DNA of 64,000 nt from Okamejei kenojei (taxonomy: Eukaryota), in the NCBI GenBank assembly GCA_035221665.1, contig CM069154.1, positions 5,766,001 to 5,830,000 of the forward strand, read 5' to 3'. Position numbers and translations under genes: made by a program. The notes under the pieces were generated by a model. That model saw nothing but the letters and a program-made list of their open reading frames with translations, was not told where the DNA came from and did not search any database. The stretch's first letter is position 1; the number at the start of each line of letters is the position of its first letter. This document shows positions 1 through 64,000 of the stretch, in pieces.

Positions 1-206
1 AGAAACAGTGGAGGCAGATGGAATGAAAGTGTTCGAAGGGGAACCAGGTAGATAGTTTAACATGAAAAGTGGAGAGTAAAGGACAGTGAGACCAACTGGG
101 AATAATCCAACATCGAGCTAGTAGAGATTAGATGGATTGAACAGTCTTTTCCTATGATGTAACAATCCTGCAATTCTGTACATCAAATTGCTAGTAGTTT
201 AGGTTA

Positions 207-445
207 CACAAAAATGCTGGAGAAACTCAGTGGGTGAGGCAACATCTATGGAGCAAAGGAAATAGGCGACGTTTCGGGTCGAGATGTCTATTTCCTTAGT
301 CTGAAGAAGGGTCTCGACCCGAAACGTCGCCTATTTCCTTCGCTCCATAGATGCTGCCTCACCCACTGAGTTTCTCCAGCATTTTTGTCTACCTTCGATT
401 TTCCAGTTTTGTCTACCTTCGATCTGCAGTTCCATCTTAAACGTT
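207..445. repeat. Penelope-like-element-derived inverted repeat (hairpin) with a hammerhead-like motif at 301-328
   Basis: 207-283 is the reverse complement of ~313-388. Contains CTGAAGAAGGGTCTCGACCCGAAACGTC. The same repeat family is physically linked to a GIY-YIG C-terminus at 42669-42749. Confidence 0.7.
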
Positions 446-454
446 AGTTTAGAT

Positions 455-785
455 TAGTTCTGTTTGGAGATAAAGTGTGTGGAAACAGGCTACCGAGTTG
501 GCCCACCGAGTCCGTGCCAACCAGCCATCATCCGTTCGCACCAGTTCTATGTTATCCCACTTTCTCATCAACACTCTACACACTAGCGACAATTTACAGA
601 AGTCAATTAACCTAAAAAACCTGGACGTCTTAGGGATGTGGGAGGAAGCCGGATCACGCAGAGAAAACTAAAGGGGTCACAGGGAGAATGTACAAACTCC
701 ATAGAGACAGCACCCGTAGTCAGGATCGAACCTGGGTCCCTGACGCTGTGAGGCAGAAACACTACCGCTGCGCCACCGTACCGCC
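455..785 (-). mobile_element. tRNA-derived V-SINE (HE1-like)
   Basis: On the minus strand: A/B-box-like head (GGTGGCGCAGCGGTAG...GGTTCGATCC), V-domain-like core and a TAAAC-type tail; matches many other copies in the window. Confidence 0.8.
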
Positions 786-953
786 ACTGTTTGTGGGAAT
801 TAGATCTGGAGATGCTTGGTGCTTTCATCAATGCAGTAACTGCAACAGCTGCACAATCCGAATCATTCCAGAGTTTGGATGCATGTTTAAGCTTCTACTT
901 TCTCCACTCCTTCATCAACAGACTCATCTGGGCATTGATATTGAGCGGGTTAC

Positions 954-1037
954 CTGGTTGTGGTTGAAATGTGGCTCGTAAAATGGAATTTGCTTAGTGA
1001 TGAGCGTTCTGGGCCCATTTGTTTCGACGAAGATCCA
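954..1037 (-). CDS. Gene B (CD300/pIgR-like) putative second stalk exon, (S)GSSSKQMGPERSSLSKFHFTSHISTTT
   Basis: ttttag acceptor and gtaacc donor; 84 nt, phase 2-2; open in the frame delivered by the 3639-3702 exon; S/T-rich; non-repetitive sequence. The polypyrimidine tract is weak. Confidence 0.5.
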
Positions 1038-1323
1038 CTAAAAGCGTTCTCATTCCATTCTCTTATTAGTACTCGTGCGATGGCAAATGTGTCTTATATT
1101 TTGCACACATTTTTCAACACTTGGTCAACACAGTTAATATAACTGAAGTACTCAAAGTTTACTAAAGGTCAAATCAGCGGAAAAATGGCTCAGTTTTGTT
1201 GATTACGTGACATAGATTTGTCACGGAAGTGGTTGAGAAAGTGGGATAACGTCGGAGCTAGTCTGAAAGGGTGATCAATGGTCAGGATGGACTTGGTGGG
1301 TTGGAGGGCCGGTTTCTATGCTA

Positions 1324-2925
1324 CAGTGGCTTGCAAAGGTTTTCATTCCCCTTGAACTTTTCCACATTTTGTCACGTTACAACCACAAACGTAAATGTAT
1401 TTTATTGGGATTTTATGTGATAGACCAACACAAATTGGCGCATAATTGTGATGTGGAAGGAAAACGATACATGGTTTTCAAATTTTTTTACAAATAAAAA
1501 ACTGAAAAGTGTGGCATGCAAAAGTATTCAACCCCCCTGAGTCAATACTTTGTAGAACCACCTTTCGCTGCAATTACAGCTGCAAGTCTTTTGGGGTATG
1601 TCTCTACCAGCATTGCACATCTAGAGACTGAGATTTTTGCCCATTCTTCTTTGAAAAATAGCTCAAGCTCAGTCAGATTGGATGGAGAGCGTCTGTGAAC
1701 AGCAATTTTCAAGTCTTGCCAGAGATTCTCAATTGGATTTAGGTCTGGACTTTGACTGGGCCATTCTAACACATGAATATGCTTTGATCTAAACAATTCC
1801 ATTGTAGCTCTGGCTGTATGTTTAGGGTCATTGTCCTGCTGGAAGGTGAACCTCCGCCCCAGTCTCAAGTCTTTTGCAGACTCTAACAGGTTTTCTTCCA
1901 AGATTGCCCTGTATTTGGCTCCATCCATATTCCCATCAACTCTGACCAGCTTCCCTAGCCCTGCTGAAGAAAAGCATCCCCACAGCATGATGCTGCCAAC
2001 ACCATGTTTCACAGTGGGGATAGTGTGTTCAGGGTGATATGCAGTGTTAGTTTTCCGCCACACATAGCGTTTTGCATTTAGGCCAAAAACTTCAATTTTG
2101 GTCTCATCAGACCAGAGCACCTTCCTCCACATGTTTGCTGTGTTCCCCACATGGCTTGTGGCAAACTGGAAACGTGACTTCTTATGGCTTTGTTTCAACA
2201 ATGGCTTTCTTCTTGCCATTCTTCCATAAAGGCCCGATTTGTGGAGTGCACGACTAATAGTTGTCCTGTGGACAGATTCTCCCACCTGAGCTGTGGATCT
2301 CTGCAGCTCCTCCAGAGTTACCATGGGCCTCTTGGCTGCTTCTCTGATCAATGCTCTCCTTGCCCGGCCTGTCAGTTTAGGTGGACGGCCATGTCTTGGT
2401 AGGTTTGCAGTTGTGCCATACTCTTTCCATTTTCAGATGATGGATTGAACAGTGCTCCGTGAGATGTTCAAATCTTGAGATATTTTTTTATAACCTAACC
2501 CTGCTTTAAACTTCTCCGCAACGTTATCCCTGATCTGGGCTTCATGATGCTGTTTGTTCACTAATTTTCTCTAACAAACCTCTGAGGCCTTCACAGAACA
2601 GCTGTATTTATACTGAGATTAGATTACACACAAGTGGACTCTATTTACTAATTAGGTGACTTCTGAAGGCAATTGGTTGTACTTAATTTTATTTAGGTGT
2701 ATCAGAGTAAAGGGGGCTGAAAACTTTTGCACACCACACTTTTCAGTTTTTTATTTGTAAAATATTATTTGTTTATTTGTATCATTTTCCTTCCACTTCA
2801 CAATTATGCGCCACTTTGTGTTGGTCTATCACATAAAATCCCAATAAAATACATTTACGTTTGTGGTTGTAACGTGACAAAATGTGGAAAAGTTCAAGGA
2901 GTATGAAAACTTTTGGAAGCCACTG
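1324..2925 (-). mobile_element. Tc1/mariner DNA transposon, IR/DR type, full length but defective
   Basis: ~210-bp terminal inverted repeats starting CAGTGG / ending CCACTG, TA duplication at 1322-1323 and 2926-2927, inner direct repeat near 1511-1535; inserted into a SINE tail. Confidence 0.95.
1542..2545 (-). pseudogene. Tc1 DD34E transposase with disrupted N-terminus
   Basis: WSDETK, FQQDNDPKH and SPDLNPIENLW motifs in ORF 1542-2351. The upstream DNA-binding region (GYKKISQ...GRPPKL) has a TGA at 2433-2435 and a frameshifting deletion just after the ATG at 2545. Confidence 0.92.
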
Positions 2926-3164
2926 TATATCTCTAAACTAAACCTTCACGGCTTTTTGGGATAAGAAGTAAACTGATATCAACAGTAATCATGCCAGAGG
3001 AAGTTGAATTGAATACTTTATTGTCACATATAACAAGTCACAGTGAAATTCTTTGCTTGCATACCCATGGTAGCTATTAGTCGCCAGGTAAAGGGCACTG
3101 ACAAAGCTAGAAAGTTGTTGAGGTAGGTACTACAACAACCTTTAAAAGACATTTGGACAGGTAT

Positions 3165-3462
3165 GTCACGGTGGCGCAGCGGTAGAGTTGCTGCCTTAGA
3201 GCGTTTTCAGCGCCAGAGACCCAGGTTCACGGGTGCTGTCTGCACGGAGTTTGTAAGTTCTCCCCGTGACCTGCGTGGGCTTTCTCCGCGATCTTTGGTT
3301 TCCTCCCACAAGCCAAACATCTACAGGTTTGCAGGTAAATTGGCTTTCTAAAAAATGTAAAAAATTGTCTCTAGTGTGTGTAGGATAGTATTAATATGTG
3401 GGGATCACTGGTCGACGGTGGGCCGAAGGGCCGGTTTCCGCGCTGTATCTCTAAACTAAACT
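3165..3462 (+). mobile_element. HE1-like V-SINE
   Basis: tRNA-like head, conserved core and CTGTATCTCTAAACTAAAC tail. Confidence 0.8.
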
Positions 3463-3638
3463 GCGGTACATGGATAGGGAAGATTTAGAAGGATGTGGGC
3501 TAAAAGTGGGAAAATGGGACCAGAGTAGATGGGGCATTTGGATTGGCATGAACAAATTGGACCAAAGGGCTGTTTATCAGGCTGTATGAGTGTGACACTA
3601 TGTCAACAATGCTGTTTATTTATCTATTGCACTATTAC

Positions 3639-3702
3639 CTTTGATTTCCCTGATGAATTGTTTCCTGAAGTTCAGGAGGTATCGTAGGTGGTTGTGTTGG
3701 AT
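3639..3702 (-). CDS. Gene B stalk exon, (D)PTQPPTIPPELQETIHQGNQ
   Basis: tttttcag acceptor and gtaata donor; 64 nt, phase 1-2 (same phases as the stalk exon of gene A); P/T-rich; in frame after the IgV exon. Confidence 0.65.
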
Positions 3703-4457
3703 CTGAAAAACAATCGCACATTTACACTTTACAGTTTGTATACGTTTATATCCAACACACTGTTTATATAGAATTAACATTTTGTCTTTGTCCTTTGGAA
3801 AAGTTGATCCAACATTCTGTGAAGGAACCTGCACAGAGTTTATTGTGGCATGGTCTGGTTTAGTTTAGTTTAGACATACAGCATGGAAACACCATGGCCT
3901 CACTGAGTCCACGCCGACCATTTGTGACGTTTGTGACCAACAGTTTCTGATGACTCTAAGAGAATCTATGATTTGACCATAGATTCAAAAATTGTAGTAA
4001 AACATCTGAGTATTTCTTATTTACAAGCATTATATCAGTCCTTTCTAATAAGGAAAGAAACAAAATGCTGGAGTTCTCAGTGGATTAGGCAACATCTCTG
4101 GATGGTTGGCAACGTTATGAGATGGGACCATTCTTCAGCCTGAAAGCACGTTTAGAGATACATTGTGGAAACAGGCCCTTCGGCCCACCGAGTCCTTGCT
4201 GACCAGCAATCACCCCATACACTAGTTCGATCCTACACACTGGGGACATTAATTACAAAAACTGAATCCAGTTTTATTTCTCAACATTAAGTCCATAATT
4301 CCTCCCTCCATCGTTAACATGCTAGCTAAAGGAAATCGGATTTCTTCCCGACCCGAAACATCACCGCTTCACGTTCTCCACCAATGGACACAAACAGCTG
4401 GAGTAACTCAGCAGCATCTCTGGAGAAAAGGAATAGGTGAAGTTTCGGATCGAGACC

Positions 4458-4673
4458 TGTGGTGTATATTATATAAATGGTGTTACCTGCCTCCAAGTTA
4501 AAGGGGGAGCAGTGTGATGTATGTGATATAATTAGCAAATGTTATGTCTTGTGCGAGGGGACGCATGCGCTGGGGGAGACTCAAGGTGGTGTCCTAGAAT
4601 AAAGAAGCTTGTTAATTTACTCCTGTATCTGAGTGTTCTTTTAAGTCAGTTCCAAGCACCCAAATACACTACA
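4458..4673 (+). repeat. 5' LTR
   Basis: Direct repeat of 7442-7657 (10 mismatches in 216 bp by hand count); TG...CA ends; internal AATAAA. Confidence 0.95.
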
Positions 4674-4675
4674 AT

Positions 4676-4693
4676 TGGCGATGAGGATGGGAT
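4676..4693 (+). promoter_or_regulatory. Primer-binding site complementary to the tRNA-Ser(GCU) 3' end
   Basis: TGGCGATGAGGATGGGAT, 2 nt after the 5' LTR; 17/18 match to the reverse complement of the vertebrate tRNA-Ser(GCU) 3' end plus CCA (recalled sequence). Confidence 0.85.
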
Positions 4694-5287
4694 GGAGTTT
4701 GTGAACTCACCCACAGGACTGTTTTGTAATACGCAGATTGTTTAACAGTTTAAACTGTAGATATGGAGTTGTGTCGCAGTTGCTTGCGAGCTGGACATGA
4801 GAGGCCTGCAGATCCCTCTAAGCATGGGACTGTAGTTTAAAACATCAGCCGTACAAGTCGGCGAGTTTGTCAGGCTATCTCTATGTTGTGTCTATGTGGC
4901 AAGATGTCGTCCTTCGGATTGTGACACATTTTAGACTGAGTTTTTTTTTTGTCGAATTCCTCAAGCTGAATAATCTTTGTACAGCTAAGTTTTAGGTGAA
5001 TTGTTACACCAAAACACACAGCAAGGATAACGAGGCAACGAGGATAAAAGAACAGAAAAGAACAAAGAAGAAGGGCTGTCAAGAAAAAAAAAAGTTAAAA
5101 AGAAGAGGTTGGGTTTGCAAACAAAGTGGAACGGCACTAAGCAAAAAGATTTGGCGCCAAATGGTTTTGAATTGGTGCCAAAGAAAAGAAAGGTCGGAAC
5201 AGGAAGCAAGGAAAACAAGTGGGGCAGTAAGTGTCACCGAAGAACGCAGCCGAAAGCTGGAAGCCTAACCAGCAGGACAGCAACGGT

Positions 5288-5420
5288 GTCAACTTACCTG
5301 GAACGCTTTCCAGGGCCGTTTAGCCTTACGTAAGTTACTGCTGCCAGCAAAGCTCACAGACAAAATGTACGAGGAGTGTAAGGAGGCATTAATGGCTCAT
5401 TTCTCGCCAAAACCTCCAAG
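5288..5420 (+). pseudogene. Gypsy gag N-terminal remnant
   Basis: STYLERF...FSL/LRKLLLPAKLTDKMYEECKEALMAHFSPKP resembles Mag-type Gag (YxER...LLxxLxxPxKPxxKxYxE...LxxHFxPKP), with an internal deletion and a frameshift near 5325. Confidence 0.65.
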
Positions 5421-5467
5421 GGCATCCAGAGGGGAGGAGCCTGAACTAAAGAGGGCAGGGAGTCCCT

Positions 5468-5662
5468 CAAAGGGCAAAAGTCAAAGGCAAAGTAACAAAA
5501 GTCAAGTGCCAAATGATGAAGGTCAAGTGAAAAAGGCCAAAGGTAAAAGGCAAAGTGACAAAAGTCAAGGGCAAAGTGACAAAAATCAAGTGCCAAGTGA
5601 CAAAGGTCAAGTGGAAAAGGCCAAAGGTCAAAGGCAAAGGGACAAAAGTCAACTGCAAAGGG
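5468..5662 (+). repeat. Degenerate 21-bp coding minisatellite (~9 units, GQSDKSQ-like)
   Basis: Repeated GGCAAAGTGACAAAAGTCAAG-like units, in frame between the gag remnant and the IQ repeats. Confidence 0.8.
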
Positions 5663-5664
5663 AT

Positions 5665-6715
5665 ATTGCCGTCCAGAGGGCAACCCTAACTATTCAAGCT
5701 GCATTCAGGGGTATGAAGGTACGGAGACAGATCCGGAACAAACAGAAGGCAGCAACGGTAATACAAACAGCATTTAGAATGCACAGAGTATACTGTCCAT
5801 ACAGGGCAATGAAAATTGCAGCCATAATAGTACAAACCCATTATAGGGCACATCTTCAAATGGAAAGTGATTGCAAAACTGATATGATGGTACGCAGAAG
5901 GGTTGTACGGCTTCAGGCTGCCTACCGAGGAATGCTAGTTCGAAAGCAATTACAGGGCATGCACAAATCTGCCAAGGTCATACAGACTTATTATCAGATC
6001 AGAAACAGCGTCAGTATTTCAAGAAACTACACTGGTCTGCCATTGCAGTACAGCAACGATACAGAGCTTGCCAGATAGGAGACATTATAATAGTTTGAGA
6101 AAAGCAGTGGTTTGTATTCAGGCCTTCTACCTTCTGGGATTAAAGCCAGAGGATTGGTTGAGAAAATCAAGGCAGCACACCATATTAAGGTCAGTCTTAA
6201 TGATGTGCATTACAAGAAAAAATTTCTTGATGCAAACGGCAGCTGTAGTCACTCTGCAAGCTGCATACCGTGGTTACCGATCAAGGGTATGCTACCTGGC
6301 TATGCGACAAACATTCATTTCGATCCAGAGAAGGTACAAAGAATGCAAAATAGGGCATTCCCAGTTTGTGCAATATCAGTCAATGAGGTATGCACCCGTT
6401 ACCATTCAGGCTGCCTACAAGGATATGGTGGTTAGGCAGTGGATTAAGCAAAAGAGGGCTACTGTAAAAGTTCAGTCAGTACTTCGTATGAGTTGTTATA
6501 GGAAAGATCTCAGAAGACAAATAGATGCACAACAGAAAAGGCTGAAACGATACAAAAGGCTTAAACGATATAGGAAAGACTTCCTCAAACTGAAATATAC
6601 CACAGTTGTAGTGCAGTCTCACTACCGTGCTTATGCAGTAAGAAAACTATACAGAGCACAAATCAAAGCCACAGTTGTATTGCAAAGACAACACATATCC
6701 TATTTCTTGATGAAT
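5665..6715 (+). pseudogene. ASPM: Captured ASPM IQ-repeat fragment (frameshifted)
   Basis: Tandem IQ motifs with ASPM-like spacing and composition ([71 protein letters not shown]); several frameshifts between ~5995 and ~6180. Confidence 0.82.
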
Positions 6716-6724
6716 AACCAGAAA

Positions 6725-7237
6725 GGTGATTTAAGAAGACAAATAGATGAACAACAGAAAAGGCTTAAACGATACAAAGAACAGTTAAATAAATGTGTGA
6801 CGATGAGCAAAAAGTTGTTAATAGAAAAGTCTAAAGAAGAGAGGCTTGTCGGTCGAGACAAAGGTATGCAGGACCGATTGCGATTAGGACACTTCACTAT
6901 AGTCCAGCATGGAGCCTCCTTCACTGAGCAATGGACAAATGGTTATGCATTGCAGAATGTTATTGTACAACAAGATCAGATAAACATACAGCGCCAGGAA
7001 ATTGAGCGACAGAGGAAGCTGCTAGAAAACGAAAACCTGCAGTCATGTGTCAGATCCCACCTACAAATAAGGAACAGAAACAAAGGAGATGTTAACTTTA
7101 GCAGAATATCAGGAACAGGAAGAAATCTGCAAATTAGATTAGGATATTTAAAAAGGGAAGAGGCAGAGATCCAGGTAGAACTAGAGTGATTAGAAAGAGT
7201 GCGCAATTTACACAGAAGGGAACGGAAAAGGATAACA
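6725..7237 (+). pseudogene. TLK2: Captured, intronless Tousled-like kinase 2 coiled-coil fragment (no kinase domain)
   Basis: [11 protein letters not shown]...[17 protein letters not shown]...[15 protein letters not shown]...[14 protein letters not shown]...EIERQRK, then in shifted frames [29 protein letters not shown] and [30 protein letters not shown] and RDK favour TLK2 over TLK1. Confidence 0.9.
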
Positions 7238-7428
7238 CATAAAGCAAAGGGTAATGCATGTGATTTAAGGAAGATGAGTGTAATGAAAAATTATAAGTAC
7301 TAAGTTTAGATACGATTATTACAGTTATGTGGATGTAATGTAATTGTAATGTGATTGTAATAACATAAGTTTGCAAGTTAATCAATTATATTTAATGTAA
7401 ACGAAATGGTGTCACCCACTTCCAAGTT

Positions 7429-7440
7429 AAAGGGGGAGCA
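7429..7440 (+). promoter_or_regulatory. Polypurine tract
   Basis: AAAGGGGGAG-type purine run immediately before the 3' LTR. Confidence 0.8.
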
Positions 7441-7441
7441 T

Positions 7442-7657
7442 TGTGGTGTATATTGTATAAATGGTGTTACCTGCCTCCAAGTTAAAGGGGGAGCAGTGTG
7501 ATGTATGTGATATAATTAGCATATGTTATGTCTTGTGCGAGGGGATGCATGCGCTGGGGGAGACTCAAGGTGGCGTCCTAGAATAAAGAAGCTTGTTAGT
7601 TTACTCTTGTATCTGAATATTCTTTTAAGTTAGTTCTAAGCACCCAAATACACTACA
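7442..7657 (+). repeat. 3' LTR
   Basis: Direct repeat of 4458-4673, followed by the AGACC TSD. Confidence 0.95.
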
Positions 7658-7815
7658 AGACCCTTCTCCAGAGATGCTGCCTGGCCTGCTGAGCTACTTC
7701 AGCATTTTGCGTCTTTCCTTGGTAAACCAACATCTGCAGTTCCTTGTTTCTACACCCCTTTTGGTCTTGAGTAGATGGGAGCATCTCATCAGGAAGAAAT
7801 TAAGATTGATCTTAC

Positions 7816-8136
7816 CTTCTGTAACGTTCAGTTGTACTGGAACCATTTTGTCGTAGCCGAATTGCACAATGCCGCACCAGTAAAGCCCTGCATCATTGGC
7901 AGAGAGTTGGGTCACTTTAGTGATAAATTCTCCAGCAGTTTGGTTGTCCACCATTATTATTCTATCGTCAATGTTTTTATGTTGGCTTGCAGAATTGACC
8001 AGAACACTGCAGGATTTCCAATCAGAACCCTTGCACAAGTACTTTTCATGATTCTTGTAATATGCATGATACTGGCACCTTATGGTAACGGCTCCTCCCA
8101 GGGTCCCCGACACTAGCTTCGGCCCAGTTAATGCAG
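7816..8136 (-). CDS. Gene B IgV exon, copy 2 in transcript order (CD300/pIgR-like V domain)
   Basis: 321 nt, phase 1-1, ttgcag acceptor and gtaag donor; GTLGGAVTIRC...KYLCKG..WKSC...DAGLYWCG...VQLNVTE with the extra Cys pair typical of CD300/pIgR/TREM V domains. Confidence 0.88.
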
Positions 8137-9693
8137 CTGCAAGTACAAAGCACAGTTGGCAATTACTCAGAGTCCAGCAAAATGCTTGGAGGTCATCAGA
8201 GAACGAGCATTAATGGCTTATTTTGTTGTCTTGGTTTTTTCTTTGCACTGTCTTCCTTCGTTTTACGGTCTTGGAGTCTCTCTCTCTCCCTCTCCCCCCG
8301 CACCCCCCACATACACTCAGACTCACATTCACGCTCATCCAGTTCCTTTCTTCATAATGTAATTGGTTTAATTACAAGAAGAAAGAGTTCATACTAATTG
8401 GCTAAATTACTATTTGAAAGAGTTAGCACAGACTTAAATAGAAACATAGAAAATAGGTGGAGGAGTAGGCCATTTGGCCCTTTGAGCCAGCACCGCCATT
8501 CAATATGATCACGGCTGATCATCCAGAATCAGTACCCTGTTCCTGCTTTTTCCCCATATCCCTTGATTGTGTTAGCCCCAAGAACACCCGGAGGAAACCC
8601 ATGAGGTCACAGGGAGAACTTACAAACTCTGCATTGACTGCATCTGAGGTCAGGATCGAACCTGGGTGTCTGGTGCTGTGAGGCAGCATCACTACCGCTG
8701 CGCCACTGTGCTGCCCCTTACCTATTGGATGTATATCCTTTCTTAAGCAAAGTGAGACCTAAAATGAGGTCACACGTCAGGTTCATAAAATTGGGCTTGT
8801 GCAACTGAGAACAATTGTTACTAGACTACCTTTTCCCTTTACCATAACCATAGCAGATGTAAATAAATTATGATTTGCTATTAAAATGCTTCTGTACTGA
8901 AAGCATAAATCCAGCTCTTTTCCTCAACATTAAGCCCAGAGGTTTTCCCATCTTTGGTTTCATGCTTGCAAAAGAAAATCCTAGGGATTTCTTCCAAAGT
9001 TTCTGACAGCTGTAAGTGAATCAGATATGGGGCTTTATATGTGTGCCCGATATATTGTCAGTGCAAAGGGGCTAGGAGCAAGGCCAAGTGTGCATCCAGA
9101 GTCAAGGTCTTGAATAGTACTAGGTGTGCAGTCAAAGCTGGGACCAGGGGTGTGTTCAGCACTGGGAACCTAAGCAGGTAAGCAGCTATGATCAGGGTAG
9201 AATAGGGGGCCAGGTGTAAGACTGGACTCAGGGACAGGAATGAGAGAAGGCATGCAACTGGAGTCAGGGCCAGGAGTAGTACCAGGTGTGTAGTGAGACC
9301 CAGGTTGGCCAACATGGGCCAAGTGTTTGATTATAATCTGATTTCCATACATGAATACACTAAGATCATTCATGTGCTGCACGTATGGATCAGAGCCTGG
9401 GCTCTTCTGTGGAATGTAACTAGGAATGTAATTTACTCTAACCTTATTCATAGCTAATCCAATTTAAAGCATATATATTGCGTTCAAGTGTAAGTTAAAA
9501 GACTCGCTACAGTATGCACCATATTACACAATTTCAAGCTGAAAAATGCAAAGGTTCCGTACCAATGGGAGGGGGGACACCCTCCTCCAACACCCCCCCC
9601 CCCCCCCCCCCCAGTCTCTACGCTCCCTCGGGCTTGGTCTCACAATTTCTCACTCCCAACTCTCACCCAATGTTGGCAGCCCTGAAACTGGCT

Positions 9694-10588
9694 CTTCGGC
9701 CCACCTAGTCCTTGCTGACCAACAATCACCCCATACACTAGTTCGATCCTACACACTGGGGACAAATTACAAAAACTGAATCCAGTTTTATTTCTCAACA
9801 TTAAGTCCATAATTCCTCCCTCCCTCGTTAACATGCTAGCTAAAGAAAATCGGACTTCTTCCCGACCCGAAACATCACCGCTTCACGTTCTCCACCGATG
9901 GACACAAACAGCTAGAGTAACTCAGCAGCATCTCTGGAGAAAAAGAATAGGTGAAGTTTCGGATCGAGACCCTTCTCCAGAGATGCTGCCTGACCTGCTG
10001 AGCTACTTCAGCATTTTGCATCTTTCCTTAGTAAACCAATATCTGCAGTTCCTTGTTTCTACACCCCTTTTGGTCTTGAGTAGATGGGAGCATCTCATCA
10101 GGAAGAAATTAAGATTGACCTTACCTTCTGTAACGTTCAGTTGTACTGGAACCATTTTGTCGTAGCCGAATTGTGCAATGCCGCACCAGTAAAGCCCTGC
10201 ATCATTGGCAGAGAGTTGGGTCACTTTAGTGATAAATTCTCCAGCAGTTTGGTTGTCCACCATTATTATTCTATTGTCAATGTTTTTATGTTGGTTTGCA
10301 GAATTGACCAGAACACTGCAGGATTTCCAATTAGAACCCTTGCACAAGTACTTCTCATGATTCTTGTAATATGCATGATACTGGCACCTTATGGTAACGG
10401 CTCCTCCCAGGGTCCCCGACACTAGCTTCGGCCCAGTTAATGCAGCTGCAAGTACAAAGCACAGTTGGCAATTACTCAAGAGTCCAGCAAAACGCTTGGA
10501 GGTCATCAGAGGACGAGCACTAATGGCTTATTTTGTTGTCTTGGTTTTTTCCTTTGCACTGTCTTCCTTTGTTTTACGGTCTTGGAGT
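9694..10588. repeat. Segmental duplicate of 4179-4457 plus 7663-8278 (IgV exon and flanking intron), lacking the LTR element
   Basis: ~97-98% identical by hand alignment; single AGACC at 9967-9971 where the other copy has the LTR insertion. Confidence 0.93.
10125..10445 (-). CDS. Gene B IgV exon, copy 1 in transcript order
   Basis: 321 nt, phase 1-1, canonical splice sites; 6 nt / 4 aa different from 7816-8136. Confidence 0.88.
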
Positions 10589-10649
10589 CATAGAGTCATG
10601 CAGCGCTGAAACTGGCCCTTCGGCCCAACCTATCCATTCAAAGTAACAT

Positions 10650-10866
10650 CCAGGCACACACAAATGGACACTGACATGTACACATACACAAATACACGCA
10701 CGAGACAAAAACATGCACATCACGTGCATGGACACAAAAACACGCACATATGCATGCGCAAATACACGCATACGCATACATGCACATTGACCTGCACGTA
10801 CACGCCACACAAGCAAACACAAATATTTCACAAACACACCCTACACAACACTCTCACTCTTCTCTG
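10650..10866. repeat. Degenerate (CA)n-rich simple repeat
   Basis: CA/CACG/CATG-rich low-complexity run leading into the gap. Confidence 0.85.
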
Positions 10867-11094
10867 NNNNNNNNNNNNNNNNNNNNNNNNNNNNNNNNNN
10901 NNNNNNNNNNNNNNNNNNNNNNNNNNNNNNNNNNNNNNNNNNNNNNNNNNNNNNNNNNNNNNNNNNNNNNNNNNNNNNNNNNNNNNNNNNNNNNNNNNNN
11001 NNNNNNNNNNNNNNNNNNNNNNNNNNNNNNNNNNNNNNNNNNNNNNNNNNNNNNNNNNNNNNNNNNNNNNNNNNNNNNNNNNNNNNNNNNNNNN
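10867..11094. other. Assembly gap (228 N)
   Basis: Run of N. Confidence 1.
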
Positions 11095-11464
11095 TCTCTC
11101 TGTTTCTTCCCCCCCCCCCCCACCACACACACACACACATGCTCACATTCACGCTCTTCCAGTTCCTTCCTTCAAAAAGCAATTGGTTTAATTACAAGAA
11201 TAAAGAGTTCATAACAATTGGCTAAATTACTCTTTGAAAGACTTAGCACCGACTTCATGGATGGAAAACTTTATTGTCATTCAGACCTTGCAGTCTGAAC
11301 GAAATTACAAACAAACATAGAAAATAGGTGCAGGAGTAGGCCATTTGGCCCTTCGAGCCAGCACCGCCATTCAATATGATCATGGCTGATTATCCAGAAT
11401 CAGTACAATGTTCTTGATTTTTCCCCATATCCCTTGATTCTGTTAGTCCTTAGACACCCAAAAC

Positions 11465-14400
11465 TGGAGGAATCACGTTCTGTAGCTGGAATATAAGGGG
11501 CGCTAATGAACCAATTAAAAGGGGTACGATCTTTGCCCAATTAAAAGCTCTCAACAGTGACATCATTTTTTTTACAAGAAACCCATCTGAAACATCAAAC
11601 ACAGATAAGACTGAAGGCAAATTGGATTGGGCAAACATACTACTCTTCATTTACTTCTAAATCTCGAGGCACGGCTGTTATCATTCGTAAAGGTATACCA
11701 TTTAAATTAAAGAAAACCATAGCAGATAAAGAGGGGAGGTACGTCATTGTCACGGGAGAAATGTATTCTACTCCACTCACTTTGATAAATATTTATGCTC
11801 CTAATTTTGACAACCCCCAATTCTTTAGTAAAATTCTGGATACAATTACAGAACTTAACTATCAAAATGTGATAATAGGGGGAGATTTGAATTGTGTTTT
11901 AGATCCATATCTGGATAAATCAGCAAAACAAAAGAGGATTAACATAAAATCTAAAACTAGTGAACTCCTAAATACATACATGAAAAATACCAACATAACA
12001 GATGTATGGAGGATCGCTAACCCAGTAGGTAGGGAATATTCATTTTATTCAACGGTACATAAAACATATTCACGTATTGATTACTTCTTAGTGGACACAA
12101 AATTAATTCTATATACATATAATTCTAAATATCATAATAGTATTATTTCTGATCATTCCCCGTTAACTTTTTCTTTAAAATTAGAAGGAATGCCTGATAA
12201 AAAATCGTTCTGGAGGTTTAACCCCCAAATCTTAAACAACTCACAAGGTTGCACATATTTAAAATAGCAGATGATATTCTTCTTTGAGATAAATGATACA
12301 CCAGACACTTCACCTTCCTTATTATGGGAAACTTTTAAGGCATTTATTAGAGGAACTATAATTTCATATCAAGCTTTCCAAAATAAAAAGAATAACACTG
12401 AACAATTGCAGTTAGAACAAGAAATTAGACAATTAGATTTAGAAAATGCCAAAGAACCAACTATAGATAAACATATAAGATAACAATACTAAAATATAGA
12501 TTAATTAAAATTTTATCGGCCAGAATAATAAGATTATTTCAAATTACAAAACAAGAAAATTTCGACTTTGAAGATAAACCACATAAACTCATAGCACGCC
12601 AACTGAAAAAACGAGAAACAGAAAATACAATTACTAAAATTAAATCAGACAAAGGGGAATTACTAACACTACCTAAAGATATTAATAAAAGATTTGCTCA
12701 ATTTTATCAAAATTGATATACATCGAAAACCTCTGCAAATAATACTCCAATTGCAAATTTCATAGACAATTGTAATCTTCCAAAATTAAATATGGTGGAA
12801 CAAGAGGGATTAGGAGCTCAGATTACACTTCAGGAAATAGAAGAAACAATAAATTCGTTGAAGAATGGCAAAACGCCAGGACCAGATGGCTTTAGTAATG
12901 AATTCTATAAAAGATTCTACGAGTTAATTTCTCCATGCCTGCAAGAATTATATATACACGCTTTTAAAGAAAATAAACTACCAGTGTGTGGTACGATCCC
13001 GAAATCAAGGCGAGAAGCCAGGTGTAGTGGGAAGTACCTTTTTATTTAGTTCTTTCAAATCGCCAGGAAGTCCATGAGAGAAAGATGGCACCCAAAACCC
13101 TTGCCTTTAAACTCTCTGGTTAAGGGCCACCTACGGACTGAACATTCCTGTGCCGAGGGGTTTGACCGTTGGGATGGCCCGACCCTTGGGATCCGCCACA
13201 CCAGAAACACTAACTGAGTCAACTATTACACTTATACCAAAAAAGGATAAAGATCTAGAAGACCCAGGCTCATATAGAGCCATAGCACTCCTAAATACAG
13301 ATAAAAAAATATTAGCAAAGAGCCTAGCGAGCAGATTGAGTAAATATGTTAGTAAACTAATAAACCCGGACCAAACAGAGTTTATACCAAAGAGATACTC
13401 ATTTAACAATTTGAGACGGCTGTTTAATATAATGTACTCACATAATACTGAAGAAGACCTAGCAATTATTTCATTGGATGCAGAAAAGGCTTTTGATCAA
13501 GTAGTATGGCAATATTTATTCAAAGTATGGCAAAAATTTAACATGGGAGATAAGTTTATCTAATGGGTAACATTATTATACGATAAGCCGACGGCTAGAA
13601 TACTGACTAATAATATATTATCCCCGAAATTCCAATTAGCAAGGGGCAATAGGCAGGGGTGCACACTATCGTCCTTGCTATTTGCACTAGTGATAGAGCC
13701 TTTAGCAGAAAATATAAGAAGCCGTCCGAATATTCATGGATATAATACCAAACACTTAAATAATAAAATCTCATTATATGCAGACGACATATTATTATAT
13801 ATTACAAATTCGCAAATTAGCATACCAAATATACTAAATTTAATAGAGGGATTTGGTTCTTTTTCAGGATATAGAATAAACTGGAACAAAAGCGAAATTA
13901 TGACGATAAAACCTCAAGAGCCGACACATCTGTTGAAATTCCCTTTTAGAATTGCAACAGAAAAATTTAAGTATTTGGGCATCCAAATTACTAGGAAATA
14001 TAAATCATTACTCAATGTAAACTATATGCCTTTATTAACTAAATTAAATGGGTTGATTAAATTTTGGAAAACACTGCCTTAATAGGCAAAATAAATGCGA
14101 TAAAAATGATCTTCTTACCACAAATACGGTACTTATTTCAATCAATACCAATATACTTACCAAAAAAAATCTTTAAAAAACTAGATTCTGATATTATAAA
14201 CTTCATATGGGATTATAAATCACACAGAATTCAAAGAAAACACTTGTGTAAATCTAAAGAATCAGGGGGACTGACGCTCCCTAACTTATTGTATTACTAT
14301 TGGGCAGTGAATATTGGTTGGACAGTTCTGCCCAACAGGTAGATTGGATAAGAATGGAGAAAGAGGATTATTCCCCTTATAATATAGGAGCGATCCTTCT

Positions 14401-15785
14401 TTCCCTGATGAAACTGAACAATATAATATATAAGAAGAATCCAATTATTCACAGTATAATACGAATTTGGAAACAAATAAAATTAACTTTAAAATCAAGA
14501 AAATTATCGCTTCTTTCTCCAATAGTGAATAATCCCTCATTTAAACCATCTATTATTGATGAAACGCTTAATCAATGGGAAAGAATAAGAATGAAAATGA
14601 TGGGAGATATGTATGAAATGGGAAAACTTTTATCATTCCAACAATTACAACTAAAATATAATTTGAAAAGTAATCAATATTTTAAATATTTTCAAATTCA
14701 AGATTATTTGAAAAAATATATACAAGGATATCAAACTCTAACCCCAGATTTATTAGAGGAAGGAATGAATAGAAAGGCAGAATCAAGCAATTTAATATCT
14801 TACTTATATAATATAATTCTAAATATAGAAACACCAATGACAGAGGCAATTAGAAGGGACTGGGAACAAGAGTTATTGATAAATATTCCGAACGATAGAT
14901 GGAAAAAAAATCTATTATATGTAAATAAATGTTCAATTAATGTAAGACATCACCTAATTCAATTTAAAATTTTACATAGATTATATTATTTGAAAACTAG
15001 ACTGAATAAAATATTTTCAAATGTTTCCCCCATCTGTGACAAATGTCTAACTCAAAATGCCACTATAGCACATTCCTTTGTCTCTTGTACAAAACTGCAT
15101 AACTTTTTGGAATGAAATTTTTGGAACTTTTACAAAACTATTTAACACAATATTGAACCCCAATACGGAACTGATTATCTTTGGATCAATGGAAGAGGGA
15201 AGTAAACTAACTATATCCCAAGAAGCTTTTCTTAGTTACGGTTTAATAACAGCAAAAAAAACTTATACTCAAATTTTGGAAATACGCAACCACGCCAACA
15301 TTCAAAATGTGGATTTCAAATATGTCGGAAACGCTACATCTTGAAGAAATGAGATTCCTCCTACTAGGTAAAGTAGACCAAATCTTAAAGACTTGGTCTC
15401 CTTTTATCAACTTTTTACAAGCATATGGTGCAACATAACATAACCTTAGAAATTAAATGGTTTAGAACCGGGTGACGGATGGGACAAAATACGAAATAGG
15501 TAGATCTCTCCTAATCTCTCTTTTCTCTACTTTCTCCTTTTCTTTCAATCTTTTTAGCATCTCATCCCTGTTCTTTATTTCTTTTGCTATCTGTTTCTAC
15601 TCGCTTGTCTATCTATTCCGACACTCTTTATTTCTTTTTTCTCTCACTGTTCTTTTATTATTAAATTAAAAATACAAAGTTGTACAAGAATGGAAATATG
15701 TATGTATGTATTAGGTACTCAAGTACCACACTATTGTACTTACTTTTAACAAAAATAAACAACAACAAAAAAACAACAAAAAAAA
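11465..15785 (+). mobile_element. L1-clade LINE, 5'-truncated at the start of ORF2, decayed
   Basis: APE endonuclease (SWNIRG, FLQETHL, GGDLN, SRIDYF, SDHSP), RT (PGPDG, SLDAEKAFD, LYADD) and C-terminal CDKC...H...C; A-rich tail; 13-bp TSD AGACACCCAAAAC (11452-11464, 15786-15798); multiple stops and frameshifts. Confidence 0.93.
12985..13200 (-). mobile_element. Solo LTR inserted in L1 ORF2
   Basis: TGT...ACA ends, 4-bp TSD CCAG, AATAAA on the minus strand; removing it restores KENKLPETLTES. Confidence 0.8.
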
Positions 15786-16491
15786 AGACACCCAAAACAC
15801 CCAGTGAATTGGCTTCCACTGCCTCCTGTGGCAGAGAATTCCACAGATTCACGACTCGCTGGGTGAAAAGGTTTTTCCTCAATTCAGTCCAAAATGGCCT
15901 TACCCCTTATTCTTAAGCTGTGACCCCTGGTTCTGGACTCCCCCAAGTTAATGGTGGCTTCCTGCACTGAGCCATTCCCGACAATCAATAGTTGGTAATA
16001 ATAATCATACACGAGGCCAGCGATTGTACAGATGACCTGGAGGGTGTGACCATCAAGGCTTGATTTTAGGAATGTTAGCTGAATCAGAACTTCAAACAGT
16101 TTGTCTTGGCATGGACATGTCATCAATTTCTATCCAATTCCAGCAAACACTCTCTTTCCAACAGCTATGAAGGGACTGGTCCCCATTTCCCAGGTTCGAT
16201 CCTGACTACGGGTACTGTCTGTGCATAGTTTGTACGTTCTTCCTGTGACCGCCTGAGTGCTCCCGTTTCCTCCCACATCCCAAAGATATGCAGGTTTGTA
16301 GAAACATAGAAACATAGAAAATAGGTACAGGATTAGGACATTCAGCCCTTTGATATTCAATATGATCATGGCCGATCATCCAAAATCAGTACCTCATTCA
16401 TGCTTTCCTCCCCATATCCCTTATTCTGTTTGTAGATTTAATTGACCCTCTGTAAATTGCCTCTAGTGTATTGGATGTGAATGTGGGTTAC

Positions 16492-16850
16492 CATAGAACT
16501 GGTGTACATATTCATGAAAGGAATAGATCGGGTAGACACACAGAGTCTCTTGCCCAGTGAAGGGGAATCACGAACCACAGGGCATAGATTTAAGGTGAGG
16601 GGGGAAAGATTTAATAGGAATCTAATGGGTAACTTTTTTACACAAAGGGTGGTAGGTGTATGGAACGAACTGCCAGAGGACGTAATAGAGGCAGATACAA
16701 TCGCAATATTTAAGAAACATTTAGACATGTACATGGATGGTACAGGTTTAGTGGGATATGGGCCAAATGGAGGAAGGTGGGACTAGTGTAGATGGGACAT
16801 GTTGGTCGGGGTGGGCAAGTTGGGCCGAAGGACCTGTTTCCATGGTGTAT
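16492..16850 (+). mobile_element. CR1-like LINE 3' fragment
   Basis: SRTTGHRFKVRG...FFTQRVVGVWNELP C-terminal motif plus family 3' UTR. Confidence 0.8.
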
Positions 16851-17228
16851 AACCAATTGTATGACTAGTGTACGGGTAATCGGTGGTCGGAGTGGACTCA
16901 ATAGGCCTAAGTTTCCATGCTGTATCCCTTAATTGGTACATGTGACAATAAACTGACCTTGAAACCATGAAACCTTTCAAAACGTAAACTAAACCAAGCC
17001 CTTTTTTAGACATTTAGAAATTAGTTGAGTCTTGTTCCTGATGCAAATCATTGGGTTGTGAATACAGGAGCAGAACGCATTTAAACCTCAGTGCATTGGC
17101 ATAAGCTCGTGGGATAGGTATTATCTACAGAACATGACCCTGTCTCTAAATATTGTACCATAGTGCCCTTGGTTAGGAAACAAACAACTCCCTCGATAGA
17201 CTTTAAACAGCATTTTTGGGAAGTTTAC

Positions 17229-17357
17229 CAGCAACCGGTTTCACAATCACTGCTGGTCTTTCTATTATCTTCTTAAACTGCTGGGACACCGACACATTTA
17301 ATGACACCCCCCCCATAACTTTCCCCTTCTCTTCCTCTGAGATACTTATTATGTTCA
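17229..17357 (-). CDS. Candidate gene B exon between leader and IgV (VNIISISEEEKGKVMGGVSLNVSVSQQFKKIIERPAVIVKPVA)
   Basis: tttgtcatag acceptor and gtaaac donor; 129 nt, phase 1-1, open in the leader frame; non-repetitive sequence; no homology recognised. Confidence 0.35.
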
Positions 17358-17494
17358 CTATGACAAAGCCTTATACTACAGTCCCTTACAACAGTATTTA
17401 CATTTATACGATTCGATAGGAACTTTATTTTTCCCAGGAGGGAAATTGATCTGCCAAAGGTCATAAAACACAAAATACATGAAAATTTAAATGA

Positions 17495-17770
17495 ATGAGT
17501 TGCTGCCTTACAGCATCAGAGTCCCGGGTCCGATCCTGACTGCGGGTGCTGCCTGTGCGGAGTTTGTACACTCTCCCTGTGACCGTGTGGGTTTTCTCTG
17601 GGTACTCCGGTTTCCTCCCACTTTTTAAAGGCATGCAGGTTTGTAGGTTAATTGGCTTCTGTAAATTGTCCCCAGCATGTAGGATAGAACCAATGTATGG
17701 ATGGTTGCTGGTTGGCGTGGACTTGTGGGCCGAAGGGCCTGTTTTCATGCTGTGTCTTTGAACTAAACCA
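17495..17770 (+). mobile_element. HE1-like V-SINE
   Basis: Family core and tail. Confidence 0.75.
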
Positions 17771-18411
17771 AACACTATATGCCTGAAAGAGTACAACTAC
17801 AAGTATATTTTTTGGGTGCCCTTAAAGGTAAAGTTCTCTGTTTAATAGTAAGATTAAATGAGAACTTACCGGTTCGAAGTTTGATCTTTATTTTATGAGG
17901 AGTTACGATGAGGGATTACGTGAAGAAGCCCCGCCAGGCGCATGCGCGTCATACTTCAAAGCAGCGGCGTGAAAAACACAGAAACCGATAGTCGAAGTAA
18001 TATAGTAAGGCTCACAAAGACCAGAACTACCAGATGATCCTTTAGATTATGAGGGTCGGGCGCGGAGGGCACGTAATCCCTCATCGTAACTCCTCATAAA
18101 ATAAAGATCAAACTTCGAACAGGTAAGTTCTCGTTTAATCTTACTATTTTACTTTGGAGTCACGTGAGTGACTATGTGAAGATTTTAAAGCTCTGTGATT
18201 TTCATGCCATAGATTCATTCCATACGACACACTGCTTCAGTTGACACAGTAGTGAGTAAATAATATATATTGAACATTGCTTGAAATTATGCAATAAGTA
18301 TTTTTATTATAATAATAATAAGAAGAAGAAAGGAACATAATAACCCCTCTATCCCAGGGGGAAATTACAACAAAGGATATGAAAACGAATGATATAAAAC
18401 AAAGCAAACAA

Positions 18412-19343
18412 TCAAACAGAACCCAACACAGCATGTTCAAACCCTGGCACCATGACAACAGGTTTATCGTAAAACTTTGAAAAAGTTTCTTCTTTAGACC
18501 ATCCTGCGGCCTCTAAAATTTGGTCGAGCGGCACGTCCTGTGCCTTCGCTGCGCATGTTGATGCCGCCCTGGTGAAGTGAGATTTAAATACATGAATGTC
18601 TACTCCAGCTAAATCCAGAACCTGTTTTAACCATCTAGAAATAGTTTGTACTGTCACTTTTTTATATGGTTTCTTGTGGGTAATAAGCATTGCTGTCTCA
18701 CAACCTCGGAAACTCTTGGTTACTTCAATATATCGAGTCAGATGCTTAACCACACACAACGTTTGGTCGACAGGGTATGCTTTAAAGATTACCTTGGTTC
18801 CAGCCTTTCCTGGTCTGCTATGGTGAAAATTAGATCATAAACATAAAAAGTAATTTTATCTACAGACAAAGGCATACAATCTAACCGTAACATCTGCAAT
18901 GTTTGAACTCGTTGTGCTGATTCTAATGCCATGAGCATTACCACTTTAAATGTTAACTTCTGAAAAGACAGTGACGTAATTGTGGCCCACTGCCGAAGCA
19001 ATGTAAGAACTACACTGACATCCCAGATTTCTGTATATCTGGGTTTGGGAGGATTTTTATTAAAAATTCCTCTCATAAATCGGGATATTAATGGATGAGA
19101 CCCGATAGATTGACGTTCTGAAAATGGTCCTAAATAGAAGGACAAAGCACTATGAGCACTATTAATGGCACTATAACTCAGGTGCTGATCAAAGTGCAAC
19201 ATAGCAAGGAACTCCAATACACCCGATATGTTTGCAGTATGATAAGATATATCTGACTGTATACGAAAAGCTTCCCATTTCTTTATATGAGACATATATT
19301 GTCTCTTAGTGCTATCTCTCCAAGCTGCAGTTATGACATCCAT
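18412..19343 (-). pseudogene. DIRS tyrosine recombinase (frameshifted)
   Basis: SAM-like N-terminus (AWRDSTKRQY...YSAINSAHSALS), SAQRVQTL, HFTRAAS and AAGWS...FSKFY motifs across ORFs 18789-19343 and 18412-18759. Confidence 0.88.
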
Positions 19344-19381
19344 GGTCCTATCCGACAGTCCAAGCCCTTGTAATGGTCTGG

Positions 19382-22142
19382 TCAGAACCTGCAGGTTAAC
19401 AAATTAATATGATCATGCAATGGATGAACTTCTGTTACTGGTTGTACCAACAAATTACTGCAGCTGGGAATCGTCATAAATGGTTGAGTTATCATTCTGA
19501 GCATCAATGGGAACCATGGCTGTGTAGGCCAGTTTGGAACCACCAAAATGCCCATGGCAGAGTCTTGCTCTATTTTGGCGAGACATTGCCTAATCAGGCA
19601 CAATGGGGGAAAAGCATAGAAGAACATATTTCCCCAATGCAGCGAGAATGCATCCACCGCTACTGCTCCTGGGTCAGGCTCCCATGAGAAGTATTTAGGC
19701 AACTGGTGATTTAATCTAGACGCAAACAGATCAATGTCTGGTAACCCATACTGACTGACAATCTTTTTGAAAACTCGTGGATTATACATCCATTCTGTAT
19801 TGTCTTTGAACTTTCGTGATCTGTTGTCTGCCACAATATTGTCTCTCCCTGGTAGATAGATAGCTGAAAGTCAGATATTCCTAGATATACACCAGTGCCA
19901 CATCAGGTTGACCGGATAATCACATGATACTGATCTTACTCCCCCCCATGTGATTGATATATGCCACAGCTGTGGTATTGTCTACTTATAATTGAACATT
20001 GAATGGTTGCCGATTAGGAAAAGAGGACATGCAACAAGACCTGGGTGTCATGGTACACCAGTCATTGAAAGTAGGCATGCAAGTGCAGCAGGCTGTGAAG
20101 AAAGCGAATGGTATGTTGGCATTCATAGCAAAAGGATTTGAGTGCAAGAGCAGGGAGGTTCTACTGCAGTTGTACAGGGTCTTGGTGAGGCCACACCTGG
20201 AGTATTGCGTACAGTTTTGGTCTCCTAATCTGAGGAAAGACATTCTTGCCATAGAGGGAGTACAGAGAAGGTTCACCAGACTGATTCCTGGGATGGCAGG
20301 ACTTCCATATGAAGAAAGATTGGATAGACTCGGCTTGTACTCGCTGGAATTTAGGAGATTGAGGGGGGATCTTATAGAGATGTACAAAATTCTTAAGGGG
20401 TTGGACAGGCTAGATGCAGGAAGATTGTTCCCGATGTTGGGGAACGCCAGAACAAGAGGTCACAGTTTAAGGATAATGGGGAAGTCTTTTAGGACCAAGA
20501 TGAGAAGATCTTTTTTCACACAGAGAGTGGTGAGTCTGTGGAATTTTCTGCCACAGAAGGTAGTTGAGGCCAGTTCATTGGCTATATTTAAGAGGGAGTT
20601 AGATGTGGCCCTTATGGCTAAAGGGATCAGGGGGTATGGAGGGAAGACAGGTACAGGATACTGAGTTGGATGATCAGCCATGATCATATTGAATGGCGGT
20701 GCAGGCTCGAAGGGCCAAAAGGCCTACTCCTGCACCTATTTTCTATGATTCTATGAACATGCAAGTCCTTCATTGTAGAACAATAAGCTTTTAATCCATA
20801 AAATGCCCCCAATAACTCCAAACAATTGATACCATATGTTTGGAGAATTAAATGCTCTTGGACAATACCTCAACCCCACAGCTGGTGTCGCTGTCCGTAG
20901 CCCCCCATCCAAGAGCACTCACATCAGTTTTTAATACCACTGAAGGTTGCTGAACAAAAGTGTTTTTAGTAGCTTGTGCAACATTCCCAATCCACCATTG
21001 CAATTCAGCTAAAGCTTCCGTTGGTAACGGCATGGACCTATCAAAATGACCTGCACGCTTTTTTAGTGCTTGTTCTCTTGCCTTTTGAAGACTTTGATAA
21101 TGCAGAGGACCAAAGTCGACACAGGAAATGCTGCTACTATTTTACCAATAACCCTAGCTACTTCATGGATGGAGGGATAAGGTTTGTCAGCAAGGCAACT
21201 ACAGGCATTTGTAATATCCCCAACTTTATCTGTTGGCAAACCCTATACTGACATAGCAACTGAATTAATGACAAACCCCAAATAACCAATTGTTTGGGAT
21301 GGCTGTAGCTTAGATTTTGTTGGATGGATCAGAAACCCTAGCCTTTCAAACAGGCTTATAGTTGCTGAAACTGATTCTTCAGCTGATTCCTGAGTGGCAT
21401 TTACAATTAAAATATCATCAAGATAAGCCATGACAATGTGATTTTGAGCCCTTAATAATGCCAGTGCTGGTTTCAATAATTTTGTGACCAGCCTGGGAGC
21501 TGAAGTTAACCCATTAGGTAATGCTTTAAATTGCCACAGCTGACCCATCCAATTAAACTTCAAGTACCTGCGTTAATGATGATGAATTGGCACTGAATAA
21601 TATGCATCTATGGTAGCCATGTAACAGCCTTGTGACAACAACTGCTTTGCAGTGTTGAAGGTGTCAATTTTAAAATGCCTATACTGGACATACAAATTCA
21701 ATTTTGTGAGGTCCAGAATGACTCTACAACCCCCATCTTTCTTTGGTCTGGGGAATATATTGGACACAAATGGTTGCGGATGATTCACCGTTCTTTCAAT
21801 TACTCCTTTTTCGAATAAAGTTTTAACTTCTTTTATCTGAGAAGTTTCTGGTGCAGAAAACACCAAAACCCGATTAGGTTTATTCTGTACAGGTGGATCA
21901 ACTCCTGCCATAAATTCTATTGTAGAACCTGACACAGTATCTGATATAAACCGATCAGATGTTATACAGCACCATTCATCATAAAATAATTGTAATCTAC
22001 CACCAACCGGAGGTTGTTCCCCAAAAGTTTTTTCTGTGATGGAATGAAGTTTTTGCACCTCAGCAAATGACCGTGACGGTCTCCTTCTTCCAACAAATGG
22101 GTTGACATTGGGCTGTGATGGGTAATAATACCTTCTCACCAC
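19382..22142 (-). pseudogene. DIRS pol: RT, RNase H and methyltransferase-like domain; decayed and split by a CR1 insertion
   Basis: PVGGRL, FPRPKKDGGCRVILDL, ALPNGLTSAPR, YLDD, TDVSALGWGA, DNTTAVAYINHMGG, DIDLFASRLN...YAFPP. Confidence 0.9.
20000..20753 (+). mobile_element. CR1-like LINE 3' fragment nested in the DIRS RNase H region
   Basis: RT C-terminal ORF 19999-20664 (LVRPHLEYCVQFWSP), TTCTATG tail, 7-bp TSD TGAACAT (19993-19999, 20754-20760). Confidence 0.9.
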
Positions 22143-22199
22143 TCCCCTGCCTCAGCTTGTTCCTGCTCCGGAATCAAACATTTGTTTTCTTTGGCCATA

Positions 22200-23278
22200 G
22201 ATGAAAGGTTTCATGAGGCTGATCGTTTTTGCCTCCTCATCAATTTCTTTGATTGCTTCGGCAGGTTCTCCCCAAATAAATGATCCGGAGCTTGAATATT
22301 ACTCGATCTACACAATCCTGCAAATCTAGGGTGCAATATGGGCCGAATGGCGATTTTCTCATACAATTGATTTCAAAATAAGAATTACAAATTAACGCCA
22401 ACATGTCTTTTTGAATTTTAGACATTGCACACCCTTCTACCTGCTTCCCAAAAGCGGTGATGCCAGCTGGTATGAGCTTGAGGACCCGCTGGAAACGTAT
22501 TTCGTCCTCGCATCGTTGAACTCATGGGTGCCCAAATAGCCGGATTCACCATTGGCACCCTGAGTGAAGCACAATTCACAGGTGTTTTATAAAGTTCTGC
22601 TGTCTCAACCATGGCAGTATCTTGAAGCTGGTGAGAAACCAAATAGTTTATGTTGGCCGCCAGGTTTTCTTCCATGGCCTCACCGCTCCCTTCTGGTATA
22701 GCAAAAGATTGTGCTACATCAGGTCCACCTGGAGCTTTGCTCTTTTGCTCTGGTGTGTACACATGAGCAGGGACACCAGCTTCAGGGTCAGTCTCCTGCC
22801 GCCCTGGTACTCCCGAGACTTGCTCGAAGGAGACTTCTTCCAGACCTAAACAAGGCTCTGGAGATTCACATTCCCATGTTGTATATGCACCATATTCTTG
22901 ATATGGAACTCCCTCGGAGGCTGCCTGGAACATTCTGGGTCTTTGGACCCTTGGTTGATCAGGGTTTGGAGCATTTTTCTCCATTTGCTCCATTCTTTGC
23001 CACAAGGCTTTCCTGTCTGCAGGAGAATCTTCTTCATCAGACTCGTCAGATATAACGGGCCTGACAGACTTCCTTTTACTTTTCCTGCCCACTGAAGTGG
23101 CCTCAGTGCCCTGCGGCACTGGAGCAGCTGGAGGCTCATTAACGACTGGGTCTACGGCTACCGGTATCGGAACCAGCCACGCACTTATCTGCAGTCCCGA
23201 CCGCTGTTGTGGACCTGCTTCAATACGGGGCCCGCGCTTAACACGCACCGACTTCCTCCCACTGCTCTCCATTTTCAA
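22200..23278 (-). pseudogene. DIRS ORF1 (gag-like), frameshifted
   Basis: Long ORF just inside the 5' terminus and upstream of RT; PVNC..LRVPMVNPAIW motif resembles DIRS ORF1. Confidence 0.7.
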
Positions 23279-24239
23279 ACTCCTCCTGGCTAGCCAACCA
23301 GGGTTATGGAGCCTAAATAGACCCTAGGAAGTAGTTTAAACCACTTACCTGCGGGGTCTGTTACTCACCGCTGGTGGAGCTGCGCTCTGCAGCCCGTTCC
23401 TACCGACATGCGTCGACGTAATGACGCGCATGCGCTTGGCAGGGCTTCTTCACGTAGTCACTCACGTGACTCCGTAGTAAAATTAGAGCTCCTCCTAACC
23501 TGCTGCAGCACATACTCTTTCTAGAGAAGGACAATATTTAAAGCTCATAGAATTCGCATTGGTATTGATAAATTCATGTCACGTATACAATGAAAGCTTT
23601 TTTTGTTTCTGTGCTTTTCAATTAAATCAGATAATATTATACTTGAATACAGTCACGCCATGCACAAATATAACAGGTACAGTAAAGAGAAATTTACCGG
23701 TGTACAATATATATAGTTTTGCAGAATTGTAGCAGCAGCAGGGGCTAGTGGAATCAAGGGATATGGGGAGAAGGTAGGCACGGGTTATTGATTGGGGATG
23801 ATCAGCCATGATCACAATGAATGGAGGTGCTGGCTCGAAGGGCCGAATGGCCTCCTCCTGCTCCTATTTTCTATGTTTCTATGTAACAGTTCCTGGGAAA
23901 AAGTCCAAGATAAAATGCAGGTTAAATTAATCTTTTTAAGAAGTAGCAATTTTATTGAGCAAGTCTACAGATAATTCCAAGAAATAGGACAATGCATCAA
24001 ATATGAAAATAAAAGTAAAGCTTATCTTATCATGAGAGGAAGGAGTTAATAAACTAATTATTTTAGTTTTAGTTTTAGTTTTAGATTTAGACATACAGCG
24101 TTGAACCAGGCTCTTCGGCCCATCGGGTCCGTGCTGACCAGCGATCACCCCATATGTTAGTTCTATCCTATACTCTAGGGACAGTTTACAGAAGCCAATT
24201 AATCTACAAACCTGTATGTCTTTGAAAAGTGGGAGGAAA

Positions 24240-24666
24240 GATTGGAAAGACTTGGCTTGTATTCACTGGAATATTGAAAGATGAGAGGGGATCTTATAGA
24301 AACGTATAAAATTATAAAGGGACTGGACAAGCTAGATGCAGGAAAAATGTTCCCAATGATGGGGGAGTCCAGAACCAGGAGTCACAATCTAAGAATAAAG
24401 GGGAGGCCATTTAAAACTGAGATGAGAAAAACCTTTTCACCCAGAGAGTTGTGAATTTGTGGATTTCTCTGCCTTAGAAGGCAGCAGAGGCTAATTCACT
24501 GGATGAATTTAAAAGAGAGTTCAATAGAGCTCAAGGGGCTAGCGGAATCAAGGGATATTTGGAGCAGGTAGGCATGGGTTACTGATTGTGGGTGATCACA
24601 ATGAATGGTGGTGCAGGCTCGAAAGGCCAAATGGCCTCCTCTTGCACCTACTTTCTATGTTTCTAT
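24240..24666 (+). mobile_element. CR1-like LINE 3' fragment
   Basis: Same family as 20000-20753; TTTCTATG tail. Confidence 0.8.
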
Positions 24667-24861
24667 AAAACTGGAGCACCCGGAGAAATCCCACATGGTC
24701 ACCGGAAGAGCGTGCAAACTTCGTACAGACAGCACTCGTAGTCGGAATTGAACCCGGGTCTCTTGGCACTGTAAGGCAGCAGCACTGTGCCATTACGCCA
24801 CTTCTTAACATTCCTCTTAACATTTGACCAGGATTCAGTGAAAACTCGCCACAATATGGGT

Positions 24862-25172
24862 GGCATAGGTGGCGTAGCGGTAGAGCTACTGCCTTACAGC
24901 AGCAGAAACTCGGGTTCAATCTTGACCACGGGTGCTTGTCCGTATGACGTTTGTACGTTCTCCCCGTGACCTGCGTGTTTTTTCTCCGAGATCTCTGGTT
25001 TCCTCCCAGACAAATTGGTTTGTAGGTTAATTGGCTTGGTATAAATGTAAAATTGTCCCTTGTGTGTGTAGGGTAGTGTTAATGTGCAGGAATCGTCGGT
25101 CTTTGCAGATTCAGTAGGCCGAAGGGCTTGTTTCCACGCTCTATCGCTAAACTAAACTAAATTAAACTAAAC
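24862..25172 (+). mobile_element. HE1-like V-SINE
   Basis: Head, core and (TAAAC)n tail. Confidence 0.8.
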
Positions 25173-25365
25173 TGGAGTGAATGATAGTTGAAATAAAACA
25201 TAATTTGTTATGAAGAAGGGTCTCGACCTGAAAAGTCACCATTCCTTCTCTCCAGAGATACTGCCTGTCCTGCTGAGTTACTCTAGCATTTTGTGTCTAT
25301 CTTCAGTTTAAGCCGGCATCTGCAGTTCCTTCCTACATAAAACATAATCAAATTGTTTTGCTTAC

Positions 25366-25414
25366 CTGCCAATGAAAGGGTGGTCAGGAACAGAGTAAAA
25401 TGAATATTTTTCAT
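25366..25414 (-). CDS. Gene B signal-peptide exon MKNIHFTLFLTTLSLA
   Basis: ATG, basic N-terminus, hydrophobic core; 49 nt ending in a phase-1 gtaagc donor compatible with the IgV exons. Confidence 0.7.
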
Positions 25415-25849
25415 GATTAATAATAATTTGTCAATCCTTCATATGAACGCCACGTTGCGCCGTGCACGTTTATCCAGATACTGTCATTTGCTGTCTATCT
25501 GGACTTAGTAAGGATAAAATGTTTGCAATAGATTGTGTAACCTCCCACTGCAAGGTTATCTGATGGGCAAGATAATGTTGCAAATGTCAAAGATATGTTT
25601 TCCCTGTTACGGAACTTTACTTCATCAGGTGATATCCAGTGTGTGCTTATTTGTATTTCTGGCATAGATCTCATAGACCATGTCACAACTGCTAGGTCAT
25701 AGGAACCAGGACTTATGAAAGAAGAAGCTGTGTCTATAAGTTGTACGGACACATCTTGTGCAACATATGGTCTTTTTTCTTTTGCAGAATAACAGAATAT
25801 TGAAAATCGGTGCTCGGAATGCAAAGTCTACAATTTTCTTTCGAGTTCC

Positions 25850-26200
25850 AGACATGAGAGCAATAGATCTGGTAGACACACAGAGCCTCTTGTCCGGAGT
25901 AGGAGAATCGAGTACCAGAGGACATATGTTTAAGGTGATGGGGGAAAAAATTAATAGCAACCTGAGGGGTTACTTTTTCACACAAAGGGTGGTGGGTGTA
26001 TGGAACGAGCTGCCAGAGGACATAGTTGAGGCTGAGACTATTGCAACATTTAAGAAACATTTGGACAGGTACATTTGATAGGACAGGTTTAGAAGAACAT
26101 GGGCCATGTGCAGGCAGGTAGGACTAATGTAGAAGGGACATGTTGGTCGGTGTGGGCAAGTTGGCCTGTTTCCATGCTGTATGAACCTATGACTCTATGA
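25850..26200 (+). mobile_element. CR1-like LINE 3' fragment
   Basis: TRGHMFKV...FFTQRVVGVWNELP motif and 3' UTR. Confidence 0.75.
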
Positions 26201-26555
26201 CACTATCCACTGTGTATTTAATAGAACAGTACAGCACAGGAACTGGTCCATTCACCCACAATGTCCACACAGAACATGATGCCCAGTTAAACTAATCTTT
26301 CCTGCCTGCACGCGATGCTCATGTTGATATGTCATAGGAGCAGATTAAGGCCATTCAACCCTTCGAGTCTACTCCGCCAATCAATCATTGCAGATCTCTC
26401 AACCCCATTCAGCTGCATTCTCCCATAACCCTTGATACTCGAACTAATCAAAAATCCATCAATCGCCGATCTCTGATGCATACCGCGCCATTCTCTGCAT
26501 ATGCACATGCCTATCAACAAACAAAACTAAACAAAATGAATAAACTAAACTAAAC

Positions 26556-26792
26556 TGAGTGGTGAATCTGTGGAGTTCTCTGCCACAGAAGGTAATTGAG
26601 GCCAGTTCGTTGGCCATATTTAAGAGGGAGTTGGATGTGGCCCTTGTGGCTGAAGGGATCAGGGGGTATGGAGAGAAGGCAGGTACAGGATACTGAGTTG
26701 GATGATCAGCCATGATCATATTGAATGGCGGTGCAGGCTCGAAGGGCCGAATGGCCTGCTCCTGCACCTAATTTCTATGTTTCTATGTTTCT
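26556..26792 (+). mobile_element. CR1-like LINE 3' end
   Basis: Near-identical to the 3' end of the 44357-49150 element. Confidence 0.8.
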
Positions 26793-29700
26793 AAACTAAA
26801 CTATGTCTTCTGGTTCTTATCTCCTGTTCCCTCCCCTCCTCTTTCAGTCTGAAGAAGGGACCTGACCTGAAATGTCACCCATTCTTTTCTCTCCAGAGTT
26901 GCTGCCTGACTCACTAAGTTACTCCAGCGCTTTATGTTTATTCCCTGGTTCCTGATTCCCCTACCCTGGGTAAAATAATCTGTGCCTTTACCCTATTAAA
27001 TCCCCCCATGATTTTATATACTTCTGTAAGATCACCTCCTAGCCTCTTTCGCTCCATGGAATAAAGTCCTAGTTTAATGCGGTGTCATTTATACATGGCA
27101 CACACTGAAATGGTCCTGAAATAATGTGAAGAAACAGCTGTGACAAGACTTTGCATCTGCTGCAATATTTCACACAACATGTGTTGGGAAACAGTCTGCA
27201 GCAGCAACCCAGCTCTTTGATGATAAACCCATACTCTACGTAGAACATAGAATGAAGATAGACAGGAAAAACGGGAGTAACTCAGTGGGACAGGCAGCAT
27301 CTCTGGAGAGCAGGAATGGGTGACATTTTGGGTCGAGACCCTTCTTCAGACTAAACTAAACTAAACTAATAAACTAAACTCAACTAAACTATGTCCTCTG
27401 ATTCTTATCTCCAGTTCCCGCCCTTCTACTTTCAATCTGAAGAAGGGTCTTGACCTGAAATGTCACCCATTCCATCTCTGTGTAAAAGAAAATCTCCTTT
27501 AAACGTTGCCACTCTCACCTTAAAGCTGTGCCCTTTAGACTTCAGCATTTTCACCATGGGACAAAGATTCTACCTTTGATTTACATATATAGACTTTGCA
27601 ATCAGAGAGATGAGAGGTGGAAAGAAAAGCTTTGTAATCCAAGCAAGCGTTTGTAAAATTTTAATACCAACATGGACGTAAAGAGGAGCACAATCATTTA
27701 AACATGAAAAGTGGTCACGTTTTGATAAAAAAAACAGTTTCTTGGAAGCTAGTAATCATTCGAATGCAAAGTTAGATTTAAAAGAAATGTGAGCCATCCA
27801 GGCAATAATACTACAGAAAATACTTTAAGTAAATTGTATTTCAATTTCTTAACACGTGGAATGCAGAAATTATTATTTAAAAGTCAGTAACTGTTACAAA
27901 AGACATTTTAAAACATAATTTTTTGAGTTACTGTCAAGTTGTAGTTCAAATCTGACAAAACAAACAAGATTTCAGTATCATTTGCACAAATACAAAGTTT
28001 AGTGATGCGTTTGTGTCAGGGAACAAGAATTCATTACTCAAAAGGATATTAGAACATAATTCATTATCAACCTTAACATAAAATGCAACTATTGTCTTCC
28101 TGGTTATCCATTGCATCACTGCAAACGGACTCAGTGAAGCCTTTTATTCCCTTTGCAATAAATTAAGAAGATTCAATTCATTCTCAGCCTCAAGTTGATT
28201 GTGTGTTTGACACTACATATGTTTCTTTACAAAACCACACTCCAGTGGTAAGACTCAATATCGTACAGGTCAACAAAGTCGCTCAGCAATCATCGATCAG
28301 CTGGGCAAAGGTTCTTGGACCACCTCGACCAAAATTAAAGCATTAATTAAGAGAAGGACCATTCTACTTGAGTCAACAGTGACTAAAGTACCAAAATGGT
28401 TCTGCAACTCAGGGCACATCTCAAAGGTGCCAAGTTGTGATCATGTAGCATCACATTGCAATATGAATTTAATATTGATGTTAGTTAAAGTTAATTCTTA
28501 AATGATTCACCTCGCACATTGGAGACTTAAATCTCCACAGATGTGTGTGGACAATGTGGACAATGTTGAACTGTGGACAGGTTAGTACCTCAAGTTGGAT
28601 TTTTGGTGAAATTAGTTGGAGCTTATATATCAAAGTGATAATGATTGGATTGGATCCAATATAACAATGATGGAAAATGTAATTTCTGACTATGCCACTT
28701 GATATGGAATTGATAAAAGAGTACCTAGCCTTTCAGCCCAAGTGTTTATGATTCATTTGAATCTCATGCACCTGTCTCCTGTCCTCCATACACTGGTTCT
28801 CATCTTTTCTACATATCCCGTTCCTAGTCCCTTAGTCCTATGTCCTATCTCACTTCTCCTTAAAGGCACCTATTATCCATCTGAATTACACTATTTTTAC
28901 ATTGCGATCCATGTTCTCTCCATTCTCTAAGCAATTGGCTAGCTTTGCCAAAAACAATGATGATAATAATATGCTTTCACAGATGCTTGTCATCTTCAAA
29001 ACTTACACTAATTTGTCTTTTCCGCAGAGTTGTACTCAGACACAAAAGGACACCAAGTGCTGGAGTAACTCAGCGGGTCAGGCAGCATCTCTGGAGAACA
29101 TAGGTGACGGGACCCTGGATTTTGGTCGCAACCCTTCTTCAGACCATAGTAAGGAGTATCTTTAACAATATTAAATTGTAAAGAGTTAACACTGTTGGGT
29201 TCCTACAGTTGGTAATGAGTGGTGTTACCTGTTGTGGTATAGTGGTATTTAGACTCTTGGTTACAGCAAGATGGGTTCACCATTCAATTGTAGGAATCAA
29301 TAGTCTAATAGTCTTCACCCTAGATGTAGGAACTAATAATGTGAACATCACTCATTCTCAACTACAGTATCCACAAAGGTCATTCATCCATAATAATAAG
29401 TAGTATTAACATTATTCATTACCAACTGTAGCAGCCAACAGTATATCATCTCATGCTACCAAATCGAATAAATAATAGTAATAACTCGACTCCTATCCAG
29501 CCTAGGGCGGAAACATAATTCAGTCTCAACTGCAATAAACTATAGTGAAAGAGTCATGGAGTCATAGAGTGATACAGTGTAGAAACAAGCCCTTCGGCCC
29601 CAGTTGCCCACACCAGCCAACTTGTCCCAGGTACACTAGTCCCACCTGCTCATGTCTGGTCCATAAATCTCCAAACCTGTCCTACCCATACTGTTATCGG

Positions 29701-30589
29701 TAATCATAGAGTCGTTGTCATATAACAAGGAAACAGTCCTTTTGGCCCAACTTGCCCATGCCGACCAAAATGCCCAATCGACACTAGTCCCACCTGCCCG
29801 CGATTGGCACATATCCCTCTAAACGTCACAGATCCATAATCCACTCATTCCCATCTGCACCAACAATTAGGTTTCAATAACCCTCATTTCTAACTGTGGC
29901 TACAAACCATGTGAGCACTACCTGTCTTGGAGTACGCTAACTACTATTTTTAGGTCACTCATCCCCAATTGTGTTAACATAGCATTTCCAACTTCAGTAA
30001 TTAATGTTCTTAACACCACTCATTCACAACTGCAATAACAAAGTGTAGGTTTAACACAGGTTTTAACCAAAAGGCAATTATGAGAAAGGTCTTGTGGATC
30101 ATGATTGGGGTGGCCGAGCGGTAGAGTTGCTGCCTTACAGCGTCAGATCGGGGATCGATCCTGACTATGTGTTTTGTCGGTACGGAGTTTGTACATTTAT
30201 CCTAAAACCGTGTGGGTTTTTGCAGGGTGGTCCGGTTTCCACCCACACTCCAAAGACACAGTTTCTAGGTTAATTGGCTTTGGTAAAATTGTAAATTTTG
30301 TCCCTGATATATAGGATAGTGCTAGTAAACGGCAGATCGCTGATCGGCGCGGTCTCGGTGGGCCGAAGGGCCTGTTTTCACGCTGTGCCTCTAAAGTCTA
30401 AGGAAAGATCAGTTGATAACCTCCCTTTTGAGTAAAATACAAAGCGTTCAGACTGCAGAAGGGTCCTGACTTGAAACGTTTCCTATCCATTCCTTCCACA
30501 GAAGCTGCCTGACCCATTATGCCAACACTGTCTTGTACTCAATATTCCAGCATCTGCAATTCCTCGTTTTTCCTTTCAGCTCTCTTCTT

Positions 30590-30905
30590 GTTTAGTTTAG
30601 TTTAATGTAGTTTAGAAATACAGTGCAGAAACAGGACCTTCGGCCCAATGAGTCTGAGCCAACTGGCGATCCCCGCAAATTAACACTTTCCTACACACAC
30701 TAGAGACAATTTACAAATGTACCAAGCCAATTAACCTACAAAGCTGTACGTCTTTGGAGTGTGGGAGGAAACCGGAGCTCCTAGGGAAAACCCACGCGGG
30801 TCACGGAGAAAACATACAAAATCCGTACAGACAGCATCCATAGTCAGCATCGAACCCATGTCTCTGGCACTGCACGGCAGCAACTCTACCTCTGCGCCAC
30901 CGTGC
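30590..30905 (-). mobile_element. HE1-like V-SINE
   Basis: Reverse-complement family match; one of a cluster with copies at ~30105-30400, 31108-31430 and 31750-32025. Confidence 0.8.
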
Positions 30906-32630
30906 TGCTATTTCTGTGTCTCCCAGCGGCTCAGCCCACAGTTGTGGTCTGTGGTTGGAAATGAAGCAAAGATCATTTCCCTTTAGTTGGTCAACAGGGG
31001 ATAGAAGAAGCGTCTGTCATTGCTCCATCACAATGAATCATGCGCAGCTACATGCGTACCTTTAATACAGAACGAAACCTGGAGAGCAGAACACCAGGCC
31101 ACAAAGATAGCACGGTGACGCAACGGTGGAGCTGCTGCCTCACAGCACCAGAGACCCGGGTTCGATTCTCACCACGGGTGCTGTCCATATGGAACTTGTA
31201 CATTCCTCCTGTGACCACGTGGGTTTCCTCCGGGTGCTCCGGTTCCTCTCACATTCCAAAGATGTGCGGGTTTGAAGGTTAATTGGCTTCTGTAAATTGT
31301 CCCTAGTGTGTAGGATGTGAAATTGGGATAGCATGAAACTAGTGGGGAGCGGGTGATCGATGGTCGGCGAGGACTTTGTGGGCTGAATGGCCTGTAGGTC
31401 ATTAGCTGTATATCTAAACTAAACTAAACTAAAGCCACAGCACATCAGTAACGTTAAGTGCAAATATGCAGTGCATGCATTATAAATAACTAAAGCCTAC
31501 ATCAACTATGTGTAAAATAAACTAATTATTAAATAGTGAATAATCAGGAAGAAATGTTAGTTGTATATGTTCCCTCATGTTGTTCTGGGGCTGTATGTAG
31601 CAGAATGGCACAGCCATTTTACATCAGACAGCCCAGAAATGCAAGGAACCATCAAATAACATTGTGTTTCAACTTCCTGTTCCTCAACATTATATCTGAA
31701 GCAGCACCTTCCACCTTTCCGTTTATCCCTGAATCTGAGAAAAGGGATATGGCACAGCGGTGCAGCGTTCAAGTTGCTGCCTCACAGCGCCAGAGACCCG
31801 GGTTCAATCCTAACTACAGGTGCTCTCTGTACGGAGTTTGTACGTTCTCCCTGTGACCGTGTGGGTTTCCTCCTGGTGCTCCGGTTTCTTCCCACACTCC
31901 AAAGACGTAAACGTTTTTTAAGTTAATCGGCTTCTGTGATAGTGTTTGTGTACGGGGTGATCGCTTGTCGGCACGGACATGGTGGGCCGAAGGCCCTGTT
32001 TCAGCACTGTATTTCTAAAGTCTAAAGCTTTTTTTCTGCTGGGGAATGACTGTGTATTTAAGTAGGATATTAGTGATGTTGACTAAGATATTGCATCTTA
32101 GGTTAGATGGGCAGGTTCGTTTCGAAGAGTCAGCTATTCAGCTCCTTGAACCTCTTCTACAGATCAATTGGATCGTGGCTGATTTGTATCTAGAACTATC
32201 TTGGGTCGTGAAGATAAGATTCCCCAGCCTAGCAAACGTTTCAATTGATCTCCCTCCCCTATGTCCCAGTGCACCTCAGCAAGTATTTGGGAGAGGAAAT
32301 CACATATTTCCATTTCATTTTGGGTGAAGAATAGAACCAAGATCCAATTGACTTCCCCTTAGCAAAAAAAACACCTGGAAGAAATAAATGGGCCAAGCAA
32401 CATCTGCAGAGACAAAGTAATGCTCGATGTTTTGGCTCAGACACATCGTCCATCGCTTTGCGTTCACAGATGTTGCTGGCTTGCTGAGTTCTTCCAGCAG
32501 TTTTTAATGTGGGATTATGACCTGTGGATGGACACAAAGCGCAAAATGACACGTGTATCCAAATGGAATAAGTTGTGACTTAGAGGGATGTTGTTCTGCG
32601 AAGAACGGCTCGAACATCAGGGGAAGAATT

Positions 32631-32822
32631 TTACTTTTTGAAAACAATTGTTGAATACTCTATCGGTTCTGAGTTTGGAGGCTCAGTAACCGGCGGCTTG
32701 CTCTCTTCTTGAATCTTGGAAGGGCTGACGTTATCATACATGGCGGAGTCTTCCTGGCGGTTGTTGCTCTGCTGGATTGCCACGGTGGCGTAGGTAACTC
32801 CGGCTTCCATCTCTTTGGCCAA
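32631..32822 (-). CDS. Gene A terminal cytoplasmic exon with ITIM-like motifs (VTYATV, AMYDNV, IEYSTI)
   Basis: Strong pyrimidine tract and ccgcag acceptor, phase 0, 192 nt to TAA; tyrosine motifs typical of inhibitory CD300-family tails. Confidence 0.88.
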   Translation of the reverse strand: MAKEMEAGVTYATVAIQQSNNRQEDSAMYDNVSPSKIQEESKPPVTEPPNSEPIEYSTIVFKK

Positions 32823-33464
32823 CTGCGGACATTGAGAAGGAAAAAAAGAAAACCGACGTGTTAGAAACAAGGAACTGCAGATGCTGGCTTACAAAAAAAA
32901 ATCACCCAGAGTGCCGGAGTAACTCAGTGGGTTAGACAGCATCTCTGGAGAACATGGATGGGAGCAGTTTCTAGTCGGGACCCTTCTTCGGACTCTGGCA
33001 CCGGGTCTGAAGAAGGGTCCCGACTCGAAATGTCACATATCTATGTATGGAGTTTGTACATTCCCCCCTTTTTCCTCCATTCAACAACTGAACCATCCTC
33101 TCACCGACGAGAGCGGTCCTGACCTACGGTCTACCTCATTGCAGACTTTTGATCTATCTTTAATTGGACTTTACTAGACTTGAACTAAACGATATACCCT
33201 TTATTCTGTATCTGTACACTGTGGACGGTTTGATTGTAATCATGTCTCGTCTTGCCGCTGGCTGGATAGCACGCAACAAAACTGCTTTTCACTGTACCCC
33301 AGATTATCATGAAAATAATAAACTAAACTAAAACGAAACTAAACTCAGACTCGGAGATCCTCCTGCTCCACAGGATTGAGACAGTGGATTTGTGCAGCTT
33401 GGGACTAGTTTTGAATTTAACACACTTCGATAAATAAGAGATTTAGACACTTAGATATGGATGA

Positions 33465-33950
33465 GTGGGGATCTTATAGAAACATATAAACATTTTAAGG
33501 GATTGGACAGGCTAGATGCAGGAAAAATGGTCACCGATGTTGGGGGAGTCCAGAACCAGGGATCACAGTTTAAGGATAAAGGCCATTTAGGACTGAGATG
33601 ATGAAAAACTTTTTCAGCCAGAGAGTTGTGAAACTGTGGAATTCTCTGCCACAGAAGGTAGTGGAGGTCAATTCACTGCATGTTTTCAAGATAAAGTTAG
33701 ATTTAGCTCTTTGGGCTAACGGAATCAAGGGATATGGGGAGAAAGCAGGAACAGGGTACTGATTCTAGATAGACAATAGACAATAGGTGCAGGAGTAGGC
33801 CATTCAGCCCTTCGAGCCAGCACCGCCATTCAATGTGATCATGGCTGATCATCCCCAATCAGTACTCCATTCCTGCCTTCTCCGATCATACTGAATGGCA
33901 GTGCTGGCTCAAAGGACCGAACGGCCTACTCCTGCACCTATTTTAAAAAA
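33465..33950. mobile_element. CR1-like LINE 3' fragment(s), including an inverted 3'-end copy
   Basis: Family match on +, with an inverted 3'-UTR copy near 33770-33885. Confidence 0.7.
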
Positions 33951-34979
33951 AAATATGCATGCAAAAAGTAAACACTGATTAATTGAAGATGTACTTTTGT
34001 CCAACAAACTAAACTGCTGGCTCTAGCAATAATATATTTCTCAGTAAAACAAACAGTGGTGCTGGAGCCAATAACATTTGTACAAGAAAGAAAGTTGTTG
34101 ATTAACAAAGATGTGCAACTTTGTAGGTTGTTTGGGCTCCGTTAAACACATTGCTCCTAATGTGCAGGCAGTAAATGAGAAAGTGGGATAACATAGAAAG
34201 AGTATGAATGGGTGGTTGGTGGTTGGCATGGGTGGGCCAAAGGGCCTGTTTTCATGCTGTGTCTCTAAACTAAATTCAAGTAACGAAGTTTGATATTGGT
34301 TTAGTTTAATTTAGTTTGGATATACAACATGGAAACAAGTCTTCTGCCCGCCAAGTTCCTGCTGGCCACCAAGTGCTTCTATCTCACACACTGGGGACAA
34401 TTTTACAGAAGCCAATTAACATACAAACCCATATGACTTTGGGACGTATGGGTTTGTAAGTAAAATTGGCGGTCTCTGCATGGTTACAATCAAATCGTCC
34501 ACAGTCTTTGAGAATGATCAGCCATGATCACATTGAATGGCAGTGCTAGTTCGAAGGGCCGGACGGCCTACTCCTGCACCTATTGTTTATTGTCTATTGT
34601 CTATTGTACAGATACAGAATAAAGGGTCTGATGTTTAGTGCAAGATAAAGTCCAGTAAAGTCCAATTGAAGATAGATGAAAGGTCTCCAATGAGGTGGAT
34701 GGGAGGTCAGGACCACTCTTGTGGGTGGATGGTTCAATTGTCAAGTAGAGGAAACCGAAGGCAGAGGAAAACGGGATAAATCTTAATCCAAGGATCATTA
34801 CACACTCTCAAATCGACAGAAGAATCCCATGAAAGGACACAAAGGGCTGGAGTAACTCATCGGGTCAGGCAGCATCACTGGAGAACATGGATAGATGACA
34901 TTACAGATTCAGACCCTTCTTCAAACTTTGAAGCTAACATATCTTAAGAAGGGTCTTGATCTGAAACGTCACCTATAAG

Positions 34980-35290
34980 TGGGGCGGCACGGTGGTGCAG
35001 CAGTAGAGTTCCTGTCTTGCAGCACCAGAGACCCGAGTTCGATCCTGACCACGGGTGCTGTCTGTCTAGAGTTTGTACATTCTCCCCATGACTGCGTGGG
35101 TTTTCCCTGGGTGTTCTGGTTTCCTCCCACACTCCAAAGACGTACAGGTTTGCAGGTTAATTAGCTTCGGTAAAAATTGTAAATTGTCCCTAGTGTGTAG
35201 GATAGTGCTAGTGTATGGGGATTGGTGGTCGGCGTGGACTCGGTGGGCCGAAGGGCCTGTTTCCGCGCTGTATCTCTAAACGAAACTAAA
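34980..35290 (+). mobile_element. HE1-like V-SINE, near full length
   Basis: GGGGCGGCACGGTGGTGCAGCAGTAGAG head, B box GAGTTCGATCC, core and tail. Confidence 0.88.
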
Positions 35291-36954
35291 CACTTTGTGT
35301 CTTTTTGTGTATTATCCAGCATGTGCAGTTTTTTGTTTCTACATAAAAATCCTCTGGGTTTACTTAGTAAAAGAGCAGGAGAACTGCAATTGACGTCCTT
35401 GCCAATAGTTTGTCCTTTACCCACACTGCTTAGAGAAACGTGAAAAGAGATTATCTGGTTGTTATCATGTTTCCATGGGAGGAGTTGTTGAACTGGAGAA
35501 GCTTGGCTGAACGTACAATCAGGACATTGAACTGATAAAGGTGAACAGGACTGGGATTCATCGAAGGGCAACGTTTTTGATTTATAGGAAAAGTCCAGCA
35601 GCCAGAGTAAAGCAGATGTTTGTGCATTGACTAAATAGGATAGCCCCTTAGTTAGCGTAGACTTGATGGTCCGAAATGGTGTTCATCTATTTTATAACAA
35701 AATATGAAATTACGGATCAGAAGAGCGAGTGGCGCAGCGGTAGAGCACAAGGGATTTGCACGTTCTCCCTGTGACTGCGTGGGTTTCCTCCAGGTTCTCT
35801 GGTTTCCTCCCACATCCCAACGACATGCGGGTTTGTAGGCTAATTCTTCTTGTTCTTAAGCCCTTTGCTCCTCTAGAGAGCATAGGCCATTGACAAATGT
35901 CCTCCGCCTCCCTCGGCTGTTGGCAGTTCGTTCGAGATCTCCCCATGTAGGCTAATTGGCCTCTGGCAAATTTCCCTTAGTGCGTAGGGAGTAGATCACA
36001 AGTGGCCTTATATAGAACTTGATTGTAACCATGCATGTGTAGGAAGGAACAGCTGACGCTGGTCTATAGCAAAGATAGACACAAAGTGCTGGAGTAACAA
36101 AGTGGGTCAGGTAGCATCTCTGGAGAAAAGAAATAGGTGACATTTCATGTTGGAACCCTTCTTCAGACTGTAGATGTCATCATGTATAGTCTTTTAGCTG
36201 ATTGGATAACAAAGAAGCATTTCACTGTACCTCGGTACATGTGACAATAATAAACTAAACTAAGCTAGTGTGAACGGATGTTAGATGGCTGGCATGGACT
36301 CGGTGGGCCGAAGGGCCTGTTTCCATGCTGCATCTTTCAATCATGAGTGTGAGTGGCAGGAATGGAGCATTTAATAGTTATAGTACATCAACACATGTAG
36401 TCAATTCAAAGAAATACAGTCAATAATTAAAAGTAAAGATATTATATTGGAAAGCATGAACCGGTTCCTATAAAATAGCAACTTGTGAACTGCTGTGGTC
36501 ACCCAGTTATAGGAAGGACCTCATTATGCTGGGAAGGATGCAGAGAAATCTCACAAGGATGTTACCTGGAGTTATAATGAGATGATGGATAGGCTCACGA
36601 TGAGACTTCTTTCTCTGGAGCAGAGGAGGTTGAGGCATGTACAAAATGATCAGGGGCCTAGACTCATAATCTTTATCCCTGGGTAGGGGAGTTTAAAATT
36701 AGAGTTTTAAAATTTGAGGTAAGCAGGAACAGATTTACAAGGGACCTTTTAAATCTTTCCTCCCCAGGATTGATCTTGGGCATGTTTAAGAATGAACTGC
36801 AGATGCTGGAAAAATCGAAGGTAGACAAAAATGCTGGAGGAACTTAGCGGGTGAGGCAGCATCATCGGAGGATGCTGCCTCACCCGCTGAGTTTCTCCAG
36901 CATTTTTGTCCACCTATGGCATGTTTAAGGAGAGATACAGTTCACATTTTAAAT

Positions 36955-37190
36955 GTGTCGGGAAGGAACTGCAGATGCTGGTTGAAACCAAAGATGGACA
37001 CAAAATGCTGGAGTAACTCAGCGGGACAGGCAGCATCTCTGGAGAGAAGGAACGGGTGACGTTTTGGGTGGGCACGGGTCTGAAGAAGGGTCTCGACCTG
37101 AAACATCACCCATTCCTTCCTTCCAGAGATGCTGCCTTTCCCGCTGAGATACTCCAGCATTTTGTGTCAATCTTTGGCTCACATTTTAAA
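36955..37190. repeat. Penelope-derived inverted repeat with a hammerhead-like motif at ~37076-37111
   Basis: Arms ~36988-37065 and ~37099-37178 are reverse complements; GGGT-CTGAAGAAGGGTCTCGACCTGAAACATC-ACCC. Confidence 0.7.
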
Positions 37191-37368
37191 GTTTGGTTAC
37201 TCCACTCTGAAAGGGTTTACACCATTAATTGCAGTAGTAGATAACATTTGTTGACCGAGATATCTTAGTTGCAAATAAAGAAGGTTGGTATAACAATTGC
37301 AACGCGCCCCTTAAATAATTTTGCAGGCACTGAAACGTCCAGTGTTGCCAAAAGTTTGTAGGCCTTAC

Positions 37369-37424
37369 CATAGAGTTTGACTTCGGGACAGAGTTCTCTA
37401 TTGTTGAGTCTCCTTCCTTCTTAT
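37369..37424 (-). CDS. Gene A cytoplasmic exon (D)KKEGDSTIENSVPKSNSM
   Basis: tttttttcag acceptor and gtaagg donor; 56 nt, phase 1-0; joins the TM exon to the ITIM exon in frame. Confidence 0.8.
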
Positions 37425-38076
37425 CTGAAAAAAACACAAAAATATTAAGTCACGCCAATCGGAAAAGTTTTTTTAAATGTAATTAAATGTAAATGTAATT
37501 TCTAAAATACACTGGGGTTTTTTTAACATGCACACCCAAATGTTAAAAGAAAACCCTAGATAGATGCTGTGTCAATAAAGAGTCATAGAGAGTCATAGAG
37601 TGACACAGTGTGGAAACAGGCCCTTCAGCCTAACTTGCCCACAACGGCCAACAATGTCCCAGCTACACTAGTCACACCTGCCTGCGATTGGTCCATATCC
37701 CTGAAACCTTATCCTATCCATGTAAAGATTTAGACTTTGGAGATACAGAGTGGAAACAGGCCCTTCAACCCACCGAGTCCGCGCTGAGTAGTGATCATCC
37801 CGTACACTAGCACCATTGAGCTCACTCGGGGCAATTTACAATTTACCGAAGCCAATTAACTTACAAACCTGTACGTTTTTGGGGATGTTGGTGGAAACCG
37901 GAGCACTCAGAGAAAACCTTTTGCAGACACAGGGAGAATGTACTGGCTCCTTATAGACAGCACCCGTAGTCAGGATCGAACCTTGGTGTCTTGCGGTGCG
38001 AGGCAGCAACTCTACCACTGCGCCACCGTGTCACACTGAGATTTCCTGGTCTTTTTTAGAATCTTGGCCCACTCAC

Positions 38077-38148
38077 CTGTCCCTTCACCTTCAATCTCCT
38101 GCATTCCTTTAAATTCTACTTTACAGCCATCCACACGTTCACTCGAAC
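38077..38148 (-). CDS. Gene A candidate cytoplasmic cassette exon (G)SSERVDGCKVEFKGMQEIEGEGT
   Basis: ttcacag acceptor and gtgagt donor; 72 nt, symmetric phase 1-1, open; not required for frame. Confidence 0.5.
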
Positions 38149-38669
38149 CTGTGAACAATTAAATGCAAAGGCCGAGCTTTAAAGATTGAGTCAGATCAAC
38201 AATTATCAACCTGGTGTGAATAGTGATGCAGATTAGTTTTTCAGTTTTAGTTTTAGTGATACAGCGCAGAAACACGCCCTTTGGCCCACCGTGTCCGCGC
38301 CGACTAGCGATCCCCGTACACTAACACTATCCTACACATTAGGGACAATTTACAATTATACCAAGTCAATTAACCTACAAATTTATACGTCTTTGGAGTG
38401 TGGTAGGAAACTGGAGCACCCGGAGAAAACGCTCGCAGGTCACACACGATAACGTACAAACTACAGCACCCATAGTCAGGATCGAACCTGGGTCTCTGGT
38501 GCTGTAAGGCAGCAACTCTACCGCTGTGCCACTATGCTGTCAGATTAGTTGAAAGTTGTTTTGGATCATTTGTGTTAATTGGGCAGGATGAGATCTGTTG
38601 CTCAACAATGACTTCCCGTGTTGTTTGCTGTGCTTAGCTTACTTAACATCGCTAGTTTACTTAACAGAT

Positions 38670-39210
38670 GCAACACAGAAAGCATACTGTCAGTTTGCGT
38701 CACAGCTTAGTTTGGGAACAGCCCTGCCAAAGCCGGCAGAAAATCGCAGAGAGTTGTAGATGTAGCTCAGACTCCCCACTCCATCTACACTTCACGCTGC
38801 CTCGGAAAAGCAACCAACATAATCAAAGTCTTGTCCCACCCCGGTCATTCCTTCTTTTCCCTGCTCCCGTCAGGCAAAAGATATACAAGCTTGAAGGCGC
38901 GCATCACCAGACTCAGCACCAGCTTCTTTTCCTCTTTTATTAGCCTTTTGAATGGTAGCTTCCGTAAGCTAAGGTACTGTCCGATGCGCCTCTTCCCCAT
39001 TTCAGATATTGGACTTTGTCTCTCAAACTGATGCTCTACAATGCTGAGAACTATATTCTGCACTCTGTATCTTCTCCTTTGCTCCATCTATGGGACTTAT
39101 GTGTGACTTGATTGTATTTATGTATAGTAGTATGTGATCTGTTTGGACAGCATGCAAAACAAAGCTTCTCACTGTACCTCAGTACGTGACAATAATAATC
39201 CTCAACATAA
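38670..39210 (+). mobile_element. Rex1/Babar-like LINE 3' fragment, decayed
   Basis: SHPGHSFFSLLPSGKRYTSLKARITRL resembles the C-terminus of the 45316-46494 ORF; family 3' UTR follows. Confidence 0.75.
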
Positions 39211-39515
39211 ACCAAAGACCGAATTTTATACAGAAATAATTTAATCTAAAGAATTGAACTGTGTCTTGGGGTTACAATGGATATTTTGGTATGTTGTAGT
39301 AATATGCAGTAATTTCTGCCTAATCTACATATCTTGCTGCTCAAACTAAACAAAGACACAAAACACTAACTCATAACAGAACATCAATATATAATTTAAC
39401 ATGCCATTGGGGGAGACGAGAAATAGGGGTCACAGTTTACGAATAAGGGGTAGGCCATTTAGGATTGAAATGAGGACTTTTTTTTTTACCCAGAGAGTAG
39501 TGAATCTATGGAATT

Positions 39516-40134
39516 ATTACCCATATCAGCCATCTGAGGTATGGTTTTACCAAATCATGCCAGCAGGGCTAACAGGGGAATATTTTCTTATATTCCCCTT
39601 TCTAGCCAACCCTATGGAGTTTGCCTGTTTAAACAGCGGGGAATATAACCTTATAATTCCCCTGGTCTCACATCCGGGAACGTGACGCTGCGTGATCACG
39701 CTGCGTGGGAAATTTAAAATTTATTCTCAAAAAAAAAAATGGCTGCCGTTTGCGAGAAAAGGTTCCCGTTTTAAAACTTCGACCTTCACATTGTCACATA
39801 AATGAATGACATAAATTACATAAATGAAACATAAATGTTACATTGTTTTAGTACCCTTATATACAATGTTGCAATGGTTTTAGTACCCTTCTTTACAATG
39901 TTGCAATGCATATTGCAAAATGTATAGATACATTCATATCATATGAGATGTTCAGATTTTCCTCTAGATGTCTGATAATGGGTAATAATAACAATATTGA
40001 CTGTCCTCTTTCGGGAGATACGACATATATTGCCCTCACTAGATCCATATTGCCCTCGTCTTCGACTCGGGCAATATGAATCTACTTCAGGCAATATATG
40101 TCGTATCCCCCTCAAGGCCAGTCAATATTCTATT
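39516..40134. mobile_element. Non-coding insertion with subterminal inverted repeats and a long terminal hairpin (Crypton- or Helentron-like), splitting a CR1 fragment
   Basis: CR1 sequence 39401-39515 resumes at ~40135; IR 39513-39533 / 39968-39989; ~135-bp imperfect palindrome 39992-40129; ATTATT at both junctions. Confidence 0.6.
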
Positions 40135-40384
40135 ATTCTCTGCCACAGAGGGAAGTGGAGTTCAATTCACTGCATATTTTCAAGAGAGAGTTAGATTTAG
40201 CTCTTAGGGCTAAAGGAATCAAGGGTTATGGTGAAAAAGCAGGAACGGGGGTACTGATTTTAGATGATCAGCTAAGATCGTATTGAATGGTGGTGCTGGC
40301 TCGATGGGTTGAATGGCCTACTCCTGCACCTATTTTTCTATGTTTCTATCAAACAAGATTACTTAGCAGGTAGTTAAACAGGAG

Positions 40385-40900
40385 ATGGAGACAAAAAGCT
40401 GGAGTAACTCAGCGGGTCAGGCAGCATCTCCGGTCAAAAGGAATAGGTGGTGTTATGGGTCAAGACCCTTCTTCAGACTGAGGGTCGTGGGAAAAGGAAA
40501 CAAGAGATATAGACGGAGATATAGAGAGATAGAGAACAAATGAATGAAAGATATGCGTGGACATAGAGTTGGTGAGCAGGAGGACTCGTAGAGGGGGAGC
40601 AGTGAGAGAGGATGTCACAGAACTCTCGTCGGAGAGGGGGGAGAACTTCTTCAAAGTAGGCATTCCTTGAGGAGATATGGCAGTGAAGCAGATGAAATGT
40701 GTAGGAAGGAACTGCAGATGCTGGTTTAAACCAAAGATAGACACAAAAAGCCAGAGTAACTCAGCGGGTCAGACAGCATCTCTGGAGTAACGGAAAAGGC
40801 AATGTTTTGGGTCGAGGCCCTTCTTCACTGAGAGTTGGGGGAAAGGGAAATGAAAGATATGGAACAAACGAGCAAACGATATACGTGGTCGTAGAGTCGG
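40385..40900 (-). repeat. Tandem Penelope-derived repeat fragments
   Basis: Two copies of the GGAGTAACTCAGCGGGTCAG...CCCTTCTTCAG module, with the same adjacent UTR as 42390-42560. Confidence 0.6.
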
Positions 40901-42389
40901 AGAGCAGGAGGAATCACAGAGGGAGCGCAGCAAGAGAGGATGCTGCTGAACTCTCAGGGCCTCTTTTATTAACAAAAGAATCATTTCATATTAGCCAGCT
41001 CACTCATCTCGTGTGTTGATAATTGTTCGGGAAAGTATAGCTGTTTTGTTTCTTTCCACAGTACCAGACAGGGGGTGGACTTGACTCTGACAAAACTGCT
41101 GACAAATGGTCCCTTTAATTAGCACATAAAAATCACCTTTGTGCAGCTCACGTGGCTCTCTAAGAGTTTAAGACCGTCAGCAAGGAACAATGCATGCAGC
41201 TTTGTACCACACACAAATTGTCTCAACGTTAGTGGCAATCATGTCACCATTATATTGTACTGAATAGACAGACAGAGTAACAGAACTCCTATTCTTCCAA
41301 AGAGATACAGGAGGTTCCAGCAATTCTGGCAGACTCCTTTAATGAGATCTATGCCAGAATGAAATAAAAAAATATGAGGTTATTGAAATGAAAATATGAG
41401 GAGATTTCTGTCTGACAACATGCATACAGTTCTCAAATGCAGATGCGTTTAGATCATTGCAAACCAAGATTCAACCATTGAAACAATGCTTTAAATTCTG
41501 CTTGGGTAGCTTACAACTTAACGACATGGACATTGAATACTTTAATTTTAAGTAACATCCCACCCCATTCTCTTTCTCCCCCCTTCCCCTCCTCCCTTTC
41601 CTGACCCTGGTACAGACTCATTCTTCCACTGTCCCAACCAGTCTTTCCTCCTGTCCCTTCCGTCCCCTTCCACTTCTGTCCTCCTCCCATGCCCCCCCCT
41701 TCCCCCCTCCCTCCTTCTGGCTTAACATTTCACTTCTCTTTATAAACGCGCACCTCCAGATTCAGGGGCAGTTTCTTCCCAGTTGTTATCAGGCAACTGA
41801 ACCATCCTACCACCAACTAGAGAGCGGTCCTGACCTCCCATCCACCTCATTGGAGCCCCTTGGGCCTATCTTCAAATGGACTTTACAGGAATTTATCTTG
41901 CACTAAATGTTATTCCCTTTATAGCGTATCTGTAGATGGTCGATTGTAATCAATGTTTAGTCTTTCTGCTGACGGGACAGCAGGCAACAAAAAATATTTT
42001 CACTGTACCTCAGAACACACAATAATAAACTAAACTAAGCATGTGTCTATCCTCTTCCCCTTATAAACACTCTATTATCTTTTTTGCCTTTGATCCCTTT
42101 TTATCATCATTTTGTCTCTGTTTTCACTCCAACCATTGTCCACCCATCTGCCAATCAGAAATCCCCCACAACTGTGTTCAACTCACACTTGGAGATATTT
42201 TTCTCTTCTTTTTTTTCTTTTTTTTATAAGGAGGTATAAGGAGCTGCAGATGTAGATTTAGATTTTCCAGCTCTCATTTGCCTTGCTTTGTCCCGCCACA
42301 ACTCATTTCCAGCTTTCTCTCCTCCAATGCAATGTGTCTGAAGACGGGTCCTGCCCTGAAAGGTCACCTATCTAAGTCCTCCAGAGACA

Positions 42390-42750
42390 GGCACAAAGAG
42401 CTAGAGTAACTCCCAGCGGGACTGGCAGCATCTCTGGAGTAAAGGAATGGGTGACGTTTCGGGTCAAGACCCTTCTTCAGACTAGTCAGGGGAAAGGAAA
42501 ACGAGAGATATACACGATGATGTAGAGAGATAAAGAACAATGAATTAAAGATATGCAAAAAGTGACCATGATAAACGAAACAGGCTATTATTAGCTGTTT
42601 GTTGGGTGAATACGAGAAGCTGGAGCGACTTGGGTGGGGGAGGGATAGAGAGAGAGGGAATGCCGAGTTTACTTGAAGTTAGAGTAGTCAATATTCATAC
42701 CATTGGGCTGTAAGCTGCCCCAACAAAAGATTAGATGCTGTTCCTCCAAC
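42390..42750 (-). mobile_element. Penelope-like element 3' fragment: GIY-YIG endonuclease C-terminus, 3' UTR and hammerhead-like motif
   Basis: Minus-strand 42749-42669 encodes LEEQHLIFCWGSLQPNGMNIDYSNFK*; CTGAAGAAGGGTCTTGACCCGAAACGTC follows at 42480-42453. Confidence 0.8.
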
Positions 42751-42854
42751 CTTTTGTGTCTATCTTCAGTTTAAACCAGCATCTGCAGTTCCTTCCTACA
42801 CATTATTTCCTCCAGAGATGCTGCTTGACCCACTGAGTTACTCCTGCACTTCAC

Positions 42855-43182
42855 GTTTAGTTTAGTTTTTTTAGTTTAGAGATTAGTTTAGAGATACAGT
42901 GCGGAACCAGGCCCTTCGGCCCACCAAGTCCTCGCCAACCAGCGATCCCCGCACACTTACACTATCCTACACACTAGGGGGCAATTTACAATTATTTCGA
43001 GTCAATTAACCTACAAATCTGCTGGTCTTTGGAGTGTGGGAGGAAACCGGAGATCCAGGAGCAAACCCACACAGGTCACGGGGAGAACGTGCAAACTCCG
43101 TACAGACGAGAACACGCAGGATCGAATCCGGGTCACTGGCGCTGTGAGGCAGCAACTCCTTCGCTGCGCCACCGGGCTGCCC
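42855..43182 (-). mobile_element. HE1-like V-SINE directly downstream of the tRNA gene
   Basis: The head starts immediately after the tRNA's T5 terminator, on the same strand. Confidence 0.82.
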
Positions 43183-43183
43183 T

Positions 43184-43188
43184 AAAAA
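43184..43188 (-). terminator. RNA polymerase III terminator (T5)
   Basis: TTTTT on the minus strand, 4 nt after the tRNA 3' end. Confidence 0.75.
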
Positions 43189-43192
43189 TGAA

Positions 43193-43265
43193 CGCCCGAA
43201 CAGGGACTTGAACCCTGGACCCTCAGATTAAAAGTCTGATGCTCTACCGACTGAGCTATCCGGGC
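43193..43265 (-). tRNA. tRNA-Lys (anticodon UUU)
   Basis: GCCCGGATAGCTCAGTCGGTAGAGCATCAGACTTTTAATCTGAGGGTCCAGGGTTCAAGTCCCTGTTCGGGCG; 73 nt, intact cloverleaf, no encoded CCA, followed by TTTTT. Confidence 0.97.
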
Positions 43266-43393
43266 CCTCTTGTTCTATGCATGTTCCCAACATCTGCAGA
43301 TCCTTGTGTCCACAAACATTTAAACTAGGTACATGTCATCCAGCTAGTGTGTGCCGCTGAAACGAGAAACCTTGCTTTAGTTTCTGAACTTAC

Positions 43394-43494
43394 CATTATT
43401 TTTGTTCTTTCTAATTTTTCTGATAACCAGGAACAGGAGTCCGAAAAACATGATCGTTAGTATTCCAAAGACTAGTCCAATTATTAAGAAAAAC
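43394..43494 (-). CDS. Gene A transmembrane exon (R)FFLIIGLVFGILTIMFFGLLFLVIRKIRKNKNN
   Basis: 101 nt, phase 2-1, gtcaag acceptor and gtaag donor; 24 hydrophobic residues with no charged residue, then a basic stop-transfer segment. Confidence 0.87.
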
Positions 43495-44356
43495 CTTGAC
43501 GGTTATGAAAAAGAGAAAATCATTAAAATAATTGCAGACATATCAGCTCACATATCAGAGAAAGATAATAATGAACAATTATGCAAAATTTTATTATTTC
43601 TGATTTTATGTAGGGTATCACTTTCTAACCTCTCAGTATAGTCAAAGTTGCAGGCAACACCTTTGCATTTGTTTAATTCTAGAAGTTTTTAATTTTTAGT
43701 TTAAAGATTCAGCGTGGAAACAGGCGCTTCGGCCCACCGAGTCCACACCGACCAACTATCACCCGTTCATTCTAGTTCAATCCTACACACTAGGGACAAT
43801 TTACCTACAAACGTGCACGTCTTTGGGATATGAGTAGAAACCAGAGCACCTGGAGAAAACCCACGTGGTCACAGGGGGAACGTAAAAACTCCAGACAGAC
43901 AGCACCCGTAGTCAAGATCGAACCAGGGTCTCTGGCGCTGTGGGGCAGCACTGTGTTACCCCTATTCCATATCCATACCATTCCCCTCAGTTTTACATTT
44001 TTCAAAGCTGGTTCTTCTTTTAGATTTTAAACTTTAGACTTCAGGGAAGCAGGCCCTTCGGCCCATCGAGTCCACGCCAACCAGTGATCATCCTGTACAC
44101 TAGAATTATCCCTCACACTGGGGCCAATTTACAATTTTATCAAAGTCAATTAACCTACAAACCCGCACGTCTTTGGGATGTGGGAGGAAATTGGAGCATC
44201 CATGCGTTCAAAAGGAGGACGTACAAACTCCACACAAACAGCACCCGTAGTCAGGAATGAACCAGGGTCCCTGGCGCTAAGGCAGCAACTCTACCACTGC
44301 GCCACGATGCCACCTTAGCATGACCATATTCAGTTCATTGGTGTTGCTGTTCTTGC

Positions 44357-47300
44357 ATAGAAACATAGAAACATAGAAATTAGGTGCAGGAGCAGGCCAT
44401 TCGGCCCTTCGAGCCTGCACCGCCATTCAATATGATCATGGCTGATCATCCAACTCAGTATCCTGTACCTGCCTTCTCTCCATACCCCCTGATCCCTTCA
44501 GCCACAAGGGCCACATTTAACTCCCTCTTAAATATGGCCAACGAACTGGCTTCAATTACCTTCTGTGGCAGAGAATTCCACAGATTCTCCACTCTCTGTG
44601 TGAAAAACGATTTTCTCATCTCGGTCCTAAAAGACTTCCCCCTTATCCTTAAACTGTGACCCCTTGTCCTGGACTTCCCCAACATCGGGAACAATCGTCC
44701 TGCATCTAGCCTGTCCAACCCCTTAAGAATTTTGTAAGTCTCTATGAGATCACCCCTCAATCTTCTAAATTCCAGCGAGTCCAAGCCGAGTCTATCCAGT
44801 CTTTCTTCATATGGAAGTCGTGCCATCCCAGGAATCAGTCTGGTGAACCTTCTCTGTACTCCCTCTATGGCAAGAATGTCTTTCCTCAGATTAGGAGACC
44901 AAAGCTGTACGCAATACTCCAGGTGTGGCCTCACCAAGACCCTGTACAACTGCAGTAGAACCTCCCTGCTCTTGTACTCAAACCCTTTTGCTATGAATGC
45001 CAACATACCATTTGCTTTCTTCACAGCTTGCTGCACCTGCATGCCTACTTTCAATGACTGGTGTACCATGACACCCAGGTCTCGCTGCATCTCCCCTTTT
45101 CCTAATCGGTCACCATTCAAATAATAATCTACCTTCCTGTTTTTGCCACCAAAGTGGATAACCTCACATTTATCCACATTATACTGCATCTGCCATGCAT
45201 TTGCCTACTCACCCAGTCTATCCAAGTCATCCTGCAGCCTCCTAGCATCCTCCTCACAGCTAACACTGCCCCCCAGCTTCGTGTCATCGGCAAACTTCGA
45301 GATGTTGCATTTAATTTATCCAATGACTATCGACCTGTGGCACTAACGCCTGTGGTGATGAAGTGCTTTGAGAGGTTGATCATGGCGCAAATCAACTCCT
45401 ACCTTGACAAAAACCTGGACCCACTGCAGTTCGCTTACCGCCACAACAGATCAACGGTGGACGCGATCTCGCTGGCCCTCCACTCCGCTCTGGACCACTT
45501 GGACAACAAAAACTCATATGTCAGGCTGTTATTCATTGACTACAGCTCGGCATTTAACACAATCATCCCCTCCAAGCTGGTTACCAAACTCGCAGAACTG
45601 GGTCTCTGCGCATCCCTCTGCAATTGGATCCTCGACTTCCTCATTCACAGACCACAGACTGTTCGTATTGGTGGAAATGTGTCAGACTCGATAACAATCA
45701 GCACGGGAGCACCTCAAGGCTGCGTGCTCAGCCCTCTGCTGTACTCACTCTATACTCATGACTGCGTAGCCGGTCATAGTGCGAACTCCATCATCAAGTT
45801 TGCTGACGACACCATTGTAGTGGGACATATCACTGATGGGGATGAGTCGGAGTACAGAAGAGAGATCGAGCGACTGTCCATATGGTGCCAGCACAATAAC
45901 CTGGCCCTCAACACCAGCAAAACCAAGGAACTGATTGTGGACTTTGGAAGGAGTAGGATGGGGACCCACAGTCCTGTTTATATCAACGGGTCGATGGTTG
46001 AAAGGGTCAAGAGCTTCAAATTCTTGGGCGTGCACATCTGTGAAGATCTTTCCTGGTCCGAGAACACAGATGCAATTACTAAGAAAGCTCATCAGCGCCT
46101 CTACTTCCTGAGAAGATTACGGAGAGTCGGTCTGTCAAGGAGGACTCTCTCTAACTTCTGCAGGTGCACAGTAGAAAGCTTGCTGACTGGTTGCATCGTG
46201 GCTTGGTTCGGCAACTTGAGCGCCCTGGAGAGGAAAAGACTACAAAAAGTAGTGAACACTGCCCAGTCCATCATCGGCTCTGACCTTCCTTCCATCGAGG
46301 GGATCTATCACAGCCGTTGCCTCAAAAAGGCTGGGAGCATCATCAAGGACCCACACCACCCCGGCCACACACTCGTCTCCCTGCTACCTTCGGGTAGAAG
46401 GTACAGGAGCCTGAGAACTGCAACAACCCGGTTCAGGAATAGCTACTTCCCCACCGCCATCAGGCTATTAAACCTGGCTCGGACAAAACTCTGAACATTA
46501 ATACCCCTCCATCTGTTATTTGCACTTTATTAATTTATTAATTAATGTGTGTATTTAAGTATATAACTGTAGTCAATGCCTACTATGTTCTGTTGTGCTT
46601 TGCAAAGAAAGAATTTCATTGTCCTGTCAGGGACACATGACAATAAACTCTTTTGACCTGACTTGACTTAATACCCTCATCCAAATCATTAATGTATATT
46701 GTAAATAGCTGGGGTCCCAGCACTGAGCCTTGCGGCACCCCACTAGTCACTGCCTGCCATCCTGAAAAGGAACCGTTCACTCCTACTCTTTGGTTCCTGC
46801 TTGCCAGCCAGTTCTCTATCCACATCAATACTGAACCACCAATAATGTGTGCTTTAAGTTTGTATACCAATCTCTTGTGTGGGACCTTGTCGAAAGCCTT
46901 CTGAAAGTCCAGATATAACACATCCACTGCTTCTCCCTAATCCACTCTACTAGTTACATCCTCAAAAAATGCAATAAGATTCGTCAGACATGATTTACCC
47001 TTCGTAAATCCATGCTGACTTTGTCCAATGATTTCACCACTTTCCAAATGCGCTGCTATCCCATCTTTAATAATTGACTCTAGCAGTTTCCCCACTACCG
47101 ATGTTAGACTAACTGGTCTGTAATTCCCCGTTTTCTCTCTCCCTCCGTTTTTAAAAAGTGGGGTTACATTAGCTACCCTCCAATCCTCAGGAACTACTCC
47201 AGAATCTAAAGAGTTTTGAAAAATTATCATTAAGGCATCTGCTATTTCTGGGGCTACTTCCTTAAGTACCCTGGGATGCAGCCTATCTGGCCCTGGGATT

Positions 47301-49150
47301 TATCGGCCTTTAATCCATTCAATTTACCTAACACCACTTTCCGGCTAACCTGAATTTCACTCTTTTCCTCCATCTCATTTGACCCGCGATCCCCTGCTAC
47401 TTCCGGCAAATTATTTATGTCTTCCTTAGTGAAGACAGAACCAAAGTAGTTATTCAATTGGTCTGCCATGTCCTTGTTCCCCATGATCAATTCACCCGTT
47501 TCGGACTGCAAGGGACCTACATTTGTTTTAACTAATCTTTTGCGCTTCACATATCGATAAAAACTTTTGCAGTCAGTTTTTATGTTTCCTGCCAGTTTTC
47601 TTTGATACTCCATTTTTCCTTTCCTAATTAAGCCCTTTGTCCTCCTCTGTTGGTCTCTGAATTTCTCCCAGTCCTCTGGTAGGCTGCTTTTTCTGGCTAA
47701 TTTGTACGCTTCATCTTTTTCTTTGATACTATCCCTGATTTCCCTCGTTATCCACGGATGCGCCACCTTCCCTGATTTATTCTTTTGCCATACTGGGATG
47801 AACAATTGTTGTAGTTCATCCATGCAGTCTTTAAATGCCTTCCATTGCATATCCACCGTCATCCCTTCAAGAATCAATTGCCAGTCGATCTTGGCCAATT
47901 CACGTCTCATACCCTCAAAGTTACCTTTCTTTAAGTTCAGGACCCGTGTTTCTGAATTAACAATGTCACTCTCCATCCTAATGAAGAACTCAACCATATT
48001 ATGGTCACTCTTGCCCAAGGGGCCACGTACAACAAGGCTGCTAACTAACCCTTCCTCATTACTCAATATCCAGTCTAGAATAGACTGCTCTCTCGTTGGT
48101 TCCTCCACATGTTGGTTTAGAAAACTATCCCGCATACATTCCAAGAAATCCTCTTCCTCAGCACCCCTGCCAATTTGATTCACCCAATCTATATGTAGAT
48201 TGATGTCACCCATTATAACGGTTTTACCTTCGTTGCACGCATTTCTAATTTCCTGTTTGATGCCATCCCCAACTCCACTACTACTGTTAGGTGGCCTGTA
48301 CACAACACCCACTAGCGTTTTCTGCCCTTTATTGTTTCGCAGCTCCACCCATATCGATTCCACATCCTCCAAGCTAATGTCATTCCTTTCTATTGCATTA
48401 ATCTCCGCTCTAACCAGCAACGCTACCCCACCTCCTTTTCCTCTCTGTCTATCCTTCCTGAATATTGAATATCCCTGGATGTTCAGCTCCCAGCCTTGGT
48501 CACCCTGGAGCCATGTCTCCGTGATCCCAACTATATCATAATTATTAATAGCTATCTGCACATTCAACTCATCCACCTTATTACGAATGCTCCTCGCATT
48601 GAGACACAAAGCCTTCAAGCTTGTTTTTACAACACTCTTGGCCCTTTTACAACTATGTTGAAAAGTGGCCCTTTTAGATTTTTGCCCTGGATTTGTTTTC
48701 CTGCCACTTTTCACCTTGCTACCTATTGCACCTATCCTCATTTTACATCCCTCTGTCTCTCTGCTCACACATTTAAGAAACCCTCCACTTCTTATTCTCC
48801 GTTTGTTATTTTTTTCTTCTTTCCTCCCTACGTGTTGCATCTGACTGCTTCTCTTCTCTGTCTCCTGCCTCACAAACGGACTACTTGCCTTCTCTATTTG
48901 AGTCCCTCCCCCCAACTGATCTAGTTTAAAGTCTCCCCAGTAGCCTTTGCAAATCTCCCCGCCAGGATATTGGTTCCCCTCGGGTTCAAGTGCAACCCGT
49001 CCTTTTTGTACAGGTCACACCTTCCCCAAAAGAGGTCCCAATGATCCAGAAACTTGAATCTCTGCGCTCTGCACCAGTCCTTTAGCCACGCATTAATCCT
49101 CCACCTTGCTCCATTCCTACTCTCACTGTCGCGTGGTACAGGCAGTAATC
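44357..49150 (-). mobile_element. CR1-clade LINE, 5'-truncated within ORF1, with ORF2 split by a Rex1/Babar insertion
   Basis: ORF1 SGNH-esterase C-terminus (..YKKDGLHLNPRG..) at ~48920-49150; APE domain (CLNARSIRNK, GITETWL, SDHN); RT ([33 protein letters not shown]); (TTTCTATG)n tail. Confidence 0.93.
45316..46667 (+). mobile_element. Rex1/Babar-clade LINE, 5'-truncated, with an uninterrupted RT ORF (to 46494)
   Basis: [67 protein letters not shown]; (TTGAC)n-like tail; TTAAT TSD (45311-45315, 46668-46672). Confidence 0.9.
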
Positions 49151-49609
49151 AGGCAGTTACGAAATAGATATGCAGAAATTCTATATTTCCCACTTTAATT
49201 AATTAATTTATGCCTTTAAATTCTATTATTTTTATTATTATACTAAAATATTATTATTTTTATATATTGATCAATTTTTTATCAATATTTCTAATTTATC
49301 TAACATAATTCCTTTTTTTTACTGATATGTATAAAGGTACCAGATGCTGGTTCACACCGAAGATGGACACAAAATGCTGGAGTAACTTTGCGGGACAGGC
49401 AGCGTCTCTGGAGAGAAGGAATGGTTGACATTTCAGGTTGAGACGCTTCTTCAGGCTGAGAATCAGGGGAGAGGGAGACCTAGAGATATGGAAGGGTAGG
49501 GTGTGAAAACGATTTTTAGAATCAGTCAAGGGGCCGGTGGCAGAGTGAACTGTCTGAAGGGAACACAGTGGGCAGTGGGCCTGGGCTTGCTCATACTGCC
49601 TGTGGCTTC

Positions 49610-49811
49610 AGGGCCTGTCCCACTTGTTGATTTTTTCGGCGACTGCCGAACATTTCAAAATCCAGCGGCGACAAAAGAAATGTTGCGACACTTGAAAAAA
49701 CACCGCGCGTCATACGTCATCACGTTGCATCAAGCCGCAAATTTTTCGTTGACCTGATACTGTCAATGATGCCGGCAGTCGCCGAAAAAAGTGCTAAGTG
49801 GGACAGGCCCT
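49610..49811. mobile_element. MITE, PIF/Harbinger-like
   Basis: TIR AGGGCCTGTCCCACTT...TTTTTTCGGCGACTGCCG mirrored at the right end; TSD not cleanly preserved. Confidence 0.65.
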
Positions 49812-51754
49812 TTGGTCTTTGCCCAAAGTCAACTCTGTGTAGAAGGGTTGCCACAATAGTGAGGGAGATGCGGGTGGGATTTTGGGAGCCCTGTGGTTGC
49901 ACAGGATACGTATATGGAGAGAATATTTCCAGTAGTTGAAGAGTCTGGGGACAGAGAACACAGCCCCCAGAATAAAAGGACGTATCTTTGGAAAGCAGAT
50001 GAGGAGGAATTTCTTTAGCCCAAGGATGGTGAATGAGTGGAATTCATTGGCACAGACAGCGGTGGAGACCAAGTCATTGGGTATTTTTAAAGCGAAGATT
50101 GTTAGGTTCTTGATTAATAAGGGAGTCAAAGGGGGAGAAGGCAAGGGGATGGGGTTGAGAGGGGAAGATAGATCAGCCATGATTGAATGGCGGAGCAGAC
50201 TCGATGGGCCTATAGTCTTATGGTTTAAGATTTTGCATCCCATAAGAGGTGGTTGTGAGCTGTGTGGTGGGATCAGAATAATCCAACCAGTTGGGTTAGT
50301 GCTGGGGCTTCAATGGTCTTCATTCTACTGTTCTCTGTCGGTATGGATACTGCCTACACTCCTAGGGGAACCATTCTCTGATGGGAAAGGAAATCTTAAA
50401 AATATTTACGCGCTCAAAAATCAAGAACAATGTTCCACTCAGCTCCCCAAACCTGCTCTGCCATATAATAAGCTCCTGACCTCAGCCTCTGTTTGTGTGG
50501 AGTTTGCACGTTCTGCCTGAGACCACGTGGGTTTCCTTTGGGTGTTCCGTTGTCATGGAACAAAGAACATTACAGTACCAGTAGAGACCCTTCGGCCCAC
50601 CATACGTATGTGCCGAACATGATGCCAGGTTAAACGGATCTCATCTGCCTGCATGTGATCCATATCCCTCTATTCCCTGCCCTTCCATATCCCTATTTAA
50701 AAGCCTTTTAAATGCCACTATCATATCTAAAAACCGTCCATTTCCCAAAGGCGTGCGGATTCGTAGATTAATCGGTCTCCGTAAATTGCTTCTAGTGTGT
50801 AGGACGTGGATGTGAAATTGGGATAACATGGAACTGGAGTGAATAGCTGATCGATGGCCAGCATGGACTCAATGTGCCTGTGTCTACGTTGTATGTTTCA
50901 ATCAATTGATCAAGACCGTAACCCCAACAGTCCCCCTTACAACGTTTCACACCCTTGCTCATCAGACTGTTCTTCCTAAAATATACTCATCGGTTCCACT
51001 TCCACCGCCCTTTGAGGAAGAACGTTCCTAAGACTTAATAACATCTGAGAGAAAATAACTTCCTCTCATCTCTGTCTTAAATGAACGCCCCGTGTTTTTA
51101 AACATTGACTCCAAATTCTAGGCTATTCCCACAAGAGGGAGCAGTCTCCCCATCTCCAGACTTAAGGATGTTCCACTTTTTCATTAAGTTGCCTTTCAGT
51201 ATTCTGAGGTTCAGTGGATATGCAATTCTGGACCTGACTAAAACTTTCTTAACAAAGACAACCCTTTAGTCTATCAAGTTCTTTGAACTGCTTCAACTGT
51301 GGCCTGGACTAGAAGGCATGAGTTATGGAAGGAAATTTGATATGTTGTGTCTGTTTTCCCTGGCAAAGGAGGCTGACAAGATAGAGATATATGAAATAAT
51401 GAAAGGCCCAGTATAGTAGAGAGCCACAGTCTGTTTCTCACGATGGAGGTGTCAAAAACTAGAGGGCATAGGTTTAAGGTGAGAGGGAGGAGGTGTAATG
51501 GTGAGTAACTTGGAGAGTAGTTGGTATCTGGAATAAGCTGCCAGAGTATGTACTGGAGGCAGGAATACTACAAGGTAACTAAATAAATATTTGAATGAGC
51601 AAGACATCGAAGTTTAGTTCAGAAATACAGCACAGAAACAGGCCCTTCGGCCCACTGAGTCCGCAATGACGAGCGACTCCCATACACTAGCACTATCCTA
51701 CACACTAGGGATAATTTACAATGCTTACCGGATTAACCAATTAACCGACCAACC

Positions 51755-52459
51755 TTTTTTATTTAAGGTATATTTATTTATTTTTAATTAATTAATTAGA
51801 AGCAGTGTACAGTAGTATAAACCGCGGCATATGACAACATACATTTATTGTACATCTTCCATTTTAAATTTGACAAAGAAGAAATGAAAAAAAGAGAGAA
51901 AGAGCAAGAAAGAGAGAAAGTGAAAGAAATAGTGAATGTGTAAACCCCTAAACTACCAAATAGTGTAGTCAAAACCTAAAAAGGAATAAGAAGACAAAAA
52001 CGAAAAATAATAATAAAAAAATGAGACCATAACGTGTTGATATACCTGCTTCATTTCTCACCACACCCATCACCCTGTCCGTGAATCAGTTTAATTCCAA
52101 AATTGTGTTGCACCATACTATACTTGTAATGAATCAATGAAAGGAGACCATATCTTTAAAAATTGCTCTAATTTTCCTGCTAAGACAAACCTCATATCTT
52201 CAAGATGTAGCGTATCAGACATGCTTGTGATCCACATTTTAAGAGTTGGGTAGAAGCATTTTTCCAAAATTTAAGTATACGTTTTTTTGCCATTATCAGG
52301 CCATAATTGAGGAAACGTCTGAAATATTGATAGCTCAGAGCAAACTCCTGTTATTCCAAAAATAATCAATTCTGTATGGGGGTCCAGTTTTCTTTTTAAT
52401 AATTTTGAGAAGAATTCAAAGATTCCGTTCCAAAATTTATGAATTTTTATGCAAGAGGC
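51755..52459 (-). mobile_element. L1 3' fragment inserted in a SINE
   Basis: 15-bp TSD ATTAACCGACCAACC (51740-51754, 52460-52474); T-run at the left end; ORF2 C-terminus similar to 15100-15430. Confidence 0.85.
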
Positions 52460-52846
52460 ATTAACCGACCAACCGGTATGTGTTTAGAATGTGGGAGGAA
52501 ACCAGAGCTCCCTGAGGAAACTCACGCAGGTCACCGGGAGTATAAACTTCGAACAGACAGCACCTCTAATCAGGATCGAACCCGAGTCTCTGGCACTGTA
52601 AGGCAGCAACTCTACTGCTGTGCTGCCATGCCATCCCAAGTTATTTGGAATTAATACAGTGAAGTGTATAGGTACACAGGTACAATGGTCAGGATAGACA
52701 TGTTTGGCTAAAGGGCCTGTTTCTATGCTGTACAACTCCAAGATTCTTTGACCATACTTTATTGATATCCTTCTTTAAATATTTAGAGCAATATAGTCCA
52801 CTTGTTATTTTTTATGCAGAGCTACAAAAATATATTTGGTGTTTAC

Positions 52847-52883
52847 CTTAGTCTTTCTTTGTCCGAAGGAAGTAACGTTTGAC
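52847..52883 (-). CDS. Gene A short stalk exon (G)QTLLPSDKERL
   Basis: ttttaccag acceptor and gtaaac donor; 37 nt, phase 1-2; exactly bridges the IgV and TM exon phases. Confidence 0.75.
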
Positions 52884-53884
52884 CTGGTAAAATGTATGAA
52901 AAGATAATTTTATCATTCACTAATTCACCAACATTGAGTTGTGGATTTACTGTTATAATGCAACACAAACAGAAAGAACATCCGAATAAATTAACAAGTG
53001 AAGTTAGAGGGAGAAAACAAACTGAGTGACAAAGAAATCAGTGAACTGCAGGTCAGACCTTTATCTTTTAAATGTTTTCTTTCTCTCCAAATGTCTTTGT
53101 TAATCTATTAACAAGGGGGCTTCATAAGCAGTGTCCCTTGGTTCTCCAGGAGGGTTTCTGTGGGTTCTCAATCTACAGCAGGTGCGCCGGACCAGATTCC
53201 CTTATTCCATTATGTTATTGCCTTGTCTGTTCATATTCATAAGTTATAGGAGCAGGATTAGGCCATTCGGCCCATCAACTCTACTCTGCCATTCTATCAT
53301 GGGTGATCTATGTGTTGTGGATGGTAGAAAGGCTTTGGGAGGTCAGGAGGTGAGGTACAAGAAAACCCCACCTTTCATCCAAATTTTATAACTAAAAGTA
53401 TGAATCACACTGAAAAAAAGACTCAAAGTGCTGGAGTAACTCAATGGGTCTGGCAGCATCTCTGGAGAACATGGATATGTGATGTTTCGGGTCGGGACCC
53501 TTCTTCAGACTTGACCCGAAACATCACCTATCCATGTTCTCCAGAGATCTCCAGATAGGGCATACTGTAAGTTAAAGGTGAAGGGAGAAAGATTTGATAG
53601 GAATCTGAGGGGTACCTTTATCACACTAAGACAGATGGGTTTATGGAATGAGCTGCTGGAGGAGGTAGTTGAGGCAGGTACTATCGCTACGTTTAAGAAG
53701 CAATTCGACAGGTACATGGATAGGACCGATTTAGAGGGATATAAGCCAAACGCAAGCAGGTGGGACTAGTATGGATGAGACATGTTGGTTGGTGTGGGCA
53801 AGTTGGGCCAAAGGGCCTGTTTCCACACTGTTATGACTCTATGACTCTATGCTGGCTGACCCATAGAGTTACGTCAGCAACTTA

Positions 53885-54428
53885 ATAGACAATAGACAAT
53901 AGGTGCAGGAGTAGGCCATTCGGCCCTTCGAGCCAGCACCACCATTCAATGTAATCATGGCTGATCATCCACAATCAGTACCCCGTTCCTGCCTTCTCTC
54001 CATATCCCTTAACTCCGCTATCGCTAAGAGCTCTATCTAACTCTCTCTTGAAAGCATCCAGAGAACCAGCCTCCACCACCCTCTGAGGCAGAGAATTCCA
54101 CACACTCACAACTCTGTATGAAAAAGTTTTAGAATCTCCATTCTAAATGGCTTACCCCTTATTCTTAAACTATGGCCCCTGGTTCTGGACTCCCCCAACA
54201 TTGGGAACATGTTTCCTGCCTCTAGTGTGTCCAAACCCTTAATAATCTTACATATTTCAATAAGATCCCCTCTCATCCTTCTAAATCCCAGAGTATACAA
54301 GCCCAGCTGCTCCATTCTATCAACATATGACAGTCCCACCATCCTGGGAATTAACCTCGTGAACCGATGCTGCACTCCTTCAATAGCAAGAATGTCCTTC
54401 CTCATGTTTGGAGACCAAAACTGCACAC
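53885..54428 (-). mobile_element. CR1-like LINE 3' fragment
   Basis: VQFWSPNMRKDILAIEGVQ motif; (CTATTGT)n tail. Confidence 0.82.
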
Positions 54429-54583
54429 ATTCATATATTTATTTTGGTAAACTAGCATCTGCACTTCTTCTTCTTTTCTATAGTAATGTTCCATGTTCAG
54501 TTTAGTTTCCAACCATATGTTTAATTGAACAGAAATATAGAGACAAATTGCATTTTATGAATGAACACAAATCTACATCTTAC

Positions 54584-54919
54584 CTTCACGAACTTTAAGC
54601 TCCACAGCATATAATGGGTCCAGAAGGTGATACCTTTCTATTCCACACCAATACCAGCCGTTGTCACCGTTTGTTAGCTTCTCCATTTGGATTTTAAGTT
54701 CTCCTTTTTTATTATCAGCTGTTATCGTTATTCTGCCATCTCTGCTTTTCTTACCAGGGCCCTCTGTTTGAACTAAAATCATGCAGTTTCGTCGATAGTA
54801 TCCTTTGCACCAGTACTTCTGTTCGCTGCGGAAATACGTGTGGAATTTGCATGTGATTTCCACTCTGTCTCCCACGGTTCCAGTTGCCACTCTCGGTCCA
54901 TTGATGTCAGCGTGCGTCA
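54584..54919 (-). CDS. Gene A IgV exon (CD300/pIgR/MDIR-like V domain)
   Basis: 336 nt, phase 1-1, ctctcag acceptor and gtaag donor; GTVGDRVEITC...KYWCKG..RRNC...DNGWYWCGI...VELKV. Confidence 0.92.
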
Positions 54920-55008
54920 CTGAGAGGTCAAAAACATACATCAAATGTACAAGAGGGGAACGCTGCTACTGTTGTGCGCTAATGAACTCCTTTGATGGTG
55001 ACACATAG

Positions 55009-55575
55009 TTTTTTTTTAAACCAAAAATAACTTAAATCAACTATTTACAAAAATACACACAAATATACAAACAAACCCACCGCCATAACACAAAATAAAG
55101 TAAATATTATTTAATATTAAATCACTATATTCATATCCTTATCGAGGATACATTCCACCCCCCACAGTGCCCAGCGGTCCCGGAAATCCCCCAGGACCAT
55201 TGACAGCGCGTAGTCCGTGTCTAGTACTACCCGGGTGCGGAGGTAACCCCGGAAAAGGAGCAGGCAGCCGGCTCGGGCAGAGCACCCTTTCCACCTGGCG
55301 CCATGATTTGCGGATGGCCTGCTTGGCCAGGCCTAGGAGCAACCCAACCAGGACATCTTCGGCCCCCCTACCCTCTCCCCTAAGCACAGGGTGTCCAAAG
55401 GTGAGGATGGTGGGTGTGAAGTGCAGCAAGAAGGCAAGGAGCAGCTCCTTCAGGTATTGTAACAGGGGCTGCAACCTCACTCACTCCATGTACACGTGGA
55501 ACACAGGATCTACCAATCCGCAAAAGTGGCAGGTGGCTGGCAAGTCTGTGAACTGCGAGTTGGCGACCAATGGTG
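55009..55575 (-). mobile_element. Tx1-like non-LTR retrotransposon 3' fragment
   Basis: CHFCG...HVYMECVRLQPL...LLLGLAKQAIRKS C-terminal motif, followed by a poly(A) tail (T-run at 55009). Confidence 0.7.
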
Positions 55576-58500
55576 GTGTACAGTATTGGCTGTAGGCTGT
55601 GGTGTCATACACGAGTACAGCCTAGGCTGTTGTGCTCTACACATGGTGTACTGCCTTGGAATAATTCGACAGATCAGGCAGCATCTCTGGAGAAAATGGA
55701 TATGTGATTTTCGGATCAGGACCTTTCTTCAGACTTGAGCCGAAACATAACCTACCCATGTTTTCCAGAGAAACAAAGCAATGGACAATACCTAGGTACA
55801 TGTGGCAATAAATTAGCATTCATACATCAAAGAAGTGAGGGTTAGCAGGGACAAGTTGGGCTGAAGGGCCTGCTTCCAGGTCATCTTAGCCTCGCTTACC
55901 TTGCACCTGGTCTGACTGTTTGACTTACAATTAATTACCTCTGCAATTCTGTCTGCCCAAAATCAAATTGCACACAGTTTGATGTTCTAGTTTGCATGTT
56001 CTCCCTATGACCTCGTGATTTGTAGGTTAATTGGCCACTATAAGTTGCCCCCTAGTGTGTAGGGAATGGATGAGAAAGTGGGATAACATAGAACTAATGT
56101 GAATGGATAATCAATGGTCGACGTTTGCTGTATCTCTGAAACTAAAATGAAATGTATTGCTTTGCTGAAAATACAATCTTAATGGAAGTGATTATAGTTG
56201 GAAAGTTTTAAGGTCAATTTATTTTCAAATGCAATTGGACTTGACCTTACTTTCAGTAAAGAACCATAGGGTCATACAGCGTGAAAACAGGCCCTTCCGC
56301 CCAACCTGCCCACGTCGACCAGCATGCCCCATCTACACTTGTCCTGCCTGCCTGTGTTTGGCCCATATCCCTCTAAACCTGTCCTATCCAAGTACCTGTC
56401 CAATTGTTCCTTGCCTCAAAAAACATTGAACCATTGAGTTAAATTACACTAAATACCCCAGAAAGAAGGTAAGCGTAAAAAATGTGCACCAACTACTGCT
56501 TTGAGGGAGTCATTCTTTAAAAACCTCCATTGCATTGTCTATTCAGGGTGACCAGTGTAGAATGGCAGACAGAAACATTAGCCTTTTACGTCGGCTGGGG
56601 TTCCACTTCAGGAAGACCCCTTGGAAAATACTTCCCAGACTAATATCCTCCTCATTTACCCATTCAATATAAAATGTGCATTAGCATTATCTTGTCCCTG
56701 GCACCTTCAATGGCTATCATAGAAGTTTCTTCAGTACTTGTGGTCCATTACCAGGCTAATCTGATAAGAACATTTTTGCAAAGGCTGTGGGTAATCCAAG
56801 AAATGACATTTTAAGTTAAAACTGGTTCCATGTAAATCAAAAACTAGATCAACTAGATGGCAGGTCAAGAGCGGTCTTGACCTCCCATCTACTGTATTGG
56901 AGACCTATGAACTGTCTTTATCTTGCACTAAACATTATTCCCTTTATCCTATATCTGTACACTGTGGACGGTTTCATTGTAACCTTGTATAGTCTTTTCG
57001 CTGACTGGATAGCATGCAACACAAAAGCTTTCACTGTACTTTGGTACATGTGACATTAAGAAACTAAACTAAACCCAAGGTGATTTAGGGATCCTTTGAA
57101 TCCAACAAATAATGTAATTTAAATCTGAGAACTGCCATCTCATCTCTTCCTCTTTCCGTCTTTTAGCACAATTCTATCATTAAAAAATTGATTGATTCCG
57201 TCTCACTAAATAAGTTGAACTCAGAGAAATTTTATTTGGAAATGACAGTATTAACAGAAGAGCCATCACACGTATATAGTGCCATTCATGGTCCAAAGTT
57301 ATTTCAAAGTGTTTCATAACCAATAAAGAATTTTTCAACGGTAGATGCCATTTTAATAGAACACAGCATGTAGAACAATACAGTTCAGGAACAGGCCCTT
57401 CGGCCCACAATGTCTATGCTGAACATGATGCCGAAGGGCCTGTTTTCACGTTGTATCTCTACACTGGAACTAAACTCAAATCCTGAACAAGTTTGGCCTG
57501 TCGGCAATAATTAAGCAATTTCATTTCATGTGATTCAGCTCAGCAGAATTATTTATAAATTCTTTAAACTAATCGGTTCGTGAGTGGTTTTGAAAGATGC
57601 AATCGAACAAAAATCCCCCAAGCAATCAATCAAAAGAGTGTAAAAAGTTGCTTCAATTAAACCTCATTGCATTCTAACAGGGGCTCATTACTACTAGTCA
57701 GCAATGCCAGAAAAAGGTCGCCATATTAGACTATCACTTTATATGGATAAAGACTGGCTGCTGTAGTTGTACTATGATCAATATTAATGTTAAAAGATAA
57801 TGCGGTTAGCTAATGTGGAATAATGCGACATAGGGACAGGCCCTTCAGCCCACAATGTCTGTGCTGATCATGATGCTAGAATAATATATGTGTAGGAAGG
57901 AACTGCAGATGCCGGTTTAAATCAAAGATAGACACAAAAAGCTGGAGTAACTGAGCAGGTCAGGCAGCATTTCTGGAGAAAATGAATAGGTGAAGTTTCG
58001 GGTTGAGACCGTTCTTCAGATTGAGAGTCAGGTGAAAGGGAAATGAGAGATATAGATGTTGATCTAGCGAGATAGAGAACAAATAAATGAAATATATGAA
58101 AGATATGATAAGTTACATTTGTGCATATCTTTCATTCGACCCAAAACATCACCTATTCCTTTTCTCCAGAGATGCTGCCTGACACGCTGAGTTACTCCAG
58201 CTTTTTGTGTCTAGCTAGGATATATGCCTCCATTCCTTTCATACCCATGCACCTATCAAAAAGCCTCTTCAAATCCCAACAAGAATCTGTATTTTTCAAT
58301 CCAGTTTTAATATTTGTAATTTTCCATTACAGGAAATGAAAGCTTTTAAACTACATTTAAATATGTTTGTTTTTTTCTCTCATGATTCTCCCAAACTTTG
58401 TACATAAATTGATGTTTTAAAAAAAACCTTTACTCTCACAATTATGCTCTCCCTGAAAGGTCTCAACCCAAAATGTCACCCATTCCTTCAACCCAGAAAT

Positions 58501-58779
58501 GCTGCCTGTCCCGCTGAGTTAGTCCAGCAGTTTGTGTCTATCTTCTGCGTAAACCAGCATGAAGACAGTTCCTTCCTACACACCCAATTACATTTCTCTG
58601 AGAGTTAAAAGGAAACTCTCTGAATTTAAAATAAAATTCCATGCTGAAGAGCAGTTGAAGGATATTTTGTACCGATGAACCTAATGTTGCGAGCAATTCC
58701 AATAGATCCTTGGTCAGACAGATACAAATCAAAATTTCCAACACTTAAAAAAATCCAAACAAGGCAATGGTTTTCTTAC

Positions 58780-58819
58780 CTGAGAGAAAAACAACTGACA
58801 GGAGAAGAGTAAGACCCAT
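58780..58819 (-). CDS. Gene A signal-peptide exon MGLTLLLSVVFLS
   Basis: ATG in aaaATGg context; hydrophobic leader; 40 nt with a phase-1 gtaag donor; continues VTHA-DINGP in the IgV exon. Confidence 0.82.
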
Positions 58820-58883
58820 TTTTAATTACTCTTGTTAACTCCACTTTAAAAGCAGCTATTTCGTCTGAGGTCCTACTTCTGCG

Positions 58884-58910
58884 CAGCTGTGTGTAAACTT
58901 CCACTTCCCC
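58884..58910 (-). promoter_or_regulatory. Candidate proximal promoter: tandem ETS/PU.1-type sites plus an E-box
   Basis: GGGGAAGTGGAAGT about 80 nt upstream of the ATG, and CAGCTG at 58884-58889; motif match only. Confidence 0.35.
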
Positions 58911-59369
58911 TCCACACTTGCAAGACCATGACCTCAACTCAAATGGAGAATAGAAAGTGCAACTTCTTGTTTTGATAGCCTCAGATTTAGCCCCATAAAT
59001 GAGTACCAAGGCATCCATTGTACAATGCCCAGGCCCCTGTGAAAGCCTAATTGTTTGCTTTCTGAGCCTTGTTGGAAGAATTGAATCAACTGTGTGATTG
59101 TTCGTGACGAAAAGACTGTAGCAAGTAGAGTTAAAAATCTTATGGCTGTTGTAATCCCTATTAAATGCTTCAAATCCTGCATAATGCATTTGGTACGATG
59201 TGCTCTGCTGAAAAAATTGCCGAACAAATTTGCATTTAAACTCATTATCATTCTTGGGATTATTTATTGTGGATGGGGCGAGATGTGAGGACAGCTAGAT
59301 AGGCTGGGTCTTTTATCACTGGTTTGCTGGAGACTGAGAGGACACCTTTACTTTACTTTACTTTTGAGA

Positions 59370-59660
59370 TACTTTACAGATACAGCACAGAAACAGGCCC
59401 TTCGGCCCACCGAGTCCGCGCCGACTAGCGATCCCCGTACACACTAACACTATCTTACACACACTCGGGACAATTTATAATTTTACCGAAGCCAATTCAC
59501 CTACAAACCTGCACGTCTTTGGATTGTGAAAGGAAACTGGAGCACCCGGAGAAATCTCACGCAGTCGCAGGGAGAACGTACCAACTCCAAATGGAAAACA
59601 CAGTCAGAATTGAACCCGGCACTGTAAGGCAGCAACTCTACCACTGCGCCACTGTGCCAC
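59370..59660 (-). mobile_element. HE1-like V-SINE
   Basis: Reverse-complement family match. Confidence 0.78.
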
Positions 59661-61039
59661 CCTGATAGAAGTACAGTATATAAAGTTGAGAGTGGCAGAA
59701 ATATGGTAGACAGGTAGAACCTTTTTGCCCAGGATAGAGATTTCAAAGACTAGAGGGTAGAGCTTTAAGGTAAGGGGGGAGAAAATTCAAAGGCGATGTG
59801 CGGGGCAAATATTTCCACAGAGTGCGTTGGGTGCTTTGAATGTACTGCCAGAAGTGGTGGTAGACGCATACACACGAATGGCTTTTAAGAGGCACATGGA
59901 TCTGCAGGGAATGAAAGGATATAGATCATGTGCAGACAGAGTAGAATAGTTTAACACGGCAATATTCTCCGGGTGCTCCGGCTTCCTCCCACACTCCAAA
60001 AACGTACAGGTTTGTCGGTTAATTGGCTTTGGTAAGAATTGTAAATTGTCCCTCGTGTGTAGGATAGTGCTAGTGTACGGGGTGCTTGCTAGTCGGCGTG
60101 GAGTCGGTGGGCCGAAAGGCCTGTTTCCGCGCTGTTTCTCTAAAGTCTAACAGTCTAAAGACTCAGTGAAGCCAGCTGGTGGCCACTCTTCCCGCCCCTG
60201 TGGACTTTCCCGTCATACTGTAGCTATTTCTGTGCTTCTCTCCCACGCACTTCCTGTTCATTTCCGACTTACAAGCGGTTTGGATTACTCCCATAGAGTC
60301 ATACAGCACAGTAACAGGGCCTTTGACCCAACTTGTCCATGCTGACCAAGATGCCCCATCTAACCTAGTCCCATTTGCCCACATTTGGCTCATATCCCTC
60401 TAAACTTTGTTCAGATATCTATTGCTAGCCCTAGTTTATCCTGGTCTTTTCTTGGTTGCAGGTCCCCTCAGCTTCAACAATCAGCCTGGGGAAGACTCAT
60501 TTGGACAGGTACATGGCTAAGGTAGGTTTCGCGGGATATGGGCCAAACACAGGCAGGTGGGACTAGCCTAGATGAGACATGTTGGGTGTCATGGGCAAGT
60601 TGGGCCGAAGGGCCTGTTTTCATGCTGTATGATTCTAGGATTCTGTCCCAAACTGAACTGTCAGATATCCATTTTCTCTAGAGATACTGCATGTCCCACT
60701 GAGTTACTGCAGCATTTTGTGTTTATCTTTGGTATACACCAGCATCCTTTTGATTACATTCCATCCAAACCTTTTCTTTCCTTTCTTACAAGGGGTCTCA
60801 GTAATAGAACTCTGTTGTAACATGGGGACTTGCACGATAACTTTGATAGGACTTACAATGAAGACCACATTTGATGCTGTAGCCATTGACCCTAAGACAC
60901 ATGAGCAGAAATAGGTAATTTGGTCCATCAAGTCTATTCCGCCATTGAATCATGGCAGATCTATTTTTCTCTCTTACCCCATTTCATAATTTTATAAGGC
61001 ATCGAGTATGGCAGAGCAGCCTGCAGCTGTCAGTCCTTT

Positions 61040-61830
61040 CACCCTTTACATTTTTTTTTTAGTATGTTAAAAGTTCGTTTGGAGGTCTAATCTTTTTATG
61101 TGGGGGTGGGGGGGAAGGGGGGAACGATTTTTCTCAGTCCCTACCTGGTCAGAGATGCGGCTTTTCTCCGGGCCGTATCTTCACCCCTTCCTTGTGGCCT
61201 ACCAACAGGATTTGAGCGGCGTTTCCTGCCGGAACCGGCCAGAACTTCGGCTTCAGCGGCGGCGCAGCGCTGGGACGCCATCGCGGTCGCGGGCGATGCT
61301 TTGCCCGGGTCGCCATACGGTGGGCGATGTTGGGAGTGCTGAGACCGCCGACTCTCAACATCGCCAGCTGTCACTGCGGAGATTCCAGCCGCGGCGGTGC
61401 TGACTCTGAACACCGCGGAGTCTGGGATCTCTCGCCGAGATCACCAGTGTCGGAGCTCCGACAGGCGCGGCCTGTGGACTTCGGGAGCCGCGGTCTCTGG
61501 CAGCAAGCGGCCGTTCCAGACACTCCAAGCCACTGAAGAATGTTCTCCCAACACCGAAGCCCCATCATCCAGCGAGAGGGCCTGAACATCGGGCCGCCGT
61601 TGCGGTGACTGTGGAGGCCTCTATAGGCCCGACCATGGGTGAACAGGGGAAGAGGACTGGACTTTGTGCCTTCCCTCACAGTGGGAACCATTGTGGGGGA
61701 ATGTTTTTATGTTTTATGTTCAATTCTTTTTAATGTGGTGTCTTACTTTTATTTGTGTGCTGCAAATGGCAACTCAAATTTCACTACACCAGAAATGGTA
61801 TATCTGACAATAAATGTCCTTTGTCCTTAA
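61040..61830 (+). repeat. GC/CpG-rich interspersed repeat of unassigned family
   Basis: Abrupt GC-rich block ending in a GACAATAAATGTCCTTTGTCC retroposon-like tail; no recognisable protein. Confidence 0.4.
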
Positions 61831-62888
61831 GTTGGTCTGAGCTTCTTCAAGAGTGTAGGTCGGTCCAACTGATATCACCACCTGGAAGGACCAGGCAGAA
61901 GCTGGCTGGTTCGACACCATTGTGAATCACCCATGGTCCCCATTGCTCTGTTACTGTTTAAAAGTGGGCATTGTATCAGAGTAGTTACATGGCTGAATTG
62001 GATATATGTTGACCTGGAACAATGATTTGTGAATGGGAGATCAAATCTAGCAAAGCAACTGGCCTATTGTTAATTAAATTCCAGGAATACAAAAGTAACA
62101 TCAGCAGTGGTATCCGTGAAACCTAGTTAGAGATGCAGTGTGGAAATGGGCCTTTCAACCCACTGAGTCCATACTGACCAGCGAACAGCCGTATACTAGT
62201 TCCAACCACACTGAGGACAATTTTCAAAAACTACTTAACTTAAAAACCTGTGTAGAAAGGAATTGCAGATGCTGGTTTATACTGAAGATAGATGTGAGGT
62301 GCTGGAGTAACTCAATGGTTATATAGCATTTCTGCTGACAAAGGATGGGTGACATTTCAGTTCTGGACCCTTCATACCCCGTTTGAAGAATGGCCCCAAT
62401 TTGAAACGTCACCCAACCTTTTACTCAAGAGATGTTGCCTGACACATTGAGTTACTCCAACAATTTATGTCTATCTTCAACTTACAAACTTGCACGTCTT
62501 TGGGATTACAGTGGATGCTATTTGCATAGAGTTTGTATGTTTGCCCTTTGACCGCATAGGTTTTCTCAGTTTGCTCTGGTTTCCTGCCACATTCCAAATA
62601 CATGCAGGCTTGTAGGTTAATTGGTTTCTGTAAATCGGTGTGTAGGATAGAATTATTGTGCAAGATAGAATGGGTGATCACTGGTCAGTGCAGACTCGGA
62701 GGGCCGAAGGGCCTGTTTCCATGAGGTATCTTTAAGTATAAATACAGAGTGCAGAATATAGTTCTCAGCATAGTAACACATCAGTTCCATATACAAAGTC
62801 CAATGTCTACCATGGGGTAGAGGTGAATTTGACAGTACCCTTGTTTATGTAAGTGCCATTAATGTTAAAATGAGGCTGAGCATTGCAT

Positions 62889-63950
62889 GACTAGGAGTAG
62901 GAGAGTAGGAGTAAACGGGTCCTTTTCAGAATGGCAGGCAGTGACTAGTGGGGTACCGCAAGGCTCGGTGCTGAGACCCCAGCTATTTGCAATATATATT
63001 AATGATTTGGACGAGGGAATTGAATGCAACATCTCCAAGTTTGCGGATGACACGAAGCTGGGTGCAGTGTTAGCTGTGAGGAGGATGCTAGGAGGCTGCA
63101 AGGTGACTTGGATAGGTTGGGTGAGTAGGCAAATGCATGGCAGATGCAGTATAATGTTGATAAATGTGAGGTTATCCACTTTGGTGGCAAAAACAGGAAA
63201 GTCGACTATTATTTGAATGGTGACCGATTAGGAAAAGGGGAGATGCAACGAGACCTGGGTGTCATGGTACACCCGTCATTGAAAGTAGGCATGCAGGTGC
63301 AGCAGGCTGTGAAGAAATGGTATGTTAGCATTCATAGCAAAAGGATTTGAGTATAGGTGCAGGGAGGTTCTACTGTAGTTGTACAGGGTTTTGGTGAGAC
63401 CTGGAATATTGCGTACAGTTTTGGTCTCCTAATCTGAGGAAAGACATTGTTGCCATAGAGGGAGTACAGAGAAGGTTCACCAGACCGATTCCTGGGATGT
63501 CAGGACTTTCATATAAAGAAAGACTGGATAGACTCGGCATGTACTCGCTAGAATTTAGAAGCTTGAGGGGGGATCTTATAGAGACTTACAAAATTCTTTA
63601 GGGGTTGGACAGGCTAGATACAGGAAGATTGTTCTCGATGTTGGGGAAGTCCAGAACAAGGGGTCACAGTTTAAGGATAAGGGGGAAGTCTTTTAGGACC
63701 AAGATGAGAAAAATATTTTTCACACAGAGAGTGGTGAATCTGTGGAATTCGCTGCCTCAGAAGGTAGTTGAGGCCAGTTCATTGCCTATATTTAAGAGGG
63801 AGTTAGATGTGGCCCATGTGGCTAAGGGGATCAGGGGGTATGGAGAGAAGGCAGGTACGGGATACTGAGTTGGATGATCAGCCATGATCATATAGAATGG
63901 CGGTGCAGGCTCGAAGGGCCGAATGCACCAATTTTCTATATTTCTATCCT
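62889..63950 (+). mobile_element. CR1-like LINE 3' portion (RT), decayed
   Basis: GVPQGSVL...KFADDTKL through to the 3' UTR; same subfamily as 44357-49150. Confidence 0.88.
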
Positions 63951-64000
63951 TCTATGACTAACCCCTGCTTCTATTTCTTATGTTCTGAGTCATCAAGTCA

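Follow-up and report, generated by a model that had tools for sequence, protein, structure and literature searches.

The element in the window (the whole stretch of Okamejei kenojei DNA that was analysed, 64,000 nucleotides) is one broken copy of a large family of non-autonomous LTR retrotransposons. Full-length members are about 4.4-4.7 kb long with 161-bp LTRs, and carry a truncated gag, a 21-nt repeat, ASPM IQ repeats and TLK2 coiled coils in one reading frame. Comparison of the genomic copies makes it somewhat probable that this skate family, in which intronless TLK2 and ASPM sequence is fused to a truncated gag and pol is missing, was moved by pol-bearing relatives and translated in its active sources, both of which are likely, and that its frame was selected. 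Capture of host mRNAs by LTR elements is already known (Bs1; Tan et al., 2016); what is unusual here is how many copies there are, and that the fusion to Gag was maintained.

Structure of the window copy

The paired LTRs, the AGACC duplication, the tRNA-Ser PBS and the PPT that the sequence-only reading had described were all located in the window (Table 1). The two LTRs have TG...CA ends and 10 mismatches between them. Their length of 216 bp holds for this copy and departs from the family norm; it exceeds the usual 161 bp by 55 bp because two PPTs stand in tandem and the LTR begins at the one upstream. The PBS has one C>T change relative to the tRNA-Ser(GCT) complement. It has 17 matches in the genome, and all three of the loci scanned were tRNA-Ser(GCT). 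The insertion site lies within a common short repeat: the empty-site motif has 13 other matches in the window, against 0 expected by chance, with a single target copy in each.

Table 1. Features of the window copy (positions in the window).
Feature	Position	Strand	Remarks
Left target-site duplication AGACC	4453..4457	+	5 bp; right copy at 7658..7662
5' LTR, 216 bp	4458..4673	+	family-typical 161-bp LTR begins 4513; the 55 bp before it are a duplication that includes a PPT
PBS for tRNA-Ser(GCT)	4676..4693	+	complementarity to genomic tRNA-Ser(GCT) 3' end
5' leader	4694..5325	+	terminates at ~1.55-kb deletion
gag remnant	5326..5469	+	end of N-terminal ~87-codon piece, then later gag stretch, in frame
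21-nt (7-codon) tandem repeat	5470..5660	+	grown from ASPM sequence at gag/ASPM junction
ASPM IQ-repeat piece 1	5640..6507	+	source is 3' part of giant exon
72-nt in-frame insert, TLK2-piece-derived	6506..6577	+	
ASPM IQ-repeat piece 2	6569..6731	+	
TLK2 coiled-coil region	6726..7239	+	five host exons without introns; stop codon 7187-7189
TLK2 exon segments	6726-6829, 6828-6964, 6967-7087, 7091-7157, 7156-7239	+	host exon mapping
3' untranslated stretch	7227..7423	+	inherited from pol-bearing parent family
PPT used by window copy	7424..7438	+	second PPT 7479-7493 within long LTR
3' LTR, 216 bp	7442..7657	+	
Right target-site duplication AGACC	7658..7662	+	

The missing pol also stands: a Pfam profile search of the two long frames of the window copy gave no match to pol. 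The reported gag remnant is present. It is short because about 1.55 kb was lost at ~5325, which removed the GC-rich leader, the gag start codon and the first ~53 codons, and its in-frame fusion to the cargo had been missed. This deletion is absent from the other copies in the same comparison; the window copy belongs to the youngest subfamily and has lost part of its sequence. The cargo had been read as ASPM followed by TLK2. Both are present, with the ASPM part split, so that the order is ASPM, 72-nt TLK2-derived insert, ASPM, TLK2. The IQ motifs match Pfam PF00612 (E=1.5e-14 and 1.7e-4), and the TLK2 part matches residues 66-168 of the human 5o0y chain (E=1.1e-45). ASPM piece 1 has four frame-breaking indels, at ~6000, 6078, 6132 and 6189.

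Dispersed copies, donors and parent family

The family has at least 150 copies. All 150 scored protein candidates (382 candidates) are intronless TLK2 pieces, and all 40 scored DNA candidates (1652 at first look) are family copies; copies entered the sample through similarity to TLK protein or to the copy in the window. Both LTRs are kept in 41 of the 74 copies examined, and a search that permitted a few bases of slack found among these 41 5-bp target duplications that are all different (15 perfect, 10 with one mismatch). Many other copies thus carry the same cargo at separate sites, as expected of the mobile two-gene chimera proposed earlier and not of a one-off capture. These dispersed insertions without pol have the TG...CA LTRs, target duplications, PBS and PPT of non-autonomous LTR retrotransposons, and their subfamilies form a ladder of successive stages. 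Two copies of the motif of the 72-nt insert occur in 64 of 76 copies examined; the 12 without the second motif include true absences (for example L122-L124) and detection misses (for example L032). Assembly artefact and segmental duplication are ruled out by the separate flanks and target duplications. A LINE-made retrocopy inserted into an LTR element is likewise ruled out, since the cargo has no poly(A), pol is replaced and the junctions are in frame.

Both proposed donors were borne out. Host ASPM is the best match of the IQ-repeat cargo (85-88% nucleotide identity), and the TLK2 cargo is nearer to host TLK2 (88-91%) than to TLK1 (75-81%). Mapping of exon junctions showed that the host TLK2 segment spans five exons and not a single one; the cargo joins these exons without the four host introns, and therefore came from mRNA. 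The four junctions are seamless in 73/74, 75/75, 10/10 and 52/54 of the copies that cover them. The proposed mRNA capture of both donors is thus upheld directly for TLK2. For ASPM the source lies within one giant exon, so that intron loss is not demonstrable, and origin from mRNA is probable by inference. The first coiled coil begins one exon upstream of the captured TLK2 piece, from which the N-terminal region with the nuclear localisation signal is also missing, on domain borders that we in part assume. The kinase domain is missing, and the cargo is non-catalytic (IQ rod, coiled coil).

By eye, the switch from ASPM to TLK2 falls at a shared TGTG at a cysteine codon, and that from TLK2 to the parent 3' UTR at a shared ACACA. 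Such short shared sequence at the switch points is the basis for proposing that capture occurred by template switching of reverse transcriptase in the particle. The order of events may have been shortening of gag, addition of ASPM behind the zinc knuckles, loss of the knuckles, addition of TLK2, and later in-frame edits.

Pol-bearing relatives have reverse transcriptase, RNase H and integrase frames beside a related gag, and share with the family the PBS and PPT as well as the gag start and the 3' UTR. An integrase search for such relatives gave 9366 candidates, of which 150 were scored. Pfam matches at one locus (L166) run RVT_1, RT_RNaseH, Integrase_H2C2, rve, an order that excludes a Copia parent. 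To judge by its motifs the parent is probably Ty3/Gypsy (Metaviridae); its Retrotrans_gag match (E=0.0023) is below the cut-off. The LTR-to-LTR span is ~5-6 kb (L176), which leaves little room for env. As candidates for the autonomous element with the same LTR and PBS that the earlier reading proposed to look for, they have the same PBS (and PPT), but their LTRs are only ~72% alike (best 77%, median 72% for 16 LTRs in 30 loci; overall 69-80%). The dispersed pol-less copies, together with a pol-bearing relative that has the same PBS and PPT, support the claim that the element moved in trans as a unit, likely through the activity of this related family.

The Gag-ASPM-TLK2 reading frame

The gag part of the fusion is without the middle and the zinc knuckles of the parent Gag, and one copy (L185) preserves an early state of the 21-nt repeat. 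The ASPM/TLK2 junction is in frame in 59 of 61 copies, and the gag-ASPM spacer is a multiple of 3 in 26 of 49 (modal lengths 156, 177, 198 and 219). The 72-nt insert keeps the frame. The TLK2 linker is read partly off-frame relative to the host; in each of its three main haplotypes the length changes add up to a multiple of 3 and no stop arises. A TGA that is off-frame in the host persists in haplotypes that keep its codon out of the reading frame, and has gone from those that would translate it. About eight length events are shared between copies and all preserve the frame, against 43 of 179 (24%) single-copy ASPM indels.

Compound frameshifts in the linker must have gone through truncated intermediates. 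One copy (L125) has a stop codon within the linker; L122-L125 were chosen for long in-frame matches, and their frame carries no weight.

Changes shared among copies were compared with rare ones, using non-CpG changes only and stratifying by transition/transversion; unstratified N/S ratios were discarded, since recurrent transitions by themselves push shared alleles towards the synonymous class. Changes in TLK2 common to at least 4 copies show a synonymous bias (odds ratio 0.26, p=1e-4; 0.23 and 0.25 at thresholds of 8 and 12 copies), in a count that takes related copies as independent and non-recombining. The pooled regions give 0.55 (p=0.001), and shifted-frame controls 1.3 and 1.65. Neither ASPM (0.74, p=0.25) nor gag (0.75, p=0.75) shows a significant bias in the same test, and the TLK2 changes that every copy shares (0.84; 10 non-synonymous, 4 synonymous) show none either. 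Early in the element lineage, 21 amino-acid changes were fixed in ASPM. The shared synonymous TLK2 alleles are found in derived groups and not in old ones, and therefore arose within the element; their position makes recapture from the host an unlikely origin of the bias. Together these patterns suggest purifying selection on TLK2 coiled-coil residues.

The copies have since decayed. The ASPM part is free of stops and frameshifts in 0 of 58 copies, and among 52 copies no frame from the gag start stays open for more than 338 codons. Internal CGA>TGA stops number 76, close to the 87 cases of CGA>CAA, and are spread across the clades, the pattern that post-insertion decay would leave. At two CpG codons of ASPM changes to a stop predominate (19 vs 6 and 13 vs 4), and five frame-breaking ASPM indels each recur in 3-6 copies. 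Of the 76 copies examined, from several hundred candidates, the 58 scored over ASPM include no intact, expressed copy at a fixed locus of the kind expected for a domesticated Bs1-like host gene. A stop inside the last coiled coil occurs in 31 of 33 copies of the youngest subfamily; this stop and the off-frame linker mark dispensable sequence.

One poly(A) RNA run of short reads, which may be from another species, contains family reads in 678 of 7.3 million records; all 30 bins are covered, thinly over the IQ part, and 26 of 30 are sense-biased. At 95% likeness to the window copy the same run, again possibly of another species, has almost no depth over the IQ part, and so gives no sign of transcription from this copy. 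In a separate search across sequencing runs, none of those with the element was recorded as RNA; contig runs X1, X5 and X11 may be DNA and were left out of the expression evidence.

In the reading that we prefer, active source copies were likely translated, and the fused frame would have stayed open through selection. The coiled coils and the basic IQ rod could then form a self-association scaffold that replaces the lost Gag middle and nucleocapsid, and would favour the element's own RNA within helper particles. Such a role, though the most likely one, is speculative, and even granted translation and selection it is less likely than not. It is possible, though doubtful, that a hybrid Gag, whose capsid middle and nucleocapsid had given way to the IQ repeats of ASPM and the coiled coils of TLK2, was selected for the element's benefit through several amplification waves, either as a new scaffold for assembly or to act as a decoy for the heterochromatin-guarding host kinase. 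RNAs whose 3' tails are long undergo decay, and the frame may have stayed open only since a long translated frame that ends near the 3' LTR shields the RNA, the protein being inert. We consider this unlikely: it would accommodate the off-frame linker, the early-fixed changes (ASPM 21; TLK2 10/14) and the tolerated loss of the last ~30 codons in a frame that was nonetheless kept, and kept stop-free, but it gives no reason to expect the synonymous bias of TLK2 (odds ratio 0.23-0.26).

The same bias counts against a cargo that is a neutral passenger of a short element with good cis signals, in frame through template switches and chance, as do the haplotype-specific loss of the in-frame stop and the frame-preserving shared length events. 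In the available sections of Tan et al. (PMC5131818), 14 of 17 young fly LTR-retrocopies are in frame and non-autonomous elements readily proliferate, which, with the lack of significant constraint in ASPM or gag, fits neutrality. On balance we find a neutral cargo improbable. Least probable is that the kinase-less TLK2 coiled coil is a decoy that binds host TLK1/TLK2 and loosens heterochromatin, or that the cargo is camouflage against small-RNA silencing. A trans-acting anti-silencer would help all elements and not its carrier, the captured piece lacks the exon in which coiled coil 1 begins and the N-terminal region described above, and camouflage does not need a reading frame. Complex prediction with the window TLK2-derived piece and a fish TLK1 coiled-coil region gave scores of 0.08 and 0.05, and no verdict. 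The TLK2 part is the most strongly constrained, and the published sections available report that TLKs dimerise via coiled coil 1 (PMC6023931; PMC11879137), that human cells depleted of TLKs express satellites and some endogenous retroviruses more strongly (PMC7408502), and, for maize, discuss camouflage by captured essential genes (PMC13317346).

Host-gene capture in other elements

LTR gene capture is usually viewed as a low-copy accident or as raw material for host genes. The skate cargo went wherever its element did, over hundreds of candidate sites, and intermediate stages survive in the genome. Whether captured host sequence benefits a transposon can therefore be tested by ordinary molecular evolution on real copies; if the fused frame was selected, the stolen host pieces would have helped the element to spread. 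In defective acutely transforming retroviruses, a truncated gag is likewise fused in frame to pieces of host proliferation genes and the element depends on a helper; the skate family differs in its non-catalytic cargo, the absence of a kinase domain and its germ-line spread, and no stage with env was seen among the loci examined.

The frame of maize Bs1 begins with gag. Like the skate family, Bs1 is non-autonomous and joins several host mRNA fragments in one hybrid frame that is partly off-frame relative to a donor; it is a plant element with 1-5 copies that is transcribed and translated (PMC5131818; PMC13317346; PMC7264820, in the sections available), whereas the skate family has at least 150 copies, all broken among those sampled. 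In the animal LTR-mediated retrocopies described in the available parts of Tan et al. 2016 (PMC5131818), the internal ORFs between the LTRs have given way to partial mRNAs. Donor genes can number two or more, the switch points have short stretches in common, retroposition has gone through further rounds and the cargo is often in frame, as in the skate family; a few have Ka/Ks below 0.5. Multi-site cases there comprise two fly retrocopies among nine, with 18 insertion sites in all, against at least 150 skate copies, and the skate family differs further in its successive subfamilies, its fusion of cargo to gag and a frame held through later edits. Those parts of the study cover no cartilaginous fish. 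Crocodilian ERVs that carry captured KIT-ligand or nectin3 mRNA are, in the account available, also vertebrate LTR elements that spread with host mRNA, and their cargo is under purifying selection (PMC4299795). They are retroviral, have one donor each captured beside or in place of env, and keep pol; the skate family has two donors, a lost pol, a gag fusion and a non-retroviral parent. The literature searched, judged in part by titles and abstracts, contained no LTR retrotransposon with ASPM and TLK2 cargo, and Repbase/Dfam may already catalogue the family.

The species range rests on one Leucoraja erinacea protein, which has the same junction, and on sequencing runs. In skates the annotations of ASPM and TLK2 are inflated by family copies, one of which RefSeq lists under the name 'tousled-like 2, partial' (XP_055497199.1).

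Captured mRNA in a dispersed family

A spliced TLK2 mRNA was captured by an LTR retrotransposon, and the resulting chimera, with its ASPM and TLK2 pieces fused in frame, has amplified as a unit. The TLK2 cargo comprises five consecutive exons of the host TLK2-type gene, and the four junctions are seamless in 73/74, 75/75, 10/10 and 52/54 covering copies; it must therefore derive from spliced mRNA, as the sequence-only reading had argued from an intronless copy of a multi-exon region. That reading also named the right donor: of the two host TLK genes, the TLK2-type matches at 88-91% and the TLK1-type at 75-81%. Host ASPM, located via its ASH domain, matches at 85-88% over roughly the final 1030 coding nucleotides of its giant exon, all within that one exon. 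The giant exon has an open frame of 1988 codons with at least four near-identical internal repeats ~657 bases apart, which suggests that the IQ repeats were recently expanded or homogenised in this lineage.

A DNA search of the 2.76 Gb genome found the cargo in all 40 candidates scored (of 1652), and a 103-residue TLK2-like query gave uninterrupted matches in all 150 scored (of 382); with a gag-start query (150 scored of 517), these searches yield family counts of at least these sizes. Both LTRs are retained in 41 of 74 copies examined. Their 5-bp duplications are perfect in 15 and near-perfect in 10, all different; these 25 duplications around dispersed copies of one cargo uphold the earlier proposal of a mobile two-gene chimera. 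LTR-LTR divergence in two-LTR copies has a median of 5.4% (range 1.3-15%), and a typical copy is 4.4-4.7 kb long with 161-bp LTRs. Two near-identical pairs of loci, each on one contig (L083/L084 and L172/L175), probably each arose by segmental duplication and not by two insertions.

The chimera predates Okamejei kenojei, because a Leucoraja erinacea RefSeq protein (XP_055497199.1, 83% identical) covers the ASPM/TLK2 junction. Named 'tousled-like 2, partial', this protein is a retroelement piece with ASPM sequence ahead of its TLK2 part. Two large contig runs from other organisms give a summed cargo depth ~100-fold above the flanking exon, which is not a copy number.

The window copy has the anatomy first read from it: paired 216-bp LTRs (10 mismatches), AGACC at both ends, a primer site matching tRNA-Ser(GCT) genes of the same genome, IQ motifs in long frames, and TLK2 coiled coils (human TLK2, residues 66-168 of chain 5o0y, E=1e-45). 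Its two long frames contain no pol, and ~1.55 kb, gag start included, is lost. The insertion site lies in a common short repeat, and its empty form occurs 13 more times in the window. A tandem duplication created two polypurine tracts, and use of the upstream tract as the LTR start lengthened both LTRs from 161 to ~216 bp; this state occurs in 4 of the 41 two-LTR copies (also L139, L140 and L159), from different subfamilies. The element lies just downstream of two immunoglobulin V-set exons (Pfam V-set E=9e-11) in opposite orientation, probably within an intron. These exons are presumably CD300/pIgR-like, judging by motif.

Coordinates of features in the window and at other loci of the genome
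Feature	Place	Position	Strand	Remark
Element	window	4458-7657		between AGACC copies
3' untranslated stretch	window	7227 onward		common to chimera and pol-bearing elements
55-bp tandem duplication	window	7404-7515		two polypurine tracts
V-set exon	window	7835-8134	minus	96% protein identity to next
V-set exon	window	10144-10443	minus
V-set copy	window	54630-54905		weaker
Host ASPM giant exon	L065	G000:C10:14496001-14506000	minus
Near-identical pair	L083, L084	G000:C5, 28.02 and 28.31 Mb
Near-identical pair	L172, L175	C35
Cargo fragment in 5' leader	L022	648-728		single copy
Cargo fragment in 5' leader	L045	1280-1638		single copy
Related element	L179	G000:C467:343000-352999		twice in tandem

Parent family and probable order of events

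Weaker gag matches lead to putatively Gypsy-type elements that encode RT, RNase H and integrase and have the primer site and polypurine tract of the chimera. Of the two features sought in an autonomous element, these relatives have the same primer site, and their LTRs are 69-80% alike. Every pol-bearing copy examined is broken. Parent integrase matches above 55% at ~40 loci among 150 scored of 9366 candidates, fewer than for the chimera.

In L172 and L175 the gag middle is deleted in frame and the zinc knuckles are present; in L185 the ASPM start follows the knuckles in frame, and the 21-nt repeat grows out of ASPM sequence; the common form is without knuckles. A FastTree phylogeny of 71 genomic copies, with host sequence as the root and five poorly covered copies excluded, is ladder-like (mean terminal branch 4.1%): copies without the 72-nt TLK2-derived insert branch first, one linker type follows, and the youngest type, to which the window copy belongs, comes last. 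From these forms we infer that the gag middle was lost, ASPM was added, the knuckles were lost, TLK2 was added and later subfamilies followed. L179 holds a related element whose gag is shortened in the same way, with a different, much-expanded 7-codon repeat and no ASPM or TLK2 match in that stretch.

Going by known LTR biology (PMC5131818), capture would have occurred by template switching inside the particle, at points where the templates share a short sequence, and helper enzymes would mobilise the chimera. The leader fragments in L022 and L045 are a sign of more such switching within the family.

Reading frame, probable constraint and decay

In full-length copies one frame extends from the gag start codon across the 21-nt repeat and on into the IQ motifs. 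Reading continues in frame across the ASPM/TLK2 junction in 59 of 61 copies, the 72-nt insert also keeps the frame, and modal gag-ASPM spacer lengths are multiples of 3 (exactly so in 26/49 copies). Each of the three main haplotypes of the linker, a partly off-frame TLK2 stretch, carries small indels, several in number, whose lengths sum to a multiple of 3, and is stop-free, whereas single-copy ASPM indels are in frame in just 43 of 179 cases. An off-frame host TGA is kept in the haplotype reading around it and gone from those reading through, which reflects just one or two events; another TGA had already disappeared when the frameshifts arose. Active source copies were probably translated and needed the frame.

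With CpG sites removed and mutation types stratified, TLK2 changes shared by at least four copies are skewed to synonymous (odds ratio 0.26, p=1e-4, with little change when the threshold is 8 or 12 copies), a bias absent from shifted frames. Protein-level constraint on the coiled coils is thus somewhat favoured, and a first guess at a role is a self-association scaffold in place of the lost Gag parts. Less probably, the cargo was carried neutrally, and the bias in shared changes is not significant for ASPM (0.74) or gag (0.75). In ASPM, the differences that separate the host from every copy lean to synonymous (0.44), which is no evidence for the element because about half of the amino-acid changes arose in the host (17, against 21 in the element and 8 unassigned). 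Other less probable readings are that the TLK2 piece, which comes without the kinase domain and N-terminal region, acted as a TLK decoy, or that translation itself protected the RNA; the linker amino acids were dispensable, and L125 has a stop there.

None of the 58 copies scored for the ASPM part is intact, nor is a domesticated intact gene among them. The youngest subfamily stops ~30 codons early in 31 of 33 copies, and two ASPM codons are skewed toward stop. Copies were picked by likeness and form a biased, non-independent sample in which recombination is possible.

Paired LTRs, a primer site, a polypurine tract and many dispersed insertions lacking pol mark the family as a non-autonomous LTR element, and it works like maize Bs1 and the LTR-mediated retrocopies that Tan et al. 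described (PMC5131818). The literature searched contains no report of a Gag-ASPM-TLK2 family; crocodilian ERVs give a vertebrate precedent, with one captured mRNA under selection (PMC4299795). Evidence of transcription comes from one poly(A) run, possibly of another species, with 678 reads among 7.3 million records, thin over the IQ part and, at the 88% setting, possibly including host TLK2 or ASPM reads. In 26 of 30 bins the first mates map to the minus strand, which would be the sense orientation in a standard stranded library.

What the first reader, a model, noticed from the sequence alone, without database searches (positions are those of the whole stretch)
5326..7237. Gag-linker-IQ-coiled-coil junctions are in frame: relic of a translated fusion protein?
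Seen: the gag remnant runs without a frame change through the 21-bp repeat into the IQ motifs (ORF 5365-6078). The ASPM-to-TLK2 junction near 6725 is in frame (ORF 6068-7189), and an internal 72-nt insertion also preserves frame. The roughly seven frameshifts and the CGA>TGA-type stop (7187) fall inside domains, not at junctions. Inference: the progenitor encoded one Gag-IQ-TLK2cc protein, which could bind calmodulin and oligomerise with host TLKs while lacking a kinase domain (decoy-like). Three in-frame joins could still be chance, about 1 in 27.
Basis: inference. Interest (0 to 1): 0.72.

Follow-up and report, generated by a model that had tools for sequence, protein, structure and literature searches.

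The report
Jumping gene keeps captured-gene frame open
This is one decayed copy of a skate-like fish's jumping-gene family that carries pieces of two host genes joined to a capsid fragment in one reading frame; its spreading lineages shed stops and made up for frameshifts while most amino acids drifted, so the element likely needed to be translated rather than to make a specific decoy protein.

Summary
The window holds a 3.2-kb non-autonomous Ty3/Gypsy-type LTR element, one of at least 146 cargo-bearing copies studied. It carries an ASPM IQ-repeat piece and a spliced TLK2 coiled-coil piece behind a cut-down gag.

Other copies keep the start codon this one lost. The gag-ASPM, ASPM-TLK2 and 72-nt joins are in frame family-wide. 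The four ASPM shifts are private. The three TLK2 shifts are inherited and sum to -30, and other lineages carry different compensating sets. Among variants shared by 10 or more copies there are 0 stops in 86 changes (5.7 expected, p=0.002).

Amino acids are mostly free: dN/dS-like about 1.0 for the IQ part, 0.3-0.5 for the TLK2 part (weak signal). So the single fusion frame is supported, but the calmodulin/TLK decoy idea mostly is not. Best reading: translation in cis helped the element spread, as with mouse IAP 1-delta-1. No intact copy was found and no expression data were obtained. Two look-ups of this scan's notes showed no report on this family; one noted a different captured cargo in a retroelement of this genome.

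The parts
4453..4457 (+). 5' target-site duplication (agacc) inside a SINE-like repeat
   Evidence: sequence; a single copy at the empty paralogous site 9967-9971, flanks 879/904 identical
4458..4673 (+). 5' LTR (TG...CA)
   Evidence: 10 mismatches in 217 nt to the 3' LTR
4676..4693 (+). primer-binding site matching the 3' end of tRNA-Ser(GCT)
   Evidence: pattern search found 16 genomic matches; 2 of 3 loci scanned are tRNA-Ser(gct); PBS tally
4694..5323 (+). non-coding leader, cut short by a private deletion that also removed the gag start and about 54 codons
5324..5467 (+). gag remnant: end of the N-terminal part joined to the spacer before the zinc knuckles; middle of gag deleted in frame (348/351 nt against two parental-type elements)
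5468..5663 (+). 21-nt repeat linker at the gag-ASPM join; K/R-rich
5640..6731 (+). captured piece of the host ASPM large IQ exon (host locus G000:C10), about 87% identical; four private frameshifts
6495..6566 (+). 72-nt in-frame insert: a copy of the start of the TLK2 piece placed inside the ASPM piece
   Evidence: in 74 of 146 copies as exactly +72
6726..7239 (+). captured spliced TLK2 piece (five host exons, G000:C31, introns absent; coiled-coil region, no kinase), about 90% identical; three inherited shifts with net -30; inherited stop at 7187
7227..7441 (+). 3' tail from the parental element just after the end of its pol, ending in a purine tract (7429-7438)
7442..7657 (+). 3' LTR with AATAAA
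7658..7662 (+). 3' target-site duplication (agacc)

Best explanation
This is a decayed copy of a non-autonomous Ty3/Gypsy-type LTR family whose spreading lineages kept one long gag-ASPM-TLK2 frame open while the cargo residues mostly drifted, likely because the RNA had to be translated in cis to be copied. Shown: LTRs, target duplication, primer site, no pol, spliced cargo, 4-nt shared sequence at two joins, in-frame joins, absence of inherited stops before the last 20 TLK2 codons, compensating shifts, and neutral decay of inserted copies. Inferred: capture by reverse-transcriptase template switches; mobilisation by a related autonomous element; and the reason for the open frame. A Gag N-terminal piece followed by a long basic tail, read to within a few hundred bases of the 3' LTR, would keep the RNA from premature-stop decay and would bring it, still on ribosomes, to the helper's particles. 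On this reading the cargo is mainly open-frame filler. I cannot separate RNA stability from a sequence-tolerant protein acting in cis.
For: Stops: 0 among 115, 86 and 54 non-CpG codon changes shared by at least 8, 10 and 15 copies, against 7.7, 5.7 and 3.6 expected (p=0.0002, 0.002, 0.024). Indels seen in one copy are mostly frame-breaking (325 vs 109), whereas every indel in 10 or more copies before TLK2 nt 300 keeps the frame: +72, -3, -3, and a +1/-7 pair carried by the same 10 copies. TLK2 nt 285-447 carries inherited shifts yet is net in phase in 75 of 106 copies, as often as control stretches without inherited shifts (68-76%); the main classes are -30, -24, -3, +3 and -63. A host TGA that lies in the shifted frame is changed in 8 of 8 copies that read that frame, deleted or changed in most of the -30 class, and kept in 28 of 31 copies that do not read it. 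A separate lineage that deleted about 150 nt rejoins the same tail frame in 7 of the 9 copies printed. Residues: private branches 0.83-1.01; shared IQ changes 0.92-1.05; a 45-codon stretch is read in a foreign frame in most copies. Precedent: the IAP 1-delta-1 fusion aids retrotransposition in cis (passage in PMC7411935); translating Ty1 RNA nucleates assembly sites (abstract of PMC3945221).
Against: The largest group sampled carries a stop 20 codons before the end of the TLK2 piece (63/103), and 18 copies share an uncompensated -1 at TLK2 nt 461. One ASPM CGA is TGA in 34 of 125 copies; it is scattered over the tree, so I read it as a CpG hot spot, but that is a judgement. Three frame-breaking ASPM indels occur in 5, 6 and 8 copies, scattered over groups. 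The first 95 TLK2 codons show some constraint (0.30-0.53, conservative changes p=0.015-0.27), which pure filler would not. Mini-Ty1 elements without functional products transpose with a helper (passage in PMC4974528), so translation is not a general need. The tests assume the spreading lineages mutated like inserted copies. The sample is biased towards copies like the window's. No RNA data were obtained.
Confidence: 0.55

Rival explanations
1. Rebuilt mini-Gag: the fusion protein worked in particle assembly, with the TLK2 coiled coil standing in for the deleted middle of gag as a self-association module and the basic IQ run standing in for the zinc knuckles as an RNA binder.
For: The middle of gag (116-117 codons) was deleted in frame. 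Only 6 of 122 copies keep the knuckles; four of these branch near the host on the tree. The IQ piece is strongly basic (67 K/R vs 8 D/E in 335), and shared changes lean basic (+4 vs -1.3 expected, p=0.09). TLK2 codons 7-101 show 0.30-0.53. CC1 is needed for TLK2 dimers (PMC6023931 section 6).
Against: The signals rest on 9-24 changes, and distance-based intervals include 1. Four copies of one group lack TLK2 beyond about nt 258. That the deleted part is the capsid C-terminal domain is recalled; the fold was uninformative (pLDDT 39).
Confidence: 0.2
2. One reading: the protein bound calmodulin and poisoned host TLK1/TLK2 oligomers, loosening chromatin control of the element.
For: Kinase-less coiled-coil region in an open frame; weak constraint on the TLK2 piece; CC1 mediates the TLK1 interaction.
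Against: IQ residues are neutral and key positions are not spared. At least 14 changes fall at TLK2 positions almost invariant across sharks and rays. The piece begins at DLRRQ, which by recall is part-way into CC1, and lacks the N-terminus that carries the nuclear signal. A decoy acts in trans and would not be selected copy by copy (logic of PMC9073684). My search for a TLK-depletion/ERV link listed no paper holding that phrase among the 10 shown.
Confidence: 0.1
3. Chance: in-frame joins and compensations are luck plus frame-biased microhomology, and the cargo is a passenger.
For: Joins sit on 4-nt shared sequence that is in codon phase in both partners. Some lineages spread with late stops or shifts. 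The events are few and not fully independent, since recombination reshuffles them.
Against: At least six structural events are in frame, inherited stops are absent (p=0.002), and the shifted-frame stop is removed only where it is read.
Confidence: 0.1
4. A host-selected source gene kept the frame and merely spawned copies.
For: A RefSeq model in Leucoraja erinacea (XP_055489032.1) is a gag-linker-IQ fusion, which hints at transcription.
Against: That model is 290 aa and ends early in the IQ part. None of 110 copies has an unbroken frame (longest 423 codons), and none of 150 scored gag matches has an open frame over 446 aa. The tree is a ladder of successive subfamilies.
Confidence: 0.05

Closest known systems
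LTR-mediated retrocopies (Tan et al. 2016, PMC5131818; passages read)
   Same: Partial spliced mRNAs replace internal ORFs, short shared sequence at switch points, several parent genes in one element, sense orientation, further rounds as non-autonomous elements.
   Different: In the passages I read, open frames are put down to youth or to single constrained retrogenes. Here an old family of at least 146 copies shows frame-keeping across successive lineages with near-neutral residues.
Maize Bs1 (seen only through passages of PMC13317346 and PMC5131818; the primary paper was not held)
   Same: LTR element with pieces of several host genes forming a chimeric ORF.
   Different: Bs1 is a plant element reported as transcribed and translated with a possible host role. 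This vertebrate family shows no intact copy, and selection appears tied to spreading.
Mouse IAP 1-delta-1 (Saito et al. 2008, seen only as a passage and citation in PMC7411935; the primary paper was not held)
   Same: Non-autonomous LTR element whose fusion ORF aids retrotransposition in cis while needing a helper.
   Different: There the fusion is Gag-Pol from the element itself in a retrovirus-like family. Here it is Gag plus two host cargos in a Ty3/Gypsy-type element, and the evidence is evolutionary, not experimental.
Gag-onc fusions of transducing retroviruses (recalled, no call)
   Same: Gag N-terminus fused in frame to captured host coding sequence in a helper-dependent genome.
   Different: Those cargos are selected for their activity. 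The IQ cargo here is not, and no env or infectious stage is seen.

Membership tests
Ty3/Gypsy LTR retrotransposon derivative | Paired LTRs with TG...CA ends, 4-6 bp target duplication, tRNA primer site, purine tract | tested here: met
Ty3/Gypsy LTR retrotransposon derivative | Parental pol order protease-RT-RNase H-integrase | tested here: met
   relative L129, which shares gag and the 3' tail, has Pfam hits in that order; the protease hit is under its cut-off
Mag clade of Ty3/Gypsy | RT phylogeny placing it in Mag | not tested
   label recalled from the tRNA-Ser primer site, 5-bp duplication and two knuckles; no tree built
LTR-mediated retrocopy (Tan 2016) | Intron-less cargo replacing internal ORFs | tested here: met
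   five TLK2 exons joined, no pol; the ASPM piece lies within one exon, so it is uninformative on splicing
LTR-mediated retrocopy (Tan 2016) | Short shared sequence at switch points | tested here: met
   4 nt at gag-ASPM and 4 nt at ASPM-TLK2; not tested against a random model
LTR-mediated retrocopy (Tan 2016) | Further retroposition as a non-autonomous element | tested here: met
   copies on many contigs; 53 with paired LTRs, median 94.7%
1-delta-1-like cis-translated non-autonomous element | One fusion ORF retained in mobile lineages | tested here: met
1-delta-1-like cis-translated non-autonomous element | Loss of translation lowers mobility in cis | not testable with these tools
   needs an experiment; only indirect evolutionary support
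Domesticated chimeric gene (Bs1-like) | An intact, expressed copy under purifying selection | tested here: not met
   0 of 110 copies unbroken; private branches neutral; expression untested; only 150 of 433 gag candidates were scored
Calmodulin/TLK decoy | IQ key residues conserved | tested here: not met
   p=0.35, and the trend runs the wrong way; 6 motifs found by my pattern
Calmodulin/TLK decoy | TLK2 coiled coil under constraint | tested here: inconclusive
   0.30-0.53 by frequency test; distance intervals include 1

The most novel reading that the evidence does not exclude
A defective Gypsy element rebuilt a working mini-Gag out of host parts. After deleting the middle of gag and later its zinc knuckles, it used a TLK2 coiled coil to self-associate and basic ASPM IQ repeats to hold its own RNA, so it could hijack helper particles; the same coiled coil may also have touched host TLKs.
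Probability: 0.22. Interest if true: 0.85.

Novelty: new variant of a known kind. Interest (0 to 1): 0.6.

Why it matters
Non-autonomous LTR elements are usually treated as non-coding passengers. This family gives a natural record, over several successive lineages, that a helper-dependent vertebrate element was selected to keep a long frame open almost regardless of what it encoded, down to paired frameshifts and removal of a stop that mattered only in the shifted frame. It extends the cis-translation idea known from mouse IAP 1-delta-1 to captured host sequence. It also offers a simple reason why LTR-captured gene pieces can stay in frame for long periods without a host function. That cautions against reading in-frame cargo as a functional new gene, and shows how such chimeras could be kept ready for later co-option. 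At least one public gene model labelled ASPM is a copy of this family.

Tried and rejected
The branch between host and family therefore mixes host and element changes (0.37-0.56), and I did not use it as evidence of selection on the element.

The raw singleton-versus-shared N/S test looked highly significant (ASPM p=3e-5). I rejected it: with mutation type accounted for, the ASPM effect vanished. Two apparent shared stops came from scoring in the host codon; no such stops exist in the real codons. The BLOSUM and proline signals faded once host-side and CpG changes were removed.

A single-sequence fold of a parental gag was uninformative, the PDB sequence search gave only E>=0.04 noise, and the representatives and atlas services were busy. 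I did not run a complex prediction: a pass would follow from likeness to a TLK homodimer. The TLK2-to-tail join is not in the pol frame, so I did not count it.

Literature: 0 papers hold 3 of skate / LTR retrotransposon / ASPM / TLK2; listings showed no such family; subscription papers are not covered. No supplements were opened. Rows dropped: of 158 loci, 8 without cargo, 1 with dense 1-nt indels and 3 near-duplicates.

Full report
What is there. The finding lies inside a 3.2-kb LTR element: LTRs at 4458-4673 and 7442-7657 (10 mismatches in 217 nt), a 5-bp target duplication, a primer site and a purine tract. A tandem paralogue of the flanks at about 9967 is empty and 879/904 identical. The primer site matches tRNA-Ser(GCT) genes of the genome. 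A DNA search of the own genome gave 73 matches from 40 scored of 1652 candidates. TLK2 and gag protein searches gave 60 of 1440 and 150 of 433 scored. I analysed 158 loci: 131 hold both cargos and 114 hold gag plus both; 146 were used after dropping 8 without cargo, 1 noisy and 3 near-duplicates. The host is a cartilaginous fish, skate-like: its TLK2 piece is identical to those of two skates and one shark in the protein collection.

The cargo. The IQ part comes from one stretch of the large ASPM exon on G000:C10. The coiled-coil part comes from five TLK2 exons on C31 with the introns gone; it matches TLK2 at 88-91% and TLK1 at 75-81%. The joins sit on 4-nt shared sequence in codon phase, as described for template switching (passages of PMC5131818). 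Related elements without cargo have a full gag with two zinc knuckles and a pol in Ty3/Gypsy order, and share the 3' tail. The likely order, inferred from the copies and the tree, is: in-frame loss of 348-351 nt of gag; capture of ASPM just after the knuckles and of TLK2 behind it; loss of the knuckles (kept in 6 of 122 copies) and growth of the 21-nt repeat; then the 72-nt insert.

The observation. This copy has lost the true start in a private deletion; 104 of 110 copies covering that site have ATG. The gag-to-ASPM distance is in phase in 53 of 95 copies, against 44-50% for equal stretches inside ASPM; the ASPM-TLK2 join is in phase in 95 of 104. The window's four ASPM shifts are private. 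Its three TLK2 shifts and its stop are inherited.

Was the frame selected? Inserted copies decay neutrally (dN/dS 0.83-1.01; frameshifts outnumber in-frame indels 325 to 109), and none of 110 is unbroken. Variants shared by many copies trace the spreading lineages (approach of PMC9073684, abstract and passages). Among non-CpG shared changes in gag, ASPM and the first 95 TLK2 codons there are no stops in 115, 86 or 54 steps at three thresholds, where 7.7, 5.7 and 3.6 were expected. Indels in 10 or more copies before TLK2 nt 300 all keep the frame; three frame-breaking ones in 5-8 copies are scattered across groups.

After nt 300, inherited shifts come in sets that cancel: net -30, -24, -3, +3 and -63, in phase in 75 of 106 copies like control stretches. 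A TGA that exists only in the shifted frame is changed in 8 of 8 copies that read it and kept in 28 of 31 that do not. A second such TGA was already lost in 8 of 15 unshifted copies, so it was gone before it mattered. Another lineage deleted about 150 nt and rejoins the same tail frame (7 of 9 copies printed). Against this stand the late stop (63/103), a late -1 (18 copies), a CpG stop in 34 of 125 scattered copies, and a group that lost TLK2 beyond about nt 258. The constraint therefore weakens towards the 3' end.

Was the protein sequence selected? Mostly not. An uncorrected test suggested so, but with mutation type accounted for the IQ part gives 0.92-1.05, gag 0.23-0.71 (not significant, 6-14 steps) and TLK2 0.30-0.53 (p=0.012-0.044, 9-24 steps). 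Distance estimates between subfamilies are 0.46-0.65 with intervals reaching 1.03-1.30. IQ key residues are not spared. The TLK2 piece has at least 14 residue changes in a stretch nearly invariant in sharks and rays, and 45 codons are read in a foreign frame in most copies. Autonomous Sireviruses, by contrast, show at least 85% of non-synonymous changes to be harmful (abstract).

Mechanism. An open frame with tolerant content, needed until near the 3' LTR and selected copy by copy, points to an effect in cis. I favour (0.55) translation itself as the need: a Gag N-terminal piece with a long basic tail that spares the RNA from premature-stop decay and delivers it to particles made by a helper. 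Precedents are the IAP 1-delta-1 fusion (secondary passage only) and co-translational nucleation of Ty1 assembly sites (abstract); mini-Ty1 shows this is not universal (passage). A rebuilt mini-Gag in which the coiled coil and basic repeats replace lost gag parts gets 0.2. The decoy gets 0.1: CC1 does mediate TLK dimers (PMC6023931 section 6), but a trans-acting decoy would not be selected in this way and the IQ sites are free. Chance gets 0.1 and a host-selected source gene 0.05.

Age and spread. LTR pairs are 87.5-98.7% identical, median 94.7% (n=53), so the family looks inactive now; I did not convert this to years. A RefSeq model from Leucoraja erinacea named ASPM homolog (XP_055489032.1, 290 aa) is a gag-linker-IQ fusion of this family. 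Its best match in G000 is 79% among 135 scored of 2784 candidates, so that copy was not found here.

Novelty. Capture of several spliced mRNAs by LTR elements, chimeric ORFs (Bs1) and cis-acting fusions (1-delta-1) are known. I found no paper on this family (0 hits; listings). This scan's notes held none for these words, and the 8 of 29 shown for this genome included only a different cargo (untested). The new part is the family-wide record of frame-keeping with near-neutral cargo. Verdict: new variant of a known kind, interest 0.6.

Noticed in passing
window 1322-2927: Inverted repeats (150 nt, 95%) around a 296-codon open frame on the minus strand that looks like a Tc1/mariner transposase (label recalled).
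   Followed up: no
window 7694-8209 and 10003-10527, minus strand: Two near-identical exons that look like V-type immunoglobulin domains of the CD300/pIgR kind (label recalled), in a tandem duplication; the LTR element sits in one unit only.
   Followed up: partly
window 7404-7515: The first 55 nt of the 3' LTR are preceded by an 84% identical copy, and many copies' 5' LTRs match only from about base 54; LTR starts vary in this family.
   Followed up: no
P0241 (XP_055489032.1): A public gene model named ASPM homolog is a copy of this element's gag-linker-IQ fusion.
   Followed up: partly
L036:9490-6526 minus (G000:C10): The host ASPM large exon, about 1990 codons by two open frames, has internal repeats about 657 nt apart; four units match the cargo's start at 83-85%.
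   Followed up: no
L113, L114, L116, L117, L124-L127 and others: A subfamily with diverged LTRs (72-79% to a window-like copy), an altered gag start, longer 21-nt linkers and stepwise loss of the TLK2 3' part.
   Followed up: partly
L112:3764-7580; L120:4302-7989: Other Gypsy-type pol sequences are inserted inside copies of this family.
   Followed up: no
L131: A copy with the in-frame gag deletion and knuckle sequence but no cargo seen, possibly a pre-capture stage; it is cut off soon after, so this is uncertain.
   Followed up: partly
L168 (G000:C6:66648200-66653850): About 30 one-base indels in 550 nt, probably local sequencing or assembly error.
   Followed up: no
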